This document shows positions 1-64,000 of a stretch of DNA of 64,000 nt, piece by piece. The notes beneath the pieces were generated by a model, which worked only from the letters and a program-made list of their open reading frames with translations, ran no database searches and had not been told where the DNA came from. Origin of the DNA: Gammaproteobacteria bacterium (GTDB lineage Bacteria > Pseudomonadota > Gammaproteobacteria > Eutrophobiales > Eutrophobiaceae). The stretch's first letter is position 1; each line of letters starts with the position of its first letter. The position numbers were made by a program, and so were the translations under genes. The stretch covers positions 40,505 through 104,504 of the forward strand of contig JBFFIE010000002.1 in NCBI GenBank assembly GCA_041556555.1, written 5' to 3'.

Positions 1-319
1 CGACCACAGCCGTTGAGTCAATGATGGGCGCGGTGTCCGGTGGGCAAATCACTGAGGTGATACCGCCGCGAGTGGCGGCCCGGGTTTCTGAGGCAATGGT
101 GGCAGTTTCCTCGCGCCCCGGTTCACCAAGCCTGGCGGAAAGATCGACCAGACCCGGCAGGACCAGCTTACCCTTTGCGTCCAGCGACAGATCAGGCTTG
201 AAGCCTCTGGGTGTTTTACCGATTGCCGCGATCTTTCCGTCACGGATATGCAGTTCCATGACCTGGTCAATTCCGTTAGCCGGGTCAATCAGGCGGCCAT
301 GCTTGATGCTAATCTGCAT
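1..319 (-). CDS. pyrC': Dihydroorotase-like protein PyrC' (non-catalytic ATCase partner), 3' part beyond window edge
   Basis: Own translation of the reverse strand gives [71 protein letters not shown]..., typical of DHOase-like PyrC' of pseudomonads. The start ATG overlaps the pyrB stop (ATGcagatTAG). The frame stays open to position 1. Confidence 0.8.
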
Positions 320-1295
320 CACCTTCCCCTGCCCGTGCATCAGCACAACCCATGGTGAGGGCCATGACAGCCATGCGCACGGCGATACCATGGCTGACCT
401 GTTGCAATATGACAGACTGGCTACTGTCAGCGACTTTTGAGTCAATCTCGATGCCCCGGTTGATCGGCCCGGGATGCATGACGATGGCATCCGTTTTTGC
501 CAATGCAAGCTTCTCTTCCGTGAGTCCATAGAGCTGGAAGTATTCAGAAGCGCTGGGCAGGAGCGCACTGCGCATCCGTTCCTGCTGCAGGCGCAGCATC
601 ATGATCACGTCTACTTCTTTCAGGCCTTCAGACATATCGTGATATACATGCACGCCGAGGGTTTCAACATGACGCGGGATCAGGGTCCTTGGGCCAATAA
701 CCCGGATCTCGTTTACTCCCAGCGTCGACAATGCGTGTATTTCCGATCGTGCTACCCGGGAGTGCAGAATATCGCCGATGATCGCCACGCGGAGCTCGCT
801 GAAATCCTGTTTGTGCCGACGAATGGTAAACATGTCCAGCATGGCCTGGGTAGGGTGGGCATGCCGCCCGTCACCACCGTTAATGACACTAATATGAGGG
901 GCAACGTGTTTGGCAATAAAATGTGCTGCCCCGCTGTTGGCATGACGCACCACGAACATGTCACAATGCATGGCCTCCAGTGTGCGAAGGGTATCAAGCA
1001 GAGACTCGCCTTTTTTGGTGGCGGAACTGGAAATATTCAGGTTAAGAATGTCGGCGGACAGGCGTTTTGCCGCCAGCTCAAAGGTCGTACGTGTCCGGGT
1101 GCTGGGTTCAAAAAACAGATTGGCCACGGTCTTGCCACGCAATATGGGGACCTTTTTGATGGCGCGATCACCGACTCCTGAGAAGGACTCGGCGTTATCA
1201 AGAATATTCAGTAAGAGGGAACGATCCAGACCTTCAATAGTGAGAAAATGTTTCAGACGACCATGTTCGTCCAGTTGGATGTTGTTGCCTGTCAT
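309..1295 (-). CDS. pyrB: Aspartate carbamoyltransferase catalytic subunit
   Basis: 328 aa. STRTRTTFE carbamoyl-phosphate motif and HPGPINRG motif. Classic ATCase. Confidence 0.95.
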
Positions 1296-1789
1296 TCCGC
1301 CTTTTTTATTTCCAGTGCCAGTGGCTCTGGGCCGGAGAGTTTAACATGTTCATCCGGTTTTAGTGACAATCTTTTTCCTGTTACGTCGGCTGCGACAGGC
1401 AGTTCCCGCCCGTCACGATCAACCAGCACGGCCAGAACCACCCGCCTGGGTCTGCCATAATCGAAGATTTCATTGAGTGCAGCACGAATGGTCCTGCCGG
1501 TGTGTAGCACGTCATCCACCAGAATGATTTCCCTGTTATCAACATCGAATGGCAGGTTTGAGGGCTTAACCCTGGGGTGTAAGCCAATTTGGCTGAAGTC
1601 GTCCCGGTAAAAAGTAATATTGAGTTGCCCCAATGGTTTCTTAAGCCGCATCAGTTCGTGCAGTTTTTGCGCGACCCAATAACCGCCGGTATGAATTCCT
1701 ATCATCAATGCATCTTGACCAGTGATCTTTACCAGTTCAGCAGCCATGGCCTGCAGGCATTTATTGATGTCAAAATTGGTTTCGTTCAC
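1292..1789 (-). CDS. pyrR: Bifunctional pyrimidine regulatory protein / uracil phosphoribosyltransferase PyrR
   Basis: 165 aa. PRTase motif [17 protein letters not shown]. 4-bp ATGA overlap with pyrB. Confidence 0.9.
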
Positions 1790-1818
1790 GGACAGCTCTT
1801 TTTAGCTAGTGAAATTTT

Positions 1819-2214
1819 TTATTTTGTTCCGGTCAGCCAGGTTTCCAGTATTGCTTGCGCTGCCACAGAGTCAACCTCTCTTTGTTCTCCTGTCCTGGTT
1901 TTTGCCTCATATGTCGAGAGGCGTTCATCCACACCAAATACCGGCAACCTGAAACGCCCTTCAAGCTGGCTGGCGAATTTTTCAGCAGCCCGGGTCATGA
2001 CTTGTGCAGAACCGTCCATAGTCACAGGGATGCCGACGATGATGGCATCCGGTTTCCATTCTTCAAGCAATTGTTCGATCTGTTTCCAGTCGGGACGGTT
2101 TTTGTGACAGTGAACGATATCCAGGGGTGTGGCGGTACCGGTAAGTGATTGTCCGATTGCTGTGCCGATTCGTTTTGTGCCGTAATCAAAACACAGCAAG
2201 GTATTATATTTCAC
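1819..2214 (-). CDS. ruvX: Putative pre-16S rRNA nuclease / Holliday junction resolvase-like YqgF
   Basis: 131 aa. N-terminal LLCFDYGTKRIGTAIG motif. Downstream of yqgE as in many gammaproteobacteria. Confidence 0.9.
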   Translation of the reverse strand: MKYNTLLCFDYGTKRIGTAIGQSLTGTATPLDIVHCHKNRPDWKQIEQLLEEWKPDAIIVGIPVTMDGSAQVMTRAAEKFASQLEGRFRLPVFGVDERLSTYEAKTRTGEQREVDSVAAQAILETWLTGTK

Positions 2215-2771
2215 GCATGCCCGACATTATTGGAAAGTTTGCTGAGATCCACACCAGCAAGTGCGGCAGCCTGGGCCCAACGATCTTCAGTTGGGGTATT
2301 AAAGATAATGCTGTTATCTGAGGGCGCGTTCAGCCAGGCATTGTCCTTGATTTCCTGTTCCAACTGTCCTGCGCCCCAACCGGCATAACCCAGTGCTACG
2401 AGTGTTTTTTCCGGACCATTTCCTTCCGCGATGGCCGCCAATATATCTCGCGATGTGGCAATGCCAATGTCTTCGCTGATTTCAATACAATGGTCCCACT
2501 TCTGAATGGGATAATGCAGGACAAAACCACGATCGGACTGAACCGGGCCACCCTGGTAGACTGGCATGTTACGAATCAGGGCATCGTCACTGCTCATGGA
2601 CATCTGCTGAAATACATCATTCATAGACAGATCAAGCGGGTGATTGATAACAATGCCCATGGCGCCATCTTCATTGTGGGCGCAGATATAGGCAACTGAT
2701 CGGTAAAAATAGGGATCTGCCAGACCCGGCATGGCAATCAAAAACTGGTTGGTGAGACACATTGATTGCAT
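2211..2771 (-). CDS. yqgE: YqgE/AlgH family protein (UPF0301)
   Basis: 186 aa. FLIAMPGLADPYFYRSVAYICAHNEDGAMGIVINHPL signature. 4-bp overlap with ruvX. Confidence 0.85.
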   Translation of the reverse strand: MQSMCLTNQFLIAMPGLADPYFYRSVAYICAHNEDGAMGIVINHPLDLSMNDVFQQMSMSSDDALIRNMPVYQGGPVQSDRGFVLHYPIQKWDHCIEISEDIGIATSRDILAAIAEGNGPEKTLVALGYAGWGAGQLEQEIKDNAWLNAPSDNSIIFNTPTEDRWAQAAALAGVDLSKLSNNVGHA

Positions 2772-2843
2772 AATTAATAGTATCTAATCAAATTCCACGA
2801 TCCACAAGTAAAGACAGGTGGAAATTTGATAGGTTCCGGATTT

Positions 2844-3812
2844 TTAATGGAATCTGTTGTTTTCAAGGAACTGCCAGGTGCGGGTAATGTGCATGATATC
2901 GGTTTCGGCCTTGATATTGTCCGGGAAGGGGGCAAAAGGTGAGGACAGTTCGACGATGCGAATCGCAGCGTCATCGAGTACCCGGGAACCTGAGGTTCTG
3001 CGCACGTTGATTTGATTAACGGTTCCATCGGCATTGAGAGCCACATCCAGTATCAGGTTGCCGGACAACTTGTTCCTGCGTGCAGCGTCCGGGTAATTCA
3101 GATTGCCGACGCGTTCAACCTTTGCGCGCCAGGCTTCCATATAGGCAGCATATTTGTATTCTTTGGTGCTGGCTGAGATAAATTTACGTCTTGGCCGTTT
3201 CGCCCTTTCTTCAAGTTTGCGTTGTATCTCAGCACTGAGAGAAGCAATCTTGAAACTGCTGGTTAGTAATGCGGTTGCACTGGGCATTTCCTTTGCCTCG
3301 GTGGATTTTTGTACCGTTTCGCTTTTATTATTTGCCGTGCTGGTGACACTGCTTTCGTTGGTTTTCAGGCTTGCTTCCGCTTCCTGCTGCTCCACTGCAA
3401 GGTATTGCTCTGTTTCACTGGTGTCCTTTTTTTCAGCCGGGGTTGGCTCAGCTTGGATTTTCTCGCTCTCTGGTGGAGGTGGTGTGCTTGCCTCGGGTGG
3501 AGTGGTGATGGTAGCTTTTTGATCCGGAAATGGTGCAGGCAACGGTGTTGCAGGACTCAGTTTTTCTTCTGTGTCACCACCACCTTCGAGATTGGCCTGG
3601 GCAAGAAATTCTGCATCTTTTGGTGATTTGCTTTTTTGCTGTACGAGAATGATCTCCATAGTCTCGTATTTTGGTTGCATGATTTCTTCGCTGGAAAAAG
3701 TCACACCCAGGATCACAATACCATGGGCAATGATTGCAAGGCATAATGTGAGGCTGAGCCTGTCAACCGGGGTAATCTGTGGTTTTATTCTCTCGGGTGA
3801 TTGTGCTGGCAT
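2844..3812 (-). CDS. tonB: TonB-family energy transducer
   Basis: 322 aa. N-terminal membrane anchor, proline/glutamate-rich spacer, and a C-terminal TonB domain (YPDAARRNKLSGNLILDVALNADGTVNQINVRRTSGSRVLDDAAIRIV). Confidence 0.75.
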   Translation of the reverse strand: MPAQSPERIKPQITPVDRLSLTLCLAIIAHGIVILGVTFSSEEIMQPKYETMEIILVQQKSKSPKDAEFLAQANLEGGGDTEEKLSPATPLPAPFPDQKATITTPPEASTPPPPESEKIQAEPTPAEKKDTSETEQYLAVEQQEAEASLKTNESSVTSTANNKSETVQKSTEAKEMPSATALLTSSFKIASLSAEIQRKLEERAKRPRRKFISASTKEYKYAAYMEAWRAKVERVGNLNYPDAARRNKLSGNLILDVALNADGTVNQINVRRTSGSRVLDDAAIRIVELSSPFAPFPDNIKAETDIMHITRTWQFLENNRFH

Positions 3813-3829
3813 GCCGGAATTTAAAATGA

Positions 3830-4786
3830 TTAATTGTCCATATCGGACGAGTGAATTTTGTCTATGGCTTCCATGAGGTCTCTGGCAATATCGATTGAAA
3901 AGATTTTATCAAGTTCCCGTATGCAGGTGGGGCTTGTAATATTTATCTCTGTCAGATAGTCACCAATCACATCAATGCCTGTGAAATAGAGGCCATTCTC
4001 CCGTAGGAAGGGTGCAATTGCCTCACAGATTTCACTATCTCGGTTACTGAGATCAACTCCCTTGCTGTTGCCACCAGCGGCAAGATTGCCTCGGTTCTCA
4101 CCGGTTAACGGGATACGGGCTAGTGCATAAGGTACCGGGTCACCGTTAATGAGCAGAATTCGTTTGTCCCCATCACGAATCTCCGGAATAAATTTCTGCG
4201 CCATGGCAAAACGTATTCCATGTTGGGTTAAGGTTTCGATTATGACATTCATGTTGGTGTCGTGTTTCCTTACCCTGAAAATGGAAGCACCTCCCATACC
4301 GTCCAGAGGTTTCAGGATCACATCTTCATGATTATCGATAAAAGTTCGTAACTGGTCGGCATCACAGCTGGTCAATGTCGGGACAATAAATTCGGGGAAC
4401 CAGTTAATAAACAATTTTTCATTGAAGTCACGTAATGATGCCGGGTCATTGATAACGGTAACGCCCGAGTCCTGGGCAATCTCCAGAATCTGGGTTGCAT
4501 GAATGTACTGCAGGTCAACGGGAGGATCCTTGCGCATAAGAATGATATCCAAATCCTCAAGAGGTGCGGTGATAGCTTCTTCCATTTCAAACCAGCCTGA
4601 GGGATCATCCCTAACGCGGAGTTTGCACATTTTGCCCAGTGCTTCGCCGTCCTGAAGTAGCAGATCATTTTGTTCGAGGTAATAATTTTCCCAACCCATG
4701 GACTGTGACGCGAGCAGCATCGCGAAGGAACTGTCCTTGTGGATCTTTATATCACGTATAGGATCCATGATTATGCCCAGCTTCAT
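3830..4786 (-). CDS. gshB: Glutathione synthetase
   Basis: MKLGIIMDPIRDIKIHKDSSFAMLL... is collinear with E. coli GshB. ATP-grasp motifs LKPLDGMGGASIF and RGNLAAGG. Start placed at the internal Met (the ORF-track start at 4822 is probably upstream read-through). Confidence 0.9.
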   Translation of the reverse strand: MKLGIIMDPIRDIKIHKDSSFAMLLASQSMGWENYYLEQNDLLLQDGEALGKMCKLRVRDDPSGWFEMEEAITAPLEDLDIILMRKDPPVDLQYIHATQILEIAQDSGVTVINDPASLRDFNEKLFINWFPEFIVPTLTSCDADQLRTFIDNHEDVILKPLDGMGGASIFRVRKHDTNMNVIIETLTQHGIRFAMAQKFIPEIRDGDKRILLINGDPVPYALARIPLTGENRGNLAAGGNSKGVDLSNRDSEICEAIAPFLRENGLYFTGIDVIGDYLTEINITSPTCIRELDKIFSIDIARDLMEAIDKIHSSDMDN

Positions 4787-4887
4787 ACGATCACCCGCAA
4801 CGCCCCTGGTAGAAAAAATCAAGGATGCAGAACATGTCCCTGACGGTTAAGATTGGAATCTAAGCTGACTACTATACCACTGTATTC

Positions 4888-5817
4888 ATGTCTATAAACC
4901 GTATAAGAATCACGACGAGGGAAAGTCCCCTGGCCTTATGGCAGGCCGAGCATGTCCGGGCAGAGCTCATAAAGTGCCATACAGGACTTGAGGTCGAACT
5001 GATTGGTATCACTACCCAGGGGGATATCATTCTGGACAGGCCACTCATGGAAGTTGGCGGCAAGGGCCTGTTCATCAAGGAGCTGGAACAGGTGATGTTG
5101 GATGGAAATGCGGACATCGCAGTGCATTCCATGAAAGATGTCACTATTGATTTTCCACCTGGTTTGTCACTGCCTGTCATCATGCAGCGTGAAGACCCCC
5201 GGGATGTCCTGATATCAAATAAATATGATTCACTTGACGATTTGCCAGAAGGAGCCGTGATTGGCACATCAAGTCTGCGCAGGCAATGCCAGTTAAGGTC
5301 GCATCGCCCGGACTTCAGGATCACTACATTAAGGGGTAATGTTGGAACACGCCTGAGGAAGCTGGACGAGGGTCAGTACGATGCCATCGTCCTTGCCTCG
5401 GCTGGTGTTACAAGACTCGGTCTTACGGGGTTGGTAAAACAATATATTTCTGTGGATGTGATGCTTCCCGCAGTGGGCCAGGGGGCGATCGGTATCGAAA
5501 CGCGGTCTGATGATGAAGATGTTATTGCCTTAATCAGTCCGCTGTCAGATACCCTGACTACAACTCAAATGCGGGCAGAAAGGGCGTTCAGTAAAAAACT
5601 CTATGGCGGATGTCATTTGCCGATTGCTGCCCTTGCCACTATTGAGGCGGATACATTATCTATAAGCGGATTGGTCGGCGAAGTTGATGGCAGCAGGGTA
5701 ATCTCCGGCCATATTCAGGGTCCGGTGAAAGAAGCCGTTTCATTGGGCGAACAACTTGGAGAGAGCTTGCTGGAACAGGGAGCGGACGAAATTCTGCGCA
5801 AGCTGCTGAATGACTGA
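4888..5817 (+). CDS. hemC: Porphobilinogen deaminase (hydroxymethylbilane synthase)
   Basis: 309 aa. RIRITTRESPLALWQAEHV N-terminus and the cofactor-binding Cys region are typical of HemC. Confidence 0.95.
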   Translation: MSINRIRITTRESPLALWQAEHVRAELIKCHTGLEVELIGITTQGDIILDRPLMEVGGKGLFIKELEQVMLDGNADIAVHSMKDVTIDFPPGLSLPVIMQREDPRDVLISNKYDSLDDLPEGAVIGTSSLRRQCQLRSHRPDFRITTLRGNVGTRLRKLDEGQYDAIVLASAGVTRLGLTGLVKQYISVDVMLPAVGQGAIGIETRSDDEDVIALISPLSDTLTTTQMRAERAFSKKLYGGCHLPIAALATIEADTLSISGLVGEVDGSRVISGHIQGPVKEAVSLGEQLGESLLEQGADEILRKLLND

Positions 5818-6601
5818 AAGGCAGAGCGAATTCAAAGTCCTAGTTACCCGGCCGCAACACCAGGGGGAATCTCTATGCGCAGATATAGAGCGGATCGGAG
5901 CAAGGGCGATCAATTTTCCACTGATTGAAATAGTATCACTCACGGAGAACAGGGAAACAGTCAGGCATTTATCAGAAAATCCGGATTGCGATTTGCTGAT
6001 TTTTATCAGTCAAAATGCAGTTGCACATGCAGTCGATATGCTTGGCGGGGATATTTCCCATATTGCTGACCTGCCAATATATGCCATCGGTCAGGCCACC
6101 GCCAGAATGTTACATCAGGCCGGAATTAAGCAGGTCCATGCTCCAGCGACCGGGTCTGACAGTGAGTCACTGCTGAAGTTGCCCGATTTGCAGGCGAATC
6201 AGATAAACGCAAAAAAAATCACGATAATTCGCGGGCATGGCGGCAGGGAATACCTGGCGGATACGCTCAGGGAGCGGGGTGCAGAAGTGAATTATGTTGA
6301 AGTTTATCATCGCAAGCCTGCAGTTTATGATCAGGCTATGCTGGAAAAGATCTTTGGTGTCGACAAGCCTGATTTGATTGTCATTACCAGTGGCGAAAGT
6401 CTGCAAATCCTCTTTGATATGCTAATCTCCGGGGGAAAGCATGACATGCTGACTACACCACTGGTGCTGCTTGGAAAACGCATGTCGGAACTTGCAGATT
6501 CTCTCGGTTTTAGCGGGAAACGTTTAATAGCAGATGAAGCCAGTGACACCGGGTTGACAATAGCAGTCAAGAAGCTGATGGAGCTAACCAGAAATGAGTG
6601 A
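5810..6601 (+). CDS. hemD: Uroporphyrinogen-III synthase
   Basis: 263 aa. Overlaps hemC by 8 bp. HemD-like fold, second gene of the hemCDXY order. Confidence 0.85.
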   Translation: MTERQSEFKVLVTRPQHQGESLCADIERIGARAINFPLIEIVSLTENRETVRHLSENPDCDLLIFISQNAVAHAVDMLGGDISHIADLPIYAIGQATARMLHQAGIKQVHAPATGSDSESLLKLPDLQANQINAKKITIIRGHGGREYLADTLRERGAEVNYVEVYHRKPAVYDQAMLEKIFGVDKPDLIVITSGESLQILFDMLISGGKHDMLTTPLVLLGKRMSELADSLGFSGKRLIADEASDTGLTIAVKKLMELTRNE

Positions 6602-7658
6602 TGCAAATACAGAGAATAAGAAAGGCAATGAAATAAAGAAAGATCTGGTAAAAATACTCGATCCTAATTCTGCCGAAATGAGTAAACGTTTTGCTTTTCT
6701 GCTCAAGCTTGTAATCGGCCTCTTCCTGATCAGCATCATATTAATTTTGTCTGCCAGCTACTATATGCAACGTCAAATCCATGCGGTCTCGGATTCAATC
6801 AGTAGTAATGCTGATATGACAAGAGCAATAAACTCTGCGATTGAAAGCAATACAAAACAGCTTCGCTCAGAACTTGAGCAATTACGTATTCAGCAACTTG
6901 AACAGGGAAATTCTCTGGCCAGGCTCTACCAGAAGTTCCCCAAGGATAATCTCGAGTGGGCACTGGCCGAGACAGAATACCTTTTGATTATTGCCAGTCA
7001 GCGTCTGTTGCTGGAAAAAGATGTCGCCACGGCCATTGCCGCCATGACAGCTGCCGACAACAGACTGAAAGATCTCGGTGATCCGGCGCTGATACCGGTC
7101 AGAGAACAACTGGCTGCAGATATCAATGCATTACGGGCAGTAAACAATGTAGATACCAGTGGCCTGGCTATATACCTGGCAGATCTCATTGAGCGCTCGG
7201 ATTCTCTGCCTCTGAAAGCCATGAAACCTGATGCTGCTGCGAGCAACGGTGAAACCGATCAAACACAGGTGGAAGAAAGTCAGGATAAAAGCTGGCGTGA
7301 TATACCTGCAATCATCTGGAATGAGCTCAAGGGCCTGGTGGTAGTCAAACGCTCAGGCGAAACCCGCCAGGCCTTGTTATTGCCTGATCAGGAATACTTT
7401 CTTTATCAGAATCTGAGACTGGAACTTGAAAATGCACGGCTGGCAGTATTAAGACGTGATACTGATAACTTGCAAGCATCGGTCAGCCTGCTGCTTGCAT
7501 GGATACAGGAATATTTTGATCTGAGCAATGCTGCGGTCAGCAATATTGTGACCACCCTTGAAAAAATGCAAACACTGAAACTCGATCCGAAAATTCCTGA
7601 TATCAATTCATCGCTTGAAACACTCAGGGCGTTTATGCGTGAAGAAAATTCAGGCTAA
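6594..7658 (+). CDS. hemX: HemX-family membrane protein (putative uroporphyrinogen-III C-methyltransferase-like)
   Basis: 354 aa. Lys-rich N-terminus, one TM segment, long coiled-coil periplasmic part. Position between hemD and hemY. Confidence 0.75.
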   Translation: MSDANTENKKGNEIKKDLVKILDPNSAEMSKRFAFLLKLVIGLFLISIILILSASYYMQRQIHAVSDSISSNADMTRAINSAIESNTKQLRSELEQLRIQQLEQGNSLARLYQKFPKDNLEWALAETEYLLIIASQRLLLEKDVATAIAAMTAADNRLKDLGDPALIPVREQLAADINALRAVNNVDTSGLAIYLADLIERSDSLPLKAMKPDAAASNGETDQTQVEESQDKSWRDIPAIIWNELKGLVVVKRSGETRQALLLPDQEYFLYQNLRLELENARLAVLRRDTDNLQASVSLLLAWIQEYFDLSNAAVSNIVTTLEKMQTLKLDPKIPDINSSLETLRAFMREENSG

Positions 7659-7681
7659 ATTGAAAACGGTATAATCGACCA

Positions 7682-8908
7682 GTGAAACCTCTCATTGTAT
7701 TAATAATTGCACTGGCAATTGCCGCTGCAGTAGGCATGATCGCTGTCAGTGATTCCGCTAACATATACATCACGTTTTCAGACTGGACTATCCAGTCGTC
7801 CCTCGTGTTGTTCGTTATTATTATTATCCTTGCATTTATTGTTATCTATTTTTCATTACGCGCGTTATTCCGGATGTGGAATATGCCGGGAAATTTGCGG
7901 CGCTGGCGCAGACAAAGAAGTCAGCGTTTATCCGAGAGATATCTGAGTAAAGGCTTGCTGTCACTGGTTGAGGGAAACTGGAAATCAGCGGAAGCAAACC
8001 TGGTCAAGGGTGCGAAATATTCCGAAACGCCGTTAATTAATTACCTTTGTGCAGCGAGAGCAGCCCAGAGAGAAGGCCGTATAGATAAACGCGATCATTA
8101 CATCAGTCTGGCCCATGCCGATGCCCCCGATTCGCAGGTTGCCATTGGTCTGACTCAGGCAGAGTTACAGATTAACCAGAAGCAGACAGAGCAGGCACTG
8201 GCTACATTGATGAACCTGCATGAGCAGGAGCCTGACCATGGTCGTGTCAAGTTAATGCTATTAAAGACCTATACTGAACTTGAATCATGGCGGGAAGTCC
8301 TTGCCCTGTTACCTGGCCTGCAAAAATCGGGGTTACTGCCAAAGGAAAATATTGTGGCAACACAGCTCAAGGCCTATGCTGGCTTGATGAAAAAGGCGGG
8401 GACCCAGTCAGATAGGGAAGCCCTGGAGTCCATCTGGCAAAAAATCCCCAGGAACCTGAAAAAGGAATTGCACCTGCTTGAGGTCTATACGTCAGAAAAA
8501 ATAATTTTTAACGATACTGAGAACTGTGAACCTTTGCTTAGGAAGGCGCTTAAGGACAGATGGGATCAGAATATCCTTCGTTTATATGGTCTCGTTGAGG
8601 GGAAAGACGCTGCAAAACAACTGGCGTTTGCTGAAAGCCTATACTCAAGTCATGCACGTGATCCGGTTTTGTTACTGACGTTGGGGAGGTTGAGTATGCA
8701 AAATGGCTTGTGGGGCAAGGCAGCCAGCTACCTCAAGGACAGTATTCAAATAGAACCCTTGCCGGAAACCTACAGGGAGTTTGCCCGCTTGCTTGAGCGG
8801 CAGGGTGATTACGCTGCAGCATCAAGCTACTATCAACATGGTCTTGTACTTGCAACCACAACCCAGCAGGAACAGGCCAGGTTGATTGGCAGAGGTGAAA
8901 AACATTAA
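7682..8908 (+). CDS. hemY: HemY-family TPR membrane protein
   Basis: 408 aa, GTG start. Two N-terminal TM helices and a C-terminal TPR region. Fourth gene of the hemCDXY cluster. Confidence 0.75.
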   Translation: MKPLIVLIIALAIAAAVGMIAVSDSANIYITFSDWTIQSSLVLFVIIIILAFIVIYFSLRALFRMWNMPGNLRRWRRQRSQRLSERYLSKGLLSLVEGNWKSAEANLVKGAKYSETPLINYLCAARAAQREGRIDKRDHYISLAHADAPDSQVAIGLTQAELQINQKQTEQALATLMNLHEQEPDHGRVKLMLLKTYTELESWREVLALLPGLQKSGLLPKENIVATQLKAYAGLMKKAGTQSDREALESIWQKIPRNLKKELHLLEVYTSEKIIFNDTENCEPLLRKALKDRWDQNILRLYGLVEGKDAAKQLAFAESLYSSHARDPVLLLTLGRLSMQNGLWGKAASYLKDSIQIEPLPETYREFARLLERQGDYAAASSYYQHGLVLATTTQQEQARLIGRGEKH

Positions 8909-8914
8909 TGCTGG

Positions 8915-9943
8915 TTACTTGCCCCCGCTGGTCTGGGTGGCAAACTCAAATGAATCTGAATAAATAAATTCTTCTGACAGACCGCGTTCGGTGAAATTAT
9001 CAACCACTGCGTGGACCATGGGTGGTGGGCCGCAGGCATAGACTTCAAATGGCGAGAGATCGCTGAAATCATCCAGTACGGCCTCGTGGACCAGCCCGGT
9101 TCTGCCTTGCCAGGCATCGGATTGTCTGGGTTCCGAGAGAACTGGTATGTAGCGCAGAGTTTTCATCTTTATTGCCCAGGACTCAGCCAGTTCGTGGAGA
9201 TAAAGATCAGATTTTGAGCGGGCGCCCCAGTAAAAATGGATTTCCCGATCAAGCTTCTTGTGCTGAATGTTCTCAACGATACTTTTTACCGGGGCAAAAC
9301 CAGTGCCGCCCGCAATCATGATGATTGGCCGTGAAGATTCTTCCCTCAGGAAAAAGCTGCCCAAAGGGCCTTCAAATCTTAACAGGGATTTCTCCCTGAG
9401 CTTGTTGAATGCATATTCCGAGAATACGCCACCATCATAATGTCGGATATGTAATTCCAGGTAATTATCATCCTGCGGTGAATTGGCAAGGGAGAAAGAT
9501 CGACGTTTGTTTCCCTTCATCAGGATATCAATGTACTGGCCCGCCAGGAATTGCAGGCGCTCACTTGAGGGTAGTTTCAGGTAAAGTCTGAGTACGTCGT
9601 GGTTTAACTTTTCAATCTTGTTTACCCGGCAGGGCAACTTGCGGATTACCAAATCACCCACGGCCTCAATCTGGCGACATTCGATACGAAGATCAGTGCG
9701 GGGTATTGCCTGGCAAAACAGGGCGTAACCTGAGGACTTCTCTTCATCCGTGATACCAGTCAGGGGAATATCGGTATATTCAATCTGGCCCTCTAGCAGT
9801 TTTCCCTTACAGGTACCACAGGCACCATTTCTGCAGCCATAAGGCAATCCGATACCTTCGCGTAATGCCGCAGAAAGCACCGTCTCATCTTTTTCTGCAG
9901 TGAAGGATTTTTTATCAGGTTCGATAGTAATCTTGAAACTCAT
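8915..9943 (-). CDS. 2Fe-2S ferredoxin-fused FAD/NAD(P)-binding oxidoreductase (AscD / benzoate-dioxygenase-reductase-like)
   Basis: 342 aa. N-terminal plant-type ferredoxin motif CRNGACGTCKG...C, an RxYS-like FAD site (RSFSLANS), and GGTGFAP NAD(P) binding. Confidence 0.8.
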   Translation of the reverse strand: MSFKITIEPDKKSFTAEKDETVLSAALREGIGLPYGCRNGACGTCKGKLLEGQIEYTDIPLTGITDEEKSSGYALFCQAIPRTDLRIECRQIEAVGDLVIRKLPCRVNKIEKLNHDVLRLYLKLPSSERLQFLAGQYIDILMKGNKRRSFSLANSPQDDNYLELHIRHYDGGVFSEYAFNKLREKSLLRFEGPLGSFFLREESSRPIIMIAGGTGFAPVKSIVENIQHKKLDREIHFYWGARSKSDLYLHELAESWAIKMKTLRYIPVLSEPRQSDAWQGRTGLVHEAVLDDFSDLSPFEVYACGPPPMVHAVVDNFTERGLSEEFIYSDSFEFATQTSGGK

Positions 9944-9987
9944 GAATTATCCGGTTGATAAATAAAATCAGGTGATAACAGGATAGG

Positions 9988-10650
9988 TCAGTTTATGCTT
10001 GGAATGCTTCTGGCACTGCTCAACCAGGCAAGCAAGGGCATCCACTGTTCCCTGTCATACACTGTTTTTGACGGGGCCATTTCAAAAATAGTCATGCCCT
10101 TCTCTGCTGCATGAACGTAATTTTGACTGGCACGTAGCATGGTTATGTATGGGACCTTCGACCCATTAGGTAGTTTCAATGTTTCCAGATAGTATTCAAG
10201 TTTTACGCCTGATAATGTATCTTCCCTGACTCGGTTAGCTAAGGTTGCAAGCTTTACCTTGCGGTTGATCTCTCTTCTTTTCTCTATCAGTTCCCGTAAA
10301 AAACGTTCTGCCGCACGTACATCAATGGCAGAAGGCATCATCGGCATAACAATTGTCTGTGCGGCCCTGGTTATGCTCACCAGTTTTTTGTCATGAATTG
10401 CCGCCGGCGAATCAATCACCAGAATTTCGGTATCACGATTAATTTCCAGTTCGTTACTGTGCATTGCTGCCAGTTCAATCTTTGCCAGGTAATCGGGCCT
10501 TGCTGCCAACCAGTCAGTGCTGCTTCCCTGCGGATCACAGTCAGCCAGTGAAACCTTTTTTCCTTGCATGGCAAACCAGCCAGCTATATTGGTTGCCAGC
10601 GTGGTTTTACCGCAACCGCCCTTGGGGTTTAGTATCAAAATACTACGCAT
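9988..10650 (-). CDS. ParA/MinD-family P-loop ATPase (orphan, no parB partner visible)
   Basis: 220 aa. Deviant Walker A ILNPKGGCGKTT with the signature lysine; Walker B ILVIDSP. Confidence 0.85.
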   Translation of the reverse strand: MRSILILNPKGGCGKTTLATNIAGWFAMQGKKVSLADCDPQGSSTDWLAARPDYLAKIELAAMHSNELEINRDTEILVIDSPAAIHDKKLVSITRAAQTIVMPMMPSAIDVRAAERFLRELIEKRREINRKVKLATLANRVREDTLSGVKLEYYLETLKLPNGSKVPYITMLRASQNYVHAAEKGMTIFEMAPSKTVYDREQWMPLLAWLSSARSIPSIN

Positions 10651-10678
10651 GATTTGTTCTGTTGTTTAAATCTATTGT

Positions 10679-11557
10679 CTAGCCGCTTTCTCTCTTTTTT
10701 TCCATCAGGACGTGGATGAGCGGTCTCATGATGATTTGCATTGCAAAAAGATTTTTACCGGATGGTACCACGATGGTATTGGGACTCGACATGAACGAAC
10801 CACCTAGCATTTCCAGCAAGTAGCGGAAATCCACATTGATTTTTTCCAGGTTGCTGATGTGAATGATTGTATAACTCTGGTCGTTAGTCGGGATTTCCAG
10901 TGCTGCGAACGGGTTAGCCGTATCAACCGTCGGTACTCGTTGAAAATTAATATCCGTACGGGAAAACTGTGGTGTGATGTAATGTGTATAGTCATACATG
11001 CGGCTCAAAATCAAATGAGTTGCATCTTCTGCGCTGTAACCCCGAACTGCCTTGTCACGATGAATTTTCTGTATCCATTCAAGGTTGATAATTGGTGCGA
11101 CACCGATTAACAGATCTACATATTGGGCTACGTTAACTGTATCAGTCACCACGCCACCATGCAGGCCTTCGTAAAACAGCAGGTCGGTATTTTCCGGTAG
11201 TTGTTCCCAGGGGGTCAGTGATCCACGTGGTGAACCATGTTGTGCGGCCTCTTCCTCGTTGTGAATATAGTAGCGGCGTTTCCCGGTTCCAAATTCTGAA
11301 TATTCCCTGAACAGTGCTTCCAGTTCCTCGAACAGATTACCTTCTGGCCCAAAGTGCGTGACATTTCTTCCCTCTTTTTCCGCCGCTTCAACAATATCGT
11401 CCATTTCATGCCGGTTGTAGCGATGGAAACAATCGCCCTCGATAATCGCGGGCACAACTCCCTCGCGGCGAAAGATTTGCTCAAACGCCGCCTTGACGCT
11501 GGTTGTTCCGGCGCCGGAGGAACCGGTAACTGCTACAATCGGATGTTTTATAGACAT
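10679..11557 (-). CDS. prk: Phosphoribulokinase (Calvin-cycle)
   Basis: 292 aa. MSIKHPIVAVTGSSGAGTTSVK is the N-terminal P-loop of bacterial PRK (CbbP), with PRK-family motifs throughout. Confidence 0.95.
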   Translation of the reverse strand: MSIKHPIVAVTGSSGAGTTSVKAAFEQIFRREGVVPAIIEGDCFHRYNRHEMDDIVEAAEKEGRNVTHFGPEGNLFEELEALFREYSEFGTGKRRYYIHNEEEAAQHGSPRGSLTPWEQLPENTDLLFYEGLHGGVVTDTVNVAQYVDLLIGVAPIINLEWIQKIHRDKAVRGYSAEDATHLILSRMYDYTHYITPQFSRTDINFQRVPTVDTANPFAALEIPTNDQSYTIIHISNLEKINVDFRYLLEMLGGSFMSSPNTIVVPSGKNLFAMQIIMRPLIHVLMEKKRESG

Positions 11558-11702
11558 GAATGGTATTTTGTAGTTATTAACCCGGAAAATTCAGGGGCAA
11601 CATTGTAACAGTAACCCGTCCGGATTCAGTTACCAATTTGATAAAAAGCTAAAAAATACCCTCACTTATGGTTAAATAAGCTGTAAATTAGGGTTCAGAC
11701 TG

Positions 11703-13454
11703 ATGGAAAAACAGCCCAAAGATACACATTTATATCTGCGTTTATTGCGCTATGTTAGGCCTTATTGGCGGCTGTTTGTGATCTCCGTGTTGGCCATGAT
11801 CATTGTAGCTGCCACCGATCCGGCACTGGCTTCCCTGCTTAAACCCATGCTGGACGGCGCCTTTGTAGAAAAAGATCCGGAGACTATCCGGGTCATTCCC
11901 CTGTTCCTCATCGGTATTTTCCTGTTACGTGGTGTGGCGACGTTTATTGGTGGCGCATCCCTGCACTGGGTGGCTAATAAAGTCATCATGGATGTTCGCA
12001 ACGACATGTTCAATCGTCTGCTGATCCTGCCCAGCCACTACTATGATCAGCATAACAGTGGTGCCTTGATATCCCGGTTTACCTATGACGTGACTCAAAT
12101 CCGCGATGCCAGTACCTCGGCCATCACCATATCAATTCGTGACAGCCTTTCGGTGATTGGCCTGTTGGGCTGGATGCTTTATATCAACTGGAAACTGACC
12201 TTGCTGTGCCTGATATGTGCTCCGGTGATCACCTTCATTGTCAGCGTCATCAGAAAACGGTTACGGAAAATGGGGCGCAAGGTTCAGGCGTCCATGGGTG
12301 ATATTAATCACATACTTAATGAGTCAATCCAGAATCATAAGCTTGTTAAACTTTACAACGGACAGACACATGAGTCGCAACGTTTTTATGATGCCAATAA
12401 TAATAATCGTAAATTTATGATGAAGTTTGCCATAGCGGCCGTTGCCAGCAGCCCTTCGGTTCAATTGATAACCGCCGTTGTTCTGGCCCTTGTTGTTTAT
12501 ATAGCCACCTTGCAGGCATCCGCTGGCGCCATCACGGTCGGTGAATTCGGATCATTCATTGCTGCAATGGTCATGATCATGACCCCAGTGAAACGGCTGG
12601 TTGCCCTCAACGAACATTTACAGAAAGGGCTGGCTGCCTGCGAAAGTATTTTTGAATTGCTGGATCAACCACCGGAACAGGATGCCGGTTCCAGTCGTGC
12701 ACAGCGCATCAAGGGTGATATTGAATTCCGGGGGCTTTCATTTCGCTACAACCCGGATGATCGCAAGGCACTCAGTAATGTGTCCTTGCATATCCGGCCC
12801 GGCGAGAGTGTGGCCCTGGTCGGACAGTCCGGCAGTGGCAAGACCACTATTGCTAGTCTGATCCCGGCCTTTTACCCGGTCACCGAAGGTGAGATCCGGC
12901 TGGACGGTGTCGATATCAGGGACTACACGCTGGCGTCGTTGCGCGCCAACATTGCCCTGGTTAGTCAGGACGTGGCCCTGTTCAATGACACCTTGAGAAA
13001 CAATATTGCTTACGGCGGTATGAAAGATGCGACGGATGAGCAGGTCCGGCATGCGGCCGAAGTGGCCCATGCCTGGGAGTTTATTGAAAAGATGCCGGAG
13101 GGCCTGAATACCATCATCGGGGAAAAGGGGCAGCGACTTTCCGGCGGGCAGCGCCAGCGGCTGGCCATAGCGCGGGCGATACTCAAGGATGCTCCGGTCC
13201 TGATCCTGGACGAGGCCACCTCGTCACTGGACACCGAATCCGAGCACCATATTCAGGAGGCGCTCGATACGATTCGCCAAGGCCGGACCTGCATTATTAT
13301 TGCCCACCGCTTTTCAACAATTGAGAATGCTGATCGGATCCTGGTGATCGATCAGGGCCAGGTTGTTGAGGCCGGTACTCATGATGAACTGATTTCCAAT
13401 GAAGGCGTCTATGCGCGCCTGCACCGGACCAATTTCGCCGGTACCGTCCATTAG
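11703..13454 (+). CDS. msbA: Lipid A export ABC transporter (permease + ATPase), MsbA
   Basis: 583 aa. 6-TM N-terminal domain plus NBD with Walker A GQSGSGKTT, the ABC signature LSGGQRQR, and Walker B ILILDEATS. Confidence 0.9.
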   Translation: MEKQPKDTHLYLRLLRYVRPYWRLFVISVLAMIIVAATDPALASLLKPMLDGAFVEKDPETIRVIPLFLIGIFLLRGVATFIGGASLHWVANKVIMDVRNDMFNRLLILPSHYYDQHNSGALISRFTYDVTQIRDASTSAITISIRDSLSVIGLLGWMLYINWKLTLLCLICAPVITFIVSVIRKRLRKMGRKVQASMGDINHILNESIQNHKLVKLYNGQTHESQRFYDANNNNRKFMMKFAIAAVASSPSVQLITAVVLALVVYIATLQASAGAITVGEFGSFIAAMVMIMTPVKRLVALNEHLQKGLAACESIFELLDQPPEQDAGSSRAQRIKGDIEFRGLSFRYNPDDRKALSNVSLHIRPGESVALVGQSGSGKTTIASLIPAFYPVTEGEIRLDGVDIRDYTLASLRANIALVSQDVALFNDTLRNNIAYGGMKDATDEQVRHAAEVAHAWEFIEKMPEGLNTIIGEKGQRLSGGQRQRLAIARAILKDAPVLILDEATSSLDTESEHHIQEALDTIRQGRTCIIIAHRFSTIENADRILVIDQGQVVEAGTHDELISNEGVYARLHRTNFAGTVH

Positions 13455-13471
13455 TATCCTCGCAACGGTTG

Positions 13472-15466
13472 TTAACTGGCTGCTGGCCGAAACCGCTTTA
13501 CGGATGTTTTTAATTCAGTAAGTTTGTCGGTTTTTGAGCCATAACGTACTTCAATGTAGAGCCGGGTAATCTCAGCAATCCTGCCGGCATAACGGTTGAG
13601 TTTCCGGCCGGCCCGGCGCGAGAAATCCAGTGGCCCCTCGTGCGGCAGGCGCCGGACTCCATGTTTTGCCAGCTTGCGGCAAAAGCGATCATAGAGCTGT
13701 CGGGACGGATCCCTGGCCCCGCGATAGTGGCGAAACAAACCAAAACTGATAACAGCCAGCATCAGGGCGACGGTGCCGACGATCCCCAGGATCAGTTTGG
13801 TTAACTCCTGTCGTTTCAGACCTATCTTTTTAAACAGGCTGTCCTGTCGCTGTGGCCCGTAGCTAATCACCCACTGGTTCCACTGGTTGTTAATGTTGTC
13901 CCAGGTATTACGCAGGTTTCGCCACAGGCTGCGGGTAAATTCGTTTCCGGAGAACACCACGGGTAAGTCAAATACGACATCGGGGAGTGCGTTTTCGATC
14001 CCCTGCTCTACTCGTGCCGGCGACACTGCCGTGGTGGGATCAATCCTGACCCAACCTTCCTCGGCGAGCCAGACTTCGGTCCAGGCATGGGCGTTGCGCT
14101 GATAGACGATGAAGTAATCACCGATTGGGTTATAGCTTCCGCCCTGGTAACCGGTGACGACCCGTGCCGGGATGCCGGCGGCCCGCATAATTACGGCAAA
14201 GGCTGATGCGTAGTGTTCACAGAAACCCTGACGGGTATCAAACAGGAAATCATCGACCGGGTCTCCGGGTAATGCAGGTGGAGACAAGGTGTAAATAAAA
14301 TGCTCCTCGGTGAACCAGCGCAGGGCGCGTGCAATCACTTCTGCCGGTGTCGATGCCTCCAGTGCCCATTGCTTGGCCAGCGCCCGGGTTTTCGGGTGAA
14401 AACCCCGGAACATTTGCAGGCTGCGTTGCAACTCACGCGGGCCGGAAGACGCCAGCCGGTAATCCTGAGTAGAAACGGCCGCATAACGGAAACGATTCTT
14501 GACCGGTTTACGGGTGAGCACCTGGTGAGCATCTGCCAGCATCGCCCGATCCGGGATCGCACTGGGCATCTCCAGGGTATAAAGCCAGCGCTGATTGGTG
14601 GGTTCCAGGGTAATAGTGTAGGCAATACTGTCGGCCGACTCTTGCAGTTTGGCAGGGGGGTCAAGATTGGTCAGTCGGCGCCGCCAGGCCCGGCCATCCA
14701 TGTAGGTAAGTACCGGCCCGCGCCAGTAAAGCGAAGATTTCGGTGGGGCATCAGCGTCCTTGAATTCAACCCGGAAAGCGATGTCATTCGACTGGATCAG
14801 GCGGCTGATGCTGCCGGGTGTCATGACATCGTCTACACCAATCAGGCCCCGAATGGCATCATCCGGCATGCCCCACAGCGGCCCATTAATACGTGGGAAC
14901 AGTAAAAACAGGATTAGCATTACCGGTAAAGCCTGACACAGGAGCTGCACAGCCATGGTAATCCGTTCGCTGGGCTTGAGGGTATGCTTTCTGTCATTAA
15001 AACTGATCAGTCCCGCGATGATGATCAGTAACGTGATCATCATATACACGGCTGTTAACAGGGTCTGGGAATAAAAGAAGTTGGTAATGATGATGAATAA
15101 TCCCAGGAAGGTTGAGATATAAAAATCCCGGCCGACATGTGATTCGAGTATTTTAAAGCCGGTTAACAGCAGCAAGAGGGCAGTACCGGCATCCCTGCCA
15201 ACCAGTGTCTGATAGTAAGCATGTATACCGATAACCCCGGCGAACATGAGGATAATACGGATTGCTCTCAGCCCCAGGTTGCCGCTGGCAGGTAGCGGCC
15301 AGCCCCAGACGGCGCAACCCAGACGCCAAGCGATGAGCAGAAAGGGACAAAGGATAAGCCACACCGGCGTATGCAGGGCGTGTGGCAGGATACTCATCCC
15401 GACTCCGGCCGTTAGCCAGTAAATTTCCTGTTTTCCCAGTTGCTGTGCCGGGTTACTTTCTGTCAT
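13472..15466 (-). CDS. Transglutaminase-like membrane protein TgpA (DUF3488 + transglutaminase core)
   Basis: Multi-TM N-terminal half and a transglutaminase-like Cys core, GFCEHYASAFAVIMRAAGIPARVVTGYQGG. Start set at MTESNPAQQ, overlapping the DUF58 gene by 14 bp (the ORF-track start at 15589 is read-through). Confidence 0.8.
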   Translation of the reverse strand: MTESNPAQQLGKQEIYWLTAGVGMSILPHALHTPVWLILCPFLLIAWRLGCAVWGWPLPASGNLGLRAIRIILMFAGVIGIHAYYQTLVGRDAGTALLLLLTGFKILESHVGRDFYISTFLGLFIIITNFFYSQTLLTAVYMMITLLIIIAGLISFNDRKHTLKPSERITMAVQLLCQALPVMLILFLLFPRINGPLWGMPDDAIRGLIGVDDVMTPGSISRLIQSNDIAFRVEFKDADAPPKSSLYWRGPVLTYMDGRAWRRRLTNLDPPAKLQESADSIAYTITLEPTNQRWLYTLEMPSAIPDRAMLADAHQVLTRKPVKNRFRYAAVSTQDYRLASSGPRELQRSLQMFRGFHPKTRALAKQWALEASTPAEVIARALRWFTEEHFIYTLSPPALPGDPVDDFLFDTRQGFCEHYASAFAVIMRAAGIPARVVTGYQGGSYNPIGDYFIVYQRNAHAWTEVWLAEEGWVRIDPTTAVSPARVEQGIENALPDVVFDLPVVFSGNEFTRSLWRNLRNTWDNINNQWNQWVISYGPQRQDSLFKKIGLKRQELTKLILGIVGTVALMLAVISFGLFRHYRGARDPSRQLYDRFCRKLAKHGVRRLPHEGPLDFSRRAGRKLNRYAGRIAEITRLYIEVRYGSKTDKLTELKTSVKRFRPAAS

Positions 15467-16439
15467 GCACAATCCCGAACAAGGCGAGGGCCGTGAGACA
15501 GGCCTCACGGTGGACCGGCCCATGACCGCTGGCGGATGAATATTCAGCCGGCAATACCAGGGAATATCTTCTGCCTGATCGATCCGCATCCAGCAGCCAA
15601 CGGCACAGCTGCGAGAGTTTCTCTTCCAAGGACAGGGCCTGAAGTCCCGGATCGTCCCAGCTCAGAATGAGTTCTTGATCACCACTGCCATCGAAGCGTT
15701 TGATTAACAGGGGTTGTTCCCTAGCCACCGCCTTCCAGGCAATGTTGCGGATGGAATCGCCGGGGTAATAGCGCCGAAACCCGGAAAAATCATGGTTGCC
15801 GTTGTCCATTCCTGCATCGCATTGAGCGCCACCGGCTTGTCCCGGTGGCAGAGGTAATGCCCCTATAGGCCGGGGATAGACAATACAGTGAAGGCCGGGA
15901 TCAAAGCTGGCCCAGGCACGAAACAGCCCCAGTGGATAATTGGTAAACAAGGTGACGCCAGGCAGGATCAGGCGTCCCCGTCGGGTTGGTAATATCGCGA
16001 GTTCCGCCTCGGTCCAGTGGTCGGCAGGGACATCCATTATGATGGGGGCTGGCAAACCCTCTGCGCTCGTCCCGCGAGCCTGGATCTGAATACCCAGCCG
16101 CTTCTGTGCGCCATGGTTATCCAGAATCAAGCGGAAGCGGGCCGGGTCACCGGCAAAAACCGGTTCCGGCATAACGCCCCGGATTACTAGGCCCCTGAGA
16201 TTACGGTAAGTATGAATCAGGGCGACCAGAAACAGACTGGCCAACAGGAACGTCAGCATAAACGCCATGTTGTTGTTGTAGTTGATGGCCCCCAGCAACA
16301 TAGTTAATAACAGGCAGGAAAAGAAGATACCTTGCCGGGAAGGTAGAATATAAACCCGCTGTTGTTTCAGGCCAGCATCCGATTCGACCCCGGGGGTTAT
16401 GGATTGATTCAGGCGTTCGAGGACGAAGGCGTCCGGCAT
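15453..16439 (-). CDS. DUF58 family protein (MoxR-associated, vWA-like)
   Basis: 328 aa. N-terminal TM hairpin, DUF58 architecture. Classic MoxR-DUF58-TgpA gene order. Confidence 0.8.
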   Translation of the reverse strand: MPDAFVLERLNQSITPGVESDAGLKQQRVYILPSRQGIFFSCLLLTMLLGAINYNNNMAFMLTFLLASLFLVALIHTYRNLRGLVIRGVMPEPVFAGDPARFRLILDNHGAQKRLGIQIQARGTSAEGLPAPIIMDVPADHWTEAELAILPTRRGRLILPGVTLFTNYPLGLFRAWASFDPGLHCIVYPRPIGALPLPPGQAGGAQCDAGMDNGNHDFSGFRRYYPGDSIRNIAWKAVAREQPLLIKRFDGSGDQELILSWDDPGLQALSLEEKLSQLCRWLLDADRSGRRYSLVLPAEYSSASGHGPVHREACLTALALFGIVHDRK

Positions 16440-16445
16440 GCCGTT

Positions 16446-17396
16446 TCAGGGAATGGGTACCCGTTTGATCAGCAGTACTGCCAGTTCCTCGGGTTGTCGG
16501 TCATTATCCTCGTGGCTACTGAGGCGGTGACTGATCACACTGGGTAAGATGGCCTGAATATGCTCCGGTAAGATTTGCCGGTGACCATCCATCAAGGCCC
16601 AGGCCCGGGCGGCGTGCAATACGGCCAGCCCGGCTCGAGGCGACAGGCCATGGCTGAATTCGTGACTTTTGCGACTGTATTCCAGCAAGTCTTGCAGGTA
16701 ATCCAGGATGGCCGGCGCCGCATGAATGTTATCGCAGAGGTACTGGATCTCGAGCAGGCGTTCGGGACTGATAACAGTGCCTACCTCCTTCAGCAGGATG
16801 CGCCGATCACGACCCATGAGCAATTCTCGTTCCGCCGCGTTATCGGGATAGCCCAGCTTGATGCGCATCATGAAACGGTCGAGCTGGGATTCCGGCAAGG
16901 GAAATGTCCCCACTTGGTTCGAGGGATTCTGGGTGGCGATGACAAAGAATGGTTGTGCCAATGCCCGGGTTTCCCCCTCCACGGTGACCTGCTCTTCTTC
17001 CATGGCTTCAAGCAGGGCACTCTGGGTCCTCGGTGTTGCCCGGTTTATCTCATCGGCCAGGATGATCTGGTTGAAGATCGGACCGGGATGAAATGTGAAC
17101 GACGACGTGTCCCGGCTGTAGACGGAAACCCCGAGTATATCGGCCGGCAGCAGGTCGCTGGTAAACTGGATCCTTTGAAAAGCCAGTCCCAGGATATTGG
17201 CGAGGACATGTGACAAGGTTGTCTTGCCAACACCCGGCAGGTCTTCGATCAGCAAATGCCCGCGGGCAAACAGGCAAGCAAGCGCCAGGCGAATGACATC
17301 GTCCTTGCCCAGGATGATCTGTCTGGCAGCATCGATAATGCAATCAATTTCTTCCTGGATGCCGGGTAACTGGAGTTTTTCACGAGCTGTGCTCAT
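16446..17396 (-). CDS. MoxR-family AAA+ ATPase
   Basis: 316 aa. Walker A GVGKTT, Walker B ILADEINRATPRTQSALLEAMEE. Confidence 0.9.
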   Translation of the reverse strand: MSTAREKLQLPGIQEEIDCIIDAARQIILGKDDVIRLALACLFARGHLLIEDLPGVGKTTLSHVLANILGLAFQRIQFTSDLLPADILGVSVYSRDTSSFTFHPGPIFNQIILADEINRATPRTQSALLEAMEEEQVTVEGETRALAQPFFVIATQNPSNQVGTFPLPESQLDRFMMRIKLGYPDNAAERELLMGRDRRILLKEVGTVISPERLLEIQYLCDNIHAAPAILDYLQDLLEYSRKSHEFSHGLSPRAGLAVLHAARAWALMDGHRQILPEHIQAILPSVISHRLSSHEDNDRQPEELAVLLIKRVPIP

Positions 17397-17449
17397 CTGC
17401 TGTTCCTTGTTTGCTGGGTATCTCGCTGCCCACTAGTGGGAGCCGGACA

Positions 17450-18814
17450 TCAGTCGCCGGCAATGGTCATTGTCTCGATTAGAACGGAACCAGTGAGGAT
17501 GTTGCCACGGTGATCCACATCATTGCCAATGTCTATGATATTCATATACATGTCTTTCAGATTACCCGCAACGGTGATTTCTTCGACAGGGTACTGAATT
17601 TCACCATTTTCTATCCAGAATCCAGAAGCACCTCTGGAATAGTCCCCCGTGACCTGGTTCACACCGAAACCGATCATGTCAGTGACCAGCAGGCCGCGAT
17701 TCATCTTTCTGATCAGTCCGGGCAGATCCTGATCCCCGGTTTCAATAATGAGGTTATGTACGCCGCCCGCGTTACCGGTAGGCTGCATACCGAGTTTCCG
17801 GGCAGAGTAGGTGCTGAGAACATAGCCTTCTATGACACCAGCCTTGACGATGTCCCTGGCGTGGGTGGCAAGCCCGTCATTATCAAAGGCAGCACTGCCC
17901 AGTGCTTTTTTCAAATGGGGTTGTTCATGGATACGCAGGTGTTTTGGGAACACCTGCTTGCCCAGTGAATCCAGCAGGAAACTGGCACGGCGATAGAGAC
18001 TACCCCCGGATATGGCGGTAATGAATGCCGAGAACAATCCTGAAGCGACTGGTGCTTCGAATATCACCGGAACGTTGCGAGTGCTCAGTTTTCTGGCGCC
18101 CAGCTTGCTGACGGTACGTCGCGCTGCCTCTTCGGCAAGTGCCTTGATGCTTTGGAGATCGTTCGCATCCCGGCATTTACTGTACCAGCCATCGCGCTGC
18201 ATCTTACCCTGTTCTTCCGCGATCATGGTGCAATCTATGGTATGGACCGACCACTTCCAGCCACCGGCAAAGCCATGGGAGTTGCCATAGGCCTGGGTAC
18301 CAGAGTAGGTGTTGACCATCACGCCGTCGGAGTTATTGATTCGTTTATCAACGCCGTAGGCAATAGCCTCACACTCCAGTGCCTGTTCCATTGCCTTATC
18401 GGGTGAAATATTCCATGGATGGTACAAGTCGAGATCAGGAATATCAGTAGCCATTAATTCCGCATCTGCCAGACCGCAATGTGGATCTTCGCTGGCGAAT
18501 CGGGCAATTTCACAGGCAGCGTGTACAGTTTCTTTCAGTGCTTTGTCGGTAAAATCCGAGGTGCTGGCACTGCCTTTGTGTTTTCCCATATACACGGTCA
18601 CGCTGAGGCCCTTATCGCGTTCATGTTCTATCTTTTCAACTTCTCTTTCGCGGACGGTGACAACCAGGCCCATTCCGGAGCCGGCATCGGCTTCAGCGGC
18701 ACTCGCACCCTGATTAAGCGCTTCATCAATAGTGCGCTGTATCAATGGAATCAGATCGTTATTTGCTTTATCGAGTTCGGGCATGGATTGATACTGCTGC
18801 AAAAAAGGAAGCAT
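17450..18814 (-). CDS. pmbA: Metalloprotease PmbA/TldE
   Basis: Collinear with E. coli PmbA to the C-terminal GDYSRGASGFWIENGEIQYPVEEITVAGNLKDM. Start taken at MLPFLQQ (an alternative is MPELDK, 30 nt downstream). Confidence 0.85.
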   Translation of the reverse strand: MLPFLQQYQSMPELDKANNDLIPLIQRTIDEALNQGASAAEADAGSGMGLVVTVREREVEKIEHERDKGLSVTVYMGKHKGSASTSDFTDKALKETVHAACEIARFASEDPHCGLADAELMATDIPDLDLYHPWNISPDKAMEQALECEAIAYGVDKRINNSDGVMVNTYSGTQAYGNSHGFAGGWKWSVHTIDCTMIAEEQGKMQRDGWYSKCRDANDLQSIKALAEEAARRTVSKLGARKLSTRNVPVIFEAPVASGLFSAFITAISGGSLYRRASFLLDSLGKQVFPKHLRIHEQPHLKKALGSAAFDNDGLATHARDIVKAGVIEGYVLSTYSARKLGMQPTGNAGGVHNLIIETGDQDLPGLIRKMNRGLLVTDMIGFGVNQVTGDYSRGASGFWIENGEIQYPVEEITVAGNLKDMYMNIIDIGNDVDHRGNILTGSVLIETMTIAGD

Positions 18815-18878
18815 CTTAACATCCCTGTTTGAAATAAGTAGGCCGACAGAGGCGAATTGAATTTGGTAAAATCGGTCT

Positions 18879-21035
18879 ATGGATGTTTCTCCAATTCTCG
18901 ATTCCCTCAATGCTGCACAACGCGAAGCGGTTGCTGCCGAGAACAGTAATATTCTTGTCCTCGCAGGTGCCGGCAGCGGTAAAACCCGGGTACTGGTTCA
19001 TCGGATTGCCTGGTATATCCAGACCGGGCAGGCCACGCCGTTTGGCATTCTAGCTGTCACTTTTACCAACAAGGCAGCGGCCGAAATGCGCGGGCGCATT
19101 GAAACACTCCTGCAGCAACCGGTGGGAGGTATGTGGGTGGGCACCTTTCATGGACTCGCTCATCGCCTGCTCAGGGCCCACTGGCAGGAGGCCGGATTGC
19201 CCCAGAGTTTCCAGATACTGGACAGTGATGATCAATACCGCACGATCCGCCGTGTGATCCGGGGCCTGGAACTGGACGAGGCGCAGTTTCCACCGCGCGA
19301 GGCACAGTGGTTTATCAATGCCCGCAAGGATGATGGCCTGCGTCCCGGGCATATCGATGACATGGGTGATCACACCCTGCATCAGATGATACGTATCTAC
19401 AGGACCTATCAGGATACCTGTGAACGTTCAGGTCTGGTGGATTTTGCCGAATTGCTATTGAGGGCCCATGAACTGTTCCGTGATCAAAAAGAAATCCTGC
19501 AACATTACCGGCAGCGCTTCAGGTTCATCTTGGTGGACGAGTTTCAGGACACCAATGCCCTTCAATATGCCTGGTTGCGGCTTCTGGCCGGTAACGAGAA
19601 CTTCCTGTTTGCCGTCGGTGATGATGATCAGTCCATTTACAGCTGGCGCGGTGCCCGAGTCGAAAACATGCAGTGTTTTGAAAAAGATTTTGCCAATACC
19701 CGCCTGATTCGTCTGGAACAGAACTATCGTTCGACAGCAACCATACTGAACGCGGCCAATACACTCATTGTCAATAATAACGCCCGGCTTGGAAAACAAC
19801 TCTGGACCGAAGGCGATGATGGGGAAAAGATCAGTCTCTACACAGCGTTTAACGAGCAGGAGGAGGCCCGCTTCGTTGTTGAGCAGATAATTTCCGATTA
19901 CAACACACACGGTCGCTATAAGGATCATGCGATCCTGTACCGTGTCAGCGCCCAGTCCCGGGTCATTGAAGAAGCACTGATGCGGACCAGTATTCCCTAC
20001 CGTGTGTATGGGGGCATGCGCTTCTATGAACGGGCCGAGATCAAGGACGCGCTCGCCTATCTCAGGCTGGCGACATACCGGGACGACGATGCTTCTTTCG
20101 AACGTATTATTAACACGCCACCTCGCGGTATTGGCCAAAGGACAATGGAAGAATTGCGGAGGATAGCCAGGAAAAATAATTCCTCGCTATGGTCGGCTGC
20201 CAATCACCTGCTGGAACATAAGCTGCTGAATGCCCGCGCACTGAATGCCCTGCAGGCATTTCTCAACCTGATGGCGCAAATCGCAGAGTCGAATAAGGGA
20301 CTACCGCTGGATGAAATCCTGGATAATGTTATTAGGCGCAGCGGCCTGATTGAACATTACAAGAAAGAAAAGGGTGAAAAAGGTCAGGCCCGTATCGAAA
20401 ACCTGGAGGAACTAGTTACAGCCGCCGGAGAATTTGAAGTTGGTGATGATGCCGAAACCATGGAACCACTGCAGGCCTTCCTCGCCCACGCAGCATTGGA
20501 AGCCGGAGAAACGCAGGCCAGTGCCTATTCAGACTGTGTGAGTCTCATGACTCTGCATTCAGCCAAGGGGCTTGAGTTTCCCCATGTCTACCTGGTCGGC
20601 ATGGAAGAAGGACTTTTCCCACATCAGCGATCCAGTGAAGACCTGGTACATCTCGAGGAGGAGCGACGCCTGTGTTATGTGGGTATTACCCGCGCGCAAA
20701 AAAGTCTGGTACTCACCTATGCCGAGCATCGTCGCCTGCACGGTTCGGATTACTATCCCCAACCGTCCCGGTTTATCCGTGAACTGCCGGCGGAAGCCAT
20801 TGAAGAGGTTCGCCTAGGCAAAAACGCTGTGCCATCAACACTGTTTGGAAAAAATAATAACAACGCCAGTGATTGCGGTTTCAATCTCGGCCAACGAGTG
20901 CAACATGCCAAGTTTGGTGAGGGCGTGATTCTTAACCTTGAGGGAACGGGGGACAATACAAGAATCCAGGTTAACTTTGAGCAAGTTGGCAGCAAGTGGC
21001 TGGTTGCCGCCTACGCCAATCTGCAGGCTGGTTGA
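18879..21035 (+). CDS. uvrD: DNA helicase II UvrD
   Basis: 718 aa. MDVSPILDSLNAAQREAV matches the E. coli UvrD N-terminus. Walker A AGAGSGKT and UvrD/Rep helicase motifs. Confidence 0.95.
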   Translation: MDVSPILDSLNAAQREAVAAENSNILVLAGAGSGKTRVLVHRIAWYIQTGQATPFGILAVTFTNKAAAEMRGRIETLLQQPVGGMWVGTFHGLAHRLLRAHWQEAGLPQSFQILDSDDQYRTIRRVIRGLELDEAQFPPREAQWFINARKDDGLRPGHIDDMGDHTLHQMIRIYRTYQDTCERSGLVDFAELLLRAHELFRDQKEILQHYRQRFRFILVDEFQDTNALQYAWLRLLAGNENFLFAVGDDDQSIYSWRGARVENMQCFEKDFANTRLIRLEQNYRSTATILNAANTLIVNNNARLGKQLWTEGDDGEKISLYTAFNEQEEARFVVEQIISDYNTHGRYKDHAILYRVSAQSRVIEEALMRTSIPYRVYGGMRFYERAEIKDALAYLRLATYRDDDASFERIINTPPRGIGQRTMEELRRIARKNNSSLWSAANHLLEHKLLNARALNALQAFLNLMAQIAESNKGLPLDEILDNVIRRSGLIEHYKKEKGEKGQARIENLEELVTAAGEFEVGDDAETMEPLQAFLAHAALEAGETQASAYSDCVSLMTLHSAKGLEFPHVYLVGMEEGLFPHQRSSEDLVHLEEERRLCYVGITRAQKSLVLTYAEHRRLHGSDYYPQPSRFIRELPAEAIEEVRLGKNAVPSTLFGKNNNNASDCGFNLGQRVQHAKFGEGVILNLEGTGDNTRIQVNFEQVGSKWLVAAYANLQAG

Positions 21036-21047
21036 TCAGCATCCATG

Positions 21048-21073
21048 AAAAAAGCCTCCCGCAGGAGGCTTTT
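21048..21073. terminator. Bidirectional rho-independent terminator between uvrD and the comEA-like gene
   Basis: AAAAAA-GCCTCC-cgca-GGAGGC-TTTT hairpin flanked by A and T runs. Confidence 0.7.
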
Positions 21074-21097
21074 CTGATCCAGAAATTCTTCCCGGGT

Positions 21098-21355
21098 TTA
21101 CCAGGTCATCCTGTTGTAGTTCGGCAGTAATACATCTTTGCCAATACCCACAAACGTCAGTTCGTGGGGACTTGCAATCCTGCCTTCCTCTTCACGATAT
21201 TCAATAATAGCTTCTGCCTGTTTCTCGGTTAATCCTTTAAGGCCATCAACCAGTTCCTGCTTGTCGGCTTTGTTGAGATCAACCTTGTTGGCAAATGCTA
21301 CTGCCGAGAATACGGATAGCATGATAATCGCAAGTGACTTACTTAGAGTTTTCAT
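21098..21355 (-). CDS. ComEA-like periplasmic helix-hairpin-helix DNA-binding protein (paralog 1)
   Basis: 85 aa. Signal peptide (AVAFA), then LNKADKQELVDGLKGLTEKQAEAIIEYREEEGRIASPHEL, a ComEA HhH module. Confidence 0.7.
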   Translation of the reverse strand: MKTLSKSLAIIMLSVFSAVAFANKVDLNKADKQELVDGLKGLTEKQAEAIIEYREEEGRIASPHELTFVGIGKDVLLPNYNRMTW

Positions 21356-21480
21356 TTGGTCCTCCCATGATTATTTTATGCATGTGATAGGTTTGACAAG
21401 GCAGGAAGACCAGGTTCACATCAAGTTAATTGATCTTTTAAATGAAGTTGATAAATTCAGTTTATTAAAATACGCCTGAC

Positions 21481-21514
21481 AAAAAAGAAGGGCCTTATTA
21501 AATTAAGGCCCTTC
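21481..21514 (-). terminator. Rho-independent terminator of comEA-like paralog 2
   Basis: GAAGGGCCTTA-ttaaat-TAAGGCCCTTC perfect 11-bp stem. A-run on the plus strand gives a T-run on the minus strand. Confidence 0.7.
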
Positions 21515-21539
21515 CTGTGTTAACCTTTTTACAGATTAT

Positions 21540-21806
21540 TTACTTGACTACGATCACGTCTTTGTTGATGTTAACGGTGTCGTAGCCGATCCCTTCGACC
21601 AGTTCCAGGTCTTCAGGGCTTTTGAAATCACCGTGCTTCTGTCTGTAAGCCACGATCGCTCTTGCCAGTCCTTCCGTAACACCGGTCAATTCCTTTTCCA
21701 GTTCGGCAGCATCAGCGGTGTTGATATTTACCTGGTCATCAACTGCCGTCGCTGCCACCGGTACTGCAAGTAGTATCGATAGAATCATGCTTTTAAAAAC
21801 TCTCAT
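21540..21806 (-). CDS. ComEA-like periplasmic helix-hairpin-helix DNA-binding protein (paralog 2)
   Basis: Signal peptide MRVFKSMILSILLAVPVAATA, then VNINTADAAELEKELTGVTEGLARAIVAYRQKHGDFKSPEDLELVEGIG HhH. Start set at the internal Met. Confidence 0.7.
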   Translation of the reverse strand: MRVFKSMILSILLAVPVAATAVDDQVNINTADAAELEKELTGVTEGLARAIVAYRQKHGDFKSPEDLELVEGIGYDTVNINKDVIVVK

Positions 21807-22105
21807 GCTTACCTCCTGTCTGGTTACAAATTTAAATGAATTGATCAATTGCATCAGGTTCGTCGCCCAAACTGTTTATGCAAATTTTTTCAATTACTTT
21901 GGTAGACAGGTGCGAGGGTGAAGGTTCGTTAAATATACATACAAATAATCTATCAATTATTACTTGGTAATAAGTTTTAATTATTGTTTTTAAATCCGGA
22001 AAGTCTCTTCAGTTAAAACCAGGAGCAAACAAATAGTTTGATTCAAAAAATGAAATGAATGGTGTTAATTACGAAGAATTTGCTTACTATAGGCAGGTTT
22101 TTTGA

Positions 22106-23227
22106 ATGGCAAGAGTGAAACAGTTTATGAGAATGACAAGATTAATCATCATCCCTCTGTTTGTTCTGTTTCTTGCGGCTTGTGGGGGCGGTGGCGATAG
22201 TACGGGCTCTGGTGACAAAGTAAAGGACGATCGAGTGTTTAACTGGAAGATGGTGACGACCTGGCCACCGGGTTTCCCGATTTTCCAGGAAGGCGCCGAG
22301 AGTTTTGCCAGACAAGTCAAGACCATGAGTGGTGGCCGTCTGAATATCCGGGTCTATGCCGGTGGTGAACTCGTGCCCCCCCTACAGGTGTTTGATGCGG
22401 TATCACAGGGCACCATAGAGATGGGGCATGGGTCACCTTATTACTGGGCAGGCAAGGTGCCCGAGGCACAGTTTTTTTCCTCTGTGCCTTTTGGCATGAC
22501 TGCCAAAGGGATGAATGCCTGGTTGTATTACGGTGGTGGACTGGATTTGTGGCAGGAAGTTTACGCACCATTTAATGTGGTCCCGTTACCCATGGGAAAT
22601 ACCGGCATGCAAATGGGCGGCTGGTTCAATAAGAAAATCAATACACTTGAAGATATCAAGGGTCTGCGCATGCGCATTCCTGGTCTGGGTGGCAAGGTTT
22701 TCAAGCGTGCGGGTGGTAATCCGGTTTTGATGGCCGGCAGTGAAATTTATACAGCGCTTGAGCGGGGGACCATTGATGCAACCGAATGGGTGGCGCCATT
22801 TCATGATCAACGGCTCGGCCTGAATCGGGCGGCAAAATATTATTATTATCCCGGTTGGCATGAACCAGGCACCATGTTCGAATTGATTATCAATTCAAAT
22901 AACTGGAATGAACTACCAGATGACCTGAAACAGATCGTTGAAACGACTGCTTTAGCAGTAAGCCAGACCATATACTCACAGATGGAATATTATAATCAAA
23001 AGGCCTTGCAAGAAATACGTCAGGACAGCCGGATCGAATTGCTGCAATTTCCCGATGAGGTTCTACAGGAATTGCAGGCCATGACACTGGAAACACTGGA
23101 TGAAGAGGCCGCTGTAAACCCGGCCTTTAAACGGATATATGATGCCTATCGGAATTTCCGGAATCAGTATATGCAATGGACCCGGCTCAGTGAGGATGCC
23201 TACCAGGATATTTTACGCGGACAATAA
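22106..23227 (+). CDS. TRAP-transporter DctP-family solute-binding lipoprotein (orphan: no dctQ/dctM adjacent)
   Basis: 373 aa. Lipobox LAAC. DctP-family fold motifs (GSPYYWAGK, EWVAPFHD). The start could be the downstream Met at 22127. Confidence 0.8.
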   Translation: MARVKQFMRMTRLIIIPLFVLFLAACGGGGDSTGSGDKVKDDRVFNWKMVTTWPPGFPIFQEGAESFARQVKTMSGGRLNIRVYAGGELVPPLQVFDAVSQGTIEMGHGSPYYWAGKVPEAQFFSSVPFGMTAKGMNAWLYYGGGLDLWQEVYAPFNVVPLPMGNTGMQMGGWFNKKINTLEDIKGLRMRIPGLGGKVFKRAGGNPVLMAGSEIYTALERGTIDATEWVAPFHDQRLGLNRAAKYYYYPGWHEPGTMFELIINSNNWNELPDDLKQIVETTALAVSQTIYSQMEYYNQKALQEIRQDSRIELLQFPDEVLQELQAMTLETLDEEAAVNPAFKRIYDAYRNFRNQYMQWTRLSEDAYQDILRGQ

Positions 23228-23275
23228 AATAAGGGCCGGAATCGGCCCTTTTCTGGACTTGTATTTGTCTCAAAG

Positions 23276-23800
23276 TTACCGGCTCTGGCTGACCATGTAA
23301 TCCACGGCGGCCTTGACATCCTCATCACTCATTGCCGGGTTTCCACCTTTGGCAGGCATCATGCCCATGTTGCCGGTGAATCCATTGATAGCATGATCGT
23401 AAAGTACCTCGATGCCCTTGCTGATTCGAGGTCTCCAGGCATCGGCATCGCCGGTTTGCGGGATCATGGACGCCAGCGCAGAAATGCCATGGCAATTAAC
23501 ACATAGGTTGTCATACGTTTTTTGACCCGGATCACCACCGGTATCTGCCGCAGTGACTGCCGGTGCAGATTCCATAGCCATTTCGGGTTCTGGTTGCATT
23601 TCCTCCTCTTCGCCCGGCATCATTGCTTTACCAACCGGTGCTGTTCGCTCGGTAACAGCAGGTGCGGTGCGTTCTGCTTCCGCGGCCTTATCAATACCAT
23701 AAATCCTTGATAATATTGCGAATACTACCATCAGCAAGGCTAGTATCCCGATGGCGAGTGCAAAATTTCTGAAAAATATTTGATCTTTTTCCTGACTCAT
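23276..23800 (-). CDS. Membrane-anchored monoheme cytochrome c (c5-like)
   Basis: 174 aa. N-terminal TM helix, acidic linker, and a single CVNCHG haem-binding motif with the distal Met region (MGMMPAKGG). Confidence 0.8.
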   Translation of the reverse strand: MSQEKDQIFFRNFALAIGILALLMVVFAILSRIYGIDKAAEAERTAPAVTERTAPVGKAMMPGEEEEMQPEPEMAMESAPAVTAADTGGDPGQKTYDNLCVNCHGISALASMIPQTGDADAWRPRISKGIEVLYDHAINGFTGNMGMMPAKGGNPAMSDEDVKAAVDYMVSQSR

Positions 23801-24036
23801 TGTTTTCCCCTGAAAAGCTGGATTGGATAAATTCTATTTATAATAATTTAACGCGGGATTATACCGACTGTTATCAGATCGGGGAACTCAGTCTAGACGA
23901 AAATCTGACTGCACGGTACTCTCTGCCAAATAGAACAGTGCATATGGTTTCGCAGAGGCTACCGTGTCTGGCTTGAAACCACCACTCACTGACTGCGGAA
24001 AATAATTTGAACGGTTGTTTTGTTTGTCCCATTGCA

Positions 24037-24113
24037 GCGCCCTTAGCTCAGCTGGATAGAGCGCAGCCCTCCGGAGGCTGAGGTCAGAGGTTCGAATCCT
24101 CTAGGGCGCGCCA
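24037..24113 (+). tRNA. tRNA-Arg (anticodon CCG)
   Basis: Manual cloverleaf: acceptor GCGCCCT/AGGGCGC, D-arm GCTC-AGCTGGATA-GAGC, anticodon stem CAGCC/GGCTG with loop CTCCGGA, T-arm AGAGG-TTCGAAT-CCTCT, and an encoded CCA. Confidence 0.9.
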
Positions 24114-24554
24114 TTCATCCGCCCTCACATCGATTGCAATAATAGTCATCCGAGCTTTAACCAGTGTATTGGACATTATCTTGAACATGCAAGTCTGTTT
24201 GTACTCAATGACACGGCGGTGGCCGCACAGGTGTTTTTACGGAGATACCTGAACAAATGAAGGGGTTAGTATTTCTGTTTAAATAATGTCACATCCCTGT
24301 GACGATCGCTTGGAGTGTAAACAGAAAGAGGGCTGAAACAATTCATCTCCCTGAAAACGAGTCTAAAGATAAATAATAAATTTTCAATAGTACTTGAGTA
24401 GTAAATTTGTACGGGTAAAACACTCTATCTGTTTGCAAAAAACTATCTATATGAAGTAGTAAACATATTTGGTTAATTATTAATCAGGTGAACTCACATT
24501 AATTCGTGATCATCTGCAATCATTATTTTTGAAAAATCGCCTAACCTGGATAGG

Positions 24555-24622
24555 GTAACCCCTGGGGGATATTATTCCGGTAACGAACCGGTTTGCATTT
24601 GAGAGGTTTACAAGGGGTTACC
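24555..24622. repeat. Long-range inverted repeat (GGTAACCCCTGG ... CAAGGGGTTACC) enclosing a CCGGT-aacga-ACCGG hairpin
   Basis: Seen directly in the gene-free region between tRNA-Arg and the purE 3' end. Confidence 0.5.
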
Positions 24623-24721
24623 ATAAATTGCCATACTAACAAAGCATTAAATTATGCAATTGCCGAAATGGCCGGGAGGTTGCTGTTTATATGTCTGAAG
24701 ATACCGGGTATCGCCCTTTAC

Positions 24722-25237
24722 TTAAACAGATTTGCTCCGGGACTTCTTCAGGTTCTTGTTTTTGACCCGTGAGGCCTTGGCCATGGATGCTTTGAATTTC
24801 ATGATGCGGGTCTGTAAATCCGGGTCACTGGCCGCAATGATCTCGATGGCCAGGAGTCCGGCGTTTTCACCTCCGCCGATGGCAACGGTTGCGACCGGCA
24901 CGCCGGCAGGCATCTGGGCAATGGATAATAATGAATCCAGGCCCTTAAGTGCCTTGCTTTCAATCGGCACGCCAATCACAGGCAGAGGCGTCAGGCTGGC
25001 CACCATGCCGGGCAAATGTGCAGCACCCCCTGCACCGGCTATGATGACTTTCAGGCCGCGTTCGTGCGCGGATTGTGCATATTCTGTCATGTCCAGTGGC
25101 GTGCGATGCGCCGAGACAACCCTTGCCTCATAGGGAATTTTAAACTTCTTGCAGGTTTCGGCTGCGGGTTCCAGGGTCGGCCAGTCTGAATCACTACCCA
25201 TAATTATTCCGATCAGGGGTTGTTTCTTTGTGCTCAT
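24722..25237 (-). CDS. purE: N5-carboxyaminoimidazole ribonucleotide mutase
   Basis: 171 aa. [15 protein letters not shown] and the PurE core [17 protein letters not shown]. The Lys-rich C-terminal tail is unusual. Confidence 0.95.
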
Positions 25238-26430
25238 TTGTTCTCTCCAAAACAGATGGCATCAGCTGCGCGCTGTGCCCGCTCTTCCACTTCATCCATG
25301 CTGTCACCAATTGCAGTGACATGGCCCATTTTACGACCGGGATTGCTTTTATCCTTGCCATAGATATGCACGTGAACACCATTGATCCTCAATGCATCTT
25401 CAATACCAATAGGTTCACCACTGCCCTCGGCCTGACCCAGAAGATTGATCATTACCGCGGCCGGTTTGATCATTTCTGTAGATCCGAGCGGCCAGCCAAG
25501 CACGGCCCTGATATGGTTTTCAAACTGTGAACATTCGCAGGCCTCAATCGTGTAATGCCCCGAATTATGTACCCTGGGTGCAAGTTCGTTGATGATTACC
25601 TCATTATCTCTTGTCAGAAACATTTCCACGCCAAAGCTGCCAATGGCACCGACTGCGGCAACCGCCTCCCGGGCAATACGGCTTGCCCTTATTGCGAGTG
25701 AATCGGGCACCCGTGCCGGGGCGCGGACAATGTGGCAGATGTGATTCCGTTGAACGGATTCCACTAAAGGGTATGAGACCACCTCGCCATTACTGCCTGT
25801 GGTAATGATAATCGCAAGTTCCATGGTGAACGGGCAGAATGCCTCGGCATAGAGCCCACGGTTATCACCATCCAGTTTCTCCCAGGCCGCATTTATCTCA
25901 TCGGGATTATTAACAGTGGCATTGCCTTTGCCATCGTAAGCATTGCGGCGGGCCTTGATCACCAGCGGCCAGCCTAGTTCTGCCGCAATATCGGGGATAT
26001 CTTCCCGCGTTGAAACGATCTGAAATGCGGGTACTGGTAACCCGGCTTCGGCCAGAGTCTGTTTCTGGATGTATTTGTCCTGGACCAGGCCAATACAGCG
26101 TGACGTCGGGTAGAGGTTATAACGAGCCTGTTCCAGCGTGGCCAGACTGTTGGCATCGACAAATTCATTTTCCAGGGTCACGATATCGGTCGATTCGGCC
26201 AGTTGGGCAAGATCTTCCGGCTTGTCCCAATCCCCGATCAGGGAATGGCTCGCCAGATTTGCCGCCGGGCTGTATTGTTTGCGTTCCAATACCACGACAT
26301 CACAACCCAGTTCCAGACCGGCCAGAGCCGTCATCTTGGCCAATTGGCCTCCACCGATGATCCCCAGCCGGGGGCTGACACCGGAAAAGGTGTCCACCCT
26401 GCTTGGCTTATGTGGATTGGTTTCCTGCAT
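25234..26430 (-). CDS. purK: N5-carboxyaminoimidazole ribonucleotide synthase
   Basis: 398 aa, ATP-grasp. [13 protein letters not shown] and PGRKMGHVT motifs match PurK exactly. 4-bp overlap with purE. Confidence 0.9.
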
Positions 26431-26520
26431 CTGGTTATATCTTAAGGTATCCGTGAATGGGGCGTGGTTATGCTTGAAACGGTGTTGTCAACGCCCCGGG
26501 AAAGGGGCGTATCATAACGA

Positions 26521-26549
26521 AAAATGGCCTTTGAAGGCCATTTTATTTT
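26521..26549. terminator. Bidirectional rho-independent terminator downstream of dsbA
   Basis: AAAATGGCC-tttgaa-GGCCATTTTATTTT hairpin. Confidence 0.6.
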
Positions 26550-26576
26550 GCTGGATAAGACCTTGTGTCGAAGAGT

Positions 26577-27206
26577 CTAATTGGATCGTTCTTCCTCAAT
26601 CAGCTGGTCGACCACCCGCATGACGGAGTCATAACTGCCCGCAAGTGAGGGAGAAGTCCGGTACTTGCCATTGACAATGAGCGCTGGAACACCGGTGATG
26701 CCATAACCCTTACCGGCCACAAAAGCTGCCTTCATGTCCTTGTCCACGGCTTCAGAATTGTAGAGTTTTTCAAACGTGTCTTTTTCCACGCCATATTCGG
26801 CAAAGAAATCTCGCAGACTCCCCGGGCTCATGAGATCTCTTTTCTTGTTATGGATGGCATTAAACAATGGGCGATGAATCTGTTCCAGAATTCCCAGTTT
26901 CTCGGCCACATAAAAGGCCTTGGCATGCGGTATCCAGTTCTTGCCCAGGATGCCTGGCATGCGGCGAAACTCGACATCCTCTGGCAGGTCCTGCAGCCAT
27001 TTTTCAAGTTCCGGTTCAAGTGCGTAACAATGCGGGCAGCCATACCAGAAGACCTCAACGACCTCAATTTTTTCACTGTTTGCAGTCTTTTGAGGTGTGG
27101 CAATGACTTCATAACCGGTATTGGCGGCACTTTGTTTTACCAGAAAAATTGCTGATACCAGGCTCAGGATAAATGCCGCTGTAATAATTTTGTATTTCAT
27201 ATTCAT
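26577..27206 (-). CDS. dsbA: Thiol:disulfide interchange protein DsbA
   Basis: 209 aa. Signal peptide, CPHC active site (FWYGCPHCYALEP), thioredoxin fold. Confidence 0.9.
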   Translation of the reverse strand: MNMKYKIITAAFILSLVSAIFLVKQSAANTGYEVIATPQKTANSEKIEVVEVFWYGCPHCYALEPELEKWLQDLPEDVEFRRMPGILGKNWIPHAKAFYVAEKLGILEQIHRPLFNAIHNKKRDLMSPGSLRDFFAEYGVEKDTFEKLYNSEAVDKDMKAAFVAGKGYGITGVPALIVNGKYRTSPSLAGSYDSVMRVVDQLIEEERSN

Positions 27207-27374
27207 TTCCTGTTGTTACTGGTTTTTATGTTCAGAACTCCCCACAGGATTGCAGGCCTGATTGATCTAATTGACCCGGTTAATGCCAAAAAGTGTCACT
27301 GATTTTTATATGCCAATGCCGTTAACTCACGTTTTGTGAATTCTATCACCGGCCCGGTGTCTGAATGAAAGAGC

Positions 27375-27989
27375 CTACTCCCAGGTGCTTCGCAGTCCCT
27401 GTACATAGGAAGATACAGCCTTGATCTCGTCATCTGACATGCGATCGACGACCTTGCGCATCACCTGATTGATGTCATTGGCACGAATATTTTCCCGGAA
27501 ATTGTTGAGTTGCAGCTCAATATAGGCGGCATGTTGACCACTCAAAGCGGGGTAGCTTGCGGCAGGATTGCCAAGCCCGGTTGGACCATGACAAGCCATG
27601 CAGGCCGGGACATTGTGTTCAATATTGCCAGCCCGATAGATCCTCTCACCCAGATCCAGCAGGACAGGATCAGTAGTGCCATAGCGGATTTTTTGAATGG
27701 CATAATAGGCGGCAAGGTCTTCCATATCCTGCTTGCTGAGATTGGTCGCCATGGGTGACATCTGGGCATTTTCCCGGCGACCTGCCTTGAAATCTTCAAG
27801 TTGTTTTACGATATAGCTCGGATGTTGACCTGCGAGCTTGGGCCAGACAGGATTTGAGCTGTTGCCGTTAACTCCATGGCAAGCTGCACAAGTCTGCGAT
27901 TTTTCCCTGCCGGCTACCGGGTCACCCGCGCCGAATAAATTAAATGAGATTAGAACAAGTGATAAAAGTAAAAAAACAAATTTAAGCAT
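27375..27989 (-). CDS. cc4: Dihaem cytochrome c4
   Basis: 204 aa. Signal peptide and two CxxCH motifs (CAACHG, CMACHG) with cytochrome c4 spacing. Divergent to engB as in pseudomonads. Confidence 0.9.
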   Translation of the reverse strand: MLKFVFLLLSLVLISFNLFGAGDPVAGREKSQTCAACHGVNGNSSNPVWPKLAGQHPSYIVKQLEDFKAGRRENAQMSPMATNLSKQDMEDLAAYYAIQKIRYGTTDPVLLDLGERIYRAGNIEHNVPACMACHGPTGLGNPAASYPALSGQHAAYIELQLNNFRENIRANDINQVMRKVVDRMSDDEIKAVSSYVQGLRSTWE

Positions 27990-28133
27990 TTTTCAAACTA
28001 TTCCACTTCAGTCTGGTTTTTTCATGACACACCCAGTTGCCATGTTGTTATTAGAATTTAGCCGGGTAGTTGCTCTGGTTTTGCTGGTAGGCTTTTTGAT
28101 TCCGGACGGGCACAATGTTAGCAAATTAATCAG

Positions 28134-28754
28134 ATGAATGAGACAAAAACATTGCCTGCAAACCCCTTCCGGCGGGCACGGTTTCTGCTGAGTGCCAACA
28201 GTCTGGACCAGTGTCCTGAAGATACCGGCTGTGAGATTGCCTTCGCCGGACGATCCAATGTGGGTAAATCAAGCGTGATAAACCTGTTAACGGAAAATCA
28301 CGGGCTGGCGCGCACCAGCAAGACGCCGGGAAGGACGCAATTACTTAATTTTTTTGCCTTGAATGAAACCCAGCGACTGGTTGATTTACCGGGTTATGGT
28401 TTTGCCAGGGTGCCCGAAAAGGTTCGCAAACACTGGGGCGAGGTCCTGCAGGCCTATTTCGATCAGCGACAGTGTTTGCGAGGCCTGGTTCTGATTATGG
28501 ATGCCCGACATCCTCTGAAGCCATTTGATCAGCAAATGCTGGCATGGTGTCGATCCGTACGCCTGCCAGCCCACATCGTACTGAATAAGTCCGATAAATT
28601 GTCCCGTGGAGCTGCCAGCAAAAGCCAGGACATTGTGCGCAAGGCCATTGCCGATGATCAGTTCTCGGTGCAATTGCTTTCCACTCTGAAGGCAACGGGC
28701 CTGGAGACCTTACAAGCGGTCTTGCTCGGTTGGTTGGGTGCTCAACCGCACTGA
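28134..28754 (+). CDS. engB: Ribosome biogenesis GTP-binding protein YihA/EngB
   Basis: 206 aa. G1 GRSNVGKSS, G3 DLPGYG, G4 NKSDK. Confidence 0.9.
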   Translation: MNETKTLPANPFRRARFLLSANSLDQCPEDTGCEIAFAGRSNVGKSSVINLLTENHGLARTSKTPGRTQLLNFFALNETQRLVDLPGYGFARVPEKVRKHWGEVLQAYFDQRQCLRGLVLIMDARHPLKPFDQQMLAWCRSVRLPAHIVLNKSDKLSRGAASKSQDIVRKAIADDQFSVQLLSTLKATGLETLQAVLLGWLGAQPH

Positions 28755-28847
28755 GTGGGATTAAAAAAAAGAGGGCCCCGGGCTGTACTGCTTAGGGGAG
28801 AGGGCATCCCGGGGCGAAATACCCGGCTGGGGAGACCGGGAAAGCTT

Positions 28848-37402: not shown

Positions 37403-38704
37403 ATGAAATACGTCCGAGTCAGGCAGGCTTTTCTGGGCTTGTTATTTACAGGTTATGGCACTGCCTTGATGGCGGCTCCACCAAGCGCGGAGGAGATGTG
37501 GGAGATCATTCAGGAACAGCAAAAAACGATTGAGGAACTCAAGTCCAAGCTAGAACAGACCGAAGAAAAGGTGACCGCAACCGAGTCCAAGGTGAAGGAG
37601 ACTGAGCAGAAGGTTGAAGCGACCGCTGATGCCGTTGAGCAACAGACTTATGGGACATCCACTGCGGGCTCCTGGGCCGACCGCACATCAATCGGCGGTT
37701 ACGGTGAGTTACATTATAACAATCTGAAAGACCAGGTCGGTGATAACGACCTGAACCGCGTGGATTTCCACCGCTTTGTATTGTATTTCGGGCATGAATT
37801 TAACGATGACATCCGCATGTTCTCTGAAATCGAGATCGAGCATGCCCTGGCTGGTGACGGTGCACCGGGAGAGGTAGAACTAGAGCAGGCCTGGGTTGAA
37901 CTCGATATGAACAATCAGCACCGGCTGCGTGCAGGTCTGGATATCCTCCCTATTGGAATTATTAATCAGATCCATGAACCTAATACCTTTTATGGCGTCG
38001 AGCGTAATCGGGTGGAAACCGAGATCATTCCGACCACCTGGTGGGAGGCCGGTCTGGGTTTTATCGGCGAGCTGGCACCGGGTTGGAACTACGACGTGGT
38101 TGCCCACTCGGGACTTGCGGTACCGACCAACGGCAGCAGTGCCTTCCGTCCCCGTAGCGGCCGCCTGAAAGTTGCAGAAGCCGATGATCAGGGCCTGGCG
38201 TTGACCGGTCGACTCCGTTATACCGGTATTCCCGGATTGGAGCTGGGTGTTTCTACACAATATCAGAACGACATTACCGGCACGGCCGATAATCTGGATA
38301 TTTCTGCTACCTTCGTCGAGGGTCATGTCGACTACAAGCATTCCAGCGGTCTTGGTCTACGCGCCCTCTATGCCCGCTGGGATATGGAGGATGGCGGCCC
38401 GACAGGCCCGGTGGCCTTTAATGCCGAGACACTCGCTGGCTGGTACATAGAACCTGCCTATCGGTTTGCGGTGCCTAATGGTGTTCCCGGGGAGCTTGGT
38501 ATTTTTGCACGCTATGAGAATTACGATGAACGCAATCAACTGACTCCGCATCGCTTCGAAAACTATGATCGCTATCTGGCCGGTGTGAACTGGTGGCCGC
38601 ATCCGAATGTGGTATTCAAGTTCGATGTACAGAAAGAGGATACGGATGGTCAGGTCGCTCGCCTGCTGGATGGCTTTAACCTTGGCCTGGGATACCAGTT
38701 CTAG
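37403..38704 (+). CDS. Outer-membrane beta-barrel porin with N-terminal periplasmic coiled coil (iron-locus porin)
   Basis: 433 aa. Signal peptide (ALMAAP), about 60-aa heptad coiled coil, and an amphipathic beta-strand domain ending in the GYQF C-terminal Phe signature. A Fur-box-like AATCATTAATCTTGCCATTCATT lies upstream. Confidence 0.65.
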   Translation: MKYVRVRQAFLGLLFTGYGTALMAAPPSAEEMWEIIQEQQKTIEELKSKLEQTEEKVTATESKVKETEQKVEATADAVEQQTYGTSTAGSWADRTSIGGYGELHYNNLKDQVGDNDLNRVDFHRFVLYFGHEFNDDIRMFSEIEIEHALAGDGAPGEVELEQAWVELDMNNQHRLRAGLDILPIGIINQIHEPNTFYGVERNRVETEIIPTTWWEAGLGFIGELAPGWNYDVVAHSGLAVPTNGSSAFRPRSGRLKVAEADDQGLALTGRLRYTGIPGLELGVSTQYQNDITGTADNLDISATFVEGHVDYKHSSGLGLRALYARWDMEDGGPTGPVAFNAETLAGWYIEPAYRFAVPNGVPGELGIFARYENYDERNQLTPHRFENYDRYLAGVNWWPHPNVVFKFDVQKEDTDGQVARLLDGFNLGLGYQF

Positions 38705-38803
38705 GTCTGAGGTGGCACAATCTACAGAATCAAAGCGACTGACGGCAAAGGGCGCATACATGCGCCCTTTGCCTATTTGGTAGCGGAAACCGATTTGAGA
38801 TCC

Positions 38804-39328
38804 ATGTATCGATATTTTCCCTTGATCATGCTCCTGATGGTCGTGACGCCCGTATACCCGGAAAGTGTTTATCAGGAACCGCAGGCCTTCATCGAAGAGG
38901 CGTTTGAAAATGCACCGCCAAAGGCCAACAAGCTCTGGCTCACAGAGGACCTGAAAGCGAGTGTCAAGGACATCCTCGGTCATGACATGGGTGTTTTGCG
39001 TTTGCGGTACTGGATGAAAGCGGGCCGAACCGTCTGGATCCTCGAGGAGATCGGCAAAGAGCGACCGATCACGACGGGTTTTGTTGTTGAGAACAATGAG
39101 ATCAAAAAAGTGAAAATCCTGATCTTCCGGGAAAGCCGTGGCTGGGAAGTGCGCTACCCGTTTTTTACGGATCAATTTAGCGGGGCCAGCTTACGGGGTG
39201 AGAATCTGGAGCTGGACCGACCAATTGATGGCATATCCGGCGCCACCTTATCCGTCAGTGCCGTGACCCGGTTGGCCAGGCTGGCACTGCTGTTTCACCA
39301 GCATGTGACGAAAGGCGGGTCAAGCTGA
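38804..39328 (+). CDS. Periplasmic FMN-binding domain protein (NqrC/RnfG-type FMN_bind)
   Basis: Signal peptide and the covalent-FMN motif RPIDGISGATLSVSA. Start set at MYRYFPL. Confidence 0.65.
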   Translation: MYRYFPLIMLLMVVTPVYPESVYQEPQAFIEEAFENAPPKANKLWLTEDLKASVKDILGHDMGVLRLRYWMKAGRTVWILEEIGKERPITTGFVVENNEIKKVKILIFRESRGWEVRYPFFTDQFSGASLRGENLELDRPIDGISGATLSVSAVTRLARLALLFHQHVTKGGSS

Positions 39329-39329
39329 C

Positions 39330-40058
39330 ATGCTGCTGCGAATCCTTCACCGTTGGCACCGCAGGTTTGGTATCGTTGCGGCTTTATTTGTAGTCATGCT
39401 GGTGGTTACCGGCCTGATGCTGAATCATACCGATGGTCTTAAACTCGACAGGAATTACATCCAGAATGATATGTTACTGGACCATTACAATATTAATCCA
39501 CGACAGGAACCCGTCACGATCCATGTCAACGGCAAATGGATCAGCCAGGTCGGTGAACGGCTTTATTTTAATGACAGGGAAATCAGGAAGAATGTCACAG
39601 AGCTGATTGGTGCCTTGACCAACGGCCAGGAGTTAATCATCGCCTTCGATGAAGAGTTACTGGTCGTCAATGATGAAGGAATCGTGATTGAAAGCCTGAG
39701 GGGTGTCCAGGGAGTACCGGCCGGCATGCGCGCTATTGGCAAGACTATTAACGGTAATATTGTGGTTAATGCGGCCCATGGTGATTACATTGTTAATCTC
39801 GATAGCACGGAATGGCATGAACAAGAGGACAGACTTGAAGCCGATTGGTCAGAGCAGGTCCCGCTGCCGGGCGAGCTCAGGGATGTCCTCTTGAAAAAAT
39901 ACCGGGGCCAGGGGTTGACCCTGGAAAGGGTGTTACTTGATCTGCACAGTGGCCGTATGTTCGGAACATTCGGTGTTTATATAGTCGATGCTGCCGCTTT
40001 ACTCTTTTTAATCCTGGCTTTCACGGGTGTATGGATGTGGATGAGCCGGCTCAAATAA
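39330..40058 (+). CDS. PepSY-associated TM helix protein (PiuB/FoxB-like, putative ferric reductase partner)
   Basis: 242 aa. N-terminal and C-terminal TM helices with His residues (LNHTDG, LDLHSGRMFG) typical of the PepSY_TM family. Confidence 0.7.
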   Translation: MLLRILHRWHRRFGIVAALFVVMLVVTGLMLNHTDGLKLDRNYIQNDMLLDHYNINPRQEPVTIHVNGKWISQVGERLYFNDREIRKNVTELIGALTNGQELIIAFDEELLVVNDEGIVIESLRGVQGVPAGMRAIGKTINGNIVVNAAHGDYIVNLDSTEWHEQEDRLEADWSEQVPLPGELRDVLLKKYRGQGLTLERVLLDLHSGRMFGTFGVYIVDAAALLFLILAFTGVWMWMSRLK

Positions 40059-40084
40059 CAGAACCCGTCACAGTATGACTTGAG

Positions 40085-41140
40085 GTGAATATGAAGTTGA
40101 TGAAATCAAAAACAGCGGAGCTCTTATTTTCGGGCCTGATGATAATTCTGGTAGGCATTACTTTTTCTGTTACGGCTGATGAGTCTGATAAGGTCATTAA
40201 TATTTACTCCGAGAGAAAAGAAGAGCTGATAAAGCCCTTGCTGGATCGCTTTTCTGAAACTACCGGTATTAAGGTGAATATGATCACTGCCAAGGGAGAT
40301 GCCCTGATCAAGCGGCTTGAGATTGAAGGTAAGAACAGTCCAGCGGATATTCTGTTGACGACGGACGTGGCAAGACTCTACCGGGCCAAGTCACTGGGAC
40401 TGTTACAGCCGATTGAGTCGGACCTTATAAAGGCCACAGTACCTGCAAATTTCCGTGACACCGAAAGCACCTGGTTTGGGTTGTCACTGCGTGCGAGGGT
40501 CATCGTCTATGCGCGCAATCGTGTCGACCCCGAAGACCTGAGTTCTTACGAGGCACTGGCTGATCCGGAATGGAAAGGCCGGGTGTGTGTCCGCTCGTCC
40601 TCCAATGCCTATAATCAGTCGCTGGTTTCCAGCATGATCGTTCATAATGGTCTTGAAGTAACCGAAGACTGGGCAAAGGGACTGGTCGATAATTTTGCCC
40701 GCCGGCCCAAAGGTGGGGACCGCGACCAGATCAAGGCCGTAGCCGTGGGTGAATGTGATGTGGCATTGGTAAATACTTACTACCTGGGTGGCATGCTACA
40801 TTCGGACATCAAGGCAGAGAAAGCTGCCGCAGAGAAAGTTGGTTTGTTCTGGCCTAACCAGTCCGGCCGTGGTGCTCATTTTAATGTCAGCGGTATTGGC
40901 GTAACCCGTTCGGCTGTGCATGTGGATGCTGCCACCCGCCTGATTGAGTTTCTATTGAATGATGAATCCCAGGCCTGGTATGCCGAGGCCAATTATGAGT
41001 ATCCGGTCAAACCAGGCATCCCGGCCAGCGCTACGCTGCAAGCCTGGGGTGATTATAAAGCTGATCCGATCAAACTCGACCAGTTGGGACAGCACAATGC
41101 CGAGGCCGTGAGGCTCATGGACCGTGCCGGCTGGAAATAG
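40085..41140 (+). CDS. fbpA: Fe(3+) ABC transporter periplasmic binding protein
   Basis: 351 aa. Signal peptide. FbpA/AfuA fold. Confidence 0.85.
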   Translation: MNMKLMKSKTAELLFSGLMIILVGITFSVTADESDKVINIYSERKEELIKPLLDRFSETTGIKVNMITAKGDALIKRLEIEGKNSPADILLTTDVARLYRAKSLGLLQPIESDLIKATVPANFRDTESTWFGLSLRARVIVYARNRVDPEDLSSYEALADPEWKGRVCVRSSSNAYNQSLVSSMIVHNGLEVTEDWAKGLVDNFARRPKGGDRDQIKAVAVGECDVALVNTYYLGGMLHSDIKAEKAAAEKVGLFWPNQSGRGAHFNVSGIGVTRSAVHVDAATRLIEFLLNDESQAWYAEANYEYPVKPGIPASATLQAWGDYKADPIKLDQLGQHNAEAVRLMDRAGWK

Positions 41141-41155
41141 CTGATGCCAGGGTAG

Positions 41156-42841
41156 ATGTCTACAACCGCCTCTGCAATGACGACCAGCCAGCGACACTTG
41201 CCGGGCCGGTCGCCAAGTGCAACAGTTTTGTTTGTGCTGGCATCATTGATCTCGCTGCCACTGCTGGTCATTGTCTTTTCCGTCTTCAATCCGGCTCCCG
41301 AAATCTGGAGGCATTTGCTGGATACCGTACTTTCCGAGTACATCCTGAATTCAATTAAACTGATGCTGGGTGTAGGTCTGCTAAGCCTGATACTGGGCAT
41401 TGTACCGGCCTGGCTCACGACCATGTTCCGGTTTCCGTTCAGCAAACAACTTGAATGGGCGTTGTTATTGCCACTGGCCATGCCGGCCTACATCATTGCC
41501 TATACCTACACCGGTGCCCTGGATGCCTCCGGGCCGATACAAACACTGATTCGGGATCTGACCGGGTGGGGATTCCGGGATTACTGGTTTCCTGAAATCC
41601 GGTCCATGGGCGGGGCGATCACCATGCTGGCGTTTGTCCTGTATCCTTATATATATCTGATCACCCGCGCAGCATTTATTAATCAATCGGTTTGTTCACT
41701 GGAGGCTGCACGCACACTTGGTTGCGGGCCCTGGAAAGTATTTTTCAGAATAGCCCTGCCACTGGCTCGCCCCGGTATTATCGTCGGGCTCAGTCTGGTA
41801 TTGATGGAAACTCTGGCTGACTACGGCACCGTTCAGTATTTCGGAATCTCGGCATTTACCACTGGTATCTTTCGGACCTGGTTTGGTCTGGGAAACAGTG
41901 CCGCCGCGGCGCAGTTGTCGGCATTGCTGATGGTATTTGTGGCGGTGCTGGTCTATGTTGAGTACTGGTCACGCCAAAAGCAACGTTATCATCACATCTC
42001 GACACGTTTCAGTAGTCTGGTGCAGAAGCCAATACATGGATACCAGGCCGTGATCGCCACAATCGTATGTAGCCTGCCCGTGATTGCCGGGTTCATAATC
42101 CCGGTTTGCTTCCAGGTGAACTGGGCATTGCTGACCTATGTTGATGTCATTGATTCGGCCTTTCTTACCCTGATTTGGCACAGCGTTCTGCTTGCGGGGC
42201 TGGCCGCAGTAATTGCCACTGCGCTGTCATTGTTCATGGCCTACGGCAAGCGACAGACCGCTTCCACATTTACCCGCCTGGCCGTCAATATGTCAGGCAT
42301 GGGTTACGCCATCCCGGGCACTGTCATCGCCGTCGGGGTAATGTTGCCTCTGGCCTGGGTGGACAAGATGGTAGACAGCTATTTCCGGTCCCACTTTGAT
42401 GTCAGCACGGGACTGATACTGAGTGGGACCCTGTTTGCCCTGTTGTTTGCCTACACGGTGCGTTTTCTTGCCGTGTCATTGAAGACAGTGGATGCCGGGC
42501 TGACGAAGATCAAACCATCCATGGAAGAGGCCGGGCGCAGTCTGGGCTTGGGCGAGTTTCGCCTGCTCAGGCAAGTTCATATTCCGATGATGCGCGGAAG
42601 TTTACTGGCCGCATTTCTCCTGGTATTTGTTGATGTCCTCAAGGAACTTCCGGCAACACTCATACTGCGACCTTTCAATTTTAATACCCTGGCCATCCGG
42701 GCCTATGAGTTGGCCAACGAGGAGCGCCTTGCGGATGCTGCCTGTCCCTCGCTTGCCATCGTGCTGGTCGGTATTATTCCGGTTATTTACCTGAGCCAGT
42801 CCATTTCGAAATCACGACCCGGCCATGAATTCAACGCTTGA
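41156..42841 (+). CDS. fbpB: Fe(3+) ABC transporter permease (fused two-domain)
   Basis: 561 aa. 12 TM helices and two EAA-like loops, typical of FbpB/HitB. Confidence 0.85.
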   Translation: MSTTASAMTTSQRHLPGRSPSATVLFVLASLISLPLLVIVFSVFNPAPEIWRHLLDTVLSEYILNSIKLMLGVGLLSLILGIVPAWLTTMFRFPFSKQLEWALLLPLAMPAYIIAYTYTGALDASGPIQTLIRDLTGWGFRDYWFPEIRSMGGAITMLAFVLYPYIYLITRAAFINQSVCSLEAARTLGCGPWKVFFRIALPLARPGIIVGLSLVLMETLADYGTVQYFGISAFTTGIFRTWFGLGNSAAAAQLSALLMVFVAVLVYVEYWSRQKQRYHHISTRFSSLVQKPIHGYQAVIATIVCSLPVIAGFIIPVCFQVNWALLTYVDVIDSAFLTLIWHSVLLAGLAAVIATALSLFMAYGKRQTASTFTRLAVNMSGMGYAIPGTVIAVGVMLPLAWVDKMVDSYFRSHFDVSTGLILSGTLFALLFAYTVRFLAVSLKTVDAGLTKIKPSMEEAGRSLGLGEFRLLRQVHIPMMRGSLLAAFLLVFVDVLKELPATLILRPFNFNTLAIRAYELANEERLADAACPSLAIVLVGIIPVIYLSQSISKSRPGHEFNA

Positions 42842-43874
42842 ATTAAAAAACGTCTCGGTTGCGATTGAAGGGCGCACGATCCTTGATTCTATTTCCTTTG
42901 ATCTGACCGAGGGGGATATCGGCTGTTTGCTGGGTCCCAGCGGTTGTGGCAAGACCACGTTACTGCGGACCATTGCCGGATTTGAGCAGCCGTTTGAGGG
43001 AGAAGTCTGGATCAGCGGCATCAGGGCCAGTGACAAACGCCACCTGGTGGCCGTTGAGCAACGTCAGGTTGGTATGGTGTTTCAGGATTTTGCCCTGTTT
43101 CCACACATGACAGTCAAGGAGAACATCGCCTTTGGTCTCACCGGGCTTTCCGGCAGGCACCGCAAGCAGCGCATCCGGGAGCTGGTCGATTTACTCAAAA
43201 TGGATGATTTCCTGAATAAATACCCGCATCGTTTGTCCGGTGGTCAGCAACAGCGGGTTGCACTGGCGCGCGCCATAGCCAGCCGCCCGCGGGTCTTGTT
43301 GCTGGATGAGCCGTTCGCCAGCATGGACATAGAATTACGTGAGCACTTGGCCCGGGAGGTTCGTGAAATCCTCAAGCAGGATGGCATGACTGCCGTGCTC
43401 GTTAGCCACAACCAGCTGGAGGCCTTTGCCATGGCAGATGTGGTTGGCGTAATTAACGATGGCCGCCTGTTGCAATGGGATACTGCGTTCAATCTCTATC
43501 ACCGGCCGGGCAATGCCTACATTGCTGATTTTATCGGCGAAGGGGTTTTTATCCCGGGTACGGTGATTGGGGAAAAATCAGTTGAAACGGAACTCGGGAT
43601 TATTTCAGGTTCTGCACCGTTGGCGGCCTTACCGGGCAGCCCGGTGAATGTCTTGATTCGGCCTGATGATATTTTGCATGATGATGACAGCACGATGACG
43701 GCCGTAGTACGTAAAAAGGCATTCAGGGGCGCTGAATTCCTTTATACCCTGGCACTGGATAGTGGGACGCAACTCCTGAGCCTGGTCCCGAGTCACCATA
43801 ACCATCCCGTGAATGAAGCCATCGGGATCCGTCTGGAAATCGACCACCTGGTTGTTTTCCCGCTAGAGGCCTGA
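42825..43874 (+). CDS. fbpC: Fe(3+) ABC transporter ATP-binding protein
   Basis: 349 aa. Walker A GPSGCGKTT, LSGGQQQRVALARA, Walker B LLLDEPFASMD, and a C-terminal TOBE-like domain. Confidence 0.9.
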   Translation: MNSTLELKNVSVAIEGRTILDSISFDLTEGDIGCLLGPSGCGKTTLLRTIAGFEQPFEGEVWISGIRASDKRHLVAVEQRQVGMVFQDFALFPHMTVKENIAFGLTGLSGRHRKQRIRELVDLLKMDDFLNKYPHRLSGGQQQRVALARAIASRPRVLLLDEPFASMDIELREHLAREVREILKQDGMTAVLVSHNQLEAFAMADVVGVINDGRLLQWDTAFNLYHRPGNAYIADFIGEGVFIPGTVIGEKSVETELGIISGSAPLAALPGSPVNVLIRPDDILHDDDSTMTAVVRKKAFRGAEFLYTLALDSGTQLLSLVPSHHNHPVNEAIGIRLEIDHLVVFPLEA

Positions 43875-43948
43875 TACAAGTATTTTTCCGCCTGAAACTA
43901 ACCCTGCTAAACTTGAGACACCAATAATAAAACACAAGAGTCAGAGTC

Positions 43949-44335
43949 ATGAGCAACATCCCGGACGATCTTAAATATTCTCCCGCACATACCTGGGTGG
44001 AATTGCTGGAGGACGGACTGGTCAGGGTAGGTATAACCGACCATGCCCAGACGGAACTGGGAGATATCGTTTTTGTGGAATTACCAGAGCTTGAAAAAAG
44101 TTACAGCGCCGGCGAGGAATGCGCGGTTGTTGAATCCGTGAAGTCTGCCTCGGATATCTATTGTCCGGTTTTGGGTGAAATCGTTGATATCAATAATGAA
44201 CTTGAAGACAATCCTGAAAAGATCAATGTTGACCCCTACGGCCTTGGCTGGATATTTATAATAAAGCCGGACGATGAAGCTGATCTGGATGAACTGATCG
44301 ATGCAACAGAGTACGCGGACCTGATTGACGAATAA
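43949..44335 (+). CDS. gcvH: Glycine cleavage system H protein (lipoyl carrier), standalone
   Basis: 128 aa. YSPAHTWVELLEDGLVRVGITDHAQ and lipoyl-Lys motif ESVKSASD. Confidence 0.9.
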   Translation: MSNIPDDLKYSPAHTWVELLEDGLVRVGITDHAQTELGDIVFVELPELEKSYSAGEECAVVESVKSASDIYCPVLGEIVDINNELEDNPEKINVDPYGLGWIFIIKPDDEADLDELIDATEYADLIDE

Positions 44336-44354
44336 GCCCGGAGGAGGAAACTAA

Positions 44355-44855
44355 ATGGCCAAAGTAACACTGCAGGGAAAAGAAATTAATACCAATGGCG
44401 ATTTGCCGGCGGTTGGTACAGATGCGCCGGATTTTGTTCTGGTTGATGGTAAGTTGAATGATGTCAGCCTGGCAGCCTATGCCGGCAAGAAGAAACTTCT
44501 TAACATTGTTCCAAGTCTGGATACCCCGACCTGTGCGACATCGACCAAGAAATTCAACGATGCGGCCAGGGATAACACAGATGCCGTCTTTCTGGTTATT
44601 TCTGCGGATCTACCCTTTGCCATGGGCCGGTTTTGTGGTGCCGAGGGTACTGACAATGTCATTCCGCTTTCGCTGATGAGATCCCGAAACTTTGCAAAGG
44701 ATTATGGTGTCTTGATTCAGGACGGCCCGCTGACCGGCATTACAGCGCGTGCCGTGGTCGTCCTGGATGAAAATAACAAGGTGCTATACACAGAACTGGT
44801 ACCGGAGATTGCAGACGAACCTGATTATCAGTCTGCACTTGCCGCACTCGGCTGA
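44355..44855 (+). CDS. tpx: Thiol peroxidase
   Basis: 166 aa. [12 protein letters not shown] peroxidatic Cys and resolving Cys in FCGAEG. Confidence 0.9.
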
Positions 44856-44870
44856 TACATTCCAAAACCG

Positions 44871-45233
44871 ATGACAAGCCAGGGCACTAACGGCCTGAAA
44901 CGGCTGATAAAGGCATTTTTTTATTCACTGCAAGGCATCAGGGCAGCGTTCAAAAATGAAGCGGCCTTTCGCCAGGAAGTGTTTCTTAGTTTTATTCTGG
45001 TGCCGCTGGGCCTGTGGCTGGGTGATAACGGTCTGGAACGGGCCGTCCTTGTTGGCAGCCTGTTCTTGGTAATGATTACTGAATTAATCAACTCCGGGAT
45101 CGAGGCCGTCGTCGACCGTGTTAGTGTCGAGCATCATGAACTTTCCGGCAGGGCCAAGGATGTTGGATCCGCCGCTGTCCTGATTGCCTTGATCAATGTA
45201 ACTGTTGTCTGGATCCTGATTCTGTTTTTCTAG
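44871..45233 (+). CDS. dgkA: Diacylglycerol kinase
   Basis: 120 aa. 3-TM DgkA with ELINSGIEAVVDR motif. Confidence 0.85.
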   Translation: MTSQGTNGLKRLIKAFFYSLQGIRAAFKNEAAFRQEVFLSFILVPLGLWLGDNGLERAVLVGSLFLVMITELINSGIEAVVDRVSVEHHELSGRAKDVGSAAVLIALINVTVVWILILFF

Positions 45234-46289
45234 ATGCCTGTGATCCCTGGTTTTATCAGGCTGGCCTTGTGTATGCTTTGCCTGTTTGCCTTTGCTGAAA
45301 CAATCAAGGCTGACCCGCCGTTACCCGATGAAGCCTGGACATTTACGTTCCGGTTTGAAAATGACCTTTTTGCAGACACTGACAGGAATTACACCAATGG
45401 CCTGAAATTCAGCTGGATATCCCCGGACCTGGAACGCTTTCGTGACAGTGGCGTGCTGCCGGCATGGGCAAAAAACTGGATCAGCAAGTTGCCTTTCAGC
45501 GGTAAAGAGGGCTTGCAAAGAAACATCACCTTTTCCGTAGGCCAGTTGATATACACACCAACCGATATCGAACGACGCGACCTGATAGTTGATGACCGTC
45601 CCTATGCCGGCTGGCTGTATTCAGCCTTTTCGTTTCACAACAAGAGTTATCGGCACCTGGATACGATTGAGTTTCAGTTTGGTGTGGTCGGACCTTTATC
45701 CCAGGCCGAGGCGGCCCAGGACCTGATCCATGATTTGCGAAACATTCCCAAGGCCAATGGCTGGGATAACCAGTTAAAGAATGAACCTGGTCTGGTGCTG
45801 GTTTATGAGAACAAGTCCCGTGTTGTTCCGCTGAAAACCTTTGAAGGCTGGGGCTTCGATGCCATCACTCATTACGGCGGTGCGGCGGGAAATGTGTACA
45901 CTTATCTTAATACCGGTCTGGAGATGCGGTTTGGCTGGAACGTGCCTACGGATTTCGGTACTTCGCTGATCAGGCCCGGCGGTGAGACCAATGCACCCAC
46001 TGATAGCAATGATCCACGCTATACCAAGGTCGGACATGGCTTCAGTCTGCATGCATTCGCCGCTACATCTGCGCGCCTGGTATTGAGAGATATTTTCCTT
46101 GACGGTAACACCTTTCGTGACAGTCACAGTGTCGACAAGGAATGGCTGGTCGCCGATTTTGTATTGGGTTTAAGTATGATTATTGATCGTTTCAAATTCT
46201 CCTATGCCCAGGTGGTGCGAACAAAGGAATTTAAAGGTCAGGACAGTGGTCATAATTTTGGTTCAATCAGTTTATCGATTACCTATTAA
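45234..46289 (+). CDS. Outer-membrane lipid A deacylase-like protein (LpxR/DUF2219 family)
   Basis: 351 aa. Signal peptide, FENDLF...DRNYTNG N-terminal motif, beta-rich, ends in aromatic-rich strands. Confidence 0.55.
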   Translation: MPVIPGFIRLALCMLCLFAFAETIKADPPLPDEAWTFTFRFENDLFADTDRNYTNGLKFSWISPDLERFRDSGVLPAWAKNWISKLPFSGKEGLQRNITFSVGQLIYTPTDIERRDLIVDDRPYAGWLYSAFSFHNKSYRHLDTIEFQFGVVGPLSQAEAAQDLIHDLRNIPKANGWDNQLKNEPGLVLVYENKSRVVPLKTFEGWGFDAITHYGGAAGNVYTYLNTGLEMRFGWNVPTDFGTSLIRPGGETNAPTDSNDPRYTKVGHGFSLHAFAATSARLVLRDIFLDGNTFRDSHSVDKEWLVADFVLGLSMIIDRFKFSYAQVVRTKEFKGQDSGHNFGSISLSITY

Positions 46290-46307
46290 ATAATTACGGA
46301 GTCAATA

Positions 46308-46871
46308 ATGACAAGAACAAGTGTGGTTTGCTTTGGAATGGTTATATTCCTTGCTGGTTGTACGTTTAACAGGCTGGCCAGCAAGGTTGAACTTCAGGAG
46401 CCCACATTCAGTTATCTTCGCCATGAAGTGACTTCTCTTAATGAAACCAAGGCGGATGTTAATTTTATAATCAATGCTTATAACCCCAACCCGGTAGGGC
46501 TGAAAAACGTTTATGTTGATTATGCCCTGTTAACAGAGGGAAGCCAGTTTTTAAAGGGGCAGGGTCTGCCGTTGAAACTGAATCCTGCCGGGGATACGGA
46601 AATTACAGTGCCAACAGAGATCGTGTTTATTGAATTGATCAATTCACTGGGTCCGGTGGTAGAACGCATACTGAGGACCGGCGACTATTCTGTTCCGGTC
46701 ACTATTAATGGTGTGATATATGGCAAGCCCACGCTTTATGATGAATTCGAAGAGGGCACTTCATTGTTATCCTTTAACTGGGAATTCAGCCGTACAGAAA
46801 ACATTCCATTGCCGGAACAGCAGATTAAAAATTTTATTATGCAGATGATGTTGAAGCAGAAGATACATTGA
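46308..46871 (+). CDS. LEA14/WHy (late-embryogenesis-abundant type 2)-domain lipoprotein
   Basis: 187 aa. Lipobox FLAGC, WHy-domain-like beta sandwich (NPNPVGLKNVYVDYALL). Confidence 0.55.
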   Translation: MTRTSVVCFGMVIFLAGCTFNRLASKVELQEPTFSYLRHEVTSLNETKADVNFIINAYNPNPVGLKNVYVDYALLTEGSQFLKGQGLPLKLNPAGDTEITVPTEIVFIELINSLGPVVERILRTGDYSVPVTINGVIYGKPTLYDEFEEGTSLLSFNWEFSRTENIPLPEQQIKNFIMQMMLKQKIH

Positions 46872-47265
46872 TGGTGATCTCTTTGAAAGACTGATTTTCC
46901 AGCAAATAACATCGTATGTCTGGTACGGGACCAGCCAGAGAGATTATAAAATAATAAACATCGGGATAAGCGGCCAGGTCCCTGTCGGTTTTCGAGGGCA
47001 CTGCTACACTGTCCGGATGGCTATGATAGATTCCGGCCATGACTTCTGATCTTTCCCGCATGGTTCGTATGGCATCAATCTGTTCCTGCGGAGACATCAG
47101 AAAACGCCGTTCTTTTTCCTTATCGATATTCGTCACCGGATAGATCGAGGTCAGGGCATTATTTCTTGCGCCGAGCAGGCCGCACACCTCCACATCCGGT
47201 ACAGAGACGGCGTGATCGACCATCTCCTGCCAGAGTTCAGGTGGCAGCGCGATGACTTGCCTCAT
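46837..47265 (-). CDS. JAMM/MPN+ (Mov34) metalloprotease
   Basis: 142 aa. E...HSHPDSVAVPSKTD gives a complete JAMM motif (E, HxH, x7, S, x2, D). Overlaps moeB by 29 bp. Confidence 0.8.
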   Translation of the reverse strand: MRQVIALPPELWQEMVDHAVSVPDVEVCGLLGARNNALTSIYPVTNIDKEKERRFLMSPQEQIDAIRTMRERSEVMAGIYHSHPDSVAVPSKTDRDLAAYPDVYYFIISLAGPVPDIRCYLLENQSFKEITINVSSASTSSA

Positions 47266-48016
47266 TCAGGTCACTCTTCCCGCACTCGGGACAGTTCGGA
47301 TCCTTGTTCAGCTTTGCGGTATGCCATTCCATATTCATGGCGTCCAGCAACAACAGTCTCCCTTCCAGTGTATTGCCGATGCCCATGATGAGTTTCATGA
47401 CCTCACAAGCCTGGATGCTGCCGATGATTCCCAGCAATGGCGCAATAACACCGTTAGCGGTACAGGACTGGTCTAGTTCTGATTCGCTGCCGTAGAGGCA
47501 GCGGTAACAGGGTGAATTGTCATTGGCCAAATTATAGACACTGACCTGGGCCTCGAACCGGATTGCAGCACCGGAAACCAGCGGTGTCCTGCTCCTGACA
47601 CAGGCCGCATTGACGGCAAAACGGGTGCTGAAGTTATCACTGGCGTCAACGACCACATCAGCTCTGGAAACTTCTTCCAGCAATTCCTTCCCATCCAGTT
47701 TATGGTCGATGGTCGTAATGTGGACATCCGGGTTTAACACTGAGAGGTATTCACTGGCGGACTCGACCTTGAGTTTGCCTATATCCGGTGTAGTGTGAAC
47801 AATCTGTCGTTGCAAGTTGGACAGATCAACCTTGTCGTAGTCCACCAGAACCAGCTGACCGATACCACCCGCTGCCAGGTAAACTGATGCTGCTGATCCC
47901 AGTCCGCCGATCCCGATGATCATGACCTGGGCCTTCGCGAGTTTCTCCTGTCCTTCCGCATCAATTTCCGGCAGCATTATTTGCCGGCTGTAACGTAATA
48001 ATTGTTCGTCATTCAT
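47237..48016 (-). CDS. moeB: Molybdopterin-synthase adenylyltransferase-like E1 (MoeB/ThiF family)
   Basis: 259 aa. LRYSRQI, GxGxxG (IGIGGLGSA), CYRC...CPEC zinc tetrad. No rhodanese domain. Downstream of hemA-prfA-prmC as in Pseudomonas. Confidence 0.85.
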   Translation of the reverse strand: MNDEQLLRYSRQIMLPEIDAEGQEKLAKAQVMIIGIGGLGSAASVYLAAGGIGQLVLVDYDKVDLSNLQRQIVHTTPDIGKLKVESASEYLSVLNPDVHITTIDHKLDGKELLEEVSRADVVVDASDNFSTRFAVNAACVRSRTPLVSGAAIRFEAQVSVYNLANDNSPCYRCLYGSESELDQSCTANGVIAPLLGIIGSIQACEVMKLIMGIGNTLEGRLLLLDAMNMEWHTAKLNKDPNCPECGKSDLNEASHRAAT

Positions 48017-48210
48017 GAAGATTATGAATCTCTGGGCTCGTATTTTTGCCAGAGGTGGTGCCGCCCCTGGTTTGTAACCTGCATACCCTGTCTGGCCCGC
48101 CGGATGTAGATTGCACGCAGGCGTTGTAACAGACCGCTGCGCTGTTCAAGATTGAACTTCTGGTTTTCAGACATAAATTCATGGAATGCTTGAAATAACC
48201 TCATAAGTTA

Positions 48211-49065
48211 TCAAGGCTTGAATTGCCCGCCGCTGACCCGTTCATGTCCGGCATAGTCTCTACGGGTAAAAATTCCCGTAAAACCATTTTCTTGTAACAG
48301 CTTATGCACACTAACAGCCTGATCATAACCATGCTCGAGCAAAAGCCAACCTTGGAGATTCATAAAGTTTTTGGCCTGCTGGCAAATGACCCGAATGGCA
48401 TCCAGCCCGTCAGGTCCGGCTATCAGGGCGCTGACGGGTTCGTGTTTTATATCTCCTGATAGTAGATGGGGATCGTTCTCCGAGATATACGGTGGATTGG
48501 AAACAATCACATCAAAACGGCCCTCCACGTTTGTAAACCAATTGCTTTGAATAAAATCAATCTGGTTCAGTTGCAGGCGCTCAGCATTTTCTCTGGCAAT
48601 AGCGAGGGTGCTTTCGTTAATATCAGTAGCAACAATCCGGCAATGTGGACGTTCACTTGCTATTGCAATCGCGATAGCGCCACTGCCACTGCCAAGATCA
48701 GCAATTCTCCCGGGTTGATTTAGTGGAATGCGATCCAGTACGGACTCAAGCAGGCACTCCGTGTCCGGTCTCGGAATCAAGGTATCTTGATTGACTGTAA
48801 GCTCAATAGACCAGAATTCCTTTTTACCGGTGAGATATGCGACCGGGTATCCCGTTTGACGTTGATCGATCAATTTCTCAAATGCCGACTGTTGCCCGGA
48901 TTGCAGGGTTACCTCCGGGTATGCATACAATCGACTCCTGTCGGAGCCCAGTACATGGCAGAGCAAGACCTCAGCATCGAGCCGGGCGCTATCAAACCCG
49001 GTCAGTTGTGACCGTGCTTGGTCCAGAGCCTCACTGATTGTCAGGGCAGTCATGAAATTATGCAT
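48211..49065 (-). CDS. prmC: Release-factor glutamine N5-methyltransferase
   Basis: 284 aa. SAM motif [12 protein letters not shown] and NPPY catalytic motif. Confidence 0.9.
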
Positions 49066-50143
49066 TCAATGCAGAGAGCTGATCTGCCTGATACTCGTTA
49101 ATCAATGGATCGATGATCATGTCCAGGTCACCTTCCAGTATTTCTTCAAGACTGTAAAGCGACAAATTGATGCGATGATCAGTGACGCGTCCCTGCGGAT
49201 AGTTATAGGTACGAATGCGTTCTGAGCGGTCGCCCGAGCCAACCAGGTTACGACGGTTTTCGGCCTGCTCGGCGATCTGTTTTTCACGCTCTGTGTCGAG
49301 AAGTCTGGCCTTGAGGAATGACATGGCCTTGGCACGGTTCTTGTGCTGAGAGCGTTCGTCCTGGCATTCAACTACGGTATTGGTAGGCAAGTGGGTGATG
49401 CGAACAGCCGAATCCGTTTTGTTGACATGCTGTCCCCCTGCGCCAGAGGCGCGAAAAGTATCGATGCGCAGGTCGGCCGGGTTTATCTCTATATCTTCAA
49501 TATCATCAACTTCCGGCAGTACGGCAACTGTGCAAGCCGAGGTATGGATTCTGCCCTGCGATTCGGTTTCAGGAACACGTTGCACCCGGTGGGCACCTGA
49601 TTCAAATTTCAGTCTCGAGTAAGCACCATCACCTATCACGCGCAGGATCACTTCACGGAAACTGCCGGTCAGGTCGCCGGGTGAAGCACTGAGCACCTCT
49701 GTTTTCCAGCCACGTGCTTCAGCATACTTTGCGTACATGCGCATCAATACCCCGGCAAATAATGCAGCCTCCTCGCCACCAGTCCCGGCACGTATTTCCA
49801 GATATATATTACTGTGGTCAGCCGGATCTCTTGGTAACAACAGGCGTTGCAATTCCTGCTCCAATGTTTTGTTTTTCTGTTCTACTCCATGCAATTCTTC
49901 TTCGGCCAGAGCGCGCATTTCCTTGTCTGAATCTTCAAGCATTTCCCGGGCTGAAATGATATTGCTACGATTTTGCTGGTAGTCGATGAAACAATTCACT
50001 ACCGGTCTTATCTCGGCATATTCACGGGACAAATCACGAAACTTTTTTTGATCACTGATGATTGATGGATCAGCAAGCAGTGCATCAAGTTCCTGCAAAC
50101 GTTCAGAAATGGATTCCAGTTTTTTTAATAATGAGTCTTTCAT
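49058..50143 (-). CDS. prfA: Peptide chain release factor 1
   Basis: 361 aa. PxT-type RF1 motif and GGQ ([22 protein letters not shown]). Confidence 0.95.
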
Positions 50144-50199
50144 GAATAAATAATAAGGTTGGATACACCAGTCTCAGGCAAGCGGTTGCAACTGACTGG

Positions 50200-51480
50200 C
50201 TACTTGTCTGATTTTTTGTGGAGATTGTCCAGCTTCAGATTGAAAAGTTCCTGCGCAGCAAGCAGCAGTTCCTTTCGACCCTCGGTGCCAGCGAGTCTCA
50301 GCTGGGCAGTAGGCTGGTGTATGATCCGGTTGGTCAAAGTATTACTGAGTTCCTGAATTACTTTTTCCGGGTCTGCACCAGCGCGAAGTTTTCTTCGTGC
50401 ATCTATCAGAGTGTCTTCATGAATATCATAGGCCTGTTCGCGGAGTGCACAAATAGTGGAGACAGCATCCAGTGAATTTAACCAATCCATAAATTCCAGG
50501 ACCTGGATATTAATAATCTCTTCCGCCTGGACGGCTGCCTGTTTCCGATTGCGCAGGTTTTCCTGAATCACATCTTTTAAATCATCCACTGTATAGAGAT
50601 AAATATCTTTGAGTTCCCCGGCCTCCGGTTCAATATCACGTGGAACGGCGATATCCACCATAAACATCGGTCGATGTTTCCGGGTCCTTATGGCACGTTC
50701 AATTGCGCCCTTGCCCAGAATGGGCAACTGACTGGCCGTAGATGAAAATACGATATCAGCTTCAGCAAGATGCGAGGGTATGTCTGCAAGAGGAATTGCA
50801 TAAGCGGAAAATTCCTGTGCCAGTTTCTGGGAACGTTCCACCGTGCGGTTGGCTATGATCATGCGCTCCAGTCCGTTTTCGTGTAAATGCCTTGCTGCCA
50901 GCTCGATGGTTTCGCCGGCACCTATCAACAAGGCGGTCCGCGTTGATAAATCCCCGAAGATTTGCTGTGCCAATCTGACGGCAGCAAAGGCAACAGACAC
51001 GGGATGGGCGCCAATCATGGTACTGGAACGGATTTCCTTGGCCACCCGGAAGGAGTGCTGAAACAACCGGCTCAGGTATTTGCCAATGCTGCCGGCATTT
51101 ACGGCAATCTGATAGGCACGTTTCAGTTGACCCAGAACCTGGGGTTCACCCAGGACCATTGAATCCAGTCCGGAAGCAACGCGCAAAATGTGTTTGACAG
51201 CATATTCGTCCAGGTGGCGGTAAACAAAAGGTTGCAGTTGCTCATGCTGCAACCCATAGTGGTCTGATAACCAGTGCAATAGGCTGGGATCAGTGGGCTG
51301 GTCGAGATGGCAATAGATTTCGGTCCGGTTGCAGGTTGATAGTATGGCCGCCTCAGCCACCCCCCGCTCCCGGGTCAGGTGTGTCAGGGTCTCAGGTACT
51401 GTGTCCTCGACAAAACTGATCCTCTCCCGTAATTCAATGGGGGCTGTAGCATGATTAACACCAAAGGCGAGAAGTGACAT
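50200..51480 (-). CDS. hemA: Glutamyl-tRNA reductase
   Basis: MSLLAFGVNHATAPIELRE matches the E. coli HemA N-terminus. CNRTEIY active-site Cys. NADPH-binding domain. Confidence 0.9.
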   Translation of the reverse strand: MSLLAFGVNHATAPIELRERISFVEDTVPETLTHLTRERGVAEAAILSTCNRTEIYCHLDQPTDPSLLHWLSDHYGLQHEQLQPFVYRHLDEYAVKHILRVASGLDSMVLGEPQVLGQLKRAYQIAVNAGSIGKYLSRLFQHSFRVAKEIRSSTMIGAHPVSVAFAAVRLAQQIFGDLSTRTALLIGAGETIELAARHLHENGLERMIIANRTVERSQKLAQEFSAYAIPLADIPSHLAEADIVFSSTASQLPILGKGAIERAIRTRKHRPMFMVDIAVPRDIEPEAGELKDIYLYTVDDLKDVIQENLRNRKQAAVQAEEIINIQVLEFMDWLNSLDAVSTICALREQAYDIHEDTLIDARRKLRAGADPEKVIQELSNTLTNRIIHQPTAQLRLAGTEGRKELLLAAQELFNLKLDNLHKKSDK

Positions 51481-51687
51481 ACAATTCAATAACGTATCTG
51501 TTATTCATAAAATTCTGAGCGAAGCCTCGCTGGAAAACAAGCAATTTTGCGCATTACGTCTTAGTAAAGTCAGGTATTAGGTGCTAGGATAAAAAAACAG
51601 GCTGTTTAAACAAGACGTTAATTAAAGGGAACGTTTCACCCCGGTATCGAGTCAATCCCTCTGGAACCACCAAGACACATTAATTTA

Positions 51688-53469
51688 ATGAACGGTATAT
51701 CGACCCTGTTCTGCAGAAAAATACCAGCCCGCGCCATGACTCTCCTGCTGCTCACACTGGCTGCGGGATGTGCCGGCCTGTCTGACAGGACCAAAAGCCA
51801 GGGCCCCTCGAGTGCCGTCAGCAGCCAAACTGCCGAAACCACCAGTGACAGAGTCCCCGCGGTTGAGTCGTCAACCCGTCCTGATATCGAGCTGACCGAG
51901 GATATACTCTACAAGCTGCTGGTTGCCGAAATTGCCGGTCAACGTGGCCAGCTGGATATAGCTGTTGATAATTACCTGGACCTGGCCGAGGAGACCCGGG
52001 ACCCCGAGATTGCCAGCCGGGCAACCCGTATCGCGGTCTATGCACGCAATGATGAGGCAGCATCCCGTGCCGCCAGGATCTGGGTCGAACTCGATCCAGA
52101 CAGCATCGATGCCCATCAGGTCCTTGCGGTACTCGCCGTGCGCAGGGGTGATCTGGACGCTGCCATGTCTCACTTCGAAATCATCCTTGCCCAGTCGGCA
52201 GGTTCCATGGATCAGAAACTCTGGGTCATCGCCAATCTGCTCGGCAAGGAAGATAATCATGATAACGTCAAGGCTGTCATGGAGAGACTGATGGAGGGCT
52301 ATCAGGATGATCCGGATGCTTTGTATGCCTATGCCCATGTCATGTCACGATTAGGTGATGAAGCAAAAGCAATGGAGATCCTCAGGCAGTTACTGGAAAT
52401 CGTGCCTGACAATACCAATGCCACGATCAGTTATGTTTCGCTTCTGCAACAGGATGGACAGACAGAGAAAGCACTTCAGTGGCTGGAAAAATCGATACAG
52501 CAAAACCCGGACAATATTAATCTCAGGCTGTTTTATGCGCGGTTCCTGACAGATATCAAATATTACTCTGAGGCCAAGAAACAATTTCAGGACCTATACG
52601 AAGTCGTGCCGGAAAACATTGATGTGCTCTATGCACTCGGGCTACTCCATTTGCAGGACAATGAGCTGAAAGAGGCCAGGACTTATTTTGAACAATTGTC
52701 TGAGCAGGGCGAGCGTGTTGAAGAAACCAGTTATTACCTTGGTCGGATTGCCGAGGAGGATGGTGATCTGGATCAGGCCATCATCTGGTATAGCAATTTA
52801 CAATCTGGCGCTAATTATTTTGATGCGCAGATTCGTGTTGGCCTGATCATGGCAAAACAGGGCAAACTGGAAGAGGCCCGCACTCACCTGCAGTCGATCC
52901 CTGCCCAGGGACCCGATCAAAAGACCATCCTGGTTCAGGCCGAGGGTGAATTGCTGGTAGAGGAAAAGCGCTACGAGGAAGCGCTTAAAGTTTACAACAA
53001 GGCACTGGACAAAAATTTCAATGCTGATCTGCTCTATTCTCGCGCCATGCTGGCGGAAAAGATGAATCGGCTGGATATCCTCGAAGATGATCTCAAGGCC
53101 ATTATTGAGAAAAACCCGGAACATGTGCAGGCTCTGAATGCCCTGGGATATACCCTGGCTGATCGTACTGATCGTTATGAAGAAGCCCACGACCTGATCA
53201 GTCAGGCACTGGCACTCAAACCCGACGATTTCTATATCCTTGATAGTATGGGCTGGGTTCTCTATCGCATGGGGCGTCTGGATGAGGCCGTTGAATACCT
53301 GAGGCGCGCGCTCAAGGAACGGGCCGATCCTGAAATTGCAGCGCATCTGGGTGAAGTGCTCTGGGTCAAGGGTGACAAGGAGGCAGCCCGCCAGGTCTGG
53401 GAAACCGCCTTAAAAGAAACCCCGGAAGACGCCCGCCTGCTGGATGTAATACAGCGTTTCAATCCGTGA
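51688..53469 (+). CDS. TPR-repeat lipoprotein (upstream partner of lolB)
   Basis: 593 aa. Lipobox LAAGCAG. Many TPR repeats. The start may be the downstream Met at 51736. Confidence 0.75.
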   Translation: MNGISTLFCRKIPARAMTLLLLTLAAGCAGLSDRTKSQGPSSAVSSQTAETTSDRVPAVESSTRPDIELTEDILYKLLVAEIAGQRGQLDIAVDNYLDLAEETRDPEIASRATRIAVYARNDEAASRAARIWVELDPDSIDAHQVLAVLAVRRGDLDAAMSHFEIILAQSAGSMDQKLWVIANLLGKEDNHDNVKAVMERLMEGYQDDPDALYAYAHVMSRLGDEAKAMEILRQLLEIVPDNTNATISYVSLLQQDGQTEKALQWLEKSIQQNPDNINLRLFYARFLTDIKYYSEAKKQFQDLYEVVPENIDVLYALGLLHLQDNELKEARTYFEQLSEQGERVEETSYYLGRIAEEDGDLDQAIIWYSNLQSGANYFDAQIRVGLIMAKQGKLEEARTHLQSIPAQGPDQKTILVQAEGELLVEEKRYEEALKVYNKALDKNFNADLLYSRAMLAEKMNRLDILEDDLKAIIEKNPEHVQALNALGYTLADRTDRYEEAHDLISQALALKPDDFYILDSMGWVLYRMGRLDEAVEYLRRALKERADPEIAAHLGEVLWVKGDKEAARQVWETALKETPEDARLLDVIQRFNP

Positions 53470-54062
53470 CCCGATCCGGCCTGTTCCTGCTGGTCATCCT
53501 CCTGACCGGTTGTGCCGTCAGTCCCATACAAACCACCATGGTTGCCATTGATGATCCCGCTTGGGAACTGCGGCGAACTGCGCTTGCAGACTTGCAACGT
53601 TGGTCTCTCAAGGGTCGAATGGCCTTGCGAACAGACAAAGAGAGCTGGACTGTGACCCTACACTGGGAAAACGAGGTCGATCGTTTTCAACTCCGCATGA
53701 TTGCACCTTTGGGCCAAGGGACATGGCAGCTGACAGGTAACCGTGACCTGGTTGCACTGACCACCGATGACAATCAGACTTATGAAGCGGCAGACTCCGA
53801 GTCCCTGTTGCGCCAGACCCTGGGCTGGGAGATCCCGCTGGAAGGACTGGAATACTGGGTTCGAGGTATGCCCCAGCCCAATAAGCCATTTGACCGGATT
53901 CTTCTTGATAGTGAAGCACGCATGGTCGATCTGAAACAATCCGGCTGGGAGATCAAGATTGAGCGATACCAGAAGGTTAGGGGCATGGATCTGCCCGGAA
54001 AAATTTCCATGTTCAACCCGCATTTTTCAGTAAAACTGGTCATACAGGATTGGCAGACTTGA
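53466..54062 (+). CDS. lolB: Outer-membrane lipoprotein LolB
   Basis: 198 aa. Lipobox LLTGCA. LolB-like size and gene context (TPR-lolB-ispE). Confidence 0.8.
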   Translation: MTRSGLFLLVILLTGCAVSPIQTTMVAIDDPAWELRRTALADLQRWSLKGRMALRTDKESWTVTLHWENEVDRFQLRMIAPLGQGTWQLTGNRDLVALTTDDNQTYEAADSESLLRQTLGWEIPLEGLEYWVRGMPQPNKPFDRILLDSEARMVDLKQSGWEIKIERYQKVRGMDLPGKISMFNPHFSVKLVIQDWQT

Positions 54063-54907
54063 AGAGCAGTGACTGGCCGGCCCCGGCCAAGTTGAACCTG
54101 TTTTTGCATGTGACTGGTCGCCGGGAGGACGGTTATCACGAATTACAGACCCTGTTTCAATTCCTGGATTATTGCGATCGTCTGGATTTTTCGTCCCGTG
54201 CGGACGGCCGTATTAATCGGGAAGCAAATTATTCCGATGTGTCCGCAGAAGATGATCTTGTGGTACGCGCCGCCAGGGCACTGCAGGAGAATAGCGGTTG
54301 CAGTCAGGGTGCTGATATCAGGGTCGAGAAGCATTTGCCCATGGGTGGAGGGCTCGGTGGCGGCAGTTCCAATGCCGCGACCGTCATCGTGGCCCTCAAC
54401 CAGGTCTGGTCGCTGGGACTCTCGGTCGAACAACTGGCCGAGATTGGTCTTGGCCTGGGTGCCGATGTGCCGGTTTTCATCCATGGTCATGCGGCCTGGG
54501 CGGAGGGCGTAGGCGAGCGTTTGACCGCTGTGGATCCATTTGAACCTTGGTACCTGGTTATCTGCCCGGACTGCCATGTTTCCACAAGTGTAGTATTCAA
54601 TGCCGAGGATTTGACACGTCATACACCTGCAATCACAATACGCGACTTCCTGAAGTCAGGTGGCCATAATGACTGTGAACCCGTGGTGAGAAAGCGTTAT
54701 CACGAGGTGGCCGAGGCCCTGGACTGGTTGAGCCAGTATGGCAAGGCCCGAATGACGGGAACCGGTGCGTGTATCTTTGCCGGATTTGAGAATGAGAAAG
54801 AGGCCGTTTCCCTGCGGAAAAAGCTTCCCGGGAAATGGCATGGATTTGTTGCGAGGGGCAGGAACCAGTCTCCCTTGCTGGTCAGGCTGGCCAAAGAGGC
54901 AAGCTGA
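54050..54907 (+). CDS. ispE: 4-diphosphocytidyl-2-C-methyl-D-erythritol kinase
   Basis: 285 aa. PAKLNLFLHVTGRREDGYHELQTLFQ and GHMP-kinase motif PMGGGLGGGSSNAA. Confidence 0.9.
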   Translation: MADLKSSDWPAPAKLNLFLHVTGRREDGYHELQTLFQFLDYCDRLDFSSRADGRINREANYSDVSAEDDLVVRAARALQENSGCSQGADIRVEKHLPMGGGLGGGSSNAATVIVALNQVWSLGLSVEQLAEIGLGLGADVPVFIHGHAAWAEGVGERLTAVDPFEPWYLVICPDCHVSTSVVFNAEDLTRHTPAITIRDFLKSGGHNDCEPVVRKRYHEVAEALDWLSQYGKARMTGTGACIFAGFENEKEAVSLRKKLPGKWHGFVARGRNQSPLLVRLAKEAS

Positions 54908-54940
54908 CAATCGGGACACCAGGATTGAACAAATATTCAT

Positions 54941-55016
54941 TGGGGTGTAGCCAAGTGGTTAAGGCACGGGGTTTTGATCCCCGCATTCCCAGGTTCGAAT
55001 CCTGGCACCCCAGCCA
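54941..55016 (+). tRNA. tRNA-Gln (anticodon UUG)
   Basis: Manual cloverleaf: acceptor TGGGGTG/CACCCCA, anticodon stem CGGGG/CCCCG with loop TTTTGAT, T-arm CCAGG-TTCGAAT-CCTGG, encoded CCA. Near-identical architecture to E. coli tRNA-Gln. Confidence 0.9.
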
Positions 55017-55040
55017 GATTATTCAGTCACCGGGGACCTT

Positions 55041-55994
55041 ATGTCATTAAGCAATTCAATGCTCTTTACGGGTAACGCCAACCCGCGTCTGGCAGTGGAT
55101 ATTTCAGGTTGCCTGAACCTGCCGCTGGGCAAGATCAATGTCGGTTGCTTCAGTGACGGCGAGGTGATGGTAGATATTGATGAGAATGTGCGCGGTCGGG
55201 ATATATATATAATTCAGTCCATCTGTACGCCCGCAAATGACAACCTGATGGAACTGCTGGTCATCACGGATGCTATGCACCGTGCTTCGGCGGACCGGAT
55301 AACGGCAGTCATTCCCTATATGGGATATGCCAGGCAGGACCGGCGGACCCGTTCGGCACGGGTACCGATCACCGCCAAGGTTGTTGCCAATATGATTGTG
55401 GTTGCAGGTGTAGACCGGGTATTGACCGTGGACCTGCACGCAGACCAGATCCAGGGGTTTTTTGATATCCCTCTGGATAACGTGTATTCGTCGCCGGTAT
55501 TGCTTGGCGATATCTGGAAACATGAATATCCGGATCTGGTGGTGGTTTCACCAGACGTCGGTGGCGTAGTGAGAGCAAGGGCACTGGCCAAGCGACTGGA
55601 TGATACCGAGCTGGCCATTATCGATAAACGCCGACCCAGGGCCAATGAATCAGAGATTATGAATATCATTGGTGACGTTGAAGATCGGACCTGTGTCATT
55701 ATCGATGACCTTGTCGACACGGCCGGGACCCTGTGTAATGCTGCAGGGGCGTTGAAGGAGCATGGTGCGAAAAAAGTGGTTGCCTATTGCACCCATCCGG
55801 TCCTGTCCGGGAATGCAGTAAAGAATATTGAAGCATCGCAACTGGATGAACTGGTGGTTACTGATACCATTCCCCTGCGGTCCGAGGCTGCCACCTGCAG
55901 CAAGATCAGGCAACTGAGTGTTGCCGCCATGCTGGCCGAGAGTATTCGCCGGGTCAGCGAGGGTGAGTCGCTCAGTTCCATGTTTGTCGATTGA
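55041..55994 (+). CDS. prs: Ribose-phosphate pyrophosphokinase
   Basis: 317 aa. [32 protein letters not shown], and the PRPP-binding loop DDLVDTAGT. Confidence 0.95.
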
Positions 55995-56117
55995 CAAAGA
56001 AAGAATTACCGGAGGTTAAGCCTCTGGATAAACGGCATGTCTGGCATGTCATATATATGAGGTATCACCTGGTCGCGGGTGCTGCCTTTGGTTAAATCTA
56101 GATGAAGGAGCAATAAG

Positions 56118-56846
56118 ATGGAAGCATTTGATCTGGTTGCCGAACTGCGTGATGATTCAGGTAGAGGTGCGAGCCGCCGCCTGCGCAAAGACGGCAAATT
56201 ACCCGGTATTCTCTATGGCGGTGGCCAGGAGGCGACTCCGATTACTCTGAATCACGATGATGTGTTTCATCACCTGGAGCGAGAAGCCTTTTATTCACAC
56301 ATTTTGAACCTCACCATTGGCAAGAAAAAGCAAAAGGTCGTTCTCAAGGACCTGCAGCGTCATCCTTACAAGCCAACCATTACACATATCGACCTGCAGC
56401 GAGTCAGCGAAACAGAAAAACTGACCATGCGTGTTCCGATTCACTTCCTCAATGAAGAGAAATGTATTGGCGTAAAACAAAGCGGAGGTATTGTCAGTCA
56501 CATCATGACCGAGCTTGAGGTGACCTGTCTGCCGAAAGATCTGCCCGAATACATTGAGGTGGATGTGTTGAATCTTGATGTGGGTGATTCCATTCATGTC
56601 GAGGAACTGCAACTGCCGGAAGGTGTGGTTTCCTATGCCATGGAACATGGCGGCGATGGTTCAGCACCGGTTGTTGCTGTGAATATGCCACGTGTTGTAA
56701 TTGAAGAAGAGGAAGAAGCCGAGGCCGAGGCCGAGGCCGCAGAAGAAGAAGCCGCTGCCGCTGCCGCGGAAATGCCGGAAGCGGAAGAAGGAACGGAAGA
56801 AGACAAGGACAAAGACAAAGACAAGGAAGAGAAGTCCAAAGACTAA
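56118..56846 (+). CDS. rplY: 50S ribosomal protein L25 / general stress protein Ctc, with acidic low-complexity C-terminal tail
   Basis: 242 aa. L25 N-domain and Ctc beta-domain, followed by an EEEEAEAEAEAAEEEAAAAAAE...DKDKDKDKEEKSKD tail. Confidence 0.9.
   Translation: MEAFDLVAELRDDSGRGASRRLRKDGKLPGILYGGGQEATPITLNHDDVFHHLEREAFYSHILNLTIGKKKQKVVLKDLQRHPYKPTITHIDLQRVSETEKLTMRVPIHFLNEEKCIGVKQSGGIVSHIMTELEVTCLPKDLPEYIEVDVLNLDVGDSIHVEELQLPEGVVSYAMEHGGDGSAPVVAVNMPRVVIEEEEEAEAEAEAAEEEAAAAAAEMPEAEEGTEEDKDKDKDKEEKSKD
56704..56830 (+). repeat. Simple codon repeats (GAGGCC x3, GCCGCT x n, GACAAR x4) encoding the rplY acidic tail
   Basis: Seen directly in the sequence. Confidence 0.8.
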
Positions 56847-56869
56847 TCTTCTGCTGATCGGCAGATTAC

Positions 56870-57472
56870 GTGTCTCCACCGATTAAATTGATCGCGGGTC
56901 TGGGTAATCCAGGCCCCGAGCATTTAATGACCCGCCATAATGCCGGTTTCTGGTTTGTTGATGTCCTGGCAGAAAAATACTCACTGACTTTCAAAAACGA
57001 AACTAAGTTTCATGCTGAACTTGCGCGCCTGGAAGCTGATGGCATGAGTTGCTATGTCTGCAAACCGACGACATTCATGAATTGCAGTGGCCAGGCAGTT
57101 CAGGCGATTGCAAATTTCTACAAGATCAAACCGGAAGAAATCCTTGTGGTGCATGACGAAATAGATCTTGAGCCCGGCAGGGTACGCATAAAAACCGGTG
57201 GCGGGCATGGCGGCAACAATGGTTTGCGTGATGTTATTGAAAAGATCGGTAGTAATACATTTGCGCGGATTCGGCTAGGAGTTGGACACCCGGGTGACAG
57301 CCGCAAAGTTGTGGACTACGTGTTGTCAAAACCATCCGCAGATGACCAGGAAAAGATTATACAGGGAATTATGGATGTCATTCCGTTGTTACCGAAAATA
57401 GTCAATGGTGAAATACAAAAGGCCATGACAGAATTGCATACCATGCAAAATAACAACAAAAACCAGGACTGA
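56870..57472 (+). CDS. pth: Peptidyl-tRNA hydrolase
   Basis: GTG start. [27 protein letters not shown] is the canonical Pth N-terminus. Confidence 0.9.
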
Positions 57473-57486
57473 TTAGGTTAAACAAG

Positions 57487-58578
57487 ATGGGATTCAAGTG
57501 TGGTATTGTCGGTTTGCCCAATGTCGGTAAATCTACCCTGTTTAATGCATTGACCAATTCCGGCATTGATGCCGAAAACTATCCGTTCTGTACAATTGAC
57601 CCCAATATCGGGATTGTTCCGGTTCCGGATGCACGCCTGCAACAGCTGGCGAACATCGTGAAACCAGCCAGGGTGGTACCGGCGCACATGGAATTCGTCG
57701 ATATTGCAGGTCTTGTTGAAGGCGCTTCAAAAGGCGAGGGCCTTGGTAACAAGTTTCTTGCCCATATCCGGGAGAGTCATGCTATTGCCCAGGTTGTCCG
57801 CTGTTTCGAGAACGACAACATCGTCCATGTTGCCGGCAAAGTTGATCCGCTGTCTGATATCGAGGTCATCAATACCGAACTGTGTCTGGCCGATCAGGAA
57901 ACGGTTGATAGAGCGCTGCAGAAAGCAATCAAACTTGCACGTAGCGGAGACAAGGAAGGAAAAAAAATGCAGGATTTGCTGGAAAAGATCATGGCCCATC
58001 TCAATGAGGGTTTGCCTGTACGGTCACTTGGGTTAAGTGATGAAGAGTCCCTGGCCATCCAGGACCTGCATTTACTCACCGAAAAACCGACACTATATAT
58101 AGCCAATGTTGAGGAGGATGGATTAACTGACAATCCCTGGCTGGAGAAACTCAAGGCCTATGCTGATTCCGAGGGATCTGAAGTCATCCCGGTTTGTGCA
58201 GCCATCGAATCTGAAATTGCCGAACTGGACGAGAACAGCAAACAGGAATTTCTCGAATCACTGGGATTGCATGAACCAGGTCTGAACCGGATCATCCGTG
58301 CCGGTTTCCGTTTGCTTGGCCTGCAAACCTTTTTCACGGCGGGACCCAAGGAAGTGCGCGCCTGGACCATCCGGGTGGGTGCTACAGCACCGGAGGCTGC
58401 CGGGGTCATTCATAGTGATTTTGAACGCGGGTTTATCCGCGCAGAAGTTACAGCCTTTGAGGCCTATATCAAGTACAAGGGCGAACAGGGGGCCAGGGAG
58501 GCCGGCAAGTGGCGCTCAGAAGGCAAGGATTATATTGTCCAGGATGGCGATGTCATTTTATTCCGCTTTAATGTCTGA
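57487..58578 (+). CDS. ychF: Ribosome-binding ATPase YchF (EngD)
   Basis: 363 aa. [23 protein letters not shown] and a TGS C-terminal domain. Confidence 0.95.
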
Positions 58579-58609
58579 AATCTGATCATTTCACGGTACA
58601 CTTTGGTGT

Positions 58610-59251
58610 ATGAGTAACGATGCCTTGCGCCGGGAAATTATTGCGACAGTCACACAATTCAATACCAGTGGCTTGAGTTTTGGTCGTTCCGGCAACCTCA
58701 GCACCCGCTCGGCCCAGGGGTTTCTGATTACACCCACGGGTGTCGCGTATGATCAACTGGCGGCAGAAGACATCATCGAAATGGATTATGCCGGCAATGT
58801 GATAGATGGCATGCTTAAACCTTCCAGCGAATGGATGATGCATCGTGCCATCTATCAGGCGCGTGAAGACATTAACGCGATTGTGCATGTGCATTCTCCG
58901 CACGCAACCGCGATGTCCTGCACCCGCAAACCCATCCCGGCGTTTCATTACATGGTAACTGCACTGGGTAGTGATTCCATTCCTTGTGCTGAGTACGCCA
59001 CCTTTGGTAGTGAGGAGCTTTCAGAAAATGCTGTTACTATACTAGCCGATTGCATGGCTTGTCTGCTTGCTAATCATGGTCAGATTGCAGTGGGTGAGGA
59101 TTTATCTACAGCCTTTCGATTTGCCGGAGAGGTCGAAAACCTCGCACATCAATATATCTTGAGCCTGCAGGCGGGCGGGCCGGTGTTGTTGAGTGATCAG
59201 GAAATGCAAATAAACATTGAAAAGTTCAAAACCTACGGCAAACAGGACTGA
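58610..59251 (+). CDS. Class II aldolase/adducin-family protein (fuculose-1-P aldolase / MtnB-like)
   Basis: 213 aa. Zinc His triad pattern (HVHSPHATA ... ANHG) of class II aldolases. Confidence 0.75.
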   Translation: MSNDALRREIIATVTQFNTSGLSFGRSGNLSTRSAQGFLITPTGVAYDQLAAEDIIEMDYAGNVIDGMLKPSSEWMMHRAIYQAREDINAIVHVHSPHATAMSCTRKPIPAFHYMVTALGSDSIPCAEYATFGSEELSENAVTILADCMACLLANHGQIAVGEDLSTAFRFAGEVENLAHQYILSLQAGGPVLLSDQEMQINIEKFKTYGKQD

Positions 59252-59262
59252 AAACTTTCTCC

Positions 59263-59706
59263 GTGTCTGGCGCCTTACGTCCTTTTCATCTTGCTATCCC
59301 GGTTGACAACATTGCAAACGCCCGCCGGTTCTATACTGGAATCCTGGGTTGCCGCGTTGGAAGGGAATCGGCACACTGGATCGACTTTAATTTTTTTGGT
59401 CATCAGGTGACTGCACATCTAATACCGGATGAAGTTAGTAATGTCCCAACAAATCCAGTGGATGGCGAAGCCATCCCGGTACGGCATTTTGGTATCGTTC
59501 TGCCATGGGATAACTGGCAAGCACTGGTAGAAAAGCTTGATAATCAAAATATCACTTATCTAATACGTCCGACCATACGTTTCAAGGGTGAAGCGGGAGA
59601 GCAGGCCACCTTGTTTATCAGGGATCCCAGTGGCAATGCCCTTGAGTTCAAGTCATTCAGGGATGATCAGAAACTGTTTGCCCGCAGTTCGGAACAGGGG
59701 GCATGA
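59263..59706 (+). CDS. VOC-family (glyoxalase/bleomycin-resistance/dioxygenase) protein
   Basis: 147 aa. FHLAIPVDNIANARRFYTGILGC and a paired beta-alpha-beta-beta-beta VOC module. Confidence 0.7.
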   Translation: MSGALRPFHLAIPVDNIANARRFYTGILGCRVGRESAHWIDFNFFGHQVTAHLIPDEVSNVPTNPVDGEAIPVRHFGIVLPWDNWQALVEKLDNQNITYLIRPTIRFKGEAGEQATLFIRDPSGNALEFKSFRDDQKLFARSSEQGA

Positions 59707-59969
59707 AACTCTCAGTCAAGATCATTCCCTCTTCATCCAGTACCTGCATCGCCGGTTGGTTGAATGATACCCTCAAGATCAGGGTCAGCGCGGCACCGGA
59801 AAAAGGGAAGGCCAATCAGCTGATTGAAAAAACCCTGGAAAAGGCATTGCAATTACCGCGCAATTCTGTATCCATCACCCACGGAAAAACTTCCTCGAAC
59901 AAAATCATAGAAATTGTATCCTTGAGCGAAGATGAAGTTTACAGACGGTTGTCAAAACCCGGTATGTAG
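59703..59969 (+). CDS. DUF167 (YggU) family protein
   Basis: 88 aa. LKIRVSAAPEKGKANQLIEKTLEKAL core. 4-bp overlap with the VOC gene. Confidence 0.7.
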   Translation: MKLSVKIIPSSSSTCIAGWLNDTLKIRVSAAPEKGKANQLIEKTLEKALQLPRNSVSITHGKTSSNKIIEIVSLSEDEVYRRLSKPGM

Positions 59970-59994
59970 TTATCAGTCAGAAGAGTCTTCTGGT

Positions 59995-60201
59995 TTACTC
60001 CAGATTAATCTTGCCGTTGATCTCTTCCTTGAGCCCGAGTTCATTTACCTCCAGTGTTATCTTTGCGCTGAAAGATTCATTGCCTTTCAGCTTGCCTGAA
60101 CGGAGTGCCTCATCAACAGCTTTTTCGATTTCCCGCTGGGAAGTGACGCCGACGTTCTTGAGGAATTTCCGGACGGTCATGTTAAAGGTATCTTCATTCA
60201 T
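59995..60201 (-). CDS. Small hypothetical protein (68 aa), divergent neighbour of the phasin gene
   Basis: ORF with a good AGGAGGA RBS 7 nt upstream of ATG (MNEDTFNMTVRKFLKNVGV...). No family recognised. Confidence 0.4.
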   Translation of the reverse strand: MNEDTFNMTVRKFLKNVGVTSQREIEKAVDEALRSGKLKGNESFSAKITLEVNELGLKEEINGKINLE

Positions 60202-60456
60202 AGATGCTTTCCTCCTGATTATGACCACAGCCTATGCCACACAATCCAGGAATCAAGGGGCCGGGGTCTAAAATCAAATATTTATTCAATAGAAATAGCA
60301 AACATTAACGAATGTAAGTACATACTATCACTAGAATAACGATATATACTGAATATTAGAGAATTAAGATATTATAAAAATAATGTTGCAATGCACAATC
60401 TCCTGGTCTATACTGCATCGCAACATCACATAAACTTTTATCTGAGGAGATAAAAC

Positions 60457-60768
60457 ATGAACTTCGAAATTGAAAAATTTGTAGCACCTATTCAGGAGCT
60501 GAATGCCCTGTATGTTGAAAATGTTGAGAAGCTGGCTGGTATCCAGTTGGAAGCACTGGAAGAAAGCGTTAATGCTGGCGTTGACTCACTGAAGAAGGCT
60601 TCCAGCGTCAAGGACATCGAAGGTGCCAAGAGCTACTTCGTTGGCCAGTCTGAAGCTGCCAAGGTTGCAGTTGAAAACGCCGTTGCACGTGGCAAGTCTG
60701 TAGCTGAGATCGTTCAGGCTTATCCTGCCAGCGTCAAAAAGATCCTGGATAGCGCCTTAGCTGCCTAA
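60457..60768 (+). CDS. Phasin-family protein (PHA granule-associated)
   Basis: 103 aa, Ala/Glu/Lys-rich amphipathic helices (AGIQLEALEESVNAGVDSLKKASSVKD...), phasin_2-like. A strongly AT-rich promoter lies upstream and a strong terminator downstream. Confidence 0.7.
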   Translation: MNFEIEKFVAPIQELNALYVENVEKLAGIQLEALEESVNAGVDSLKKASSVKDIEGAKSYFVGQSEAAKVAVENAVARGKSVAEIVQAYPASVKKILDSALAA

Positions 60769-60802
60769 CCTGGATAGTGACCTCACTCCTTTAAAGTCAC
60801 GG

Positions 60803-60832
60803 AAAAGCCGCCCTCAGGGCGGCTTTTTTATT
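60803..60832. terminator. Bidirectional rho-independent terminator (phasin / beta-propeller gene)
   Basis: AAAAGCCGCCC-tca-GGGCGGCTTTTTTATTT. Confidence 0.8.
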
Positions 60833-60845
60833 TCCTGAGTAATAT

Positions 60846-61733
60846 TTATTTAATGATACGGTAGGCAAGTAACTTATTGCTGTTCATCATTGGCAAAAGT
60901 ATCAATTGCCTATTGAGTATCACCTCATGATCCGCCATGCCTTGTTCGAGTGCCAGTAACAATTCAACATTACCCATATTATTAATGTGGTAAAGTTTGC
61001 CGGCCATCCAGTCAGTCACGTAGTACCCTCCCCTGAAATCACTTTCGACACCGTCCAGATTTCCAATGGGACTGCCATCACCAAGGGAAGATATCGACAT
61101 ATCATTGAATGAAACCCTGAGCATGTGGCCGGGGACTTCTGTGGCGAAACCATCTGTCATCGTCCCCCAGGCACCCACAGTCAGATAATCAGTCTCTGCC
61201 AGCAATCCATTGGGATTGAGCAGTCCTTCATCTTCAAGCCAGATCGTGAAATCGTATCCCCGCAGGCGGTGAATCCGGTTCATTACCATATCTGATACAT
61301 AGATGGAACCATCAACGGCGGACGTCACATCGTTCAGGAACTTCGCGTCATCAACCTTGTAGCGTTGGACGATTCTGGCATTAGGTATGTCGATTACCAC
61401 CAGAGTATCGATATCGGCAACATAAAGTTTGTTGCCATACAAGGCCAGACCCTTGGGTGCATCCAGTCCGGCAAGCCATTTTAGCTCGAGAAGTTCGCCG
61501 TCAAGAGAGATCCTGGAGATAAACCCGTTCCCGTCTTTTTCGGTGGGAGAGCCGTTAACGTTAGATACATAGAGAGAATTACTGGTCGGATGATAAACGA
61601 CTGATTCTGGATTCATAAGGCCTTCTGTTACCCAGGCTAGTTCAATGTCTGGACTTTCAGCATTTGCGGAAAGAGTTAGTAACAAAATAGATACTGCGCA
61701 AAATAATAATTTGAAGATTTTGTCTTCAATCAT
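60846..61733 (-). CDS. Secreted beta-propeller protein (SMP-30/gluconolactonase/LRE- or NHL-like repeats)
   Basis: 295 aa. Signal peptide (LLTLSANA). Repeated LYVSD / LYVADI / IYVSDM / YYVTD blade motifs. Confidence 0.55.
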   Translation of the reverse strand: MIEDKIFKLLFCAVSILLLTLSANAESPDIELAWVTEGLMNPESVVYHPTSNSLYVSNVNGSPTEKDGNGFISRISLDGELLELKWLAGLDAPKGLALYGNKLYVADIDTLVVIDIPNARIVQRYKVDDAKFLNDVTSAVDGSIYVSDMVMNRIHRLRGYDFTIWLEDEGLLNPNGLLAETDYLTVGAWGTMTDGFATEVPGHMLRVSFNDMSISSLGDGSPIGNLDGVESDFRGGYYVTDWMAGKLYHINNMGNVELLLALEQGMADHEVILNRQLILLPMMNSNKLLAYRIIK

Positions 61734-61747
61734 AATAACTCCCTTGA

Positions 61748-62545
61748 TTATTCAAAAAGTGTTTTGAGTTTTTCGCCTGGATCCGGTGCTGCCATAAAAG
61801 ACTCACCGACAAGGAATGCGTTGACATTATGTTTACGCATCAGGGCTACATCATCCTTACTGTGAATACCGCTTTCCGTGATCACGGTGCGGTCATGAAA
61901 CACATCCGGCAACAGCCCAATAGTAGTGTTGATGTCGGTTTCAAAAGTCCGGAGATTACGGTTATTGATTCCGATGAGTGGCAATCTCAAGACCAGCGCC
62001 CGTTCCAGTTCCTCGCGATCATGCACTTCCGGAAGTACGTCCATGCCCAGCATGGTCGACAGATCCGCCAGATCGCGCAACTTCTGGTCGTCCAGCGCAG
62101 AAACAATGAGAAGTATGCAATCTGCACCTAACAGACGTGACTCATAGATCTGATATGGATCGATCATGAAATCCTTGCGCAGGACCGGAAGTTCACAGGC
62201 CGCGCGTGCAGATTTCAAATACTCGTCGTCACCCTGGAAAAAGTCCCTGTCAGTTAATACCGAAAGGCATGTTGCGCCGGCATCAGCATAGCTTTTGGCA
62301 ATCGCAACCGGATCAAAATCCTTCCTTATCACACCCTTGCTGGGCGAGGCTTTTTTAATCTCGGCAATGATCGCAGGTTTTCCCTGACTGATCGTACGTT
62401 GCAGTGCCATTTCAAACCCCCGGGCCGGGGGGGAATCCTTGCACATTTCTACAAGTTCTGATTCGGGCAATACCTGTTTTCGTTCAGAGACCTCTTCTGT
62501 TTTGCGCGACAGAATCCGCCTGAGAATGTCGGGGGTATCTTGCAT
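61748..62545 (-). CDS. trpC: Indole-3-glycerol phosphate synthase
   Basis: 265 aa. [22 protein letters not shown] and [11 protein letters not shown] TrpC motifs. Confidence 0.95.
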
Positions 62546-62550
62546 ATGAT

Positions 62551-63567
62551 TTAAAACGAGTTGCTGTGTTTGACCAGCAAATCCAGTTTTGATCTCGCGG
62601 CACCATTCTCGATGGACTTGATTGCCAGCATAATACCGGAACCAATAGTGTCACAAATACCCGCTGTGTAGATTGCGGCAGCGGCATTGAGTATTACAAT
62701 ATCACGGGCGGGGCCGGGTTGATTGTCCAGTACTGAAAGCATGGTCTGCAGGCTGTCGTTAATACCGTTTACTTCGATCGTTGAAATATCATGCAGTGGC
62801 AAGTCAAACTGATCCGGTGAGATCGTGTAGGATTCAATCTTTCCATCGACAAGTTCACAAACATCCGTCGGCGCAGAAATACTGATTTCATCCATGCCGT
62901 CCCTCGAGTGAACTACGAGAACATGATGACTGCCCAACTGTTGGAGAACACGAGCTATTTTTTCGAGCCATTCATTGCTGAAGACTCCGAGGACCTGATT
63001 GGGCGCCCCGGCCGGGTTGGTCAATGGGCCCAGCAGGTTAAAGATCGTTCGCACGCCCAGTTCCTTGCGCGGGCCAATGGCATGTTTCATCGCACTGTGA
63101 TGCAGGGGTGCGAACATGAAGCCTATGCCAACTGCTTCAATACAATCAGCAACCTGATCAGGTGTCAGATTGAGCCTGATACCGGCCGCTTCCAGCACAT
63201 CCGCACTGCCTGATTTACTGGAAACTGAACGGTTGCCATGCTTGGCAACCCGAGCACCGGCACCTGCGGTAACAAAGGCCACGGTAGTTGAAATATTAAA
63301 AGTATTGGTAGCATCACCGCCGGTACCGCAGGTATCGACGAGGTGTGTCGAGTTGACTTCGACGCGGTTCGAAAGTTGCCGCATGACATCGGCTGCTGCC
63401 GCTATCTCATCGACTGTTTCGCCTTTCATTCGCAATGCAATCAGGAAACCGGCGATTTGCGCCGGAGTACATTCTCCGGTCATGATGGCCTGCATGATCT
63501 GCTGCATTTGTTCGCCAGCGAGATCCTGCCTTTCAAGTAATAATTTCAGTCCGGTTTGTATATCCAT
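62551..63567 (-). CDS. trpD: Anthranilate phosphoribosyltransferase
   Basis: 338 aa. VDTCGTGGD and [23 protein letters not shown] motifs. Confidence 0.95.
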
Positions 63568-63583
63568 GTAAGATTGATGCGAA

Positions 63584-64000
63584 TTAACTATTTACCAGAA
63601 AATTTCTAAGCAGGTCATGACCGTAAGCAGTCAAGATAGATTCGGGATGAAACTGTACACCAATTACAGGAAGCTCCTTATGACGTACTCCCATGATCTC
63701 ATCGATGTTACCAACTCCATCTTCGGTCCATGCGGTAATCTCCAGACATTCAGGTAAGGTTTCTTTCTCGATCACAAGTGAGTGATAGCGTGTTGCCGTA
63801 AATGGCATATCGAGTCCGGAAAAAACATCAGTATTATTGTGATACACATCAGAAGTCTTGCCATGCATGATCTGGTTGGCGTGAACAATCCTGCCACCAA
63901 ATGCCTGGCCGATACACTGGTGACCCAGACAAACGCCAAGGATGGGTATCTTTCCCTTGAAATTACCGATAACGTCCAAAGAGATCCCGGCTTCGTTGGG
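63584..64000 (-). CDS. trpG: Anthranilate synthase component II (glutamine amidotransferase), 5' end beyond window
   Basis: Class I GATase triad region ILGVCLGHQ and a C-terminal HPES motif. The ORF runs to the window edge. Confidence 0.9.

Follow-up and report, generated by a model that had tools for sequence, protein, structure and literature searches.

On balance, we favour the view that the partner-less ParA/MinD-family ATPase gene at positions 10650..9988 (minus strand, 220 aa) of the 64-kb stretch of DNA analysed here (the window) encodes a working, vertically inherited ParF-like (type Ib) protein and that its present position reflects inherited gene order; the comparisons gave no sign that its function is tied to phosphoribulokinase (PRK) or CO2 fixation. 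The preliminary description of the locus had offered two readings of this gene, hereafter parA: a cargo-positioning or regulatory ATPase linked to carbon fixation, or an operon neighbour whose role is unrelated. The latter is the better reading, given the inherited synteny and the lack of a carbon-fixation context documented below.

The ATPase and its subfamily

The encoded protein is a genuine member of the ParA/MinD (deviant Walker A, SIMIBI) superfamily. It matches the Pfam families CbiA/ParA (PF01656, E 5e-16) and AAA_31 (E 3e-14), and its deviant Walker A motif with the signature lysine, K10-G-G-C-G-K15-T-T in the translation (10600..10623, minus strand), is the only KGGxGK[ST] motif of the window. 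Residues K10, G11, G12, G14, K15 and T17 do not vary among 121 family sequences, and neither do the Walker A' and Walker B aspartates D37, D39 and D80. The AF2 model has a pLDDT of 92.3, and its top Foldseek matches are ParF/TP228 ParA with TM scores of 0.75-0.81; PDB fold matches at E<=0.001 number 339, and all 50 of the 50 listed are of the ParA/MinD/NifH class. ParF is also the best match in a profile search of the PDB (E 1e-17). Pfam matches, invariant motif and ParF fold thus bear out the earlier identification of a ParA/MinD-type ATPase with a KGGCGKTT motif and signature lysine. A Fe-S carrier of the Mrp/NBP35/NifH-like kind was considered and rejected: the protein has no CxxC or Mrp/NBP35-type Fe-S motif, and conservation of its cysteines C13 and C38 does not reach beyond the core group (C13 to at least 90% in the 121-sequence alignment, C38 less, and neither in a wider alignment of 36 sequences).

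The closest characterised protein is ParF of plasmid TP228 (type Ib; PDB 4dzz, 4e07, 5u1g), with which the ATPase shares the minimal ParA fold of about 210 aa without an N-terminal DNA-binding domain as well as the KGGxGKTT motif with its signature lysine. However, it is only 22-24% identical to ParF, it scores 130.3 bits against the NCBIfam model ParA_partition (NF041546), below the cut-off of 180, and it differs from the plasmid protein in being chromosomal, vertically inherited and equipped with a C-terminal Trp motif of its own. Chromosomal Soj/ParA proteins, likewise deviant Walker A ATPases, form the second-best group of fold matches; they are longer (about 250-260 aa versus 220), align in the PDB profile search over residues 2-53, the P-loop region, alone, and the window contains no second ParA-type motif and no parB among its annotated open reading frames. 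In both sequence and fold the ATPase lies nearest to type Ib ParF and does not group with chromosomal Soj/ParA. The features of MinD are lacking as well: the ATPase reaches 41 bits on TIGR01968 (cut-off 212.9), it lacks a free amphipathic tail, and no minC or minE is found among the annotated open reading frames of the window.

A second signature, Y198-D-R-E-Q-W-M-P-L-L-A-W-L210, emerged from the alignments and the AF2 model close to the C-terminus (10021..10059, minus strand). D199, W203 and W209 are invariant in family alignment A3. The motif lies in helix 193-210, which is modelled so confidently (pLDDT 96-98) that it must be regarded as part of the fold and not as a free amphipathic tail of the MinD type; the residues that follow this last helix are SSARSIPSIN. 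The C-terminal D-x-E-Q-W-x-P-L-L-x-W-L helix is the mark of a subfamily to which, as judged by sequence comparison, the ATPase belongs. This subfamily is ParF-like (type Ib), partner-less and uncharacterised, and its hosts are Beta- and Gammaproteobacteria. When 1.84 billion representative sequences were searched, the core group fell into one cluster at 50% identity (396 bits), continued without a break by 279 representatives at E<1e-30; those inspected keep the Trp motif. Members occur in Thiogranum, Sulfuricaulis, Kaarinaea, Limnohabitans, Ralstonia and Acinetobacter, where the proteins are annotated under generic names only. The motif is kept across the wider subfamily including Ralstonia, while Acinetobacter retains only the reduced form Q-W-x-P-L-L. 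In the published literature we found neither a description of this subfamily nor a link between ParA and phosphoribulokinase.

The preliminary description had also noted the absence of a parB or centromere partner, and this holds locally. No ParB- or ParG-like open reading frame fits into the gaps of 28 and 44 bp that flank parA, and what follows after 44 bp is the gene for a 342-aa reductase. No ParB family match was obtained among the annotated open reading frames of the window, and no centromere-type array of direct or tandem repeats is present between positions 8000 and 12500, where only 12-19-nt pairs at chance level occur. In the sister-clade and distant loci examined, no small same-strand partner gene was seen downstream of parA. 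One locus, L087, carries a 290-aa open reading frame without a Pfam domain in that position, for which no homologue was found in the other loci or in the window.

From these features a working cycle can be proposed. ATP-dependent sandwich dimerisation and a partner-stimulated ATPase activity are predicted by homology: two ATP-bound monomers would form a nucleotide-sandwich dimer via the signature lysine K10. By analogy with better-known relatives, the dimer would then dock on a cellular matrix, for which the nucleoid is the likeliest candidate in view of the basic character of the protein (pI 9.3) and its lack of a membrane-targeting tail of the MinD type. A separately encoded putative partner would trigger ATP hydrolysis, and the cycle would serve to place some cargo.

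Gene order at the locus and in relatives

All three genes that the preliminary description had presented as a same-strand, closely spaced trio are found on the minus strand at the positions given there, and the domain matches of their products lie well beyond chance level. The upstream gene of the putative operon is prk (11557..10679, 292 aa), encoding a PRK of the proteobacterial type of about 290 aa; it is followed after 28 bp by parA and, after a further 44 bp, by a Fer2-FAD-NAD(P) oxidoreductase gene (fre; 9943..8915). The lipid A exporter gene msbA (11703..13454, plus strand; TIGR02203 779.5 bits, cut-off 602) diverges from prk, and the intergenic region of 145 bp between them (11558..11702) presumably harbours the promoter of prk-parA-(fre). 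On the other side, hemC-hemD-hemX-hemY (4888..8908, plus strand) converge on the reductase gene. A consensus scan revealed no sigma-70-like site in the 145-bp region or in the two short gaps, and no site resembling an intrinsic terminator lies on the minus strand between prk, parA and the reductase gene. The arrangement is compatible with co-transcription of the three genes, in which transcripts started at the prk promoter would apparently run on into parA. There is no break in G+C content at the parA site and no Rfam match at the locus.

ParA orthologues with 50-79% identity were found in 80 genomes, representing species-level relatives that comprise uncultured UBA4486-type gammaproteobacteria and Methylohalomonas lacus. 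The order prk-parA, the conservation of which had been proposed as a check, is kept in about 75 of the 80, with a median gap of 63 bp, and parA is therefore not missing from the neighbourhood of prk in close relatives. Where fre follows, the median distance from parA is 48 bp (48 loci). The conservation extends far beyond this pair. The whole 12-kb block tgpA-msbA-prk-parA-fre-hemYXDC is syntenic among the relatives; most of the 80 loci have hemYXDC beside parA/fre, and in most of them msbA is located upstream of prk. Because the entire neighbourhood is syntenic, the adjacency of parA is not specific for prk. Nothing except loss of prk interrupts the prk-parA adjacency: at four sites (L057, L061, L073 and L080) prk is gone and parA is kept. 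Likewise, about a third of the core loci lack fre at this position, with parA still there. Conversely, the prk-parA pair has remained intact in seven loci with broken flanking synteny (L014, L045, L048, L051, L065, L066 and L077).

A sister clade of Thiogranum-like sulfur oxidisers possesses an orthologous parA-fre-hemYXDC arrangement, with ubiD and not prk upstream of parA (ubiD-...-parA-...-fre-hemYXDC in loci L081, L085 and L086, where the hem genes were identified by their Pfam labels). The proteins encoded there are 47-50% (ParA) and 48-51% (Fre) identical to those of the window. In two of the loci, L081 and L086, an epimerase gene on the opposite strand is inserted between parA and fre. 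Since ubiD takes the place of prk in this clade, parA is older than its association with prk. We infer that the UBA4486-type clade descends from an ancestor in which a rearrangement had brought the older parA-fre-hemYXDC block next to msbA-prk. Still more distant members of the subfamily (L083, L088, L089 and L090) are monocistronic and reside in unrelated contexts.

Candidate roles suggested by the neighbouring genes

The ATPase might work with its older conserved neighbours, the Fre-like reductase and/or the ubiD and hem products, for instance in the assembly or localisation of a quinone or tetrapyrrole complex or in cofactor hand-over. The reductase is of the Fre/FNR type with an additional N-terminal plant-type 2Fe-2S domain (C37-x4-C42-x2-C45...C77). 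Its three domains are recognised by Pfam (Fer2, E 8e-19; FAD_binding_6, E 1.5e-18; NAD_binding_1, E 3e-25), and it remains below both relevant NCBIfam cut-offs (Fre NF005963, 214 versus 230; BenC, 221 versus 430). What speaks for such a role is that parA-fre-hemYXDC is common to two clades whose ParA proteins have diverged as far as described above, that ubiD lies upstream in one of them, and that the gap between parA and fre is typically short; moreover, adjacency of ubiD and fre is widespread in Gammaproteobacteria including E. coli. However, fre is lacking at the site in so many core loci while parA persists, parA and fre are split by the opposite-strand epimerase gene in two sister-clade loci, distant subfamily members have no fre, ubiD or hem neighbours, and the ATPase carries no Fe-S motif of its own. 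We therefore regard this role as unlikely.

A function tied to PRK or carbon fixation, in which the ATPase would position a PRK assembly or a carboxysome-like cargo in the manner of McdA or would regulate PRK, is the reading that the position of the gene first suggests. ParA-type genes often adjoin the genes for their cargo (PMC10241942), prk lies directly upstream on the same strand in nearly all relatives, no promoter- or terminator-like site separates the two genes, and the pair outlives the loss of its surroundings in seven loci. The PRK itself is unambiguous, with an E value of 6e-64 against PF00485 and 455.6 bits against the NCBIfam equivalog NF011997 (cut-off 362). With CbbP of Cupriavidus necator pHG1 and of Nitrobacter it shares 60% identity, a level of similarity to bona fide CbbP that does not separate Calvin-type from 'heterotroph' PRK. 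The NF011997 match covers profile positions 1-288 of 290, which leaves no additional N- or C-terminal tail to serve as a ParA-stimulating peptide. The other genes of the block weaken the case further, as msbA and hemYXDC are just as syntenic with parA as prk is, the sister clade has ubiD in its stead, and parA is retained at the four prk-less sites. A mirror-tree analysis of PRK, ParA, MsbA, HemC and HemY in 35 genomes gave correlations of r = 0.78-0.94 for all pairs of distance matrices; with all pairs intercorrelated in this way, the partial correlation for PRK-ParA (0.40) was no stronger than that for MsbA-ParA (0.38), compared with 0.61 for PRK-MsbA, so that the analysis does not discriminate.

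Nor did the searches reveal a carbon-fixation context. In tblastn searches, CbbL, CbbS and CbbX were absent from the window and from all prk-parA loci, and RLP-like matches (23-25% identity) appeared only in L057 and L061, both of which lack prk. None of the genes cbbLS/cbbM, cbbX, rpe, fbp, tkt and gph occurs in the window, nor in the roughly 6 kb on either side of prk in those relatives that have it. Family scans of the larger open reading frames of the window named housekeeping functions and no cso or ccm shell gene. The UBA4486/UBA7359 lineage, which carries prk-parA, has been described as methylotrophic or heterotrophic, and its near-complete published genomes were reported to lack RuBisCO, which in that dataset was recorded for another family only. 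The absence of RuBisCO accordingly refers to the window, the 6-kb flanks and the literature on other members of the clade. McdA (Cyanothece, PDB 6non/6nop; alpha-McdA of Halothiobacillus) belongs to the same superfamily and positions protein cargo without ParB, and the analogy rests on the carbon-metabolism gene that adjoins parA here. In the Foldseek comparison, however, Cyanothece McdA occupies only rank 18 at 16% identity, with ParF and Soj above it. Neither the window nor the surroundings of the 80 loci revealed a carboxysome operon or a gene for RuBisCO or an McdB-like protein, and the host clade has no known carboxysomes. The block-wide synteny, the presence of ubiD in the sister clade and the lack of a RuBisCO or cbb gene nearby leave the carbon-fixation reading unsupported, and together with the persistence of parA after loss of prk they lead us to disfavour the link with CO2 fixation that the preliminary description had raised. 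We consider any tie of the ATPase to PRK or carbon fixation quite improbable, and inherited synteny probably accounts for the cargo that the neighbouring gene seems to suggest.

Since the adjacency is broken by prk loss alone and the gaps are short, a functional coupling of prk and parA may nevertheless have arisen as a derived trait in the UBA4486-type clade. In its most specific form, the ParF-like ATPase would have been recruited together with an 'orphan' PRK, one retained in genomes for which a lack of RuBisCO is reported, into a two-gene module of UBA4486-type methylotrophs, in which it would organise PRK spatially, gate it in an ATP-dependent manner or serve an unrecognised ribulose-bisphosphate-dependent process. 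We give this very little credence; if true, the ATPase would be the first of the ParA/MinD type dedicated to a soluble enzyme of central metabolism.

That parA is only what is left of a plasmid partition module that once integrated and has since been decaying, now functionless and without parG or parB, would agree with its type Ib plasmid relatives (31-35% identity to plasmid ParA genes that have parG after them) and with the local absence of a partner gene and a centromere, but is extremely improbable because ParA is more conserved than its neighbours (mean pairwise distance 0.32 in 35 genomes, versus 0.38 for msbA, 0.39 for hemC and 0.46 for hemY), all catalytic motifs are invariant in the 121 sequences, the chromosomal position is fixed across order-level divergence, and the G+C content continues across the site without a break. 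A shortened match in the nearest relative, L074, is no pseudogene and is due solely to a stretch of N in that scaffold.

Place among ParB-less ATPases

Analysis of gene neighbourhoods is an accepted route to cargo hypotheses for ParA/MinD ATPases that lack ParB (PMC11407121, PMC10241942); across the present subfamily it revealed no consistent cargo. ParA-type genes without ParB and with unassigned or non-DNA cargo are exemplified by MipZ, PpfA, ParC, PldP and PomZ (PMC11407121, PMC10241942). The ATPase described here resembles these proteins in this respect, but matches them at the superfamily level at most (for MipZ, Pfam E 6e-7 over the N-terminal part only). The highly conserved PRK in a widespread clade described as devoid of RuBisCO is a puzzle in its own right and a modest lead. 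A third of bacteria have several ParA/MinD ATPases, many of them without known cargo (PMC10241942). One such subfamily is now delimited: it is small, ParF-like, strongly conserved, recognisable by its C-terminal Trp motif, and ranges from Acinetobacter and Ralstonia to uncultured marine methylotrophs. Its cultured hosts include Methylohalomonas lacus, Thiogranum longum, Acinetobacter and Ralstonia.

The three-gene locus and its ParF-like ATPase

Three genes follow one another closely on the same strand, as the preliminary description had it; they lie on the minus strand of the window: prk for a phosphoribulokinase of 292 aa (11557..10679), an ORF of 220 aa for the ParA-like ATPase (10650..9988) and an ORF of 342 aa for a reductase with Fer2, FAD_binding_6 and NAD_binding_1 domains (9943..8915), separated by 28 and 44 bp. 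The msbA gene is divergent from prk, and hemC-hemD-hemX-hemY is convergent on the reductase gene. PRK matches PF00485 (E 6e-64) and exceeds the cut-off of the NCBIfam equivalog NF011997 (455.6 vs. 362 bits); the reductase stays below both equivalog cut-offs (Fre, 214 vs. 230; BenC, 221 vs. 430). The ATPase contains the motif KGGCGKTT with the signature lysine, the only one of its kind in the 64-kb window. The gaps leave no room for a partner ORF, and neither a centromere-like repeat array nor an Rfam element was found among the three genes, in agreement with the proposal of a ParA-like protein lacking a local parB or centromere. A site scan detected no promoter- or terminator-like sites between the genes on their strand. 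Because the gaps are short and free of such signals, the two features on which this prediction is based, parA is probably expressed from a promoter in the msbA/prk intergenic region in the prk-parA lineage. Upstream of msbA (13472-17396, minus strand) lies a cluster of a TgpA-type transglutaminase gene (TgpA_N, Transglut_core and DUF4129 domains), syntenic in many of the 80 related loci, a gene for a MoxR-type AAA_3 ATPase and a 328-aa ORF that overlaps the transglutaminase gene by 137 bp and has no Pfam or NCBIfam match.

Family searches with the ParA-like protein returned CbiA/ParA (E 5e-16) and AAA_31 and, weakly, MipZ, NifH and ArsA. With a profile of 13 orthologues, the best solved relative was ParF of plasmid TP228 (E 1e-17, full length), while the alignment with Soj was confined to the P-loop region. 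When the AlphaFold2 model (121 input sequences, pLDDT 92.3, pTM 0.91) was submitted to Foldseek, ParF/TP228 ParA again came first (TM 0.75-0.81, 22-24% identity), followed by Soj; McdA of Cyanothece ranked 18th with 16% identity. The best NCBIfam model, Type Ib 'ParA_partition', scored below its cut-off (130 vs. 180 bits), and the most similar plasmid genes, some of which are followed by parG, are 31-36% identical. The ATPase is therefore a minimal ParF-like ParA outside every curated functional family, and its nearest relative is not a chromosomal Soj/ParA.

Gene order in close and distant relatives

A scan of 185,579 species, one genome each, found 105 relatives; 80 loci were kept, and their gene order was read by tblastn with the window proteins. 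The hosts are nearly all uncultured Gammaproteobacteria, plus Methylohalomonas lacus, and one locus (L074) stems from a MAG near-identical to the window. Most loci show the order tgpA, msbA (opposite strand), prk, parA, (fre), hemY-hemX-hemD-hemC (opposite strand), where fre denotes the reductase gene. The prk gene lies immediately 5' of parA in 74-75 loci (median gap 63 bp, range -4 to 397), and fre follows parA in about 48 (median gap 48 bp). The prk-parA order is conserved, and absence of parA from the prk neighbourhood in relatives was not seen. The pair is stable, yet so, to the same degree, is the whole block with its functionally unrelated genes, and the adjacency by itself therefore says little.

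In the sister clade of Thiogranum-like sulfur oxidisers, represented by three loci (L081, Thiogranum longum; L085; L086), a ParA with 47-50% identity to the window ATPase occurs in the same arrangement with the reductase gene (48-51% identity) and hemYXDC, although ubiD takes the place of prk upstream. An opposite-strand epimerase gene can separate parA from the reductase gene here. The slot between ubiD and parA holds an alpha-type carbonic anhydrase gene (PF00194) in L085 (5144-5902) and an MlaC-domain gene in L086. Since the parA-fre-hem block is shared with this clade, it is older than the association with prk; a rearrangement in a UBA4486-type ancestor would have placed msbA-prk beside parA. 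In L087, ubiD-parA occurs without the reductase gene. Sulfuricaulis-type and other members (40-47% identity), like the Acinetobacter homologue, are monocistronic and have unrelated surroundings; in L088, the ParA-like gene is followed by a stretch of about 900 bp (6646-7547) in which no gene was called.

We consider it reasonably probable that the protein is a partner-less ATPase of the positioning type and owes its neighbours to inherited synteny, which favours the fallback of the preliminary description, an operon neighbour with an unrelated role. A functional connection with the Fre-like reductase, ubiD or the hem genes would fit the recurrence of parA-reductase-hemYXDC, with ubiD upstream, in the sister clade, and we regard it as unlikely. 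The genes ubiD and fre also lie side by side in E. coli.

Carbon fixation and the orphan PRK

The preliminary description had considered a possible tie of the ATPase to CO2 fixation. We judge a link to PRK or carbon fixation quite improbable, despite the near-constant position of prk directly upstream of parA: parA is kept without prk at L057, L061, L073 and L080, ubiD replaces prk in the sister clade, and the whole block is syntenic. Moreover, tblastn with CbbL, CbbS, CbbX, Rpe, FBPase, Tkt and Gph from the C. necator cbb operon gave no match in the window or any prk-parA locus. The other window genes are housekeeping genes (pyrB/pyrR, gshB, uvrD, purEK, prlC, bfr, hemA-prfA-prmC, lolB-ispE-prs-rplY-ychF and trpCD). 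The window PRK shares 60% of its residues with genuine CbbP, an identity uninformative on its role.

The sole RuBisCO-related matches were two proteins of the prk-less loci L057 and L061 (23-25% identity to form I CbbL; RuBisCO_large, 69 bits, for L057), by sequence probably form IV. In both loci parA adjoins msbA, beyond which the RuBisCO-large-chain-like ORF and a two-domain glyoxalase/dioxygenase-fold gene reside (L057:1-1278 and L061:1827-3128, both minus strand).

PRK is strongly conserved across the host clade (63-90% identity; window 10679-11557 and L053, L059, L064). L064 (Ca. Eutrophobius) belongs to GTDB order UBA4486, which includes genus UBA7359; L053 is labelled UBA7359 and L059 UBA7357. 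According to published descriptions, UBA4486 ('Riflewellaceae') oxidises methanol, bears sox genes and is a facultative methylotroph. Francis et al., whose MAG set contains UBA7359 genomes of up to 99% completeness, were unable to identify any C1-assimilation pathway for the UBA4486/UBA7359 clade and state that, of the gammaproteobacterial MAGs in their study, only those of Thioglobaceae show RuBisCO-based autotrophy. A sponge UBA4486 MAG was reported with PRK, RuBisCO being named for another bin only, and genomes of the UBA4486/UBA7359 type are described as methylotrophic or heterotrophic, without RuBisCO. From this literature, at least some members of the clade probably possess an 'orphan' PRK. 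If true, a specific ATPase-PRK interaction in RuBisCO-poor methylotrophs would raise the interest of the ATPase.

The ATPase subfamily and its putative mode of action

Among 5.8 billion proteins, the best 120 matches to the ATPase have 62-99% identity, lengths of 217-222 aa and generic names. In a search of 1.84 billion 50%-identity representatives, its core group forms one cluster (396 bits), followed by a continuum (288, 265, 264 bits etc.) in which 279 representatives reach E<1e-30. Among the named organisms that carry the wider subfamily are Thiogranum longum, Sulfuricaulis, Kaarinaea lacus, Limnohabitans and other Burkholderiales, Ralstonia and Acinetobacter baumannii. The members inspected have in common the C-terminal motif D-x-(E/Q)-x-W-x-P-(L/I)-x-x-W-(L/I), in the window Y198-DREQWMPLLAWL-210. 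As this last helix is modelled at pLDDT 96-98, the motif is predicted to be part of the fold, which argues against a free MinD-type membrane anchor. The ATPase is thus placed in an undescribed partner-less subfamily in ParA/MinD. Across 35 genomes, it has a lower mean pairwise distance (0.32) than MsbA (0.38), HemC (0.39) and HemY (0.46), and all nucleotide-binding residues are invariant in the family alignment; it is therefore tightly constrained. With purifying selection and invariant catalytic residues, a dead plasmid remnant is extremely unlikely.

The favoured positioning-type ATPase has the fold and invariant catalytic residues of dimerising ParA/MinD ATPases and no local partner. By homology, it would form an ATP-dependent sandwich dimer and, because it is basic (pI 9.3) and has no membrane-targeting tail, may dock on the nucleoid; an unlinked partner would stimulate its ATPase activity and connect it to its cargo. 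In the representative library, a 256-aa protein (P0131) joins the ParA-like family (residues 51-203) to the apparent start of the reductase FAD-binding domain, which may reflect a genuine gene fusion, a frameshift or an error in gene calling.

Follow-up and report, generated by a model that had tools for sequence, protein, structure and literature searches.

At the end of a hemA-prfA-prmC gene run, a gene for a MoeB/ThiF-type E1 enzyme (moeB) is overlapped at its 3' end by a gene for a JAMM/MPN+ metallopeptidase; this pair is real, is conserved in many related bacteria and falls into an already recognised, though biochemically uncharacterised, class of sulfur-carrier-protein systems. Each enzyme is intact and conserved, and the two genes are tightly linked. 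We consider it fairly probable that the JAMM peptidase matures or recycles a remote ubiquitin-fold sulfur carrier of the ThiS/MoaD type by cutting after its Gly-Gly, with MoeB then adenylating the carrier; the identity of this carrier, the cleavage chemistry and the pathway served (Moco, thiamine, cysteine/homocysteine or another) are what we infer.

The preliminary description had placed moeB behind hemA-prfA-prmC in an order that it took to be pseudomonad synteny. The same-strand upstream order holds throughout (Table 1), including an 8-nt overlap of prmC with the prfA stop, but the label has to be corrected, as the host is an uncultured gammaproteobacterium. The coordinates of the 29-nt overlap between moeB and the JAMM gene proved exact on recheck. 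According to the alignment, this overlap is limited to a non-conserved 12-aa tail of MoeB that lies past the end of the E. coli protein, and a Shine-Dalgarno-like GGAAGAG is positioned about 9 nt upstream of the JAMM ATG. Such an arrangement would keep MoeB and JAMM co-expressed. A promoter and terminator scan of positions 46200-51800 returned nothing above chance, and we claim no separate moeB promoter.

Table 1. Genes and protein motifs of the locus, with positions in the window (the whole 64-kb stretch of DNA that was analysed)
Feature	Position	Strand	Remarks
hemA (glutamyl-tRNA reductase)	50200-51489	-	First gene of the co-directional run; ORF; Pfam GlutR_N, Shikimate_DH and GlutR_dimer on the identical gene of locus L001
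prfA (peptide chain release factor 1)	49058-50143	-	ORF; Pfam PCRF and RF-1 in L001
prmC (release-factor glutamine methyltransferase)	48211-49065	-	Pfam PrmC_N 1.1e-21, MTS 1.2e-19
60-aa ORF, putative X-family remnant	48022-48204	-	Between prmC and moeB
moeB (MoeB/ThiF-type E1 adenylyltransferase, 259 aa)	47237-48016	-	Pfam ThiF, NCBIfam PRK05690
MoeB GIGGLG nucleotide loop (GxGxxG)	47897-47914	-	Residues 35-40
MoeB zinc CxxC pair, CYRC	47498-47509	-	Residues 170-173
MoeB conserved Cys185	within 47450-47467	-	Crossover region
MoeB zinc CxxC pair, CPEC	47282-47293	-	Residues 242-245
moeB 3' end/JAMM 5' end overlap	47237-47265	-	29 nt, different reading frames
JAMM/MPN+ zinc metallopeptidase (142 aa)	46837-47265	-	Last gene of the run; Pfam Prok-JAB
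JAMM E26	47188-47190	-	Motif residue
JAMM H81-S-H83	47017-47025	-	Motif residues
JAMM S91-x2-D94	46984-46995	-	Motif residues

The JAMM protein, publicly annotated as 'M67 family metallopeptidase' (MEROPS M67), matches Pfam Prok-JAB (PF14464) at 4.5e-19 and 68.8 bits (cut-off 25) and JAB (PF01398) at 24.7 bits (cut-off 22.5). Its catalytic motif is complete (E26 ... H81-S82-H83-x7-S91-x2-D94; pattern E-x(n)-H-S/T-H-x7-S-x2-D), as had been proposed, although the spacing first given, HSHP-x7-S, was off by one and should read HSH-x7-S; none of the motif residues varies among 27 homologues. The AF2 model (pLDDT 91.6) predicts a DUB-like fold of the MPN type: Foldseek matched it to 2KKS (TM 0.83), to PfJAMM1-SAMP2 (5LDA; TM 0.79/0.86) as the second-best match, and also to BRCC36, Rpn11 and AMSH, and the characterised structural neighbours of the model all cleave after the C-terminus of a Ubl. 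Relative to a 93%-identical relative, dN/dS amounts to 0.20 for the JAMM gene and 0.11 for moeB, and both are under purifying selection; together with the invariant motif, these values rule out that the pair consists of spurious or decaying ORFs.

MoeB matches Pfam ThiF (PF00899) at 1e-77 and exceeds the cut-off of the NCBIfam MoeB subfamily PRK05690 (NF004281; 328.4 bits versus 266). It falls short of the cut-offs of the equivalog models TIGR02355 (MoeB; 289.9 versus 376.55) and TIGR02356 (ThiF; 238.2 versus 275.25), and end-to-end alignments with E. coli MoeB (1JW9, 236.7 bits) and ThiF (1ZUD, 233.1 bits), both over the full length, score nearly alike, so that 'MoeB' is to be taken as a subfamily-level name that does not fix carrier specificity. 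The protein stops 12 aa past the second CxxC pair and is devoid of a rhodanese domain, which means that a separate sulfurtransferase has to supply the sulfur; the Pfam-annotated genes out to ±10 kb include neither TusA nor a rhodanese.

The order hemA-prfA-prmC-(X)-moeB-JAMM, where X denotes a protein family discussed below, is shared by about 30 species of Gammaproteobacteria, among them Methylophaga, Sulfuricaulis, Acidiferrobacteraceae, Thiotrichaceae and Chromatiales, and the moeB-JAMM adjacency is kept despite a rearranged locus in L024, L036 and L041. In 51 of 55 related loci, an upstream stop codon lies 25-108 nt before the codon for the JAMM catalytic Glu; since an N-terminus of about 66-75 nt must precede this codon, the JAMM gene at these loci begins within the upstream gene or directly at its end. 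The overlap seen in the window is thus conserved in relatives as an overlapping or abutting junction, and loss or frameshifting of the JAMM gene, which the preliminary description had named as the outcome that would speak against its reading, was not what the relatives revealed: the pair is conserved there. In the tree, the gammaproteobacterial JAMMs form one clade and the CysO-linked JAMMs a separate one, CysO-JAMM pairs of the Mec+/CysO type having been recovered in Chloroflexota loci. Nested inside the gammaproteobacterial clade are also the JAMMs of four loci without moeB: three of them, L016 (Methylomonas), L017 (Methylococcaceae) and L020, have the JAMM gene directly after prmC, and in L031 it is found 1.9 kb downstream of prmC with other genes in between. 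Physical linkage to the E1 gene is therefore dispensable. Judged from sequence, the pair appears to have been inherited vertically across gammaproteobacterial orders.

The X family is conserved and unnamed; in relatives, its gene is placed between prmC and moeB. Its members of about 135 aa have an N-domain with a predicted beta-alpha-beta-beta-alpha fold that matches HMA domains, and an invariant HGCRD...WRxY at the C-terminus. The 60-aa ORF at the equivalent place in the window, without a match in Pfam or NCBIfam, is by sequence comparison a truncated member of this family that has kept only the C-terminal helical half, and not a random ORF: it shares 35% identity over 57 aa with the C-terminus of the L009 X protein (E=1e-8), weakly matches positions 79-133 of the X profile (E=0.34), and is identical in 59/60 residues in L013, with 3 synonymous changes and 1 non-synonymous change. 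The idea that the ORF, or X in general, might be a cryptic ubiquitin-like carrier was rejected, as the N-domain of X is HMA-like and not beta-grasp and the C-terminus reads ...WRKYL, not GG.

A carrier was sought at several levels. Among the ORFs of the 64-kb window that end in GG or in GG plus an extension, none was beta-grasp-like, and ThiS-like and CysO/MoaD-like HMMs run against the six-frame stop-to-stop translation of the window gave nothing at E<=5. Custom ThiS-like and CysO/MoaD HMMs also yielded no carrier in the 10 kb beyond each window end (about 84 kb covered in all), which confirms and widens the earlier statement that the window contains no ThiS/MoaD-like ORF; the same profiles, applied in six frames to ±10 kb of 29 related gammaproteobacterial loci, detected none there. 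Searches by phmmer in which MoaD and ThiS of E. coli and CysO of M. tuberculosis served as queries revealed no carrier near the pair, and moaE, moaC and thiG, sought across the loci examined as pointers to a nearby moaD or thiS, were all missing from them. A profile of extended ThiS-like carriers produced 7816 matches, the 120 matches listed bearing either a name of the Desulfuromonadales type or no name.

That an E1+JAMM pair should stand without a carrier is less unusual than the preliminary description implied, real, complete and tightly coupled though the pair is: Iyer, Burroughs & Aravind 2006 listed E1+JAB pairs lacking a carrier, biochemically uncharacterised, in their Table 1 (row 4b), interpreted them as derivatives of the three-gene ThiS/MoaD-E1-JAB sulfur-transfer cassette, and included the gammaproteobacterial Nitrosococcus among their hosts (PMC1779556). 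The 29-nt overlap, conserved in relatives, conforms to the JAB-next-to-E1 arrangement of rows 4a-4e, and the neighbourhood lacks the carrier that goes with ThiS/MoaD, E1 and JAB cassettes, an absence that row 4b allows. Row 4b resembles the window pair in that a stand-alone JAB adjoins a MoeB/ThiF-like E1 with no carrier, thiamine or Moco genes nearby. However, the row 4b E1 has a C-terminal rhodanese domain, whereas the window E1 is a short MoeB without it, and the window pair also lacks the sulfurtransferase module of rows 4a-4e, be it the rhodanese-E1 fusion of rows 4a-4d or the nearby SirA/TusA of row 4e. In addition, the distribution of row 4b was called sporadic, suggesting lateral transfer, while the pair described here resides within hemA-prfA-prmC and appears vertical.

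Row 4e of the same table comprises sulfate-assimilation/O-acetylhomoserine sulfhydrylase clusters with a ThiS-like carrier, E1, JAB and SirA/TusA (PMC1779556). Clusters of this type share with the window pair a rhodanese-less E1 gene that directly precedes the JAMM gene, with an overlapping or abutting junction, but they also encode MetY, a GGG-extended ThiS-like carrier, sulfite reductase, TusA and PAPS reductase, none of which is near the window pair. Row 4e corresponds to the HcyS-HcyF-HcyD-MetY homocysteine pathway of Wolinella succinogenes, reportedly described by Krishnamoorthy & Begley in 2011; no HcyS/HcyF/HcyD-MetY linkage was found around the window pair. The nearest outgroup JAMMs are non-gammaproteobacterial (38-40% identity) and belong to clusters of MetY, ThiS-like protein, E1, JAMM, sulfite reductase, TusA and PAPS-reductase in Geobacter, Nitrospirota and Planctomycetota. 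The ThiS-like carrier of these clusters ends in ...FMGGG followed by 1-10 extra residues, and residues past the GGG imply that a trimming protease is needed there.

DRJAMM (DR0402) of D. radiodurans offers the best precedent, both for a carrier encoded far from its peptidase and for a connection with MoeB and Moco. This small JAMM stands alone, and the gene for its substrate, the MoaD-MoaE fusion DR2607, lies at a distant locus; cleavage after the Gly-Gly of the fusion activates molybdopterin synthase (PMC8832034, PMC9916421). DR0402 is not reported to be adjacent to an E1, unlike the window JAMM, whose gene overlaps that of the E1, and the MoaD-MoaE fusion is described for D. radiodurans, not for the gammaproteobacteria studied. 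In the QbsD/QbsE (thioquinolobactin) and CxnF/CxnE (chuangxinmycin) systems, the JAMM trims CF or a decapeptide after the carrier GG before E1 activation, and in the Cxn system the E1 (MoeZ) is remote from CxnF/CxnE (PMC5925218); these are secondary-metabolite clusters with linked carrier and JAMM genes, whereas the window pair is part of a housekeeping operon. The Mec+/CysO/CysM system, like the one proposed here, has a JAMM that acts on the C-terminus of a sulfur carrier, but its linkage is the reverse, with the JAMM gene linked to CysO and cysteine synthase and the E1 remote; a CysO-like ORF and a PLP cysteine synthase adjoining the JAMM gene were not found in the window. One E1 can also serve several unlinked carriers, as does MoeZR in M. 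tuberculosis (PMC3227635).

Based on these comparisons, we propose that the carrier for JAMM and MoeB would be encoded elsewhere in the genome and that both enzymes would act on its C-terminus. JAMM would hydrolyse the peptide bond directly past the C-terminal Gly-Gly, either removing a C-terminal extension or fused partner to leave a free Gly-Gly, as with QbsD, HcyD, CxnF and DRJAMM, or freeing an amino acid left on the carrier after sulfur transfer, as with Mec+ and HcyD. MoeB would adenylate the free Gly-Gly carboxylate for conversion to a thiocarboxylate, the sulfur for this step being supplied by a separate sulfurtransferase. The remote carrier already suggested in the preliminary description is in line with the nearest relatives, whose carriers are ThiS-like with C-terminal extensions, and with the DR0402/MoaD-MoaE and CxnF/CxnE precedents; that its precursor needs processing is a point we infer, because a carrier with an extension or fusion was not identified in the organism. 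For the non-canonical role offered there as the other option, we found nothing in support. Several observations count against maturation: a carrier was found neither in the ~84 kb nor within ±10 kb of the 29 gammaproteobacterial loci, in classical MoaD and ThiS the terminal GG is free and no protease is required, the linkage to the E1 is dispensable (L016, L017, L020, L031), and true thiamine and Moco operons contain no JAB (Iyer et al. 2006, PMC1779556).

A different explanation is reversible protein modification, in which MoeB-activated MoaD/ThiS-type proteins would be isopeptide-linked to target lysines, comparable to archaeal sampylation and Thermus TtuB, and JAMM would be a regulatory deconjugating isopeptidase. 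A carrier with a free GG would need no processing, which fits extended carriers not being found, and a conjugation mechanism was predicted for JAB-linked E1s by Iyer et al. (PMC1779556). The SAMP/UbaA/HvJAMM1 and Thermus TtuB/TtuC/JAMM systems resemble the window pair in having one MoeB-like E1, with no E2 of its own, and a small JAMM, and their JAMMs remove the carrier from proteins: HvJAMM1 reverses the SAMP1-MoaE linkage (PMC4443979), and TtuB conjugates accumulate in a T. thermophilus JAMM mutant (PMC3980101). Moreover, PfJAMM1 bound to SAMP2 is the second-best structural match, and the haloarchaeal desampylase model is the top NCBIfam match of JAMM, yet its score is below the cut-off (NF041370; 87.4 bits versus 130), as is that of the UbaA model NF047750 for the E1 (258.1 versus 450). 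Conjugation is known for the archaeal SAMP and Thermus systems but is not known for gammaproteobacteria; no E2-like or other conjugation component is encoded near the pair, and the closest JAMM relatives belong to clusters for metabolic sulfur assimilation whose carriers are extended, and not to conjugation systems. We know of no bacterial example of conjugation outside Thermus, which likewise counts against modification, and we regard this explanation as unlikely, if worth keeping in sight. Its most far-reaching form is very improbable in our estimation: the pair would stand at the centre of a sampylation-like housekeeping cycle of conjugation and deconjugation, widespread in 'basal' Gammaproteobacteria, with MoeB-activated MoaD/ThiS-type proteins reversibly attached to targets and removed by JAMM, the co-inherited X as a new accessory factor (e.g., a sulfur relay replacing rhodanese/TusA), and co-transcription with prfA-prmC tying the cycle to translation.

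The four loci that have the JAMM gene without moeB, all within the gammaproteobacterial JAMM clade, would also suit a JAMM that is independent of MoeB and ubiquitin-fold carriers, for example a peptidase of the prfA-prmC translation-termination module or of another housekeeping process, with the adjacency to moeB being inherited gene order only; that a carrier was never found near the gammaproteobacterial pair points in the same direction. We deem this improbable, as moeB and the JAMM gene, often with X, stay together even where insertions or rearrangements separate them from prmC (L024, L036, L041, L025), characterised stand-alone prokaryotic JAMMs of similar size and the characterised structural neighbours all act on a Ubl C-terminus, and the outgroup JAMMs consistently adjoin E1s and carriers. 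An anti-phage E1/JAB module, which the preliminary description had left out, was considered because E1+JAB adjacency also marks the CBASS Cap2/Cap3, Bil and 6A-MBL defence systems; PADLOC gave weak matches (JAB, at most 19.8 bits; E1-E2, 75.7 bits, confined to the adenylation core, residues 24-147), and 8TYX, a bacterial Ubl-DUB complex, has Foldseek rank 8 for JAMM. However, the E1 has the full length of a MoeB, reaches 328 bits with the MoeB subfamily model and carries no E2 domain, the score with the 6A-MBL cap2_3 model is 47 (cut-off 320), the neighbourhood contains no cyclase, effector, Ubl gene or other defence gene, and the gene lies in a housekeeping operon and seems to have passed vertically through the gammaproteobacterial orders, by which a CBASS/Bil-type module is effectively refuted.

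Ubiquitin signalling has its prokaryotic antecedents in modules of an E1, a JAMM and a ubiquitin-fold carrier, several of which drive unusual sulfur chemistry in the formation of Cys, Hcy/Met, thioquinolobactin and 2-thiosugars. Our finding adds a member and its genomic context to a known class rather than revealing a new mechanism: one carrier-less E1+JAB version appears to have been handed down vertically within the hemA-prfA-prmC operon, to which it is tightly coupled, in many sulfur-oxidising and methylotrophic Gammaproteobacteria. With cultured Methylophaga among the hosts, a tractable system is at hand for finding the substrate, which would tell whether housekeeping MoaD/ThiS pathways need proteolytic maturation or whether conjugation regulates them.

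In the window, moeB follows hemA, prfA and prmC on one strand and overlaps the gene of a JAMM/MPN+ peptidase, whose start lies 29 nt ahead of the moeB stop, within a MoeB tail of 12 aa that is not conserved; ahead of the JAMM ATG stands the sequence GGAAGAG. The preliminary description was exact in its coordinates and in this overlap, and the complete JAMM/MPN+ motif it had read is present in all residues (E26, H81-S-H83, S91, D94), although its spacing, HSHP-x7-S, was off by one (correctly HSH-x7-S). The Pfam matches are strong (Prok-JAB, E = 4.5e-19; ThiF, 1e-77). MoeB exceeds the cut-off of the NCBIfam MoeB subfamily model (328 versus 266 bits), but stays below the equivalog cut-offs of both the MoeB and the ThiF models. 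Its alignments with E. coli MoeB (236.7 bits) and ThiF (233.1 bits) span the whole protein, which contains the GIGGLG loop, the conserved Cys185 and two CxxC pairs but no rhodanese domain. Relative to the related locus L013 (JAMM 93% identical), dN/dS was 0.20 for JAMM, 0.11 for MoeB and 0.19 for PrmC, from which we conclude that both enzymes are encoded by real genes under constraint. Downstream, the JAMM gene overlaps a putative lipoprotein gene convergently by 35 nt, so that an intrinsic terminator does not fit between them.

Features of the window and of related loci (L-handles; coordinates local to each locus)
Feature	Coordinates	Strand	Remark
hemA	50200-51489	-	first in gene run
prfA	49058-50143	-	after hemA
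prmC	48211-49065	-	after prfA
60-aa ORF	48022-48204	-	between prmC and moeB
moeB, ThiF family, 259 aa	47237-48016	-	Pfam ThiF, NCBIfam MoeB subfamily
JAMM, 142 aa	46837-47265	-	Pfam Prok-JAB
Putative lipoprotein, 187 aa	46308-46871	+	LEA_2 match sub-threshold (24.9 vs 25.4 bits)
X family	L034 1493-1897; L068 7392-7796; L049 8636-9043; L041 8788-9207; L009 4828-5250
Extended ThiS-family carrier	L029 8977-9189; L071 8981-9196; L062 8848-9084; 15 other loci		all FMGGG + 1-10 variable residues
prmC-JAMM without moeB or X	L016 9153-10405; L017 9034-10336; L020 9116-10396		overlap or gap <=22 nt
JAMM locus without moeB	L031 7111-10402		Salinisphaeraceae MAG
X-moeB gap	L093 10402-11500		2.27-Mb contig
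JAMM with Gln at Glu site	L081 9995-10405		Methylophaga MAG
PmbA/TldD-family gene after JAMM	L066 2338-3672; L083 10399-11724		Methylophaga
LemA just 3' of JAMM	L011 6603-8161; L033 10493-11068

The JAMM reading frame is not a local peculiarity, a possibility that the preliminary description had left open: hemA-prfA-prmC-moeB-JAMM is kept in relatives at JAMM identities of 53%, 50% and 40%. Scanning one genome per GTDB species yielded 570 relatives, and among the best 80 loci, whose neighbours were classified, the arrangement recurs in about 30 gammaproteobacterial species, including Methylophaga (L066, L081, L083, L088), Sulfuricaulis (L033), Acidiferrobacteraceae (L024, L036), Thiotrichaceae (L034, L068) and Chromatiales (L049). 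An identical protein occurs in MAG GCA_036525515.1 (uncultured gammaproteobacterium) and many metagenomes; public annotation reads 'M67 family metallopeptidase' for JAMM and 'molybdopterin-synthase adenylyltransferase MoeB' for the E1. The tight coupling is conserved as well: 55 loci have a gene directly upstream of JAMM, and in 51 of them the stop of that gene falls 25-108 nt before the JAMM catalytic Glu codon; since an N-terminus of about 66-75 nt is needed ahead of this codon, JAMM must begin within the preceding gene or right next to it. In a neighbour-joining tree all gammaproteobacterial prmC-linked JAMMs form one clade, apart from the ThiS-E1-JAMM clade and from CysO-linked JAMMs (Mec+ type, found in Chloroflexota loci), which fits vertical inheritance. 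Among individual loci, L081 has Gln at the catalytic Glu site (SPNQQVSGL versus E[VI][CS]G), which is kept in its Methylophaga sisters L083, L088 and L066; this could reflect an inactive enzyme or an assembly error. The PmbA/TldD-family metallopeptidase gene overlaps JAMM by 4 nt in L066 (Pfam-confirmed) and L083, and in L011 the product of the gene after LemA has a weak Pfam GIDE (E3-ligase-like) match.

Between prmC and moeB, most gammaproteobacterial loci carry X, a conserved gene whose product has about 135 aa, with at least 284 family members, all 'hypothetical' and without Pfam domain; the 48 invariant positions include the C-terminal motif H120-G-C-R-D124 and W130-R-x-Y133. AF2 predicts, with moderate confidence (pLDDT about 80-88), a beta-alpha-beta-beta-alpha N-domain followed by low-confidence helices. 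The predicted domain matches HMA domains (TM 0.74 normalised to target, E 2.5e-3) and lacks their usual CxxC. As a ubiquitin-like carrier X was rejected, its predicted fold not being beta-grasp and its end not GG. In the 60-aa ORF of the window, homology to X is confined to the helical C-terminal half of the latter (35% identity over 57 aa, E 1e-8, with X of L009; a weak match, E 0.34, with the X profile), and the conserved Cys is lacking. X is therefore truncated in this lineage, yet from its L013 counterpart the ORF still differs by three synonymous and one non-synonymous changes. That X serves MoeB as an accessory, e.g., in sulfur or metal relay, is speculation. In L093, X and moeB lie about 1.1 kb apart with no called gene between; as neighbouring genes look fragmented, this gap may be a long-read frameshift artefact.

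No carrier gene accompanies the pair, as the preliminary description had noticed: an ORF screen of the window found no beta-grasp-like product ending in GG or GG plus extension, and ThiS-like and CysO/MoaD-like HMMs gave no match at E<=5 in its stop-to-stop six-frame translation or in those of 29 related loci of Gammaproteobacteria, each spanning about 20 kb. No PF02597 gene lies in the 10 kb beyond either window end, no moaE, moaC or thiG in any of the loci compared, and no TusA near the window pair. The best non-gammaproteobacterial JAMM matches (38-40% identity; Desulfuromonadales/Geobacter, Nitrospirota, Planctomycetota) are found where a Pfam-confirmed ThiS-family gene lies immediately 5' of E1-JAMM. 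These carriers end in ...EFLYFMGGG plus 1-10 variable residues (R, C, SR, NVSN, SAAFPQSRR and others), implying obligatory C-terminal trimming. Their neighbours encode an O-acetylhomoserine-sulfhydrylase-type PLP enzyme, sulfite reductase, TusA and PAPS reductase; one Phycisphaerales variant has a PALP cysteine synthase and MnmA. We take these clusters to correspond to the HcyS/HcyF/HcyD/MetY homocysteine pathway of Wolinella, in which the JAMM protein trims the carrier and also releases the product. Iyer et al. (2006; PMC1779556) have such MetY/ThiS-like/E1/JAMM clusters in their row 4e.

The best-supported reading, and probably the correct one, is that JAMM hydrolyses the bond just after the Gly-Gly of a sulfur carrier encoded elsewhere, either maturing it by removing an extension or fusion or recycling it by removing an amino-acid adduct, and that co-expressed MoeB would then adenylate the carrier. 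With no rhodanese domain in the E1 and no TusA nearby, a separate sulfurtransferase would have to supply the sulfur. A remote substrate or a remote E1 has precedents: D. radiodurans DR0402 cleaves the MoaD-MoaE fusion DR2607 (PMC8832034, PMC9916421), CxnF/CxnE operate with remote MoeZ, alongside QbsD/QbsE (PMC5925218), and MoeZR is the E1 for both MoaD and CysO (PMC3227635). In the PDB, the JAMM family profile scores best against 2KKS, an uncharacterised Desulfitobacterium protein (5e-31), followed by PfJAMM1; the AF2 model (pLDDT 91.6) superposes on 2KKS (TM 0.83) and SAMP2-bound PfJAMM1 (TM 0.79/0.86), with BRCC36, Rpn11, AMSH and a bacterial Ubl-DUB as lower matches. The modelled fold is DUB-like, and all its characterised structural neighbours cut behind the C-terminus of a ubiquitin-fold protein. 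As a rival reading, a cycle of deconjugation resembling sampylation or the TtuB system is rather unlikely in our estimate.

Evidence on whether JAMM acts with MoeB points in opposite directions. Where insertions part the pair from prmC (L024, L036, L041, L025), moeB and JAMM, often with X, are still together, whereas in Methylomonas L016, Methylococcaceae L017 and another gammaproteobacterial MAG, L020, JAMM directly follows prmC without moeB, which is also missing from L031. Such loci suggest a JAMM role independent of MoeB and Ubls; their JAMMs nest in the gammaproteobacterial clade, so moeB has been lost or moved from the locus, and we regard this role as improbable, more so than a deconjugation cycle. 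A CBASS-like defence module is excluded.

The observation of an E1-JAMM pair with no adjacent carrier is confirmed, and its earlier interpretation, a remote carrier needing processing or a non-canonical role, is supported in part. Carrier-less two-gene 'JAB + E1' derivatives were already listed, as uncharacterised, by Iyer, Burroughs and Aravind (2006; Table 1 row 4b; PMC1779556), with Nitrosococcus and cyanobacteria among the hosts; a limited literature search found no paper describing this gammaproteobacterial operon. Unlike row 4b, the window E1 lacks a rhodanese domain, and the pair sits within hemA-prfA-prmC and looks vertically inherited. The analysis shows two intact, conserved and tightly coupled enzymes, a DUB-like JAMM fold in the model, and relatives that lie beside carrier genes. 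Within the class of E1/JAMM sulfur-carrier systems the MoeB-JAMM pair is a conserved but ordinary-looking case, for which we infer substrate, chemistry and pathway along the lines of carrier maturation or recycling.
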